Below are positions 1 through 64,000 of a stretch of 64,000 nt of DNA, in pieces (position 1 is the first letter of the stretch; each line of letters opens with the position of its first letter). The stretch is from Octopus vulgaris (taxonomy: Eukaryota): assembly GCA_951406725.2 (NCBI GenBank), contig OX597831.1:13454001-13518000 (forward strand), in the 5' to 3' direction. The position numbers and the translations under genes were made by a program. The notes under the pieces were generated by a model. The model was given only the letters and a program-made list of their open reading frames with translations. It had not been told where the DNA came from and ran no database searches.

Positions 1-224
1 CCCTAAAACCATGACAGTTGCAGGAAATTTTGTATACATCACAATTGGAACTAAGGTAGATCCAGCGACAATTGTGTAATTACTGTGGATGACGTCAGGT
101 CGCTATAAGCATGAACGTGCTTTATCGGTGTACTACAAGGAACATGCCCAATACGTTTAATATCAACTGTTATATATGTATTTATATGTATATATATATA
201 TATATATATACATATAGATGTGCG

Positions 225-614
225 TATAGATGTCTGTGCGTATTATAATATTTATATAAATAACGATGAGTGAATATATATGTATATATATATATGTATA
301 TATATTTGTGTGTATATATATATATATATATATCTATACAATATGTTACATTACTCGGTAGTCAAGATAAAACTCTGAGTTTCAGATGCCGAAGTGGAAA
401 TCCACAACACCATCTCATCGGTTATCTGGCTATTATCGGTTATCTGAAAATAGCCAGATAACCGATGAGATGGTGTTGTGGATTTCCACTTCGGCATCTG
501 AAACTCAGAGTTTTATCTTGACTACCGAGTAATGTAACATATTGTATAGATAAATTTCCTCTATTTACATAATATTGAGGTCTCTTTCTTTCTTTTGTTA
601 TCTTATCGTTTTAT

Positions 615-663
<49 letters not shown>

Positions 664-743
664 AATATATATACATATATATATACATATATATTCACTC
701 ATCGTTATTTATATAAATATTATAATACGCACAGACATCTATA
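225..743. repeat. Long fold-back (inverted duplication): inner arms 331-434/449-552 are PLE terminal-repeat sequence; outer arms ~225-330/~635-743 are TA-rich flank
   Basis: 449-552 is the reverse complement of 331-434. tatagatgtctgtgcgtattataat...gtgaatat (from 225) is mirrored by atattcac...cgcacagacatctata (to 743). Confidence 0.9.
456..508 (+). ncRNA. Type I hammerhead ribozyme-like motif with variant core; mirrored on - strand at ~375-427
   Basis: AGATAA-CCGATGA-GATG..(GTGGA TT TCCAC)..CATC-T-GAAA-CTC A GAG-TT-TTATCT. Helix I is AGATAA/TTATCT, helix III CTC/GAG, cleavage triplet GUU. Confidence 0.65.
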
Positions 744-1602
744 TTAATATAGTTATATATACGTTTCTTTTATAACGAGCACCTGCTCATTCAAATATGA
801 ATGGAAATCACCGCATGTATAACACACTTGACGTGACAGCCATGTATTGTCAGGAACCGGTGTTCACTTTCTCATTAATAAATTCCATTTTGCTGCCTTG
901 GAAATAATCGAAAAGTTTGTTCCTTATCGACACCATCCAACAAAACATCTGCGTGTGTGTGCCTGCGCATCTTTAGTTCGTATTAATTTACTACAAACAC
1001 AGGGAAATCAAATAAAATTCTATACTGCAATAATCGGAATATGTACATTTAACATTTATACGTTCCGGATCACTGAAACATGACAGTATTTACTTCAAGG
1101 ATTCTGTGCAGGACAAACGTCGGGCAAAGTCAGGGGAGAATCAGGCACCGGATTTCAGGTTACTTTCGCAGTGTTCGGAGCTTGGTGTGCTAACCACACG
1201 AAGCTACATAGGGGGTAAATTGTTTTCCGAGACGAACTCCGGGTAGGAATGCCATTCACATGAGAGTGTGCAAAATTTGTATGCACCATTATTTTGAACC
1301 TCGTCACCCAGTTTGTTTGTACTGAATATATATAAATTTCCAGTTGGTATAATACCATATACGAGGACATTATATCGATAGATATATGGGCTTCAGCTAA
1401 ATTATGTAATCGATATTGAAGAATATAGCAGTATTAATGGATCTGTAGTACACGATGGCATTGATCTGTTCAATCCGTGCGAGTTCCGTTTTTGATTTAA
1501 CAAGAAAGACAAGCATATGGATGAATAGGTTTACATTCATTTGAATAATTTCAAACGCACAACAAATTTGTGCACACGTCGTACGATGTGTTAATCTATC
1601 CG

Positions 1603-1603
<1 letters not shown>

Positions 1604-1698
<95 letters not shown>
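1604..1698. repeat. (TATC)n microsatellite
   Basis: Direct reading. Confidence 0.95.
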
Positions 1699-1699
<1 letters not shown>

Positions 1700-2678
1700 A
1701 GATGTGTGTCTGCGTGTACGTGAGTTTATATTCGTTTCTGTCAACCATCAACACTTGACAACTGGCGTTGGCTTGTTTATTTCCCCTAATCTAGCAGTTC
1801 GGCAAAAGAAACCGAGGGAATAAATACCAGGTTTACAAAACACGTACGGGCCTAGCTTTGTTCTACTTAACTTTCCACGCGATTAATTAACATGGCAGCA
1901 ATCCAATGATTGAAGCATGTATAAGAGATTAAAACTAAAGGATCACCTGTTAGAATCAATGGTGAGCGCCTTTCCTAGTTCCCATCAACCCTGCCTGTAG
2001 TCTCTCTCTCTCTCTTGCTCGATGATATATAATAAGAAAGCGTGGGCTTTTGTTCATATTCGGTTTCGAAACTTCCGGTTTGGAATTTTATAATCTGAAC
2101 ATATCATAAGGAATGGTTATCCGTTATAAAAATTACTGACAGTCTCTCCTGTTATTAAGTAGTCCTTATTACTCTGTGCCACTGCTGTTGCCTCGTCACC
2201 TATTGCTAAAACTGCGAAGTGAAATTTATTCAAAACTACGAAATTTATCTAAACTGGATATCCTCTAACCAAAGTGCCTGCTAGACCGGCGTTTTGGTTT
2301 TGGTTTTGCTTTCAAGTTCGATCACTTTTCCTATGACACCATAAGAACTCTGGTTCGTGGTGACCGACCTCCTATGAAGATCAGTGAGTTCGGTTGACGA
2401 TGAGATGAGCCGTATTATCTCTCCAACTCGAAGAGATATAAAGATTAGGAGTAAATCTGTTTCTTTAATACATTCACAACTTAATGAAATGCAGTCACCT
2501 TCGGTCTCTAAGTGCACCTGTTATGCATATACATAGATACAAACACACATACACGTAAACATACATACATACGTACACACACATACATACGTATATACGT
2601 ACATACGTACATACGTACATACATACTTACATATGTACATACATAATACATGCATATATACATACATACATACATACA

Positions 2679-2870
2679 TCGGGTTCAGTCTCACTGCGTG
2701 ACACCTTTAGCAAGTGTCTTCTACTACAGCCGCCGGCCATGCTGGGGTAACACCTTCAGAGGTGTCTCCCAAATCAACTCCCATGCATTTGGGAGACACC
2801 TCTGAACGTGTTACTGCAATATGGCCGCAGCAAAATGACTGAAACAAGTAAATGCTAAAAGATAAAAGAT
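2679..2870 (+). mobile_element. Rearranged CORE-type SINE (family B) with internal hairpin
   Basis: cgggttcagtctcactgcgtg...gcaagtgtcttc head and atggccgcag..aatgactgaaacaag tail match the fuller copies at 25468 and 30691. Confidence 0.65.
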
Positions 2871-3014
2871 AAAAATAGAATATATATATATGTATATATG
2901 TATATGTGTATGTATGTATTTGTATATATATATATGCATATATATACGTTTATGTATGTATGTTTATTTATATATATATATATATGTATGCATATATATA
3001 TATATATATTTTTT

Positions 3015-3230
3015 TTTTAATCCAAACGGGAAAACAAAAAAACAACAACAATGGAACAATTACAGTATTATTATTAATAGGCGCTCAGGAAATGGAAGCA
3101 GGAAGGTATGACGTTTCGAGCGGAGCTCTTCGTCGGAAACATAAAGAAGGAAGAGAGAGGAAAGAAAGATCCCAAGCGGGCAACAGGACATAGGGAAAAA
3201 AACGACTGGTGTTTACGAGTTACACATGGT
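3015..3230 (-). mobile_element. Penelope-like terminal-repeat (pLTR) fragment between (TA)n tracts; same family as 39810-40015
   Basis: Shares ttaatccaaac, gctc(a/g)ggaaa and gtttcgagcggagctcttcgtcggaaacata with the 39.8-kb copy; contains a hammerhead motif. Confidence 0.6.
3106..3140 (-). ncRNA. Minimal type I hammerhead motif
   Basis: Minus strand: GTTT-CCGACGA-A-GAGC TCC GCTC-GAAA-CG-TC-ATAC. Self-complementary ACGT helix III, GUC triplet. Confidence 0.65.
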
Positions 3231-4841
3231 GTATATACATATATATATATATATATGTATATATATGTATAAATATATGTATATACATGCATATATATAG
3301 TTATGAATGTATACGTATATATTTATGGTATATATCGGTGCTTCTTAAATTATGAGTCGCGATTCCAAATGGGGTCGCCAAAAGAAATACTAGGGCCGTG
3401 AAAATAAAATTCGAACACTTGAATCTCGGTTTATGTTATTTCACAAACGCACAAATCCTAAATCTACTTTTATTTTGACATTTAATATAACTACTTTTTT
3501 ATACGTATATTTTTCAGCAAAAACATAAACGATTTACGTATTTATTTGTATGTTTTATTACATACAAATGTCGCGAAAGTCTCGTGAAGAAAAAGTTTAA
3601 GAAGCGCTGGTATATATCTGTAAAATATATATTCGTGTGTGTGTATTTGGATGTATACAACTGTGTGCGAGTGTTTGTGTGTGTATGTGTGTGCGTGAGT
3701 GTGTGTGTATGTGTGTTTGTGCCTGTAATGCTCATACCAAAAGGTTAATAGGAAATATACATAAATTTATTAGAGTCCGTGAGAATATGTTTAGACTCTT
3801 CTAAGTATCGGTTTCGATCAATTATTAATGTTTAATAAATGTCACATACAGTTCTGTCGGCCTGTGCGCCTGTCTCTTCAAACTATGGCTATTTCATTCA
3901 ATCATCTGACACCATTTGCCCTCGAAGCACCTTTCACTTCATCTCATCGGAACATCAGTCGCTTTCATCAACATTCCTTTATATTCCATGAGATTTCAGG
4001 ATGTGAACTTCACTTGATCGATTCAGTGACAAGCGCCTTTGGACAACGTCTTTCAAAGAGTTTAATTGATCTAACCATGATCAAAAGAGAATCTAACTAA
4101 ACAGTATGATTTCCATCAATCTATTTTATGAAATATACGAGTATATTTGAATTTAGTTAATGTTTTGTCATAAGAGTGCACATTTTTACTGTGCTGTTCA
4201 AAGTACAAGCCGCTTACAGGTTCGAAAAATTCTGATTCAGTATTTCGTCCTGTCTTTAAGATAATGAGTTCGAATCTCATTCAGAGCAGATTTACAATTT
4301 ATCTTTCCACGGTGGATAAAATAAAGTACCAGTCAAGTACTGCGTTTGGTGGCTTGAACTATTCTCTTTTCGAAATTACTGCTCTTGTCCACGTATTGTA
4401 GAAACTATTAATTTATGTAACACTGCAAGCAGTTAAAAATTGTTCTACAAGCTGTTGTTTGATCCCAAATCCTTTCTGATCGACTAAGCAAAATTTCAAA
4501 ACCACGACCAGTCCCTCAGTTTATTTATCTAAAATTTGTTTCATGAACGTTTATGTTCTTCTTTTCTTAAAAAAATATGCAGAGAATGACATATATTGGG
4601 GTTAGGTGTTTGTGTTAAGGTTAGCGGGAAATATGGAACATATGAGAGTCGTGATGACTTGCATATATATTCTAAACGTGTTTCTGCAGATTCGATCGCA
4701 AATATGTTTTGCTAATCTCTGTTGCGTTGGGCTCAGGGGAGCAGTTTCGCTTTTGCAGATCAGCAAAGATCAGCGAATGGTTCGTTCGCTGAAATTATAA
4801 GCACAAACATCGGCTCTTGACAGTTTTCGTCCTCTGGGTAT

Positions 4842-4887
4842 TTCTGGCTGATGAGACAAAACATGTAGAAACACTGGTGTCCAAGAA
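4842..4887 (+). ncRNA. Minimal type I hammerhead motif with canonical CUGAUGA core
   Basis: TTCTGG-CTGATGA-G-ACA AAACA TGT-A-GAAA-CAC TG GTG-TC-CAAGAA. Helix I has one mismatch; predicted cut after 4881. Confidence 0.7.
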
Positions 4888-5089
4888 TCACTTACACTAA
4901 GGAATAGAGTCCGTTAGAACTACGTGGTTGTCGTAAAGGAGAATCTGTTCACCTGTGACGAACACAACATCGATTAGCAGATTTGCATTCGAATCTGATA
5001 GAATGTATCAAGGACAAACATGCATGCCATGGCTGTTCAGCGCCCAAATAAATTGTTATAAAGAAGCTAAAGTGTTATATATATAAATA

Positions 5090-5484
<395 letters not shown>

Positions 5485-5790
5485 TGACTGGATGTAAAAG
5501 TAGATATGTAATAGGCAGATATTAATAAAATTTTTCTTGCCATATTCTTGAGGAATATGTTAAGTTTACAAAAGAAAAAAATGGATAGATTAAGCATGCT
5601 GTAAATGTTATAAAAAAGTTTGCAACTGTAGTTGGTCTGGAGTCTTATGATAGAGAGTAAAATGTGTTTAGTCGTTTCTGGATAATAAAATATCCCATAA
5701 AACGAGGAAATATATGAGACATATTTATAGCCACATACACGCACAGACACACACATATATGTATGTATGTATATATATATCTGTATACAT

Positions 5791-5841
<51 letters not shown>

Positions 5842-6029
5842 TATATACACATATGTATCTATATATATATATATATATGCATATATATGTATGTTTCACT
5901 CAAATAAAAAATTTATATTGAAAATGCTTAGAGAACTTTATTATGGAAAACAGAGAAGCAATATGTACATTTTTCACTAGTCCGCTACCGATCAGTGAAG
6001 CGGTACAAACATTATAACTCCTCGCAATA

Positions 6030-6790
6030 AAAATAACTTCCCTTGCGTCTCTGGAAATCTAATCTTGGAAGTAAAATGCGCAAAACGAAGGGAGAATTAC
6101 ATTGAAGAAACAAAAGACGCTTTACATCAACGAAAAACTCAGCTTGCATCTACAAAGTAAAATACGAGTATAGAAGCAAATAGGACTCATTGTATCTAAA
6201 GACACTTGTGCACTTCAGCATCAACCAAACTTTTTTCTCAGTATAAAGAAATACAACTCGATGCGAACATATGAACAATGAAATGTCCCTCATTACCAAA
6301 TGCCAGATTCGTTTCAATACCTGTGTCGAAGAAAAGTAAACAGCAACGAACACAAGCAACCCTGCATCACGTACTGGAGTCACTATTACGACCACTGTTT
6401 GGACACACAGCTATCAGCCAATACCACTGCTGTTAGGTAAATGAAATACTGCTGAAGGCCGCAAGCATCCTAAAAGTTACTACTACTACAGCTGTTTCTT
6501 CTACCAACCTTCTTGTTACCACTTTTCTTAACCAGACATCGCCACCATGTAGCCACAATCAGATCGAAACCTAAGGCAGAACCATATGATCTTTGTAAAG
6601 AAAATATGTGAATTTCCAGATCTAATATTTTGAAAACTTTATTTACATCAATTTCATTCATTCTTTCTTTCTCTGTTATTCTAGTATGAAGAGGACATCA
6701 TAACACGGCCGAAACCTGTAGCTACTTAATTATAAATGTAAATATTGTCTATCTGTTTCCGATGGTAAATTTCTGTATACATTTACTTTT
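6030..6790 (+). mobile_element. Decayed Penelope-like element 3' end: GIY-YIG remnant plus pLTR with a degenerate hammerhead at 6682-6724
   Basis: Manual translation NNFPCVSGNLILEVKCAKRRENYIEETKDALHQR resembles PLE GIY-YIG (F.C.S.NLIY...C..C...YIGET...L..R). Downstream: TAGT-aTGAAGA-GG..CC-GAAAC-CTG-TA-GCTA. Confidence 0.55.
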
Positions 6791-6817
6791 TATATTTTGT
6801 CACTCTAAGTATGTATG

Positions 6818-6865
<48 letters not shown>

Positions 6866-6966
6866 TGTATGTATGTATGAATGATAAAAACAAATATGTA
6901 CATATATTCATATTCATATATCTGTTAGCATATATAGTCTTAGAAACACACGCGCACAGACACACA

Positions 6967-7065
<99 letters not shown>

Positions 7066-7636
7066 GATAAACATGTCGTATGCAAAGACAGATTTAGAGA
7101 GAAATAGTGTGTGTGAGTGAGGTGTAGAGACGGGGTGGAAATATGGCCGTCCAAATTTATTATACTCTATCAAGTTGCATGAAAGATCAAATGGTATTCC
7201 TTCCTACTCGATCAATGAAACTGTCAAATGTGTTTGTATAAATACATTTAATTTCGTCAATATCTTTTACTCTGGAACTTGAATATTCATTCCTTCACAA
7301 AACATGGAAATGGATGTATCGTCTGCTGCATCCGCTTTTATATGCAAACTATAATGGATTCCGAGACCCTCACCATCAATATGTTTTTATCGCGGACTAA
7401 TTTACATTGACATATGATCTGAATGGCAATTTAGAATATATAGTGTACGATCGATCATTTTATCGTTGCGTTTGTGTGTCTAAAGTTGAATAATAACAAA
7501 GAATTGAAAACATGGTTTCACCATTTTTTTTTCACATTCTATTTTATGTTACTTCATCACCATCATCATCATCAGCAGCAGCAGTAGCAGCAGCATCGTC
7601 GTCGTCGTCGTCGTTGTTGTTGTATTCTTTTCCCCC

Positions 7637-7702
<66 letters not shown>

Positions 7703-8275
7703 TAACTGCATAACATCATTCAAAACATCCTAATAAATATTTAATGAATATCTTATCTTGTATGGTAGACGAACTATAAAAGATTTGATTTCATTCCAGA
7801 ATAAGATATCTGCTACCATTACGCAGAAGTAATATCATTGGCGCATTGCCACTCTGAAGATCCATTGAACATTACAGTTTATCACAATTTTATTATGCAG
7901 ATTACTGGATGAAGATTGGCCCTTAATCGTACAGTTTCTAATTTAGGTTATGTAGAGATGCAAGATTCAAACCAATTAATTATTCATATTGGTACGCTTT
8001 AATGACTATATACACAGGCCTTTTTTTTTTACCTTTGATGAAACAAATAAATGAGCTAATTTTACAACAGATAAGTCACTTAAACGAGGACACGACAAAT
8101 CAGCGATATGTTATACATTGGTAATTTCTCATGTGACAATCTGAAATGTGTTTAGTCAAATCTAGTCTTATTTAGACTATCTGTACCAGTATTATCCTCG
8201 GCCCAAGATTCAGGGGCCCTCTATCAACGTCTCTATACCTGTTCCAATCCTCTGACATTACTGACACAACATTAA

Positions 8276-8438
8276 GGCGGCGAGCTAACAGAAACGTTAG
8301 CACGCCGGGCGAAATGCTTAGCGGCATTTCGTCTGTCTTTACGTTCTGAGTTCAAATTCTGCCGAGGTCGACTTTGCCTTTCATTCTTTCGAGGTCGATA
8401 AATTAAGTACCTGTTGCGCACCGGGGTCGATCTAATCG
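8276..8438 (+). mobile_element. tRNA-derived SINE family A (GCCTTTCATCCTTTCGGGGTCGATAAATTAAGTACC-type central domain)
   Basis: ggcggcgagct head, B-box-like gagttcaaattc and conserved central motif; more than 15 related copies in the window. Confidence 0.8.
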
Positions 8439-8580
8439 TTATAATACCTATTTAGCCAAGACTACATAGCTCAGTAGAATGAACTTTGTGGATGATATAT
8501 AAATGTTTGTATGCCTTCCAAATGTTTAGTAGATCGAGATAAAGTCTCCTTCAAAAATGGCATTGAAACGAATAGGTGTA

Positions 8581-8746
8581 TACACACATACATACATACA
8601 TACATACATACATACATACATACATACATACATACATACATACATACATACATACATGCATACATACATACATACATACTTACATACATACATAAATACA
8701 TACATGCATACATACATATATACTTACATATATACATGCATACATA
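8581..8746. repeat. (CATA)n microsatellite
   Basis: Direct reading. Confidence 0.95.
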
Positions 8747-9012
8747 CCAGATTACAAGATCAGGTTAATACCTTTATTTATTGGAACACTAGTACATGTA
8801 GCACACTACCTAAATACCAATCCTGAGAAAATAGGCTTCTCAAAACCAGAACGGAGAAACCTGATTTGCAAACTACAGGACCAAGCCATCACTGGAAGTG
8901 TAAAAATTTGTAAAATATTTTAAGTATATACAGACTGTTCTGTTAATGAGATCAACTGGAAACATCATTGCTGTTACCTGGCGGAGTGACAATTATGTTT
9001 ACATACATACAT
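8747..9012 (+). mobile_element. 5'-truncated R4/Dong-type (RLE) non-LTR retrotransposon 3' end between (CATA)n tracts
   Basis: Translates PDYKIRLIPLFIGTLVHVAHYLNTNPEKIGFSKPERRNLICKLQDQAITGSVKICKIF*, resembling the IP.IIGALG...LQ....G end of RLE domains; ends in acatacatacat. Confidence 0.6.
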
Positions 9013-9018
9013 ATATCG

Positions 9019-9320
9019 GATAAAGGATAAAGACCCCCTTTAGTCATAAATGACCATGGGATTGCACCTAGAAAGTTCCCCTCTTTGGCACAAGTCTGGG
9101 CAAAGTTGTTTATGGAAGACCAGCAGTTGTCCACACATATCACCCGTCCCTCTCTATGCCACGAATGTTATCCAAGGGTGAGAAAAACGGCGATACATCT
9201 TGGCACCGGTGATGTCACAACTCATTTCTACAGCTGAGTGAACTGTTACAACGGGGAATACAGTGTCTTTCTCAAGAACACAACACACAGCCCGATCCGG
9301 GAATCGGACTCACTACCTCA
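9019..9320 (-). mobile_element. tRNA-derived CORE-like SINE (family D)
   Basis: Minus strand has B-box-like gagtccgattccc followed by gtgttcttgagaaagacac...cactcagctgtagaaatgagt; related fragments at ~43860-43940 and ~61685-61780. Confidence 0.6.
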
Positions 9321-10081
9321 CGATGTGTGTGTGTCTGTGTGTCTGTGTGTGTCTGCGTGTGTTGCTTTATTCTTGACTAGTCTACAGTTTTTAAATATAC
9401 TTTAACCCTTGCTATTCTCTCTAAGTAATGGGAGCAGAGTGGAAATTTGGAGAAGCTGGTAAGAAGGAAACAATGTCAGAAGAGAAACAGGAGGAGGAGC
9501 AAAATATAAATGGTGAAGAGGAAGGTAGAAGAAAAATGGTTTGGAATTGGTCTCAACTGAAATTAAATCTTAAATATATGGCTATGAGTATAACTTGGCG
9601 AATGATTAATGTCATCATAATGGATATGTCAATGAGTAACTGGTCTTTAGCAGTTTGTGTAGGGCTGCTACAGTTGTAATTTGAATTGATTATCTTGGAC
9701 ATTAATCAATCTTTCTACTATAGACACAAGGCCTGGAATATTGGAACAAGGAGTACTTGATTACATCGATTTCAGTGTACAACTGGTGCCTCTTTAATCG
9801 ACCGCAAAATGATGAAGAAAAGCAAAGTCGACTTCAAAGGTATTTTGAAATTAGAGCATAAAGAAGCGGAGGAAACCTGCAAAGTTTTTTTCTGCTTTCC
9901 TTTCATGAAAACAATTTCGAGCTGCCTGTGTTATGTTTGGCACTAAATATCAAGATAAGTTCGGGGCTGTAGTTATAAAAAAATATTATATTTTATTTCA
10001 TGAGCAACTAATTTAATAGAAGGGAGATGTGATAGCAACGAAAAGTCATTACGCTTCTCAGTGGGTAATTATAATTTATGT

Positions 10082-10447
10082 GGAAGCGCAATGGCCAACT
10101 GGTTAGGGCAGCGGACTTGCGGTCATAGGATCGCGGTTTCGATTCCCAGACAAGGCGTTGTGAGTTTTTTATTGAGCGAAAACACTTAAAGCTCCACGAG
10201 CTTCGGCAGGAGATGGCGGCGAACCCTGCTGTTCTCCTTCACCACAACTTTCTCTCACTCTTTCTTCCTGTTTCTGTTGTACCTGTATTTCAAATGGCCA
10301 TCCTTGTCACATTGAATCCCCTGAGCACTACATTAAAGGCACACATGTCTGTGGAGTACTCAGCCACTCAGACATTAATTTCAGGAGCAGGCTGTTCCGT
10401 TGATCGGATCAACTGGAACTCTCGTCGTCGTAACCGACGGAGTGCCA
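10082..10447 (+). mobile_element. tRNA-derived SINE family C
   Basis: A-box tggccaactgg, anticodon-like arm ggacttgcggtc, B-box ggtttcgattccc; head matches the minus-strand copy at 41428-41676. Confidence 0.8.
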
Positions 10448-11414
10448 CGTAATGATTATCTTTTATAATGCGTGAAGGCAATTATAGAATCTTCAGGGAT
10501 ATTTAAAAACGGGACAGAATTCTTTAGGAAGATGGTTAATTAACTGTCTTCGTACCTCATTTATCATATAACTATAATTACAGAACTCATTAGTTGCATA
10601 TTTCGTTCTTAATAACTTATTAAAATCGTATTCTAGTTTCCCTATAACCATTCACTACATTAACTTTATAATTGATACCATCGATGATTTTCTCCAACCT
10701 ACAATTGTTGCAATCAATTGATGTTACCACAAACCATTTCAACCTTCGAAATCCATCATGCCAATTTGAAATAATGGCTTTCGTCCATTAATCACCGCAA
10801 TACATATATCGCTACACCCATGGACAAAGATACCAAAACCATTAACTACCATAGTCGTCATTTCCATTCCAGTTTTCTCCTTATGCCTTATATCGTACTA
10901 CTCTACTTTTCTCCTTCATTTCTGCCTTCTGTCTTTCTAACCATTTTCGTTTTCAGTTCTGTCACTTAATTCCCATCATTAGCTTTGAGAAAATCAAAAG
11001 ACAAGAAACAGATTTATCAAACTGAAACAGTTAAGAACAAATATATCTAATCTTTTTTCCTGAAACACTGACCATTCTAACTATGAACAAACAATATATA
11101 TAAGTATATATACACACACTCGTGCGAACGCACACACACGCACACACATATATACATATATATGCAGATATTTAATACATTATTTTCTATGATATATATA
11201 TATATAAGAGATAACGGTGGCATTGAGACCCAAAGGTGTCAGATAATGCTGAATAAGTGCTATAGACAGACCATAGTAAAGTTCCAGATTCGGTGATATT
11301 GCGAATAATGGGTTCAACGTTGGTCATATGTCAGCGTGTGTATATAAGAATTTTTTGCGTAATAAGATAAAAAAAACAAGGTTGTGTATATATTAGAGCA
11401 TTTATAGATAGAAG

Positions 11415-11466
11415 GTCTTACAGCTGTTTCTAGGATATTAATTAATAATATCCTTTCATCGGAGAC
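11415..11466 (-). ncRNA. Type I hammerhead motif (variant core) in a pLTR-like segment ~11205-11555
   Basis: Minus strand: GTCT-CCGATGA-A-AGGATATTA TTAAT TAATATCCT-A-GAAA-CAGCTG-TA-AGAC. 9-bp helix II, palindromic helix III, GUA triplet. Confidence 0.75.
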
Positions 11467-11609
11467 GGTATGAGAAGATGGTTAAGTCATGGTTAGTTTA
11501 GATGTGATACAAACTGGAGAGTGAGGTGGAGGAAAGAAAAAAAAATGTAAGATATGTTAGTTAGTTAGTTAGTTAGTTAGTTAATTTGGCTCAAAAGCAA
11601 ATAGCAAGG

Positions 11610-11627
11610 CCATGTAGGGGGACATGG
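11610..11627 (-). other. LINE 3'UTR stem-loop (putative RT recognition element)
   Basis: CCATGT-CCCCCT-ACATGG, a perfect 6-bp stem between the ORF2 stop and the TAAC tail. Confidence 0.65.
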
Positions 11628-11647
11628 AGTTAAGTACAGGGTGGTGT

Positions 11648-14533
11648 TCATGTAAAGAGTTCAGGCCACTTGAGGTCCAGGGAGGCTTTGAACAAAGCGG
11701 TCGTCGGCATCTTCACCATCTCATCTGGCAGCTTGTTCCACGGATCCGCAACCCGGACGGAGAAAGCTCCTTTTCTTCGATTGAGATGAAATCGTCGCAG
11801 GTAGAGCTTTTCGGAATGACCCCGCAGCCGACGCTCCGGAGCAGGAGTGAAGAACAGCTCTTTCGAGAGGTTACACTTCCCGCTTATGATGTTGTGGGCG
11901 AGAATGAGATCACCACGGCGGCGGCGTTTTTCAAGAGAATAAAGGTCGAGCGTCCTCAGCCTTTCTTCGTAGGACAAATTTTTGAGACCATGAACCAGGC
12001 GGGTAGCCAGCCTCTGGACTCTTTCGAGGTGCTGTATGTCTTTGAGGAGATAAGGAGAAGAGGCTTGAATCCCATACTCCAATATGGGTCTCACCAGCGT
12101 GACATAGAGTGGCAGGAATATGGCTGCTGTGAGCACTCCGAATGACCGTCGAATCAAAAACAGAATTCCGCGCGCTTTGTTGGCAGCATGGACGCACTGG
12201 GCCGAAGGCGAAAAGGAGGAATCCACCAAGATACCCAGGTCCTTTACCTGATCGGTCCTCTCCAGCAGCAGACGATCCGGCTCGAAATCAAGTTGAGTTG
12301 CAGGAGTAGAGCCGACAGGCAGATGACAGCACTTTGACACGTTCAGACACAGGTCCCAATCGTTAGACCACTTCCAAATTTGGTGGAGGCATCGACGAAG
12401 ATCCTCTATACTACCGCGAGGAGCGACCAGTTTGATATCGTCGGCAAATAGAAGGGTGTGTTGCGTGAGGTCGTCGGGCAAGTCATTTATGAAGACTAAG
12501 AACAACAAGGGCCCAAGCACTGAACCTTGAGGCACGCCACTGCTCGCACTGGAGACGTCGGACCGCGAACCATTAACTTGAACTTGGAAGGAGCGATCTG
12601 AGAGGAAGGCACCAACCCATCGTACAATATCCGGATGGAAACTATATGCTTGAAGCTTGACAAGTAGTAGGCGGTGGTTTACCGAGTCAAAAGCTTTGGC
12701 AAAGTCCAATAAAACGATGTCAACAGCATCACTATCATCGAGGATGCGCGTCACCAATTCTTCCATTACTAGTAAGTTGGTCAAGCATGATCTCTTCGGC
12801 ACGAAGCCGTGTTGGGAATCAGTGATCGAGGCTGTGCTTAGGAGGTGGAGAATCATACTTTTCTTAAGGATGGTTTCGAACATCTTGCTGATTATTGATG
12901 TAAGGGAAACCGGTCGGTAGTTAAGCGGGTCTTCGCGGCTCCCTTTCTTGAAAATTGGGCAGATTATCGCTGTTCTCCAGTCTGCAGGTATAACACCCGT
13001 CGCCAATGACATATTGAATAGTCGTGTTAAGGGCTCGCAGATGACCGGAGCCAACGCTTTGATAACCCGTGGGTGTATGCCGTCAGGGCCGTGACCCTTG
13101 TTGACATCGAGGCCTTGAATAACACGTTTGACTTGGTCCCGCGTGATGATCAATCGAAGCATTGGAGGTACCGATCTATCAAATGGAGGGGGTTCACGAC
13201 CATCATCTTGTTTGAAAATAGTTGAAAAAGCCTCGGCATATAATTGACTCTGTTGATAAGGGTCCTCAATCGATACGCCTGTTGAGTCTACCAATGTTAC
13301 AATCTGGTTGTTCAAGCGGGAATTCCGCTGGACATGGGCAAAGAAGGTTTTGGGATTGCTACTGGCATTTGCCGCGATTTTGTATTCATAACTGAAGCGT
13401 TCTTTCTTTTCAATTTTCACGGCTCGGTCTCGTTGAGTTTTGTACACCTCAAAAGCTGCAGTCGAATCCAGATTTTTGAATTCAGCCCAAGCAATATCTC
13501 TGAGTCGACGTTCTCGTTTAACCTTCTTCGTCACCCAGGGCTTGTGTTTCTTCCTCTTGGGAAGTCCAACGGGAACTGCCTGGTCAGTCAAACAGATTAC
13601 ATATGCTTTGAGGGATGACCATAGTTCGTCAACTGAGGACAACGTCATCAGGGAACGCCAGTCCAGAAGCGCGGAAGCCTCGGTTAGAATTTCAAGATTA
13701 ATTGCAGAGAAGACTCTACGTGGCAGCGAAGTAATCGTGGGCGTGGAAAAAGTTGTGTGCATGACGAACTTCAGGACCGCATGATCACTCTTGGCAAGAG
13801 GGGCGCACACAGATACGTCTGACACTGATCTTGGATAGCGGGAGAATACCAGATCTAGCATAGATGGCTGCTGCCCAGACCGATGCCTTGTCGGATATTC
13901 AACATGTTGCGATAGAAAACAATCTTCAGCCACGTCAAGAAGGGCCTGGCCGAACCGGGAAGATGTACAAATTGATGCGGGCCAATCGATCACGGGAGCG
14001 TTGAAGTCGCCTAGTACCAAGCAGTCATGCGAAGCTGAAACGAATCTTATCGCCTCGAGTAGATAAGCATCGTCCTGGGGGTCGGCTAGAGGCGGCCTGT
14101 AGACAGCCAACACGGGCAGGCAAAACTCAGATAGGCTCAGCTTGCAATAGACGGCATCGAATTTGGTTGTAGGTTGAGCATTTGTGGGTAGAATACCGCA
14201 GGACGGTTTGTGCTCAGACTTAACATACACAGCAACACCTCCACCTCGCCTTTTTCCTCTGTCACCTCTGAAAAGGACGTAGCCCTGCAGGTGGATCTCT
14301 GAGTCCTTTACTGCTGGAGTCAGCCAAGTCTAGGTGATAGCTATCACATCAGGGGAGTCGCGTAGGGCCAGTGTAAATAGTTCACTGAACTTTGGGAATA
14401 AGGAGCACGAGTTGGTGTAGACGATGCTGAGCTGTGAAGTCTGAGGGGCGGGAGTTGGGGAACAAGCAGAATAAAGGGCATCAGAGATAGCATCGTTGAC
14501 GGGGGTATCAACTTCACTTCGATTTGCCCTCAC
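11648..14533 (-). CDS. LINE ORF2: APE endonuclease plus reverse transcriptase (~961 codons), interrupted by one in-frame TAG at 14330-14332
   Basis: APE motifs VYTN, DVIAIT*TWL, RRGGGVAVYV, VYRPP, GDFN, LDLVF, SDH. RT motifs GPDG, PIFKKG, NYRPVSLTS, QHGF, DFAKAFD, GVPQGSVLGP, FADD. CR1-type C-terminus (VRPILEY, RGH..KL, WNKLP). Track ORFs 14330-14533 and 11648-14230 are in the same frame. Confidence 0.92.
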
Positions 14534-15980
14534 ATCACTTTCCCTGTCAGCACTACAGCATGGGACCAGAGGTAGGACTTGATTATCTGTCCATCTTGGA
14601 TTCGTAAACCCTTCTCTCCCATTTGTTTCCTCATCTTTAGCTCGGATATCAGGTTCCTCCGGCGAATTCTCTCTCTTAGTGAGTATTCCTCGCGAAAACC
14701 CATATTGGGGTCCTCCCAGGCATGCGTCTGAGCTCTGTTCAGAAAGACTGAAGCCTCCCGATCAGAAGAAAAGATTACCCTTATTGGGCGTGGTCTAGTA
14801 TCTGCGGTTGGGTTCGCTTGGAATCTTCCTAGCCGAGCGACCTTAAGAACACTGACATTTTCGTTCACAGAGAACAATTTTCCAACCAAAATGGAAACAA
14901 AATTAATGTCATCTTTTAGGCGGTTTATGCCTGTATCACAGGTGGATTCCGCTTTGCCATATATTATTGCCGATCTTGAGTGGGCAAAAAGTTCCCTACT
15001 ATGAGCTGCGGTATTCGATTCTTCGTTGGAGGATTTCGAAAGAGTGGTTTCATAGCCATCGGACTTATGTCGGCCTGTGGGGTCGATCGGAATGGATTTA
15101 GTGGTCATAATTTTCCCGCCTGGTTTGGAACTGCACTGCCTCTTCTTCGGTTTGGGGAGCACCACTCCCCAGATGAACCCACATCGAGATCGTTCAGAAT
15201 TGGTTGAGCAATGGCATTAATGGGAAGGACAAGTGAAGGAGAATCCAAACATCGTGATCAGGTTTCATAGCCAAATCTGCCCTCTGGAGTTTTGACTACG
15301 TTTCTTCTTTTAGGAGAACAACGGTCTTCAGGTGGGTTTGAGTCTACGCTCCTCGAACTAGGTTGGGGAACCTCCGGGACCGAAAAGGCAGATGAGGAAG
15401 AATCCGCACAGGAACGATCATATGCAGGAACGACCGCCGGTTCCTTCGCCTTCTTTGGTCGCTTCGATTTTGTTCCCTTCGGTTTGGACGTCTCCAGGGA
15501 AGAAATCAAGGGTGACTCTGCGTCAACAGGAGACCGTTTATCGTGGTCAGGTTTCATAGCTAAATCCGCCCCACTGGAGTTTTGACGACGTTTCTTCATT
15601 TGGGGAGAACAACGGTCTTCGGGTGGGTTTGAGTCTACGCTCCTCAAATTAGGTTGGGGAACCTCCGGGACCGAAAAGGCAGATGAGGAAGAATCCGCAC
15701 GGGAACGATCATGTGCAGAAACGACCGCCGGTTCCTTCGCCTTCTTTGGCCGCCTCGATTTTGTTCTCTTCGGTTTGGACGTCTCCAGGGAAGAAATCAA
15801 GGGTGACTCTGCGTCAACAGGAGACTGTTTATTCAGTAAGAGAGCAACAACAGACTTTAGGTGCTCAACCTCTTGTTTGAGCAACAGCAACTGTTCGTTG
15901 AGCTGACTGTTGGTAGGACCATTATCTAGATGAGAAGCCCTACTTGCAGATTTCAGTTTCGATGCGTAGGTAGCTGACAT
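14530..15980 (-). CDS. LINE ORF1 (coiled coil, duplicated basic/Ser-rich spacer, C-terminal RRM-like region), split by frameshifts at ~15150-15315
   Basis: Heptads LNEQLLLLKQEVEHLKSVVALL; C-terminal motifs IIYGKAES, RLGR, RPRPIRVIF, ERIRRRNLISELK typical of LINE ORF1p. Track ORFs 15258-15980 and 14530-15165. Confidence 0.8.
15252..15832. repeat. Tandem duplication of ~290 bp inside ORF1
   Basis: SPVDAESPLISSLETSKPK...PPEDRCSP occurs twice; DNA offset is ~291 bp with scattered substitutions. Confidence 0.92.
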
Positions 15981-16607
15981 GATGGATGGTTGACTAAAAA
16001 CAATCCTCTATGGGCTCTAGGACAAATCGGGGTTAAATCAGGAACAAAAACAGGTGCAATCCTTGTAGGAGTAGGCACAGCAGACTAAAACTGAGAGAGT
16101 TTGGGCTGAGCCGAATCACAATCCAAGATTGAAAGCAGACGGTGCAACGAGTCGGGAACCCTTCCTAATTGTCTGAAGCAGCTTTAGGATAAGGGATAGT
16201 ATGTCCAAACTTTAGAATATTGATATGCATGTAACATGTTCCACACGATTAAATATCACTTGACGTGCCATATAGTACTTCAATAATTGCATCTGCGCAT
16301 GTTTGAATACTGTGTTTATGTGCGAGAAGGCACATGTTTTTGTCTATTGTTAAATTAGATTATTAATTTTTCTTTTTTATTCTCACGTATGTATGGGTAT
16401 TGAAGTTGTAAATCCGTTTTATAGGCATTATGGTATATATGCAATATTCCAATATCGTATGAGTAATGTCCAAAAGTCCCACAGAGTTTAAAATGAGTCC
16501 ATCCAAATATAGAGTTTCTAAGCAATGTAAGAACCCCTTATGAGTGAGATCCTGCAGATTTTTAAACTTGGTCATTCCCAGTAGAGAATTGAATTTATAT
16601 ACAGTGT

Positions 16608-16662
<55 letters not shown>

Positions 16663-16744
16663 GAACTTTATTTATATACTACCAAACGCACATGTTTATA
16701 TGTGTGTGTATACATTTTATACATAAGTATATCTGAGTACGTGA

Positions 16745-16924
16745 AGTAGTAGTAGTAGTTTTAGTAACAGTAATAATAATAATAATAATTATAATAATAT
16801 TAATAATAATAATAATAATAATTATAATAATAATAATAATAATTATAATCATCATAATAATAATAGTATTAATGATAATAATAATAATAGTAGTAGTAGT
16901 ATTAATAATAATAATAGTAGTAGT

Positions 16925-16962
<38 letters not shown>

Positions 16963-16995
16963 CAACAACAACAACAACAAGAGCAACAGCAGCAA
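16745..16995. repeat. Compound (TAG)n/(TAA)n/(CAA)n microsatellite
   Basis: Direct reading. Confidence 0.9.
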
Positions 16996-17507
16996 GGGAA
17001 ACGCCATGGTGAAATTCCGTCTGTATTAACTTAATCTACAGATTTAAAACCAATATCAAAGCACTTTGTATAAAAGGAAATTTAAAATGCTTATACAATG
17101 TACAACATGCGCACGCACGCATGCACGCACGTACACACACACACACACACGCACACACTCGCACACACACACGCATAACAACACGCGCACACTTATATCT
17201 CATAAAATATTTATCAGATTCTTGTTGACATTTTCAAAGGAATGTTAATGTCTTTTCAAATCGTAATAATTTATTGCATTCATACAATCGACATTGTTTC
17301 TTTTTTTGTCCTAATCAAGCTTAAGCAACCAATGTTTCTTTCCTCCTTATCCTAGAATTGTCTAAATCTTTCCATTCTCATACATACAGGAATACAGACA
17401 TACTCACGTACATGTATATATAACCATATGTGTCTGTATGTGTGTCTGTGTATGTGTGTATATATATGAATATGTATATGTATATATATATATATATATG
17501 TGTATAA

Positions 17508-17669
<162 letters not shown>

Positions 17670-18749
17670 TTATGCATAACTTCTCCTTACTTATCCTATA
17701 GTTAACTTAATCTTTTTCTTCTTACTGTCAGTAGTAATGTTTTCCAATAATGTTGGCTCTAATTCTTACCATTATTTCTAAAGTGGCGCATCAAAGTATT
17801 TGATTTTCTGCTTCATTTGTGCATTTTCAATAATTGATTCTTCCATGAATTTCGAGTATTCTTTTAGTATGCAGATCCTCTGTGCCAAAAATATAGCATC
17901 ACCTACTTTATACTTAATAAATGCCTTGTTTAATTGGCTAGAAAGAGTTAAAAAGTTATCAACGATCTATTATCCTGCTATTGTTTAACCCCAGGCCTTC
18001 CCTGATCAAACAGAACCATGATCAAATATATTTCGCCCTTGATCATTCAAGGGTATCTAGCGTCTTCGTTCTCTGACTTTATCTCCAAATTTCCGCCGTA
18101 TTTTGATGACGTCAGAAATCCTGAAGCACTATAGCACAGTCTGAAGAGTCGTAAATCTTGTACGATATTCGTAAGAGCTTTTCTGTTGCTTTCGTCAAGC
18201 TATTTACAGTTTAATCTTTTAGACCCATACCACACTGAGATCAACCTTGAGGCTCTGGATCTCTTTCTAACCCATTTGCAAGTGGACTGCTTCTGGCACA
18301 TCAGCCCGTATCCACATTCCCATATGGCCTGTATATCTTAGCTACTCGCATACTCCCCAAATTTATGATTTTCCCGACCAAAGAATAAGTTGGCTAATGT
18401 TTATTCTCATTTCGATAAACTGTTGAGTGTAATTTACAGGGAATTTTGATTCCTATTTCCAGCAGATCAACCTGTTGTACACGGCATCCATTATTGACTT
18501 GTATAATATCGGTATATAACTAGTTTTGTATTATTAAGCGAATTTACAACTGGAAAGGGAAGTGGTTATTAGATTCCTTCTTTGTAATACCGCGAATGTG
18601 ACATTTTCATTGCAGAGCTGAAGATGTAATGTATTGACCAGCATCCATCTACAATATATTCCTAAAGGAGGAGTATTCAAATGGTTGTACGAGCTGCTGA
18701 AAATCACAGTCAAATCGACCTCGAATGATACCTTAAAGTCATCATTTTG

Positions 18750-19460
18750 GTTTAAAGCATTCGTTCGTTACAAGGTCCTTAGACCACTGAAATCGTAAGA
18801 GCTACGAGAATAAAATGAACGCTAGATAGAAATCAATAGGTGACGATGTACATTAGACTTAAAAGACTGGAGGTCATGTTGAAGAGGAAAACAAGTCTGT
18901 AGAAGGTGATTCCAAAGTTCAGTGGTGCGAGGGAAGAAATTGGTTCTGTAAAGTGCTTTGCGACACTTTGGAGGTTGCACGGTATACCGATGAGAACTGT
19001 ATACAAGTCTGGTTTGATTGCTGATACGTTCTTAAAGGAGGAACCAGAGAAGAGAGCTCAAGCCACACGACAACGATGAGAGTGTGGATCCAGTTTAGAA
19101 GATAGGTCAGGACCAATAGCATTACAAATGCGGCGTTGAATGTGGTCCAACAGAGTTAAACAATCCGCTGTAGCACCGGCCTATATGTCAGAGCAGTACT
19201 CAATGCAGGGGCGAATGGTGGATAGTCTCAGGAGTGAGATGATTCCTCGAATGAAGGAGTGAGCCTACCTTCAATGCAGCCGATTTGGCAATAGATTCAA
19301 TGTAAGCCCTCTAAGAAAAATCGTTACAGAAAGTCACTCCTAAGAGAGAAAGAGAACGACTCTCAGGTAAGTCAATACCATTCATCGAAACAGATGTCAA
19401 GAAAGGATGTCTGAAGCGATTAACTAAAAGCAATTTAGTTTTCGAAGGATTGGACGTAAT
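18750..19460 (-). mobile_element. Decayed CR1/L2-group LINE ORF2 3' fragment
   Basis: Manual translation SKTKLLLV..ESRSLSLLGVTF..YIESIAKSAALKVGSL..TIRPCIEYCS..LLDHIQRR, the post-RT region of CR1/L2-type ORF2, with stops. Confidence 0.7.
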
Positions 19461-20249
19461 AAAAAAAGAGAAAGCTATGTTATAGTTCCTTTGTGCTATA
19501 ACATGGCAGTACCAATAGTTACCAGTATAGTTATGAACAAACACACAGTTAATCACTGGATATTTGCAAACCTTGACCCCGAGGGACCGCAAAGACGTGG
19601 GTACTATAAGGGCGGGGAGATGTATCAGTGTGTTTTTACTATTATTTTATTACTTTTCTTATATCGATCTCTTTTCAACCTTTCTGTGTCAACAAATACT
19701 GGGTGTGTTTATCCAATCTATTTGGCCCTCACTGATTCTTTTTCACTCACTCTTTCGTCAATTGTCTGTTTTATCATCGCTCTATCTTTCACAATTGCTT
19801 ACATGAAGGGGCCAAAGAAGGACCTTACACATCGCAGCCCTAGCGGCCCTTTCGGCATCATTCTGTCGATTCGTTAAAAGAAAACAAATAAGAAGATAAA
19901 ATAATAATATCAATAATACTGATGGCTTTCATGAAATATTTCACGTATTTCACTTCCAGTGAGATTTCTGCTTCCATGAATTTCGCATCTTGCTTGCTGT
20001 TTCGTTAATTTCAGATATAAAAGAAAAGAATAATTATCTCAGAAATAACAATTATAATCATAATGATAAAATTAAAAAAGAAATTGTGTTGAAAGCGTCC
20101 CTACAAAATGTTATGATTAGATTAATCTGATATGAGACAATAATTTATAGATGAATTTCTTCCGACTAAGTAACGCATCAAAAAGAAAAATCATCTAATA
20201 GACCTAATACACTGAAGTATCCCTTTTTGGAAAAGACCCACTCTATGTA

Positions 20250-20298
<49 letters not shown>

Positions 20299-20367
20299 GT
20301 ATGTATATGTATGAATATATACATATATATATATATATGTGTATGTATATGTGTGTATGTGTATATA

Positions 20368-20423
<56 letters not shown>

Positions 20424-20857
20424 TACATGTACGCATGCATACGAGCATACACACATACATACAAGCATACACACAGGCATATCTACATATGCATACATAC
20501 ATAAACGTGAACAATTCAATTACAGGATAAATGCAATATGTTCCGTCGGCAAATTTCATTATTTCAATAACGTTTGTGTTTATGTTTCTCTTCCGAAATT
20601 TATTGAACACATTCTTCACGAATCGGGGAAGTATTTTAATAAGGTTAGGTGAAGTGTTATTGATTCATTGCCGAAAGGAATATCTTTTTATAGTCTTGGT
20701 TCCTGATGGAAATCAACTAGTTTTTAAAACTTTTTTTTGTCAGTTTTGTCTTTTTTTTTTACCTTTTCTTCCCCGGATAAACTACAGGTGAATTAGTGTT
20801 CTAAACTTTTTGTTCATACTTATTGAAACATCGTGGTATAGACTTCGCCATTCATGC

Positions 20858-20980
20858 AGAAGAAGAAGAAGAAGAAGAAGAAGAAGATGAAGAAGAAGAA
20901 GAAGAAGAAGAAGAAAAAGAAGAAGAAGAAGAAGAAGAAGAAGAAGAAGAAGAAGAAGAAGAAGAAGAAGAAGAAGAAGA
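20858..20980. repeat. (GAA)n microsatellite
   Basis: Direct reading. Confidence 0.95.
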
Positions 20981-21184
20981 TCAGCATTACAGAAGCACTC
21001 CTAATTAGATTTTTTGGGTTTTCATTTTGTATGCTTGTTGCATTAAATGTTAACAAGTAACTTAACTAGAACTTGTGCTTTTTTAATGCTGATGGCGTCT
21101 TTGAGTAATTAACCTTTCCTACTACTACGACTATGACTACAACAAAAACAACTACAACAACAAAAACCAATAATAATAATAATC

Positions 21185-21578
21185 CTTTCCATTATAGCCA
21201 AGAGGACTGCAATTTGGGGGAGTGGAATAATCAATTACATCGACCCCAATACTCAACTGGTACTTAATTTATATACCCTGAAACGATGGAAGGCAAAGTC
21301 GACCTCGGCGGAATTTGGACGAAATGTCGCTAAGCATACTGCAGTGCGGGCTAAAGCTTCAACCAGCTCGCCGCCTTAAAATAATAATAATAACAATCCT
21401 TTCTACTAAAGGCACAAGGCCATAGATTTCATGAACCCCAGTGTTCTACTGGTACTTATTTCCTCGACCCTGAAGGAAGAAAGGCAAAGTCGATCTCGGC
21501 GGAATTTGAACTCAGAATATAGCGTAATACCGCTAAGCATTTCGTCGAGTATGCTAACAATTCTGCCAACTCACCGCC
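21185..21578 (-). mobile_element. Two tandem SINE family A copies
   Basis: Two successive ...ggcaaagtcga(c/t)ctcggcggaatttg...cgcctt units (21185-21377, 21397-21578). Confidence 0.75.
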
Positions 21579-21648
<70 letters not shown>

Positions 21649-21707
21649 TAATAATAATAATAATAATAATAATAATAGTAATAATAATAATAGTAGTAAT
21701 AATAATT

Positions 21708-21769
<62 letters not shown>
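21579..21769. repeat. (TAA)n microsatellite
   Basis: Direct reading. Confidence 0.95.
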
Positions 21770-21771
<2 letters not shown>

Positions 21772-22305
21772 TGGTAAATACTCAAAGAGAGCTAATAATG
21801 CCGATGTTTACAAAGCCCTTACCCTCAATGCTTAGTGTCTTCTGGCTTAAAACCAGAAGGGTTTATTTTAGCAGACCAAGATCAATGCCTACCTACGAAG
21901 AGCTACCAGTCCAACATATTAAAGAACGGCAGTATGCCGTGTATGTCAACAACAAAATGAAACTATTGATCATGTTGTTTCCATGTGCAGTCTTCTTGCG
22001 CCTACACAGCATCTCAGCAGGTATAATAGAGCTGCTCAGTATATTCATTGGGTAATTTGAAAAAACTTGGACTTGCCCCATAATAAAAACTGGTGGGAAC
22101 ACAAAACACCTCCAATGCTTGAAAGTGACCATCACATCCCACTCCTCTGGAACTTCACTGTTCAAACTGACAGTAAAATAGATACGAATGACAGTAAAAT
22201 AGATACAAACTGACAGTAAAATAGATACGAATGAAAGTGACCACCACATCTCACTCCTCTGGAACTTCACTGTTCAAACTGACAGTAAAATAGATACTGA
22301 ACGCC
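21770..22305 (+). mobile_element. R4/Dong-type non-LTR fragment (CCHC zinc knuckle and start of RLE) abutting (TAA)n
   Basis: Manual translation across a frameshift: GLKPEGFILADQDQCLPTKSYQSNILKNG..CRVCQQQNETIDHVVSMC..AQYIHW..WWEHK..LLWNFTVQTD; local duplications at 22121-22300. Confidence 0.8.
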
Positions 22306-22439
22306 CAGTAAATGTCATTGTACGTTGCAGCGATCTGGTACCTGAAGGCAGGCGCGAAGCCAGTCGCCTCGAGACTGCCGCCAATTTTGATGGTCGACTC
22401 TATAGAAAGCGTGCTTATTACTTCTACTTTAGTCACTAA

Positions 22440-23130
22440 GCCAGAAATTTTGTGGGGATGGGTTAGTCAATAACATCTTGCAAGTGTCCAATCGGTACTT
22501 ATTTGTATCAACCCTGTCGACCCCAGAAATTAACTGGTACTTATTTTATCGATCCTGAAGGATGAAAGCCAAAGACAGCCTCAGTGGAATTTGAGCTCAA
22601 CATGTAAGAAGCCACAACAAATGTTTAGTAGTATTTTTCCGACCTGCTCAGGATTCTGCCAGCTCAGCGCCCGTAAATGTTTCTGATTTATTCTCGAGCC
22701 CTGCGGTTTTCAGGGTAGGTATAGAGTCAATACCTATTTCTTTATTACCCACAAGGGGCTAAACACAGAGAGGACAAACAAGGACAGACAAAGAGATTAA
22801 GTCGATTATATCGACCCCAGTGCGTAACTGGTATTTATTCAATCGACCCCGAAAGGATGAAAGGCAAAGTCGACCACGGCGGAATTTGAACTCAGAACGT
22901 AGCCGTAGACGAAATACCGGTAAGCATTTCGCCCGACGTGCTAACGTTTCTGCCAGCTCGCCGCCTTCGAACACAATACTTGACCGGTATTTTGTTTTAT
23001 CGACTTCAGAGACAGGAAATGCAAACTTGACCTCAGCCGGAATCGAACTCACAATGTAAAGAAGAGACTGAAATACAGAAAAGCATTTTTTCCAACAACT
23101 ATCTACCGAGTGTACAAGCTCGCCGCCTTT
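22440..23130 (-). mobile_element. Cluster of three SINE family A copies (best preserved 22737-22965)
   Basis: Repeated aactggtactta..tcgacccc gaaaggatgaaaggcaaagtcgac..gctcgccgcc blocks. Confidence 0.8.
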
Positions 23131-24978
23131 GGAATTAAGTAATAATAATAATAAAAGATAAAAGAAAAAAAGGAAGATAATTTTTTTTTTTTTGTTTGGA
23201 AAGCAATTATGTGTAGAAGACGATTCATTCAAAGATTTTTAATTATGTTGTCCGTGTAGAAATCATTCGAGCTGATTTATTCAAGCGGTAATATTGCTTA
23301 CGTCATGTCTTCGAACAGAAGGAATCTACGGTTTTAATTGGATGAGATTCTTCTGCTAAATAAATTCCAGTTTGTCGCTTGTGTCTAACCAGTAATTCCT
23401 GAAAACAATTTATGGTTTTAATATGAGTTATGAGAAGATGTTTTCTTAAAGTAAACAGGGAAATATAATTGTTAGACTGTCTGCGTTCTCTTTTGCTTGT
23501 TTTTAATGCGTATTTCCTCGTTTATTGCTTTTCTCCTGTGAACAGCGACCATCTTGACAATTCGTACCGTTTCCCACTGATTAAACACCGACGAAACCGT
23601 GCTAATTTGGAGGAAGTTCGTCGTTTCCTTCGAAACGTTAAAATAACATTAAAATCTCGCTCAAATCACACATTGTCTAGAAGGTTACATTCTATATTTT
23701 CGTTCTAGATATTTATGAGTAAAAAGACGGAATGGTCGTAGATGGATTGTCATGATTCTTATGTCTTCATTTGTTAATTTAATTGTCTGCTTCCATAGAT
23801 TTCTTAGGTTACCCGAAACCAAGCAGATTAAGACGGTTACTGTAGCTTTTTAATAGTTGTGTGTCGACGACTGTCGGGAAAAGGCTTGCAGGGACAGAGC
23901 ACTAGAAGGTCAACATTCTAGAAATGGAGGAATAAGGTTAGGGTCAATGTCGGTATGGGTCAAAGGAAGAGATGGTGGGAGTGAACCAGAAGCGCTTGAA
24001 TGGAGATGGAGAATGACCAGGCAACTATGAGCATCAGCGGTCATTTCAGAAACGGTTGACAAAGAGAGGAGAGAGTACGGTTGTGGATCAGAGGATGGAG
24101 TGTGTTTGTAAGCGACTCCATATCAATTAGTCGACTGGTCTTTCATTGTATAATAGTTTGGGATATCTCTAGATGTAACAGCAGCTCTATACTACAAGAA
24201 GGAGGAGTACTTAGATTAGTATATGACTATCCAGTGAATGGATAATTTTGCGGTCCCAATCCCTGTGAGGTTGATTCGGATAAGCTGTGGATGTGTATTT
24301 GGAGAGAGAAAGAGAGAGATCCTTCACGATGAAAAAGCCTGGCATTTATAGCATCCATGGGAAGTTTTTTTATCTTTTTGACTTCTATTTTTGATTTGTT
24401 TCAAACATCAGAGTGTGGCCATCGTGGGACACCACCTTCAGGAATTAGAAAGGCAGTGCATGCCATTCAAAGTGACCCTGGGTTACAAATATACAAAGAC
24501 CGGTATACTTATCCGATAAGGGTACATCAGGCACATGCATCACAGCCATATATGCGCGACATGGTGACCTCATATCAAGATAAATAGCGCATAATCTTGC
24601 AGGTGGGGGTGCAGTTAGAATTTTCTTTAGGTCGAGTAGCCCATCCTGCTCAAAAGGTCAATGAATAAGGGTTGTTTAAAGATGTTAAACGAAACATTAA
24701 TGTTTCCGGAGGTGAATTATTCAAAATCCAAAGAATTTCTTTAAACACATAGTTATGATGCACCCCAACTACTTCTGGTCGTGATCAGAGATGCACATAT
24801 CGTCAGCCACCAAGGGACATGCTCAACTAGTTAGGGTCAAACAACTGACAAGCAAATCTGTGTTATTGAGTAAAATATTTGCTGTAGCCCATCTTTTATA
24901 CCAATGTGCAAAATGACCCTTCCAATCAGTTAAGATCAGAAGCCATGGGAGCCACTAATAGTACTGCATCAAAGAATT

Positions 24979-24979
<1 letters not shown>

Positions 24980-25023
<44 letters not shown>

Positions 25024-25105
25024 TATTATTATTATTATTATTAGTAGTAGTAGTAGTAGTAGTAGTAGCAGCAGCAGCAGCAGTAGTAGCAGCAGCAACA
25101 GCAGC

Positions 25106-25163
<58 letters not shown>
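24980..25163. repeat. Compound (TAA)n/(TTA)n/(TAG)n/(CAG)n microsatellite
   Basis: Direct reading. Confidence 0.95.
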
Positions 25164-25467
25164 ATGATATCTCAGTAAACGTTATCCGTGTCACGTTTTA
25201 GCGGCTGCTCGTTGCATCACTTTAAACTAGACACACAGATTCTTATATTGTTTGGCGAATTTCATTCTGTTATTTCCGCTGTTTATGAAAAAGTTGGAAC
25301 TCCCATCTGCCCGTCTTCGTCAATACAGTTTTAATGCTAACGACTTGAACGGCACAAACATATTTCCGGTGGATTTATTGAGAAAAATACGTACATCTAC
25401 CGAGCTTTTTTTAATTGGCTTCCAATAAATTCGTATTCGACGAAAGAAACTCATGAAAGATTTAGAA

Positions 25468-25840
25468 CTGTGTGGTAAGTAGCTTGCTAACCAACCACAT
25501 GGTTCTGGGTTCAGTCCCACTGCGTGGCATCTTGGGCAAGTGTCTTCTGCTATAGCCCCGGGCCGACCAATGCCTTGTGAGTGGATTTGGTAGACGGAAA
25601 CTGAAAGAAGCCTGTCGTATATATGTATGTGTGTGTGTTTGTGTGTCTGTGTTTGTTCCCCTAGCATTGCTTGACAACCGATGCTGGTGTGTTTACGTCC
25701 CCGTCACTTAGCGGTTCGGCAAAAAGAGACCGATAGAATAAGTGCTGGGCTTGCAAAAAGAATAAGTCCCGGGGTCGAGTTGCTCGACTAAAAGGCGGTG
25801 CTCCAGCATGGCCGCAGTCAAATGACTGAAATGACTGAAA
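25468..25840 (+). mobile_element. CORE-type tRNA SINE family B, near full length, with internal (TG)n
   Basis: B-box gggttcagtccc, CORE-like cttgggcaagtgtctt, tail ctccagcatggccgcagtcaaatgactgaaa; matches 30691-31113. Confidence 0.82.
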
Positions 25841-27712
25841 GTAGTAGCAAAAAGAATTCAATCCAACTCCCACGTTCCATTGTTAGATTGTTGCTGACTG
25901 TTAGGTGCCTTTGTTCGTTGGTTATCTTCAGAAATAGTATTGTTTATATTTGTAGAGCTACGAAAGCAACGAGGAATGTGCCAGTTGCTCAAGATCATTT
26001 TTATTAAGTATGATTCAATAATGTAGGTGTGCTTTTTGCGTTCTTGTTGCCTTCGCTTTATAATTTATTTTTAGCTTTAATTATGCATCATTGCTGCCAA
26101 GCGTATGGTTATGTCAAAACAGGAACACGTCAAAATCAGTTTACATATGCAGATAAGCATTTGATGTTGCACCCAGGTTTTCTGTTGTTAGCAAAAGAAA
26201 CACTGATATAAATGGCATAAACGAAGCAAGAGGTGATATGCTGAACGATGTACGCCCAAAATTCCCAATTAATTGAAATGTTCCGCTTACCGCCGCCATT
26301 TTGAAACGTTCGGGTTCTGTCTTTAACTGACGTACAAAATAAGGTTATGATATATATTTAGACATATATCCTTTTTGTTCTTTTTGCTCGTTCATTTAGC
26401 TTCTTTCTGTCACTGGACTGCGACCAGACTGGAGCACTACCTTCACGAGTTCGGATTCTGTATTTAACTAGCGAACAAAACTGGGTTATGATATACTCTT
26501 TTATTTGTTTCAGTCATCTAACTGCGGCCAGATTCAGATATATATATACTTTTTTGTTCTTTTAGCTTGTCTCTGTCATATGACTGCGACCAGACTAGAG
26601 CACTTTCTTCACCAGTTTAGTCGAAGAAATTGGCACCAGTACTTCTTTGAATGTGGTGTTTATTCTCTGGTTATTATCTTTTTTTTTTGAAATCGCTTTG
26701 TTAAAGGAGTATAAAGAAACCAACACCAGTTGGCAAACGGTAGATGAGGGACAACTCCAATATAATGCAAAAGAATACAGTAGAATGTTTTTTTTAATAC
26801 AGTTTCTGCTTTTCAAATTTACTTACACGGCATTGTTTGACCTAGTAGAAGACCCCTGTTGTAGTTCGTGTGCAACAGAATTGAACCGGTAATTCGTTGG
26901 TACAATATATTATCGACCCCAGAAAGAGGGCCAGGAAGTTAGATTCCCGTAGTATTTACCCGCGGAATATTAAATGCGGTACTACATCCCATGAATTATT
27001 AAGACCGAACATCCAAGCAATATGTGATTGGCAATTCCCTTCATTGACTCAAGAGGGATGAAAGGTAACGTTGACTTAGATAGTATTTGAACTCAGACGG
27101 ACAGGGACGGAACTAAATACCATTAGGTATCCTGGCCGAGATTCTAACGATTTAGATGGAAGTAAATAATTCTGAATTGTTTATCTGTGTTAATTACTTG
27201 CGTTAACAGATTCTAGTGGCATGTTCTATAAATGTAACTTGGAGTATAGTACCTTTTTCCTGTAGAATTTGGATGTAGACTTTTTATTGGAACCAGGTTG
27301 AGATGGTTGGTTTTATCAGCTGGGATCGAGCATCAGCAAGCAAACACCATCTAGAAGGAGCGACAGTCGTGAGAGCCGGCAATTGAATATGGCTGAAATA
27401 AAAAACGACGAAGCCCGTTTGGAGAGGTGATGATACCAAAACTGAACTTATGATCGAACATTAGCCTGTCCAAACAGTAGTGTGGCCTAAAATCAGTAAC
27501 TGAGATGGGTGGTGCGCTGTAAGATCGTCAAGAAGAAGCGCCCGAAACGTTGCGCATTCTCTCCTGGTGACTTTTGTAACCTTCTGGCCTCCACTCTAGT
27601 AGGCTGTTTCCAAGTCCTTGCCTGACTTATCTGAGTGGTCATTGTTGTTGTTGCTATTGTTCCTGTTGTTGTTATTATTCTTGTTATTGTTGATGTAGTT
27701 ACTGTTGCTGCT

Positions 27713-28069
27713 TTATTACCTCCGCCTTAGCGAAGGCGGAGGTATTGTTTCAGTAGTGTTTGTCTGTCTGTGGACAAGATATCTCATGAACCGCTGAATG
27801 GATTCAGATAAAACTTTCACGGATGTTTGGCCTCGTGACTGGCATGAACGGATTAGATTTTGGGATCCATCCGGTACCGGACAAGGATTATTTTCCTGTT
27901 TTCTTTTTTTACTTAATTTTTGAGAACAGTTTCCTTTTTGGTATTCTTGTTTGTGAGAGCAGTCGAGTTTATTTCAGGTATTCTCATTTTAAAAATCATC
28001 TCCGGTTAATCGTTGAGAGGATGTTGGCGTTACCTTGGCACAGGTTTGCGCTCTCCGAGTGCTCTTGTT
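27713..28069 (+). mobile_element. Helentron-associated non-autonomous element (HINE/DINE-1-like)
   Basis: 5' inverted repeat ACCTCCGCCTT-AGCG-AAGGCGGAGGT, (GTCT)n, 3' sub-TIR CCTTGGCACAGGT, terminal stem-loop GCGCTC-TCC-GAGTGC, T-rich ends. Confidence 0.75.
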
Positions 28070-29069
28070 TGCTATTGTTATTGTTGCTGTTTTTGCCAAC
28101 GTTGATATTGGTGTTGTTTTTGTCATTGCTATTGTTTGTTGTTGTTGTTGTTGCTGCTGATTTTGTTGTTGCTTTTATATTGTTGTTTCTGCTGTTGTTG
28201 TTGTTATTGTTGTCGATAACGCAGGTATTTCTGTTGTGGTTGCTCTTAGTTGTTATTGTTGTAGTTGTTTATTATCATACCAGTTCTAATCCAGCAAAGC
28301 TATACTTATAGCCTTTCCAGTAGTGACCATCTCGTCGTTTTCTCTACCCCTTGTCTGATAAGGACTTCGTATTTTAATTACTTTATTTGTTGAGACATAA
28401 GACGCATTTTTTTTTTGACAGAAGTATTCTCAGTAAAATCCCCTCAGGTCCTCTACACGAAGTTAGGGCCTATATTATGCGCTTCGGTGCACTTAAAACT
28501 TTTTCTTGAATGTTCGCTGCTGAAATCGTGGTGCATCTTACACGCCCAGACGTGTTTTTATATCATCAGATGCGGAATGTTTTAAGATGGTAGGATATGA
28601 TCTGAGAGAGATGAAGCAGCTATTTATAGCAAATCGAGCGGCCTCGTACAGCATTTTTCGATGGTTCATATCATTACTGTTGGTAATTATTTGTAAAACA
28701 TACAAAGAAAAAACGAGGGAAGGAACGAGTGAAAAGAAGGAGATAGTCACAAGGGAATAGAGAAACGTAAGAACTAGGAAATATGTGTAAACAGAGATAT
28801 GTGGAGTATCTAATGCATAGCGATATTTGTTCGGTTGCTTTCTTTCTAAGGAGATACAAATAGAAAGAGTGAGAGAGAGAGAAAGAGGGGGAGAGAGGAA
28901 ATGTGGAAGCAGTAAAAGAGAGACATAGAGAGTGGGGGAGAAGGATGAGGGGGAGAGAGAGTGTGTGGGGAGAGATTTGGAGTATCGTAAAATGACAAAC
29001 ATGATAATGTAATGAAAATACCTTGATAACAACGGAGCTTGAAATATGCTTGTGATAATAATAATAAGG

Positions 29070-29086
29070 ATAGTAGTAGAAGTAGT

Positions 29087-29142
<56 letters not shown>

Positions 29143-29274
29143 ATGGTAGTATTAGCAATGGTAGTTGTAGTAGTAGTAGCTGTAGTAGTAGTAGTTTTAT
29201 AAGTAGTAGTAGTTGTAGTAGTGGTAGTAGTAGTAGTAGTGGTAGTAGTAATGGTGGTGGTAGTAGTAATGTTG

Positions 29275-29306
<32 letters not shown>

Positions 29307-29384
29307 TGTAGAGTAGTAATGGTGGTAGTAGTAGTAGTCGTAGTAGTCGTAGTAGTAGTAGTATTAGCAGCAGCAGCAGCAGTG

Positions 29385-29430
<46 letters not shown>

Positions 29431-29462
29431 CAGCAGCAGCAGTAGTAGTAGTAGTTGTAGTA
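29070..29462. repeat. Degenerate (TAG)n microsatellite
   Basis: Direct reading. Confidence 0.95.
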
Positions 29463-30690
29463 ATTTTAAATTGAAATTGAAATCATGAATTGGGATTAAC
29501 ATGAGGGTAGAAGAGGGTGAGAAATGTGTCAGAAGGGATCTTTAGGTTGGTAGTTGGATGTTCAGTATGGTGGAAAGAGACCCTGCGAGACCTTTGATGA
29601 AAGGTTGCTGTCCGTTCAAACCGAATTAGCCGAAGCGATTAAAATCGAAACCTCTGAGGAATGAAACGGAAATAATATAATGACGTCGATGACTACAACG
29701 ATGATGATGATGATGATCATGATGATGATGATGGTGGTGGTAGTGGTGGCAGTGGTGTTGGTGGTGATGATCTCTTTCACAAATGCAATGAAAATAGCAA
29801 TAGAACCAAATTTTAAAGGGATGGGAAAAACTATTAAAAGAATTCATGAATTAGATTCTCAAGGAGTAAAGATTGTTCGGCAATATAACATGGCAGTTCT
29901 GTTTTAGGACGAATGTTGCTGTAGTTTAGCCCCAGGAGGCATCGTTTCCAGCAGGTTATACGACACGATCTGCCATGTCACGTTGGTAAATAATCTTTAC
30001 TCCAAAGTACGGTTGCTGAATATTTCTCCTTGTGAGACTTACAAATAGTAATTTTCTAAGATTCTCAACTAAATCGGAAGTGAGTCTCAGGTGAAAGGGG
30101 ATATAATTTTTAAGTGACTCAGAGAAAGGGAAATAATGTTAAACAGTTCAAATCTCGATGGAAGGGAGAAATAATTTTCAGAATTTAAGAATTATATTTT
30201 GAATCAGTTATTAATAAGTTTCGAAAACAAGAAGAGATAAGTTGATAGCACATTTCAAAGAGATATGAGTAGTTAGTAACCTTCAAAGAAAATGGTCGAT
30301 AATTCTATACAATTTCTCAAGACTAGTTTATATGCCTATAGAAAATATCTTATTATATTTTATTATATTTTATATTAAGCTTTAGAATGATATTATATTT
30401 TTTATATTTTATTCTGTTGTATGACATATGATGTCATTTACATATTAATATTTAATATATTTTATTTTACTATATATTCAGGTTTACAATGTAGTGTATT
30501 CGTAAGATTTCAGTTGTCTCTGCTATCGTAAAATGATGAAATTTATTATTAATCCACAAAATCATAATCGACCGAAAATCTATGAATATACTCCATAGTG
30601 TAAGACTGTGTGAAAAATAAATACTGCTGAATTGCCAATAGTTTAATTACATATATATTTATGAGCAAAGGATAGCAACGAAGAATTATA

Positions 30691-30853
30691 GGCGTAGGAG
30701 TGGCTTTTAGGTAAGTAGCTTGCTTACCCACCACATGGTTCCGGGTTCAGTCCCACTGCGTAGCACCTTGGGCAAGTGTCTTGTAATATAGCCTCGGGCC
30801 GATCAAATCCTTGTGAGTGGATTTGGTAGGCGGAAACTGAAAGAAGCCCGTCG

Positions 30854-30913
<60 letters not shown>

Positions 30914-31113
30914 TGTGTATGTGTGTTTGTGTGTTTGTGTGTGTGTGTGTGTGTGTGTATGTTTGTGTTTTGTGTGTCTGTGTTTGGCCCTCAACATCAC
31001 TTAGCGTTTCGGCAAAAGAGGCCGATAGAATAAGTCCTGGGGTCAATTTGCTCGACTAAACACGGTTTTCCAGCATGGCCGCAGTCAAATGACTGAAACA
31101 AATAAAAGAATAA
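30691..31113 (+). mobile_element. CORE-type tRNA SINE family B with expanded internal (TA)n(TG)n
   Basis: ggcgtaggagtggct head, ccgggttcagtcccactgcg, accttgggcaagtgtc, tail aatgactgaaacaaataaaag. Confidence 0.82.
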
Positions 31114-32131
31114 AAAAAAGCTATCTTCTGTCAATCTATGGTCCTGGATATGATTAGGAGGTTGACTCAGAGGTCTACTTTGTTTTCTCTCCTTCAGTTA
31201 TCGTTGAAAAATGTAGCAAGAAGGGGATACCGGTAAGGCCCCAGTAATGTACTTGTAGAGTACTTCTCCTTGACGGTGGATGGGAGGAAATGTTAGCAAG
31301 TTGAACGAAAAGGCTCGCGATATTTGCGCTGAGACCTTAGCAGTATGAATACAAATTCCATCTGAATATCAACAACAAAAGGACCAGAAAATATACATAA
31401 AATGACAGAAGACATGTCAGCAACAAGATCGACAACAGCAATATCAACTACAACAGTACCTACAACAAAATTATCAACAATAAAAGCAACAAAAACAACA
31501 CAAGTAACAACAAAACAAAGGGCCACAACAACACAAGACAAAAACTAACACCACACCACACCTACAATTGCAACAAAACCACACCACACCACACCAAAAA
31601 TTACAACCAAAACTACAGACAGCATAAAAATTTCAGAAATATTTCTTTATTATTTTGAGAATCGATTTGCTAGCGATATCAATGTTTTTTTGTCATTGTT
31701 CCTAACAGATAATACGAATTTTTAAACATCTTCGGAAATAATTGGTTTTATATAATAACAGCGTAAACATTAGAAGAATGGTCGGGAATTCTATTGACTG
31801 TCAACTAATTTGTGTCATTGGTTCTTGTTATGTTAATACTTAAGCAAATAATGGCGGAGGAGAACTTTTAAAACGAATTTATCTTTAAATATTTGCTCAA
31901 AAGATTTGCACTGTCCGTTTATATGTTGTTATGTAAACAAGCTCTTGTTCGTATGTATTATGTATTTATATGTTTATACGTATGTATCTATACGTCTGTG
32001 TGCTCGCTCGAATATGTATGAGTCTATATAAGTGTGTGTGCATATATAATATACACACGCACACACATACACCTATATAAAGCCCTAGATATATATTTAC
32101 TCGTTTATATGCCATGCTCACGAGGTCATAA

Positions 32132-32227
<96 letters not shown>

Positions 32228-32268
32228 AGATGTATATATATATTTATATATATAGATGTATATATATA

Positions 32269-32303
<35 letters not shown>

Positions 32304-35300
32304 TGTATATATATATAGATGTATATATATATATGTATGTATATATATATAAATATATATATATATATTTACGTATGTGTATTAGTTGTGTGAGCGTATG
32401 TATGTATATCATTTTGCATGTATGTATTCTCCACTCTTCTTTAGAGTCAAGTTAGCTGATGTCGCATTCATTTTCTTAACATGATTTCGTCTTCAACCAA
32501 TCTAACAAGACATTAGTCAACACGTCTCTTACAATGTGCAAATAATCTTCAAGTTTAATATAAAAATATTTGTACGTTACGGCGATAGATCTTTGGTAAA
32601 GAACCTTTAAGTGTTTGCCCAAGCAAATATTTGTCTGCATTCCCCGTAAAAGAACAACGATTTTAAAGGGATTTGGTTGTCTTCATAATATGTTTGGTTT
32701 ACAACTAAGAATGTAATTTTCTACAACAACCATTTCCAACAACAGCGGTGGTGTTTATCGCCGTACGGTGTACATAATATTATTTTATATCTTTCTCTGA
32801 TTACTGATCAGTGACGACACTTCGCTATCTTAAGGAGTTACCGTAAACACGATCTTCATTACATATCGTGTAAAGTGCTGTAGCCTAGGAGTTAATGTGT
32901 TCGGTTCCAGATCATGAAGTCTTTCTATTTCTGGATCTGGCGTCACATTGCGTTCTTGAGAATGACAAATCTTTCACGTTCCTTCCGTTTGCTCAGCTGA
33001 GAATAGATACCACTCAAGTACTAATACAGTTCTCTTTCTCACTCGCACCATCCCTCATCTCCCGTCTCTCATCTCGCTTTCTCAAGATGTTACATCCTGA
33101 ATGTGCTGCTGGAACAAGGCATGGGAAAGTCGAGACGATGCATGTGTCTGCCCGCGATTACATAAGCACCAAAAACAATATTCTAAAACCTGATACATAT
33201 TACGAACGCATGTGACTCTATTAAATTTTAAAGAACGTATAAAACACATTATCTGGACCCGTGTTCGATTTCACTGCTCAGCCTTTATATGTCTCAAATA
33301 GTTGCTTACGTACAATCTCTCTCACCCTGTTTGTATTGTATTTCCAACGCCTTTAATGTGTTACTTCTAACAGATCATCTCAGAAGGCTTCACCCAAGTC
33401 TCATTTATGTATGTTTCGGCTCAGATTCGCAAGCTCTTAGTATTCCTTTGCCTTGCTCTTACCCTCGTTTTCCCTATCCTCTTTGATCTAAACTTGTTCA
33501 AGGCGAACATTCATCTACCTCACTATGATCACACCGGAAGTGGATGATCTTTAGAGAAACTGGCAATCGCCATCCCACAATTTACAGTATGGAGATATGA
33601 AACGCTCACGATGGCATGCCATTAACTACACTTTATCTGTGTTGTTCAGCCATTTACAAAAAGGATTCTATAAAGATATAGAGGACTCGACTTTCTCAAT
33701 GTAAGCTACACTATCTGTGTGCCGAATGACATAAAGAGAACACCCGTAGATTGGCAGAACCGATAGAATGACAGAATGACTGATAGAATGACAGAATGAA
33801 CGATAGGATGACAGAACAAAAAGCCTTGTGGTGATTACTGGCGTAGCTTAATGCTTTCGATTTCAAATTCCGCTTCGGCCGAATTTGCTTTTCTATCCCC
33901 AATCCCGATGTACGGTGATAATGATCTAATACGCTATAACTCTCAGCCAAATTTGGGGCTTTATGGCAGAATTGAAGATCTTAAAGACTATCCTGTGCTA
34001 CCCTGAACTGAATTTTTCCTTTTTCGCTTTATATTGCATTTAGCTACCTTCGTTGTTTTATAAATTTCACATAACCATTTCGCTGAATCAGCCACCGATT
34101 CATACGGTAAATACTATCTTCTGACAGTCGGGATTTAGACAAACCATTCAGCTATGGAGTAGTCACCACTGATAAGCATTAATTCTAAGCGAAACTAGAC
34201 TAGTATGGCGATCTCGCTCACTGTGGGGCGGTTATCTCCCCGGTCAATGCATAAACTTGTGTTTCCTGCGGCTATAAGAACTTTTAGCTTTCATTTTTAA
34301 CAATGTAGGTGCAATCCTGCACCGTCAGTCACAATTAGTGACAACTGAAAATTTCCTTTTCAGTTTTACATTGCTTATATCCCCCCTCGTTATATATATA
34401 TATATATGTCTCTCTCTCTCTCTCTTTCTCTCTATCTCTGCCTATGTCTCTCTCTCTCCCTCTCTCTCTCTCTTTCTATTTATATATATATATATTTGTG
34501 TGTGTGTGTGTTTATGTATATATATATGCGTGATATTTAAATGTGTGTGCATCTTCGAATCATTGTTTGTCTCCTACATTTCTTGTCAACCAGTGTTGAT
34601 TTGGTTTCCACCCGTAACTTAGTAATGTGACGAAAGAAACCAGTAGATTTAGTACTAGGGTCGCTGAAGTCGGCTAAACCGTTCTTTGCTGTACCCCAGA
34701 ATGATCGCAATATAATGACTAAAACAATTACAAAAGAATACAACCTCAGGTAAAAATGATGTTTTGTTAATTAATGTCGGTGTTCATGTTTTAGATAAAG
34801 TTAGATTGGCGCTTTGTATCCTGTAATTTCTACGTGAATAGCATAAACGCCCGCCTACCACACACTCATGTTGACCTTCGGCTTTCTTTCACCTCATCAA
34901 CAACCCACGTACGGCTTTGTCGAAATAACTCTCTATGGCTTCGATTGTTATCTCTGTGAATATCGATTTTCTTTACAAAAATCATAAATTTATTGTATAC
35001 AACTTGGATGTTATTGTAATTAAAAGAATATAATGAATGTTATTAAAATCTTGCAAATTAATTCCTCGATCTTCTGTTGAAAGAGGAAAAATACACACAA
35101 AACAAGGAACGACAAAACGTCAATATCATGGCGAAAAATCTATGAAGGCTTCACAGGAAAATAATAAATATACCAGTAAATAAGGAGTAACATGTTTAGT
35201 GTAAGTTTAATTGTTTTTGCGGTTTTGTATAGAATACAACAAAAGTATTTTAAATGTGAAGTTTATAAAGAAAAAGAAAAAAACAAAACAAAGTAAACAA

Positions 35301-35482
35301 ACAAATGAAAAAATGAAATGTTTAGAGAACAACAAAATGGAACAATCCCCCATAGAATTTCTACTCTTTATATTCCAAGCGTTTGATTAATTTAAATATT
35401 TTTTTTCTTTTTGGAAATAATTAACACAATTCTGTTTATGATATCTTTAGTTGTTTGTTGCAATTGAGCTACTTACCGTCAT

Positions 35483-35562
35483 AATGATATTTTGATAAAA
35501 TTATTTTGCTTCGATAATGATATTTTGATAAAATTATTTTGCTTCGAAATGATATTTTGATG
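35483..35562. repeat. ~33-bp minisatellite, about 2.4 copies
   Basis: aatgatatttt(t)gataaaattattttgcttcga repeated. Confidence 0.85.
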
Positions 35563-36778
35563 CAGTTTTATCTGATGAACGAAAAACGTTTTGTTTAGAT
35601 TCTGCTTGTATGGCAACCAAACATTATACTTTAACTCGCTTCTTATAATTCTAACCACAATTGGTTAGTGGTACATGGAGTGAGTCTCAAGAATTTTTAC
35701 TGTCGATATAAACCAGAATATCAAAATAGATCGGCTTCATCCATTCAAAAATGTATTACCGTTAATTGCGGCTTTCAAGAAAAAAACAACCCAAAATATT
35801 GACTGCCAGAAGCGGAGACATCTTCGAGTGACCATTTTTACAACATGTGCTTTGAAAGATCTTAATTTCATAAAATATCTCTTTATAAATCGAGAATTAA
35901 ATAATTTCGGAGGTGACATCCGTAATATTTGCAAAATTAGCTCTATCTTTTGGTGGATAGTTAATAGAATTATGCGAAGGACCATGGAATTTCATTATGC
36001 AGTCACGGTTTAACGCATCATGACATTACACAAATACTTAGTCAACGCTTACTACCAAACTTCGAAAAAGATGTTTCAGCTACATAAACCGATGAATAAA
36101 ACCGAAAACATATTTTTGCAGCATAGAGGCAGATATGGCAGTCGAAGATAGAGAAATATATATATATATATGGTATGAAACATGGAAGAGACTGAGAACA
36201 ACATATTTACGGATGAATAAATTCAAAGGGGAATATTTTAATCGTTTGATCGAAAACATATTAATAATATTACAGGATATTATTTATAATAACTTGTCCA
36301 TTGTAAATGTATTTATATATTGTAAAATAACAATCTGGATACAGTCTTCCCAAATTCAGTGGTAGAAGACAGTGTGTATTATTGTGCATCTGTGTGCGAG
36401 TGTGTGTGTGTGTATTTGTGATCTTCGTGAGGCAGGTGAAGCTCGTGTTCTCCAAGCTTCTAAGTTGTTCTTCATTGTAATTTCACATATGTTGGATTAA
36501 ATCTGCTTAAGGAATCCTTAGTCCTTTTTGGTGGGGTTTTTGTATGTATTATAAAATACATTGATGTTGCGTCATTGTACTTTATTATGGTTCCACATAT
36601 AGTAATGTTTATACATGTCCGAGGGTTTGTAACGCACACACACACACACACACATACACACACACACACATATATATACACATACATACATATCTATCAT
36701 CTACCTACCTATCCATCGGTTGTCACATTTTACTGCTTTTCCTGCATCACAGTCCCTTTTGTGTATCAGGTATTTGGT

Positions 36779-36823
<45 letters not shown>

Positions 36824-37396
36824 CTTATAATACCGTTATAGGTAGGATCAGCAAAAGAGTACTCCATCCTCTGAGAGATAAATATTTAATTCTGACAGAA
36901 TTTAAATATCAGCTACTAATAGTTTTATGTCGTAGAGACAATACTTCGGCAGATTTATGTTATGTGCCCTACTCTCCAAGCAATCCTTCCCGCTCAATAC
37001 AGACGGCTGGTTTTATTTGGGAATCAGGACGGTATTCTGTGAGGAAAAACGAGAGAAAACTGGAAGTGGAACGATGCAAAAGTAGGAGAAAATCAAAGAA
37101 AAAACACCGCAAATTGCACTCCTGATTTTTTTTTTATTTTGATAATGATAATTATGACGACCACGATGATGATGATGATTCAAAGATGTCCAATAAAGAA
37201 CACACGTAATAATGCTCAAATGATTTGAACTTAGACTCCCAAGTCTTTATCGAGGACCATGTTTGCGGAGTAAAGAGTGGCTATGGAAGGAAATCGGGTG
37301 AACTGCGATGGAGATAGTGATAAAGAAAAAATGTTTGGGCTGCAAATTATACATAGCGTGTGGCATTTATGTGTAATAATGCCTTCTATATAAATT

Positions 37397-37470
<74 letters not shown>

Positions 37471-37859
37471 AGGGAAACAAAAACTGAAAGTATTCCTAAG
37501 GTACTTGTGTATAAGCATATAGATATTTATACATTTATTTACACGGGTACAAAAAATTCAGAAAAGATATTCCCAACCTTCCCCCCTGTAAAAGGAAGCC
37601 GGTATTATCGTAATGTTTATATACACCCATCTTCTATTGTGTAACCTTGACAGTCCAACTGCTAGTTAGTATCATAACAACTATTACGTAATTCCGAGCT
37701 CCCAGATACAGCTGTCGGGCATAAAATATCATAAATTCTCCCGTTCGTTCTCTCTATTTTTTGTACATCATTTATATTGATTTTGTAAATGTAAATATTT
37801 ATATGCTTATAAATGAGTATTCATCTCCTGAATAATTCCAGTTTTTGTTTCTCGCTCCT

Positions 37860-37926
<67 letters not shown>

Positions 37927-38068
37927 GCACACACACACATATATATCTACATGTGTGTATGTATATTTTTTATATGGAGCCCAATCGATTGAATGTGTGT
38001 GTGTGCTCGTGCGTGCATGTGTGAGTGTGCCTCTGTGTGTCTATGTCTGTGTTTAACTATATCTGTAT

Positions 38069-38117
<49 letters not shown>

Positions 38118-38771
38118 ATATCTATCTATCTATCTATATGTCTATCTACGTACCTATCTATATATCTATCTATCTATCTATGTGTCTGTCTGTCTAACTG
38201 TCTGTTTCTCTCTAAATATATGTGTATGTGTGTATGCTTGCGTGTGCGTGTGTCAATACAATCATAACTGTATATATATATCTAAAACACGACAGAAAAA
38301 ATATGTATTTATATTAGTCTTAAGTAAACAAGGAACTGTCTCAGTATGAAATATAAATCGCTGAGAAACAAAAAGAAAAAAAAATTGGTGCGAAACTAAA
38401 ATTAAGATAACATCGACGTCAAGTTTACTGCGAAAGAGAAAATAACTGATAGTTAAGCTAGATCACACAGGATGGAAATTGGGGACCTATTACTGGACTG
38501 AGTTGTCTGAACCCCTGAAAATTTATTTATAGCTAAGTTCTTGTGTTGCCATTACTTTTTATATTTCACTCCGATCGATATAAAATTGTATCCAAGGTAA
38601 CTAACTGCAAATCTGAACCTATCTGATCTCGTTGTGGGCTTCAAACCTCGCCACACATTTGAAATATTGATCTGGCTGAACTTAATATTTACTTTCATAC
38701 CTAGGCAGAGCATATACACTTACATCATCATAAATTCTAACGCCCACTTAATCTGAATTTGTGTGTGCATG

Positions 38772-38817
<46 letters not shown>

Positions 38818-38862
38818 CATATATGTATGTATATCTGTATATATATATGTATATATATATGC

Positions 38863-38893
<31 letters not shown>

Positions 38894-39683
38894 CATGCAC
38901 ACACACATATATATATACATATATACATACATATATGTATACATATATATATATATATACATATATATATGTATAAATATATATATATATATGTATATAT
39001 GGTATGTAAACATGTATATATCTTCCTATACGCATACGTTTATACACAAATACGCATATATTCGCAGCTGGTGCTATCCACCTGCGTTGAGAAACAAAGA
39101 AGATACGTGTATGCGCGCGTGTCTACCTATGCAGCTGGTGCATAGTTTTCCGTGGGTGGTTATTAAACCACAGGTGTGCATGTCTATATAAATAATCATG
39201 AACGTATACGTATATGTGTGTGGGCGTGCGCGGCGCGTGCGTGTCTGTGCGTGTGTAGGCGGATATTTTCGTTCAGTTGCTTCAGTCATTGCATTGTGGA
39301 TATCCCGGAGGACTGCTTTCGTGGGTTTAGTTGAACAAGGAGGAAATCGAACCCGCGACATATATTCAAGAAGTCTGTCAGTTTCTGTGGTTGAACCGCT
39401 ACATTACAGGGCATAAACGAAATAACATTTGTTATTAAGCAGTGTAGGGGACAAACACGTTGAGACACACAGATAAATACACAGAAATACATACACAGAC
39501 GCACATACGCGCGCGCAAACACACACACGCACACACATGTAGAAATACACACACAAATTTACGTACACACTTAGGTATGCATATGCTTGTTACGATACAT
39601 ACATTTGTTTCTGTGTATCTATCTGTCTGCCTATGTATGTATGTATGTATGTATGTATGTATGTATGTATGTATGTATGTATG

Positions 39684-39791
<108 letters not shown>

Positions 39792-39809
39792 TATATATAG
39801 ATATATGAA

Positions 39810-40015
39810 GTTAATCCAAACAAGAAAGCATAAAAAGAACCCAACAACGCGAGGACGTGGAACAAATATAGTATTAGTGGACGCTCGGGAAAGAAGGAAG
39901 GAAAGAGGGTTTAATGTTTCGAGCGGAGCTCTTCGTCGGAAACATAGGAGAAGGAAAGATCCAGAGAAGAGAGACAGAGGGAAAAAAATCGCCAACGGTA
40001 CACACGAGGTCACAT
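39810..40015 (-). mobile_element. Penelope-like pLTR fragment between (TA)n tracts, hammerhead at 39909-39943
   Basis: Minus strand GTTT-CCGACGA-A-GAGC TCC GCTC-GAAA-CA-TT-AAAC; homologous to 3015-3230. Confidence 0.65.
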
Positions 40016-40054
40016 TATATATATATATATATATATATCCCTGTCTATCTATCG

Positions 40055-40730
<676 letters not shown>

Positions 40731-41100
40731 ATGTGTGTGTTTTTGTGTGAGTGTATTTATATAAACGTGTGTGCGTGCATGTACTATGTATTTGCATATA
40801 CTTCGTACTATTTCCTGATAACCGAGCCGTGATGGAACCCGGCTTATCGATATCAGAATAATATATAATAAAAAAAACTTGTGGCGTTTTATGATGCGTC
40901 TAAACCAGAGTGTATGTTTGTGCGTGTGTGTATGTATCTATGCATATACATGAATATATATATATATATTTGCTCACACAAGACGCGCATTTGTCCTATT
41001 CGTAGCATTATCGAACCGAGGGTCTAACTACGACCTTCCGTATCACTTTCATAGCCTTCCCTGTCATCTTGGGTCTTCTGGATACCAACAACTTTCATAA

Positions 41101-41174
<74 letters not shown>

Positions 41175-41427
41175 ATAATATTAGGGAATAAATCCAAACT
41201 TACAGGGAAAAATTAGATTTAGGATTAAATCCAATTTTATAGTATAAATATATTATATTATATTATATTAAATTAGAGATAAAACCACTATTAGGCAAAT
41301 CAAACAGTGAAAAACATAAGCCAATACATAAAATTAATTTTAAAATATAAAAGTTAAATTAAAAAATTATTTAAATAATTTAAACTTATAAATTTTATAT
41401 ATATATATATACAAATATATATATATA

Positions 41428-41676
41428 CCGACCAGGCTATCAAATGTCGCTGGTCACAATGCGCTTTGCATTGTTTAAGCCTTCAAGTGACGCCACCCCG
41501 CTGGCTAAACGAGCAGGCCAACAGAAAAAAGAGTAAGAGAAATTTATGGCGAAAGAATACAGCAGGAGCCGCGTGGAGCTTTAGGTGTTTTCGCTCAATA
41601 AACACTCACAACGCCCGGTCTGAGAATCGAAACCGCGATCGTACGACCGCGAGTCCGCTGCCGTAACCACTGGGCC
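41428..41676 (-). mobile_element. tRNA-derived SINE family C head with a different 3' part
   Basis: Minus strand ggcccagtggttacggcagcggactcgcggtc..ggtttcgattctcagacc..gagcgaaaacacctaaagctccac matches 10082-10200. Confidence 0.78.
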
Positions 41677-42234
41677 ATATATACATATATATGTACATAC
41701 ATACACACACACACATATTTATTTGATATATATACAAACACACAACACATATATATATATGTATGTATGTGTGTACAAATGTGTATGTACGTATATACAC
41801 ATGCGCATATAGGTTTGTCTATGTAGATACATGTAAATTATCTACATTATCCTAAGCCTATGGATACACAAACCGAAAAACCGACAAACAGATGGAAAGA
41901 CCGAAAGAAAGACAGCCAGGCGAGCGGAACTGCAGTAGCTAATGGAAGACCAGATGGAAAGTAATGTTAACTTTGTAAAGCAATTTTAGAAATGAAATAC
42001 ATCCGAGAAATGCAGATATTCATCTTGGGAGTTAAGTACGAAGTAGCCATATTTAATTCGAACTCCTACGAAAAGAAAATTAGAAAAGAAAAATCAGAAA
42101 TGCATCGTTTTAATTTCTTACGCAAATGAATTGTCTTACTCCATAACAGGTACAATTCTCAAAGGTATGTGTGTGTATATATGTTTGTTTTTTTGTGTGT
42201 GTGTGGGGAGGGGATATACGTATATGTAAATATC

Positions 42235-42313
<79 letters not shown>

Positions 42314-42450
42314 ATATATGTATATATACGTGTGCGTGTGTATGTATTTATGTATCAAAGAATACGTGTGTGTGAGCGTGGGTGTGTATATATATGTGTG
42401 TAGCTCTCTGTATATATACATGTATATGTGTGTGCATAAATATAATATCT

Positions 42451-42481
<31 letters not shown>

Positions 42482-42664
42482 CATACATACATACATATAC
42501 ACAGACATACATACATATATATATACATACACACATACTGATACTCATGAAGTGCATATATCGCAAACTACACGTAGATCTATAAACACATGAATCACAC
42601 CACACACGACTCATGGACACATGACTCGCGTCACGAGAACGACAATATATATGCATACACACAC

Positions 42665-42745
<81 letters not shown>

Positions 42746-43548
42746 CATACAAACATAGATTTCTTTTCCCCGTGTTGTATTCGCCCATTTTCTTTGCTAC
42801 CATTTATTTACTTGTTCAGTCTAAGACTTATTTATATATCAAAAGGAAACATTTAAAACTGAACTTCTATCGGCTTTTAATTTCCGGTAGAGATATATTC
42901 TCTTTCGCTAGAACGAAAGAAAAAAAAAGTTGCAATCATTCTCTTTTATTGATTCCGAATTAAATCGAACCTAAAAAGTTGCTCCACTTAGAAAGAAAAT
43001 TAAGCAAGGGGAAAAAAAAAGAACATATATTAAGAAAATATGGAAGTATTCTAGATGATTTTATTTTTATTTGCTTATCGGAGAGAATATATATGGAATT
43101 TATTCAGTCTAACAGAAGAATTTCTTTGGTTGGATAAACTATCATTTGTACTGTTAATCTAGCGAATATCAGTCGTATAGATTTTAGATACGAAGACTAC
43201 TATTATCAATTATAGTAATGATGATGATGATGACGACGACGACGTAGTTGTTGCTGTTGTTGCAGCTGCTGCAAAAGTGCTCGAGTATATCTGAGTGGTT
43301 TAGACTTTCACTTCATTAGTGCCCGGTTTCGGGTTTCATCCTCCTAAATGGCTCCTTGGTCAAATGTCTTCTGGCATAGCCTACAAAAGAGCTAAAGCGT
43401 CATCTGCGAATTTCAATAACTTTAATCCACTTCAAGTAGCACTCGACCCATTAATCGGTTTTTGCATAAGACCACGTAGAGTCATGCTATCACCCAGTCG
43501 GGTTCGTCCTTCGTCGCGTCAGTCTCAGAGCCATACCCAGCATCACAC

Positions 43549-43654
<106 letters not shown>

Positions 43655-44278
43655 CCTTATCAAAGGGTCACGTATGCTGTCATTGTTTTTTAACTCATAG
43701 TAGTCTCTCGTAGTCCGATGAAGACGGTTCTGAAATTTATTGTTGAACAATCTAAACACATTGATTTGTTTATGGTGATCAAATGTTTCTGCTGTACCTT
43801 AGATCACTCCCTCCATTCGATCGATGTTGTCTGTCCAGGTGAATTGAAGTGATGGAAGAACAACGTAGGATAAAGCGTTTCGCCCCAGAACACAATGCAG
43901 CATCGGGTGCCGGAATTGAAACCACGGTTTCGCGACGTTGAGTGTAAATTTTAGTTAATGAGAGCAACGTAGCAAACAAGATAAAATTTGTTTTACACCT
44001 ACACCGAGCATAGTATTCCTCATACAGTGAGTAAAATAAAGACACTTGCCCTATCTGTTTGAAATAGCAGACAAATAGGCCTCGAAGCAAATATTACCCA
44101 CTTAAAAAGGGAAGGACAAATATATGCTCCCAGGAGACATTCACATTCTATTTCGTGTGCAGGTCTCTGAGCATAATTCAGACTGCAGAATTCACATAAT
44201 GGTTATATAATAACATCTCATTCGCATCTGTCAGTTTGATGGACGAGAAAATCAGAGTACAATACATGAATGTGATAA

Positions 44279-44333
<55 letters not shown>

Positions 44334-44503
44334 TATATATAGATAGCTAGATAGATATGTGTTATTGCATGTGTGTGAGTTAATGTTTGCACGTGTGTGT
44401 ATATATATATATATACATACACACACAAGTATATATGTATGCATGTATACGTATATCTATGTATATATGAATACATTTCTTTATGACTACACGTCATATC
44501 CAT

Positions 44504-44549
<46 letters not shown>

Positions 44550-44894
44550 ACACGCACGCACACTCATAGGGAAAGAAAGAGAGAAACAATGAGAGAAACA
44601 TGCACACTTTCATCCAGTGACATATTCGTATGAAATAAATCCTTTTCTGCAAGCAAGATTTTCATAAATTTATGGATTAAATATAGAGAACTAAGCCACA
44701 TATAATATTGATATATAATCGATAGAAATTCATTGACCTGGTGACACCATCTTTAAAAATTGAAGACAGAGTAAGCTAGAATTCTTCAAATATTAATTAT
44801 AGTTTGACGTGTAATTTACTTCTTAAGCTAAATAAATGATTTATACTAATCACGGTCTTGCCATAATCTTCTTAAACTGCCATTTAGCAGAATT

Positions 44895-44956
<62 letters not shown>

Positions 44957-45346
44957 CAGCGAGTATTTAGATGTTCTTAATCAACAATTTTCTCAGTTTA
45001 GCAACCATTTTAATATCGGCTCAAATCTATTTACATTTTATTTCCCTTACGTTGCAAATTTCTTCATCAGCAGGACATCCTACTCTCAGCCACGTGTACA
45101 AAAGCTAACATTACAAATAAACACGTGTATACACACACAGACACACGCATACACACACAGACGCACACACACACACACACGCACACATACACACACAATT
45201 ATCTATGCATGTGTATATATGTATATATATACATACATGTATATATGGATATATACATACATCTAAGTATATATATATATATATGTGTGTGTGTGTATAT
45301 ATGCACGTATATATATATATATACATATATATCAATAATAACAATA

Positions 45347-46194
45347 ATAACAAAGGGTGAAATTAATTAATTAAGAAGTAATTAGTAATTTCACCAAGTA
45401 GAATCCGGCATGAAAGACCATTTTATGGTAAGTTTAAGTAATACTATATAATTAGGGTTCAGCAACGATTAGCTTCACCGCACACCGAAGTTTAGAAACA
45501 GCAGTCAAAATCTTAGCTATTCCTTCTACTTCAAAGGGAGTTCCCAGAAAAACCAAAGCACTTGAAAACAAACCACGTAGGCAAAAGGGGAAAAACTTAC
45601 CATAAAATGGTCTTTTTTCATGCCGAATTCTACTTGGTGAAATTACTAATTACTTCTTAATTAATTAATTTCACCCTTTGTTATTACAGATAATTGTATT
45701 TTTCTCCCAGAAAAAAACTGTAGCATCTTACTTTGGCAACACGCTGGAGGGCGAGGGAGGATGACTTACTCTCATTAATTTTTTGAATTTGGCGGCACTA
45801 GCACGGAATATGATCTCTCTGATACCGTTAGGGGAATTGATGGTTTCCAGTGTCTTTAAATTTAATATGCAATTTTTTAATAATTGAGATACAATTATTT
45901 ATATTTGAAGAATCCTACGCTGAAGAGACGAAAATAGTCGGGTAAGGTATAATTATTTATTATTTATGCTTTATACTGGCTTAATTCCGAAACGCGCGTC
46001 CGTAGGTAACCTAATATAGAATGATTTTCGTCATTTTTTCCCATTTTGCCTACGTGGTTTGTCTTCAAGTGCTTTGGTTTTTCAGGGAACTCCCTTTAAA
46101 GTAGAAGGAATAGCTAAGATTTTGACTGCTATTTCTAAACTTCGGTGTGTGGTGAAGCTAATCGTTGTTGAACCCTAATTATATAGTATTACTT
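45347..46194. mobile_element. PLE-related element with interleaved inverted repeats and an intact hammerhead, between (TA)n tracts
   Basis: 45347-45432 is the reverse complement of 45596-45684; 45436-45595 is the reverse complement of 46035-46194. Confidence 0.8.
45914..46006 (+). ncRNA. Type I hammerhead ribozyme, canonical core, extended helix II
   Basis: CCTACG-CTGAAGA-G..~60 nt..C-GAAA-CGCGCG-TC-CGTAGG. Perfect 6-bp helix I, palindromic helix III, GUC site after 46000. Confidence 0.82.
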
Positions 46195-46196
46195 AT

Positions 46197-46253
<57 letters not shown>

Positions 46254-46256
<3 letters not shown>

Positions 46257-46857
46257 AGAATTCACAAAAAAAGATGAAGACAGGTGGTGTAGACAGGAAA
46301 CAGATGTATTAGTATAACTCTCGGGAAGTGAAAATGTTTTAACGTTTCGAGCCTACGCCCTTATACAGAATGGAACACAGAAAGAAACAAGGAGAGAAAA
46401 TAACGAATGTGTAGTGGCTAGCGATCTATTATGGCGAATGCCGGACAGAAGGGTCATACAGGAGAGCTGGGGAGAAGGGGTGATAATAAAGTATTGGTGA
46501 TCCCAAAACGAAGTTGCGTTTGCGTGTCTATAAGAGAGCTTGTATGTGCGTGTGGAAGAAGGCTCGTGATCTTGACGTGTGCGTGCGTGTATCTGTAGGT
46601 GTGAAAATATGGGTCTATAAAGTGGGCAGCGCTGATGTGTGCGTTGTGGTGTGTTGTGAAGTGCTGTGTTGTGTGGTATGGTGGTGTAAGGTGTAGCGGT
46701 GCGTGGTGTGGTGTGATGGTGTTCGGAGGTGGGGAGGTGAGAGTGGGGAAAGCAAGGGTGGGGTGCAGGTTAGACTGAGGGTGGGGTACAGGTGGAGTAT
46801 GAGGGAGTGGGTGTAAGAATGGGGAAGGATAGGGAAGGTGGGGTAGAATGTATATAC

Positions 46858-46917
<60 letters not shown>

Positions 46918-48275
46918 GGAAAATTGGTAGGGAGAATCCGCGTTCTGGTAAATTTAAAATGTATATTAAGGTGAAAAGGCACAGAAATCTTGTTTGTATA
47001 GATAAAGATGATTTAATCCATTACAATATCTACAGTGTCGACCGGTTTAACTTCGCTAATCATGTTATGAAACCATAAGTTTTTGATTTAAACTTGCGTT
47101 GAAAGAGGTATGATACTGTTTTAGCAGTTGTACTGGAGAGTATACCTCAATGGGAATAATCAGTGAATATGATATTTTTTTTGATAAAGGGATAACAAAT
47201 GAAATAATTAATATTTCTTCGCCAAAGTTGGTGTTTTATTTGTGAAGACCTTTATATATTTATTTTAAGTAATTGTTTGTATTTTTAAATAAATGTAACC
47301 TCTATATTTAGTCGTTGTTGAGTTGAGGTCCTGTCCGTGCATTCGTATAGTGGGAATATTGTGAATTGTGGTTGGCCTTCCTTTGCATATCTGTCTATAA
47401 GACCACTGAATGGCATTTGACGGTATTTGGTGGTGGAAAATGTGTTATCTGTGTAGTGTAGAACTAGGTCTGAGGGAGATTCCTGTTGAGCCTACATAGT
47501 TCCTGCTGCACCCGGAACATGCTATGAGCTTTTCAGATGAGCTTTTTGTGAGTATCAGCTTTAGTGGTTTTGGCTGTTTGTTGTTTTTAGTCCTTTTATG
47601 GGTGCGTTGGATTTCATGCAGCTTAGGGTCCTTATGTAGTGTTGGAAGGTTTCAGATAATCGTGTATATGCTTCGTTCTTTCTAGGGTTGTATGTATAAG
47701 GTCATATTTTTAGAGTGGTTGTGTTGTTTGACCTCTCTTAGTGTAAGTATGTTAATTCTTTTTGCACGTTTTATCCCATCATCTATAAGAGACGTTGGGT
47801 AGTGTTGTCGAGGAGTATGTTTTTAAGTTCTAGTAGGCTGAATTCTCTGGTGTTTTTTCCGGCACTATAGTGCAGATTCTTCTCGCTAGATTGAATGGAT
47901 TATTTATTTTAATATGTCTCGGGTGGCATGAGCTAAATAATAAGTATTGTTTCGAGTATGTAGTTTTGTAAAATATGGAGTTTTCTATTGTTTAATTACT
48001 TTTTTTAGTATGTCTAGAAAAGGGTGTTTCTTTTTGCTGTTCCATTGAGAATTGTGTATTTATGCTATTGAGAAGTCTTTTGAATTCCAAAAGTTTCTCC
48101 ATGTTCTCATTCCATAGATTGAAACAGTCATCCAAATATCTTTTCCAATTTTCCTTTAAGTTTTGGGAAAGGGAATTTCCGAATTTTGTGAGTGACTCCT
48201 GATATACTGTCAGTTCCAAATGGTCCATTGTCAGGTTGGCAAGAATGGGGGCTGCCTTGGTTCCCATCGCGACTC
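46254..48275 (-). mobile_element. 5'-truncated decayed Penelope-like element (RT, thumb, GIY-YIG remnants, pLTR with degenerate hammerhead ~46338-46370)
   Basis: ORF 47992-48267 has MGTKAAPILANL.M..LE and WKRYLDDCF. Downstream are KQYLLFSSCHPRH..PFNLARRICTI and CSGCSRNYVGSTG. Minus strand ..GGGC GTAG GCTC GAAACGTT in the terminal repeat. Confidence 0.88.
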
Positions 48276-48999
48276 TATTACTACACAGATAAACACGAAA
48301 GATGCATACTCCCCACCTCTCTCTATCTCTCTCTCATCAACAACAAAACACACACACGATTTAAAATAAATAAGAGACGTTGAACAAGCAGATTGTAGAT
48401 TCGAAACCATACGTTAGACAAAGTCCAACCGAGGACTGTGTATGTCCTTGTGTTGAAATGTTTTTCCCCCCTTACATGTTTTCTATTGTTTTTCTTTTTC
48501 TGTCCACATGCTGATCGTGGTGGGAAAAGGCCACGCCCTCGATGTACATTTGTAGGGCCTCCAAATGAAATAAGAAAACCGGATTAAAGAATTACAGACT
48601 CATAAGATACTGCTGTTCTAAGAATCGGTATATTGATATTAAGTAACTATTGTGCACGATGTTATTGAGTAATCCGCACAGTATTGATATATCATATAAT
48701 CTTCAGAGTATTATTATATCAAATAATTCCTAGATTATAGAGATATCAAATAATCCTCACAGTTTTATGATGTCATGTAGTTTTCAGATTAGCAAAATAT
48801 CTTTATCTTCCTTGATACTTTTTATCTCCCCCGTCCAATGAGATGAAAGTCGAACGTGGCAAGGGCGTGATTTGAAGACAGAGCGCACAGTGAGTGAACA
48901 ATAATCCGAGGCTTACTTTGCGATGCTCTACCGACTCTGTCCCGTTCAATCTTTTTGCCTTTGTTCTTTGACTACAGCTGGACCAAATGTTTAGTGCTG

Positions 49000-50405
49000 C
49001 TTAGTTCCTGCTCTGTATAGTTTTACTTCAAATTCTGCCGAGGTCAGCTTAGCCTTTGATCACTCTGAGGTCCGTAAAATTAAGCACCTATAAAATACTG
49101 GCGCAATGGTATCGACTCACCCACTCCCTTCAACAGCGCTCGCCTTGTGCTTCAATTGAAAGTCTACTATATAAGATTTATATAAAGCATCACTTCGAGA
49201 AAGAAGCGAGAACGACTCTCTCGTGTCTATCGCTTGCCGGACGAAGGCATTACTACTTTACCTATTCCACAGAAAAATGTCTACCACCCATCGTCACACT
49301 TGGATTCATAATAAATGATATGAGTATGATTTACATAAAGCACCAATTTGCAAAAAAAAAACGAGAATGAGGCCATCGTGTTTACTGTTAACGAAACAAA
49401 CTCGTTAGTGGGACAAATGCTACACTAGAGAATATCCATCAAAGGCAGCGAGTTGGCAGAAACGTTAGCACGCCGGGCGAAATGCGTAGTCTGTTGTAAC
49501 GTAGCGAGTTCAACTTCCGCAAAAGTCGACTTTGCCTTTCATCCTTTCGGGGTCGATAAATTAAGTGGGGTCTATATAATCGACTTAATCCCTTTGTCTG
49601 TCCTTGTTTGTCCCCTCTGTGCTTAGCCCCTTGTGGGTAGTAAAATAAATATAGAATATCTATCACCTATCGTCACAGTTAGATGCTAAAGATTATTTCT
49701 GCTCTTTACCGAAGATTGACAAAATCGTTAGAGCGCAGCATTGAATGTCTTCCAGGGTTCATTTTAGCTTGCAGTTCTCTAAGTTCAAATTGCGCCGAGG
49801 TCGATTTTTGTCACTCAACCGTTCAGGGTGGATCTCAAGTAAAAACTGGAGACGTTCGTTCCTTGTCATGTATTTTTCTTCATTTTTGGTTTTTCGAAAT
49901 CGGCTACATTGACGGGACCAAGCAAAGAATGGATATTTATTTCTTTATTGCCCACAAGGGGACAGACAAGGACAGACAAAGGTATTAAATATATTACATC
50001 GACCCCATTGCGTAACTGGTACTTATTCAATCGACCTCTGCTTAATTTGAACTCAGAAGAATGGATATTAAAGCCGTGAGTCCAACCAATTCCTTCTCCA
50101 TCATTCTACGAACACGTTCAGCAAGAAAATTGAATAGTATTAACTTTTACCTACCGGATAGGTAGAATAATTAATTTCTGAATAACATATCCTTTTCTGG
50201 TATAGGCACAAGGCTCGAAATTTTGGGGGAGGGAGGGCAGTCGATTAGACTGACCCCAGTACGCAACAGGTACTTAATTTATCGATCCCGAAAAGATAAA
50301 AGGCTAAGTCAACCGCGGCGGAATTTGAACTTAGAACGCAAAGACGGACGAAATACCGCTAAGCATTTCGCCAGGGCGTTAACGATTCTGGCAGCTCACC
50401 GCCTT
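49000..50405. mobile_element. Cluster of SINE family A copies in both orientations (+ 49443-49645; - 49935-50060 and 50192-50403)
   Basis: Match to the family A consensus seen at 8276 and 22737. Confidence 0.78.
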
Positions 50406-50609
50406 TTCTGAATTAAATATCGATGGCGTTGTGTCAACTTTGCATTCATCTGATGGGGTAGTTGATACTTTTGTAGTGTACAAATTCATTATCATTAAAC
50501 GAAAATATTGACAGTAACTTCGAAGTTTCGGCCAGTTAAGCGATCGGTTGACGATGGATTAACTGTCTAAAACTTCGAAATTAATTTCAATAATATTCTT
50601 GCATAATTT

Positions 50610-50700
<91 letters not shown>

Positions 50701-50906
50701 TATAAACATCATTCTGTTACATAATTTAGTCTTTTAAGCTTCGCAACGCTGGAGCGCTACTGTAAAGTGTTTTAGTCGAAGAAAATCGACCCCGAACTTA
50801 TTCTTTGTAAGCCTAGTACTTTTGCCAAACCGTTAACATCGGTTGTTAAGCGATGGTGAGGTGAGGGACGGCAAAAACAGACATAAAGACACACACAAAT
50901 TAAAAC

Positions 50907-50970
<64 letters not shown>

Positions 50971-51146
50971 AATAAGATCGTTAATATCAAGCATGGAAAA
51001 AATAACCTTCAAAGGTAATAATTATTAAAATTATGAATTAGAGTTAGATTCATAAATTATGAATTTAGAGTCAGATCATGGCTGCTATTTTCAGCATGGT
51101 GGTATCTCGTAGATACCCTAATTTATAATATATATATACATATATA

Positions 51147-52327
51147 CTAGCAGAGATACCCGGCGTTGCCCGGTTACATTCAATTGAAGAATTAGACGTT
51201 TCTGTTATATTTTCTGAATGAACTGGAATATCTATGTTTCGAATTTCATCAAAATTGCAGATGAGGGTTATTTCCCTCTTTAAACACCCTAAAGAATTGT
51301 AATCGTGCCACATGGAAAACAAAAAGACGAATGATCACAATAAGCAGTCAGTTACCCTACCCTAGTCGTTACCACTCCCAATGTAGGATTCCTCACCATC
51401 CAGCTGACAGGCACAGCCGTAAGATGCAATACGAATCTGTAGCAATTGGAAGGGCATGACCCAACTGAAATCAACATTAACAACTGTGTGACGTGAGGGC
51501 TTAGGAGAAATTAAAGTGTTACCTCTGGAGTTTGCAAATGACAACTATACTGATGCGTAACTGGACAGAATGAATTTAAAATCTATAAAAGTCTTTGAAT
51601 AACCAGTCACTCATCTGGGAAGGCCTTGTAATGAATGTCATCATCTGGGGACTATGTGTGACCGAGTGATAATAAAAAGACTGAAAGGAGGTCTGCAATC
51701 AAATAACTTTACTCAACACTTTGCAACTGAATCAGTGGAGACAAAGATGCCTCTCATTTACTTAACAATTTATGCACCACATTGCATAAATCACAATGTA
51801 AGTGTATGTCAAAGCAAAATGTTACACTGTTGTACCATTGAATTAGAAATAATGCCCAACTTTTATGCTTGGGTAACCCCACAGCTTCCAAGAGCACAAC
51901 TATATTCGTTTTTGCTTGGATAAAATGATAAAATTGTGGGTGTTAAGTCCCTATGGAGGGGTCTTTTTAACTTTGTAAGAAGATGAAATTTTATAAATAT
52001 TACTCCATTTGTGTCTAATATCTATGGTTAAAATTTCATTAACAGCAAAAAAATATATGAATTGTCATGGGGGTTATGGCCCTTATGCTTAGAATATAAT
52101 TTCCAAATTTCATAAAGATCCATTCAGTACTTTTGACCTCGTTTTGGATCATAGCGTCGACTGTGGGCTTGTAGCTGTGTACAGTCGCCTCAATGTCGCC
52201 AATGACACTTGCCCATGACACTCCATGGACACTAAGTAAGGCGTGTGTAAAATTTGAATGAAATTGGTTGTGTAGTTTTATGGATTCACACAGACAGACA
52301 GACAGACATTCTCACTTTCATATATAT
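51147..52327 (-). mobile_element. Non-autonomous Helitron (copy 1)
   Basis: Minus-strand 3' end CCGGGCAACGCCGGG-8 nt-CTAG|T; 5' part has (CTGT)n next to a TATATA start, as in Lep1-like Helitrons. Confidence 0.72.
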
Positions 52328-52334
52328 CCATATA

Positions 52335-53345
52335 CTAGCATTATGACCCTGTCGTTGCCGGGTCATAGTGCTAGTGCATGTATATATGTGTATATATATG
52401 TGTACATATTACATGTACATCTATATATATATATATACATCTACACATAAAATACAAAATACAAAGTTATATCTTGATATCGCTAGTGATAACAATACTC
52501 AAATTACATAACAGAGTGGAATTGTAGGCCCGTCTATTGCAATTTCGATCAATTGGATCTTGTGGTCCCTCTTGTATAGAAGTGTACGTCTGCAGCGAAA
52601 TTCATTTTTGGACTTACTTCTATCGAAGGTATTTTAACAAAAATGCTTCCGTAAAGACGGTGAAAATATTGTCAATTTCCCCAAATAGGGACACAATTCA
52701 ATTTTTAAACAATTACCAAAGCCCCTTCTCCGAAAGTGGGGTGGGTTACGGTTTACAATTATTCAACAAATGCAACACAACAACGTTTCCCTGACGAGAA
52801 ACCAACAAATGTGATTACAATAGTCATACAGTAAGAATAATAACAACAAACCTTTTTCATTTATCCCCATTTATGTGAAACCACTTATTCAAGTTCAAGT
52901 CATTGATGCAATTTTATACGAATTGCTAATACACACACCCACATCCACACACACACACATAATAAGTGTGAAAAATTGAATATTAATTTGATTAATATGA
53001 ATTGAAAACCAGTGGTGTAGCATATAAGACCATAGCGGATCTTCTTCTAGGAAAATGGATGACCACTGTTAATGGTTAATCACTGTTATATAATACTTTC
53101 ACTTTTATAGTTTCAGTATTAAAATGAATGTCTGCATTACAAAAGAGAGATGTTTTTGTTTCACTTTCAACACGTAATACTGAAATAGTGGATAAGATAT
53201 GATATTCCTGTGGGGTCGCCCTAGGGAAAAAGTTAGAATTTTTTTGCCGATGACACTCCCCGGCCTTAAGTAAGGTATGTGTAAAATTTGAATGAAATTG
53301 GTTGTGGAGAGAAACAGACAGACAGACAGACACACATTCTCAGTT

Positions 53346-53355
<10 letters not shown>
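52335..53355 (-). mobile_element. Non-autonomous Helitron (copy 2, tandem to copy 1)
   Basis: Shares the 5' block gtgtaaaatttgaatgaaattggttgtg..acagacagacagaca..cattctca with copy 1; 3' hairpin and CTAG at 52335-52375. Confidence 0.72.
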
Positions 53356-53391
<36 letters not shown>

Positions 53392-53403
53392 CAAAAAAAC
53401 ACA

Positions 53404-64000: not shown

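What the first reader, a model, noticed from the sequence alone, without database searches (positions are those of the whole stretch)
225..743. Ribozyme fold-back insertion with inverted duplication of ~105 bp of flanking DNA
Seen in sequence: the pLTR forms a 104-bp perfect palindrome, and the TA-rich flank 225-330 reappears inverted at ~635-743. The right arm has ~65 extra element bases (553-617). The 14-nt apex contains atcggttatctg, a copy of 417-428. Established: PLE insertions often have an inverted, 5'-truncated pLTR. Inference: inverted rather than direct duplication of the target, plus a templated apex, suggests hairpin-primed synthesis or break repair at a self-complementary (TA)n tract.
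Basis: partly seen in the sequence, partly recalled or inferred. Interest (0 to 1): 0.72.

Follow-up and report, generated by a model that had tools for sequence, protein, structure and literature searches.

The report
Penelope stub with mirrored flank copy
This nested palindrome is a common head-to-head stub of a Penelope-type jumping gene, and its one unusual feature, a mirror-image copy of about 105 bases of neighbouring DNA, is likely a rare slip made while the cell repaired the insertion site.

Summary
The inner arms 331-434/449-552 pair at 104 of 104 bases, and the outer arms at 69 of 69 (225-293/675-743), continuing to about 330/635 with two microsatellite slips. The inner palindrome is ordinary. 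It is the pLTR end of a Hydra-clade Penelope-like element (2.58-kb unit, 708-aa ORF), with 2775 exact tail hits in the genome. Of 120 head-to-head insertions, 118 have one tail end and one short end, and templated apex inserts occur in 11 of 52 young copies. The outer duplication is not element sequence and is rare: 1 of 120 insertions (this one), plus one 39-bp candidate; 0 of 236 element-free (TA)n tracts carry a long one. The right copy looks ancestral, and the left junction carries a templated filler. Most likely both cut strands primed reverse transcription, then a free TA end snapped back and copied the flank before end joining. Similar foldbacks are published for L1. Reads could not test the left arm. 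This scan has noted such stubs many times before.

The parts
189..210 (.). pure (TA)11 run, likely the left remainder of the original target tract
   Evidence: role inferred
212..224 (-). templated filler at the outer left junction: 212-221 copies the reverse complement of 744-735, and 219-227 copies that of 733-725, with 3-base overlaps at both switches
225..330 (-). inverted duplicate of the right flank (84% A+T), ending in a 21-base TA run (313-333) at the element
   Evidence: no other full copy in the genome
331..434 (-). inverted, tail-less pLTR arm (element positions 1-104), ending at the family's fixed internal TA-like site
365..427 (-). mirror copy of the hammerhead-like motif
   Evidence: symmetry with 456-518
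435..447 (+). apex insert: 12-base copy of 417-428 plus one base
448..617 (+). sense pLTR arm with tail; 449-617 differs from the parent copy in L061 at 2 of 169 positions
456..518 (+). type I minimal hammerhead-like motif: 6-bp stem I, core with U4 changed to C, long stem II, 3-4 bp stem III with 1-nt loop, predicted GUU site at 510-512
   Evidence: all 22 pairs of the drawn fold are standard pairs; same layout as the Hydra-1_oBim row in File S2 of PMC8557442; no Rfam hammerhead hit
553..617 (+). one-sided 'tail', about 65 bases
618..659 (.). pure TA run of 42 bases (target tract, right side)
635..743 (+). original flank, template of the duplication; continuous with the unique DNA to its right
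   Evidence: window 703-1299 is covered by one contig in each of 4 of 4 runs, three organism labels

Best explanation
This is a young head-to-head stub of a Hydra-clade Penelope-like retrotransposon in a (TA)n tract, and the mirrored 105-base flank was likely added by repair synthesis during the same insertion event. Shown: family, structure, the two fixed 3' ends, same-template arms, rarity of the flank copy, templated filler. Inferred steps: (1) the element's GIY-YIG nuclease cut both strands of the TA tract; (2) each 3' end primed a cDNA from the same donor RNA, one at the tail end and one at an internal TA-like site about 65 bases upstream; (3) both cDNAs stopped near element position 0-1, probably the RNA 5' end, and were joined head to head by microhomology-type end joining, which left the 13-base insert; (4) at this locus only, the strand leaving the short arm ended in free (TA)n, annealed to the TA run beyond the tail on its own molecule, and copied about 105 bases of the right flank; (5) it slipped twice and was joined to the true left flank. 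The copy is most likely neutral.
For: Parent: tandem 2.58-kb units with a 708-aa ORF bearing RWK, DKT, YKDD, CxCX5C, a GIY-YIG-like motif, CxxC and CxH, the Hydra diagnostics in PMC8557442. 118 of 120 head-to-head insertions have one tail end and one short end. The short end maps to position ~107 by BLAST in 82 of 104. The two arms share the variable base at position 18 in 82 of 82 loci and minor alleles in 71 of 77 cases, against about 13 expected from independent donors. The Anolis PLE protein cleaves and extends both strands and starts at two sites that bracket the tail (PMC11167929). The inverted arm is longer in 20 of 34, shorter in 11, equal in 3; 18 of 52 young apexes are microhomology overlaps with no loop. 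The filler 212-224 is built from the right copy. The right copy runs unbroken into its flank in contigs of three organism labels. Both layers look young: 0 of 104 and 0 of 69 differences. L005 has a 39-bp inverted flank piece (37 of 39 identical) directly against the short-arm TA run. L1 insertions show foldback duplications of about 52-220 bp in 4 cases, 0.3% plus 0.1% (PMC10191854), explained by self-annealed 3' ends with TA/AT microhomology (bioRxiv 2024.12.14.628481).
Against: Steps 4 and 5 rest on one locus, which was chosen because it looks like this. Leaving it out, 1 of 119 insertions and 1 of 236 element-free TA tracts carry a short inverted piece (Fisher p = 1.0; with the window 2 of 120, p = 0.26), so no link to the element is shown statistically. 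The left arm was not seen in reads. The X1 contig, identical to the window over 597 bases, passes the expected branch at 743/744 unbroken, as it would with only one copy; contig simplification could also hide the branch. No empty allele was seen. The 20-of-34 count is biased, because copies were picked by a motif near the tail of the sense arm. Arm homogeneity could also come from fold-back copying or later conversion. In the L1 cases, as I read the passages, the duplication lies on one side of the insert, whereas here the element sits between the two copies.
Confidence: 0.5

Rival explanations
1. The flank palindrome came first: a break in the (TA)n tract folded back and copied 105 bases, and the element later inserted in the central TA run by its normal route.
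For: Short inverted pieces do occur around element-free TA tracts (L208, 18 bp). The filler shows repair synthesis but not its timing. The outer arms carry two slips and the inner arms none. 236 tracts in 671 kb extrapolate to about a million tracts, so coincidences are possible. No enrichment at element sites.
Against: 0 of 236 element-free tracts have a long duplication. Both events would have to be recent: the 69 unique bases are identical. The two slips sit in fast-changing microsatellite.
Confidence: 0.18
2. Single-strand fold-back with overshoot: one tail-primed cDNA folded back at its 3' end, copied itself to position 104, hopped over the tail by TA-like microhomology to the right TA run, and ran on for 105 bases before joining the left flank. 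This is closest to the first reader's hairpin priming and to the self-priming idea of PMC3846280.
For: It gives the whole structure in one polymerase track. It explains same-template arms (82 of 82), 5 private symmetric variants in 96 loci, and correlated truncation points (rho 0.65, n = 34). The short end is TA-like. The apex insert can be read as a snap-back copy.
Against: The inverted arm is longer than the sense arm in 20 of 34 insertions, and many apexes have no loop; both need an extra hairpin-opening step. In vitro data on another PLE show both strands extended from two start sites.
Confidence: 0.18
3. Assembly or polishing artefact: the element is real, but the left outer arm was written in from reads of the right flank misplaced across the palindrome.
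For: The left arm could not be checked in reads. The X1 contig crosses the expected branch point unbroken. Perfect palindromes in TA tracts are hard to assemble (general knowledge).
Against: A fold-back chimera would include the 65-base tail and equal TA lengths, and would not return to a distinct left flank through a doubly slipped filler. 119 other insertions of the family in the same assembly lack a long copy.
Confidence: 0.12
4. The outer arms are part of the element or of another repeat with terminal inverted repeats.
For: None found.
Against: The flank has no other full copy in the genome. It is absent next to 119 other insertions, including 19 counted from loci fetched by a search with the window's exact arm. 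The parent continues into its own sequence after the tail.
Confidence: 0.02

Closest known systems
Hydra clade of C-terminal EN+ Penelope-like elements, e.g. Hydra-1_Obim (Craig et al. 2021, PMC8557442; passages and supplement rows read)
   Same: Unit under 3 kb, single ORF, RWK, DKT, CxCX5C, CxxC and CxH motifs, (TA)n target, hammerhead layout with a 4-bp stem III and 1-nt loop.
   Different: By eye a different family from Hydra-1_Obim (no identity computed). Core U4 is C here. The tail is about 65 bases, against 30-40 in the paper's general description.
Inverted pLTR plus one-sided tail insertions of EN+ PLEs (Arkhipova et al. 2013, PMC3846280, passages; PMC8557442 Fig. 2 legend)
   Same: Head-to-head arms, 5' truncation, tail at one end only, palindromic junctions.
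   Different: Those cases have short direct TSDs or none. The passages I read report no inverted copy of flanking host DNA.
Poseidon of Anolis, in vitro mechanism (Frangieh et al. 2024, PMC11167929; parts 1-2 of 4 read)
   Same: Two fixed 3' ends bracketing a tail; AT-rich targets; both strands extended.
   Different: Different clade. There the start site is not homologous to the target, whereas both ends here are TA-like. The tail here ends about 105 bases before the ORF start (element position 276), not inside the ORF.
Foldback (inverted) duplications beside L1 insertions (Nam et al. 2023, PMC10191854, section 11 read; bioRxiv 10.1101/2024.12.14.628481, passages)
   Same: Rare, about 52-220 bp of local DNA copied in reverse, attributed to extra synthesis from a self-annealed 3' end; TA/AT microhomology in one case.
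   Different: In L1 the duplication is on the reciprocal (5' upstream) end. Here the element lies between the two copies, and the copy comes from the opposite flank. The event here appears germline, in an invertebrate, by a different enzyme.

Membership tests
Hydra-clade PLE (parent) | single ORF, RT followed by C-terminal GIY-YIG nuclease, unit under 3 kb | tested here: met
   708 aa in a 2.58-kb unit; YKDD at 346, GIY-YIG-like motif at 576; Pfam GIY-YIG only weak, E 0.013, below cut-off, and no RT hit
Hydra-clade PLE (parent) | RWK present, GxKF/Y absent, DKG changed to DKT | tested here: met
   RWK at 37, DKT at 114, no GxKF/Y
Hydra-clade PLE (parent) | CxCX5C linker in place of CX2-5CxxC; CxxC and CxH near the C-terminus | tested here: met
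   CxCX5C at 557, CxxC at 660, CxH at 691, no CX2-5CxxC
Hydra-clade PLE (parent) | insertion into (TA)n | tested here: met
   TA run found at the tail end in 100 of 104 and at the short end in 87 of 104 insertions (misses include older copies whose ends were mapped short)
Hydra-clade PLE (parent) | placement in the Hydra clade by RT phylogeny | not tested
   no tree built; reference proteins were seen only as text in the supplement
EN+ PLE inverted insertion unit | inverted 5'-truncated pLTR next to the direct one, tail at one end only | tested here: met
   (118 of 120)
EN+ PLE inverted insertion unit | direct target-site duplication | tested here: inconclusive
   cannot be told inside (TA)n; no informative direct repeat at this locus; 2 of 120 loci show one
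type I minimal hammerhead ribozyme | three stems around the core in type I order | tested here: met
   22 of 22 drawn pairs are standard; -13.1 kcal/mol against -18.4 for the minimum-energy fold
type I minimal hammerhead ribozyme | intact CUGANGA and GAAA core | tested here: not met
   U4 is C, and one extra U lies before GAAA in the drawn fold; the N7 position is the polymorphic site 18; no Rfam hammerhead match
type I minimal hammerhead ribozyme | self-cleavage | not testable with these tools
   needs an in vitro assay; a transcript through the palindrome would likely trap both motifs in a long hairpin (inference)
retrotransposon-associated foldback duplication (L1 type) | short inverted copy of local DNA, with microhomology or templated bases at the new junction | tested here: met
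retrotransposon-associated foldback duplication (L1 type) | made in the same event as the insertion (empty allele lacks both) | tested here: inconclusive
   no empty allele seen; region masked

The most novel reading that the evidence does not exclude
The tail-less end of every head-to-head Penelope insertion is resolved through a free (TA)n 3' end that can pair with either side of the cut. Inverted target copying is then a regular step that stays invisible inside pure (TA)n and shows only when synthesis overshoots into unique DNA, always on the short-arm side, as here and in L005. Such loci would be fossil intermediates that settle how PLE insertions are closed.
Probability: 0.15. Interest if true: 0.55.

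Novelty: new variant of a known kind. Interest (0 to 1): 0.24.

Why it matters
How Penelope-like elements make and close their inverted insertions is still open (PMC11167929 leaves the late steps unvalidated; PMC8557442 calls for mechanistic work). This family offers thousands of young copies with two fixed 3' ends and same-template arms, and rare accidents like this one would show which strand ends are free during resolution. As a single locus not checked in reads, it is a footnote: the stub is ordinary, and comparable foldback copies are known for L1. I found no report of one for a PLE in the listings or in the passages read, which is a limited search.

Tried and rejected
Rfam at gathering threshold: 0 hits in the window. 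At E up to 10 on 320-630, 24 hits, mostly miRNA precursor models that score any long hairpin, all below threshold and no hammerhead; rejected. Single-arm folds were not unusually stable (z -1.5, -0.6, -1.7). A 20-mer flank test missed L005, so I switched to 14-mers. An anchored extension test was swamped by pure TA matches (5 of 104 against 20 of 1500 controls at score 30) and was not used for the frequency. L155 scored as inverted but, by eye, is two diverged copies of another dispersed repeat; L186 is low-complexity noise; both are set aside in the 1-of-119 and 1-of-236 counts. Four of the 15 'templated' rows (L050, L056, L104, L112) are parsing failures and were dropped (11 of 52). The four arm discordances at position 18 vanished on proper alignment. 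A DNA search with 318-380 found nothing, not even the window itself, so it is uninformative. A sequence look-up of earlier findings returned nothing. The repeat-annotation paper PMC13282606 (passages) has no mention of palindromes or Hydra elements. Supplements of the bioRxiv L1 paper were not seen and may hold closer cases.

Full report
Observation. The sequence holds two nested inverted repeats. Exact comparison gives 104 of 104 paired bases for 331-434/449-552 and 69 of 69 for 225-293/675-743. Pairing continues to about 330/635 with a 2-base TA indel and one mismatch. The right inner arm has about 65 further bases (553-617), and 435-446 repeats 417-428.

What the inner part is. A search of the window's own genome (G000, 2.8 Gb) with 335-620 scored 40 of 337 candidates and returned near-full-length matches on many contigs. 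All 30 copies fetched are the same palindrome in TA runs, with variable apexes. A 32-base tail motif has 2775 exact hits, and 153 places have the two arms meeting within 30 bases of the same point. Tandem hits about 2580 bases apart led to the parent in L061: a 708-aa ORF whose unit contains the arm at 167 of 169 identity. The protein has RWK, DKT, YKDD, CxCX5C, a GIY-YIG-like motif, CxxC and CxH, and lacks GxKF/Y and CX2-5CxxC. These are the features given for the Hydra clade in PMC8557442 (passages). Pfam gave only a sub-threshold GIY-YIG hit. The supplement lists a cephalopod member, Hydra-1_Obim, 2507 bp, targeting (TA)n, with a hammerhead of the same layout; by eye it is a different family. 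That the host is an octopus is my guess from genome size and repeats, echoed by unchecked scan notes; I did not test it.

Family anatomy. Of the first 100 places listed, I examined 82 (the other 18 lie in multi-copy clusters, partly fetched). The sense arm ends at the tail in nearly all (BLAST end 174 in 69 of 82), and 47 of 82 show an inverted piece upstream within the 3 kb held. Across 222 loci, 120 distinct head-to-head insertions had both outer ends; 118 have one tail end and one short end. In an earlier set of 104, the short end mapped to about position 107 in 82 and to 95 in 10 older copies; the real junctions fall at positions 101 or 104 inside a TA-like motif. The arms of one insertion share variants: 82 of 82 at position 18, and 71 of 77 minor alleles against about 13 expected for independent donors. 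Truncation points of the two arms correlate (rho 0.65, p 3e-5, n = 34), with the inverted arm longer in 20, shorter in 11 and equal in 3 (biased by selection on a tail-side motif). Among 56 young apexes parsed, 4 were parsing failures. Of the other 52, 11 have a templated insert of 7 or more bases (this locus included), 18 a microhomology overlap, 17 a short insert, 4 a blunt join and 2 another insert. So the palindrome, the tail and the templated apex are routine. The inverted pLTR with one-sided tail is published (PMC3846280, passages; PMC8557442), and this scan has filed such stubs many times (33 notes in at least 14 genomes; several in this genome).

The hammerhead. On the + strand, 456-518 can be drawn as a type I minimal hammerhead in which all 22 pairs are standard; that fold is 5 kcal/mol above the minimum. 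U4 is C and an extra U precedes GAAA; the polymorphic site 18 falls on N7. Rfam gave no hammerhead match. Minimal PLE hammerheads are thought to act as dimers and cleave weakly (PMC4209133, part 1 read). Activity here is untested.

The outer duplication. It is not element sequence: only the two local copies match fully in the genome. With informative 14-mers in 300 bases on each side, 1 of 120 insertions (this one) reaches 20, and 3 of 120 reach 3. Of the other two, L155 is by eye a pair of dispersed repeats. L005 has 37 of 39 identical bases inverted, set directly against the short-arm TA run as in the window. Controls: 21 of 11,130 mismatched flank pairs reach 20; 0 of 236 element-free (TA)8+ tracts in 671 kb reach 20, and 2 reach 3, one an 18-base piece and one noise. 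Without the window the rates are 1 of 119 and 1 of 236 (p = 1.0). The event is rare and no link to the element is shown statistically.

Which copy is new. In 4 of 4 runs laid (X1 and X2 of organism A, X4 of B, X19 of F), one contig covers window 703-1299, including the outer 41 bases of the right copy and its continuation, with 0, 8, 12 and 12 differences. The right copy is therefore likely ancestral. At the left outer junction, 212-221 copies the reverse complement of 744-735 and 219-227 that of 733-725, with 3-base overlaps, next to a 22-base TA run. That is a doubly slipped templated filler of the kind left by microhomology-mediated end joining (recalled; no call). Against this: the tool masked 169-346 and 585-702, so the left arm is unverified, and the X1 contig crosses the expected branch at 743/744 unbroken. 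That fits a single copy in X1, or removal of a short branch next to TA tangles; I cannot tell which.

Mechanism. For the family I favour dual priming: a PLE protein cleaves and extends both strands and starts at two sites that bracket the tail (PMC11167929, parts 1-2 read), which matches the one-long, one-short rule, the loopless apexes and inverted arms longer than sense arms. Both arms often stop near element position 0 (14 of 82 sense arms start between -2 and 8), which I infer is the RNA start. For this locus I add one accident: the strand leaving the short arm ended in free (TA)n, paired with the TA run beyond the tail, copied about 105 bases outward, slipped and was joined to the left flank. 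L1 shows foldback duplications of about 52-220 bp in 4 somatic insertions, 0.3% plus 0.1% (PMC10191854, section 11), modelled as synthesis from a self-annealed 3' end with TA/AT microhomology (bioRxiv 2024.12.14.628481, passages). The geometry differs, because here the element lies between the copies. Rivals: duplication first and insertion later (0.18); one cDNA folding back and skipping the tail (0.18); assembly artefact (0.12); element-borne arms (0.02).

Verdict. A real, ordinary Hydra-clade stub with one uncommon repair by-product that is unverified in reads. I found no PLE case of it in five paper searches (listings and the passages named), but a close L1 analogue exists. The retrozyme preprint (10.64898/2026.07.22.740005, part 1 of 5 read) concerns tandem units and does not bear on it. 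New variant of a known kind; interest 0.24.

Noticed in passing
L005 (G000:C1, about 10,478,750-10,479,260): Second insertion with an inverted flank piece: 37 of 39 bases, directly against the short-arm TA run, with the matching piece about 24 bases into the tail-side flank.
   Followed up: partly
L061/L062 (G000:C1:57,208,700-57,222,600): Tandem array of about five 2.58-kb units with an inverted block at one end; one unit has an open 708-aa ORF, two others in L061 are frameshifted.
   Followed up: partly
element position 0 (window 448): Hot spot of 5' truncation just before hammerhead stem I, at a C-A step; 14 of 82 sense arms start between -2 and 8. Possibly the transcription start; a splice-acceptor-like run also lies here.
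   Followed up: partly
older copies such as L032, L034, L047, L099: An older subfamily has its short end at about position 95 instead of 101-104, at a different TA-like motif.
   Followed up: no
L039 and L153: Direct rather than inverted flank repeats: about 45 bases abutting the element in L039 (TSD-like, by eye) and 67 bases displaced in L153.
   Followed up: no
L208:6876-7002: 18-base inverted piece on both sides of an element-free TA tract.
   Followed up: no
window 2734-2827: 41-base inverted repeat, 88% complementary, 12-base spacer, inside what looks by eye like a common dispersed repeat.
   Followed up: no
L011 and L016; L158 and L161: Pairs of loci with identical apexes or flanks, suggesting duplication of whole insertions after landing.
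   Followed up: no
L069:409-1530 (minus strand, about 7 kb left of the window): 373-aa ORF that looks like the reverse transcriptase of a LINE (by eye).
   Followed up: no
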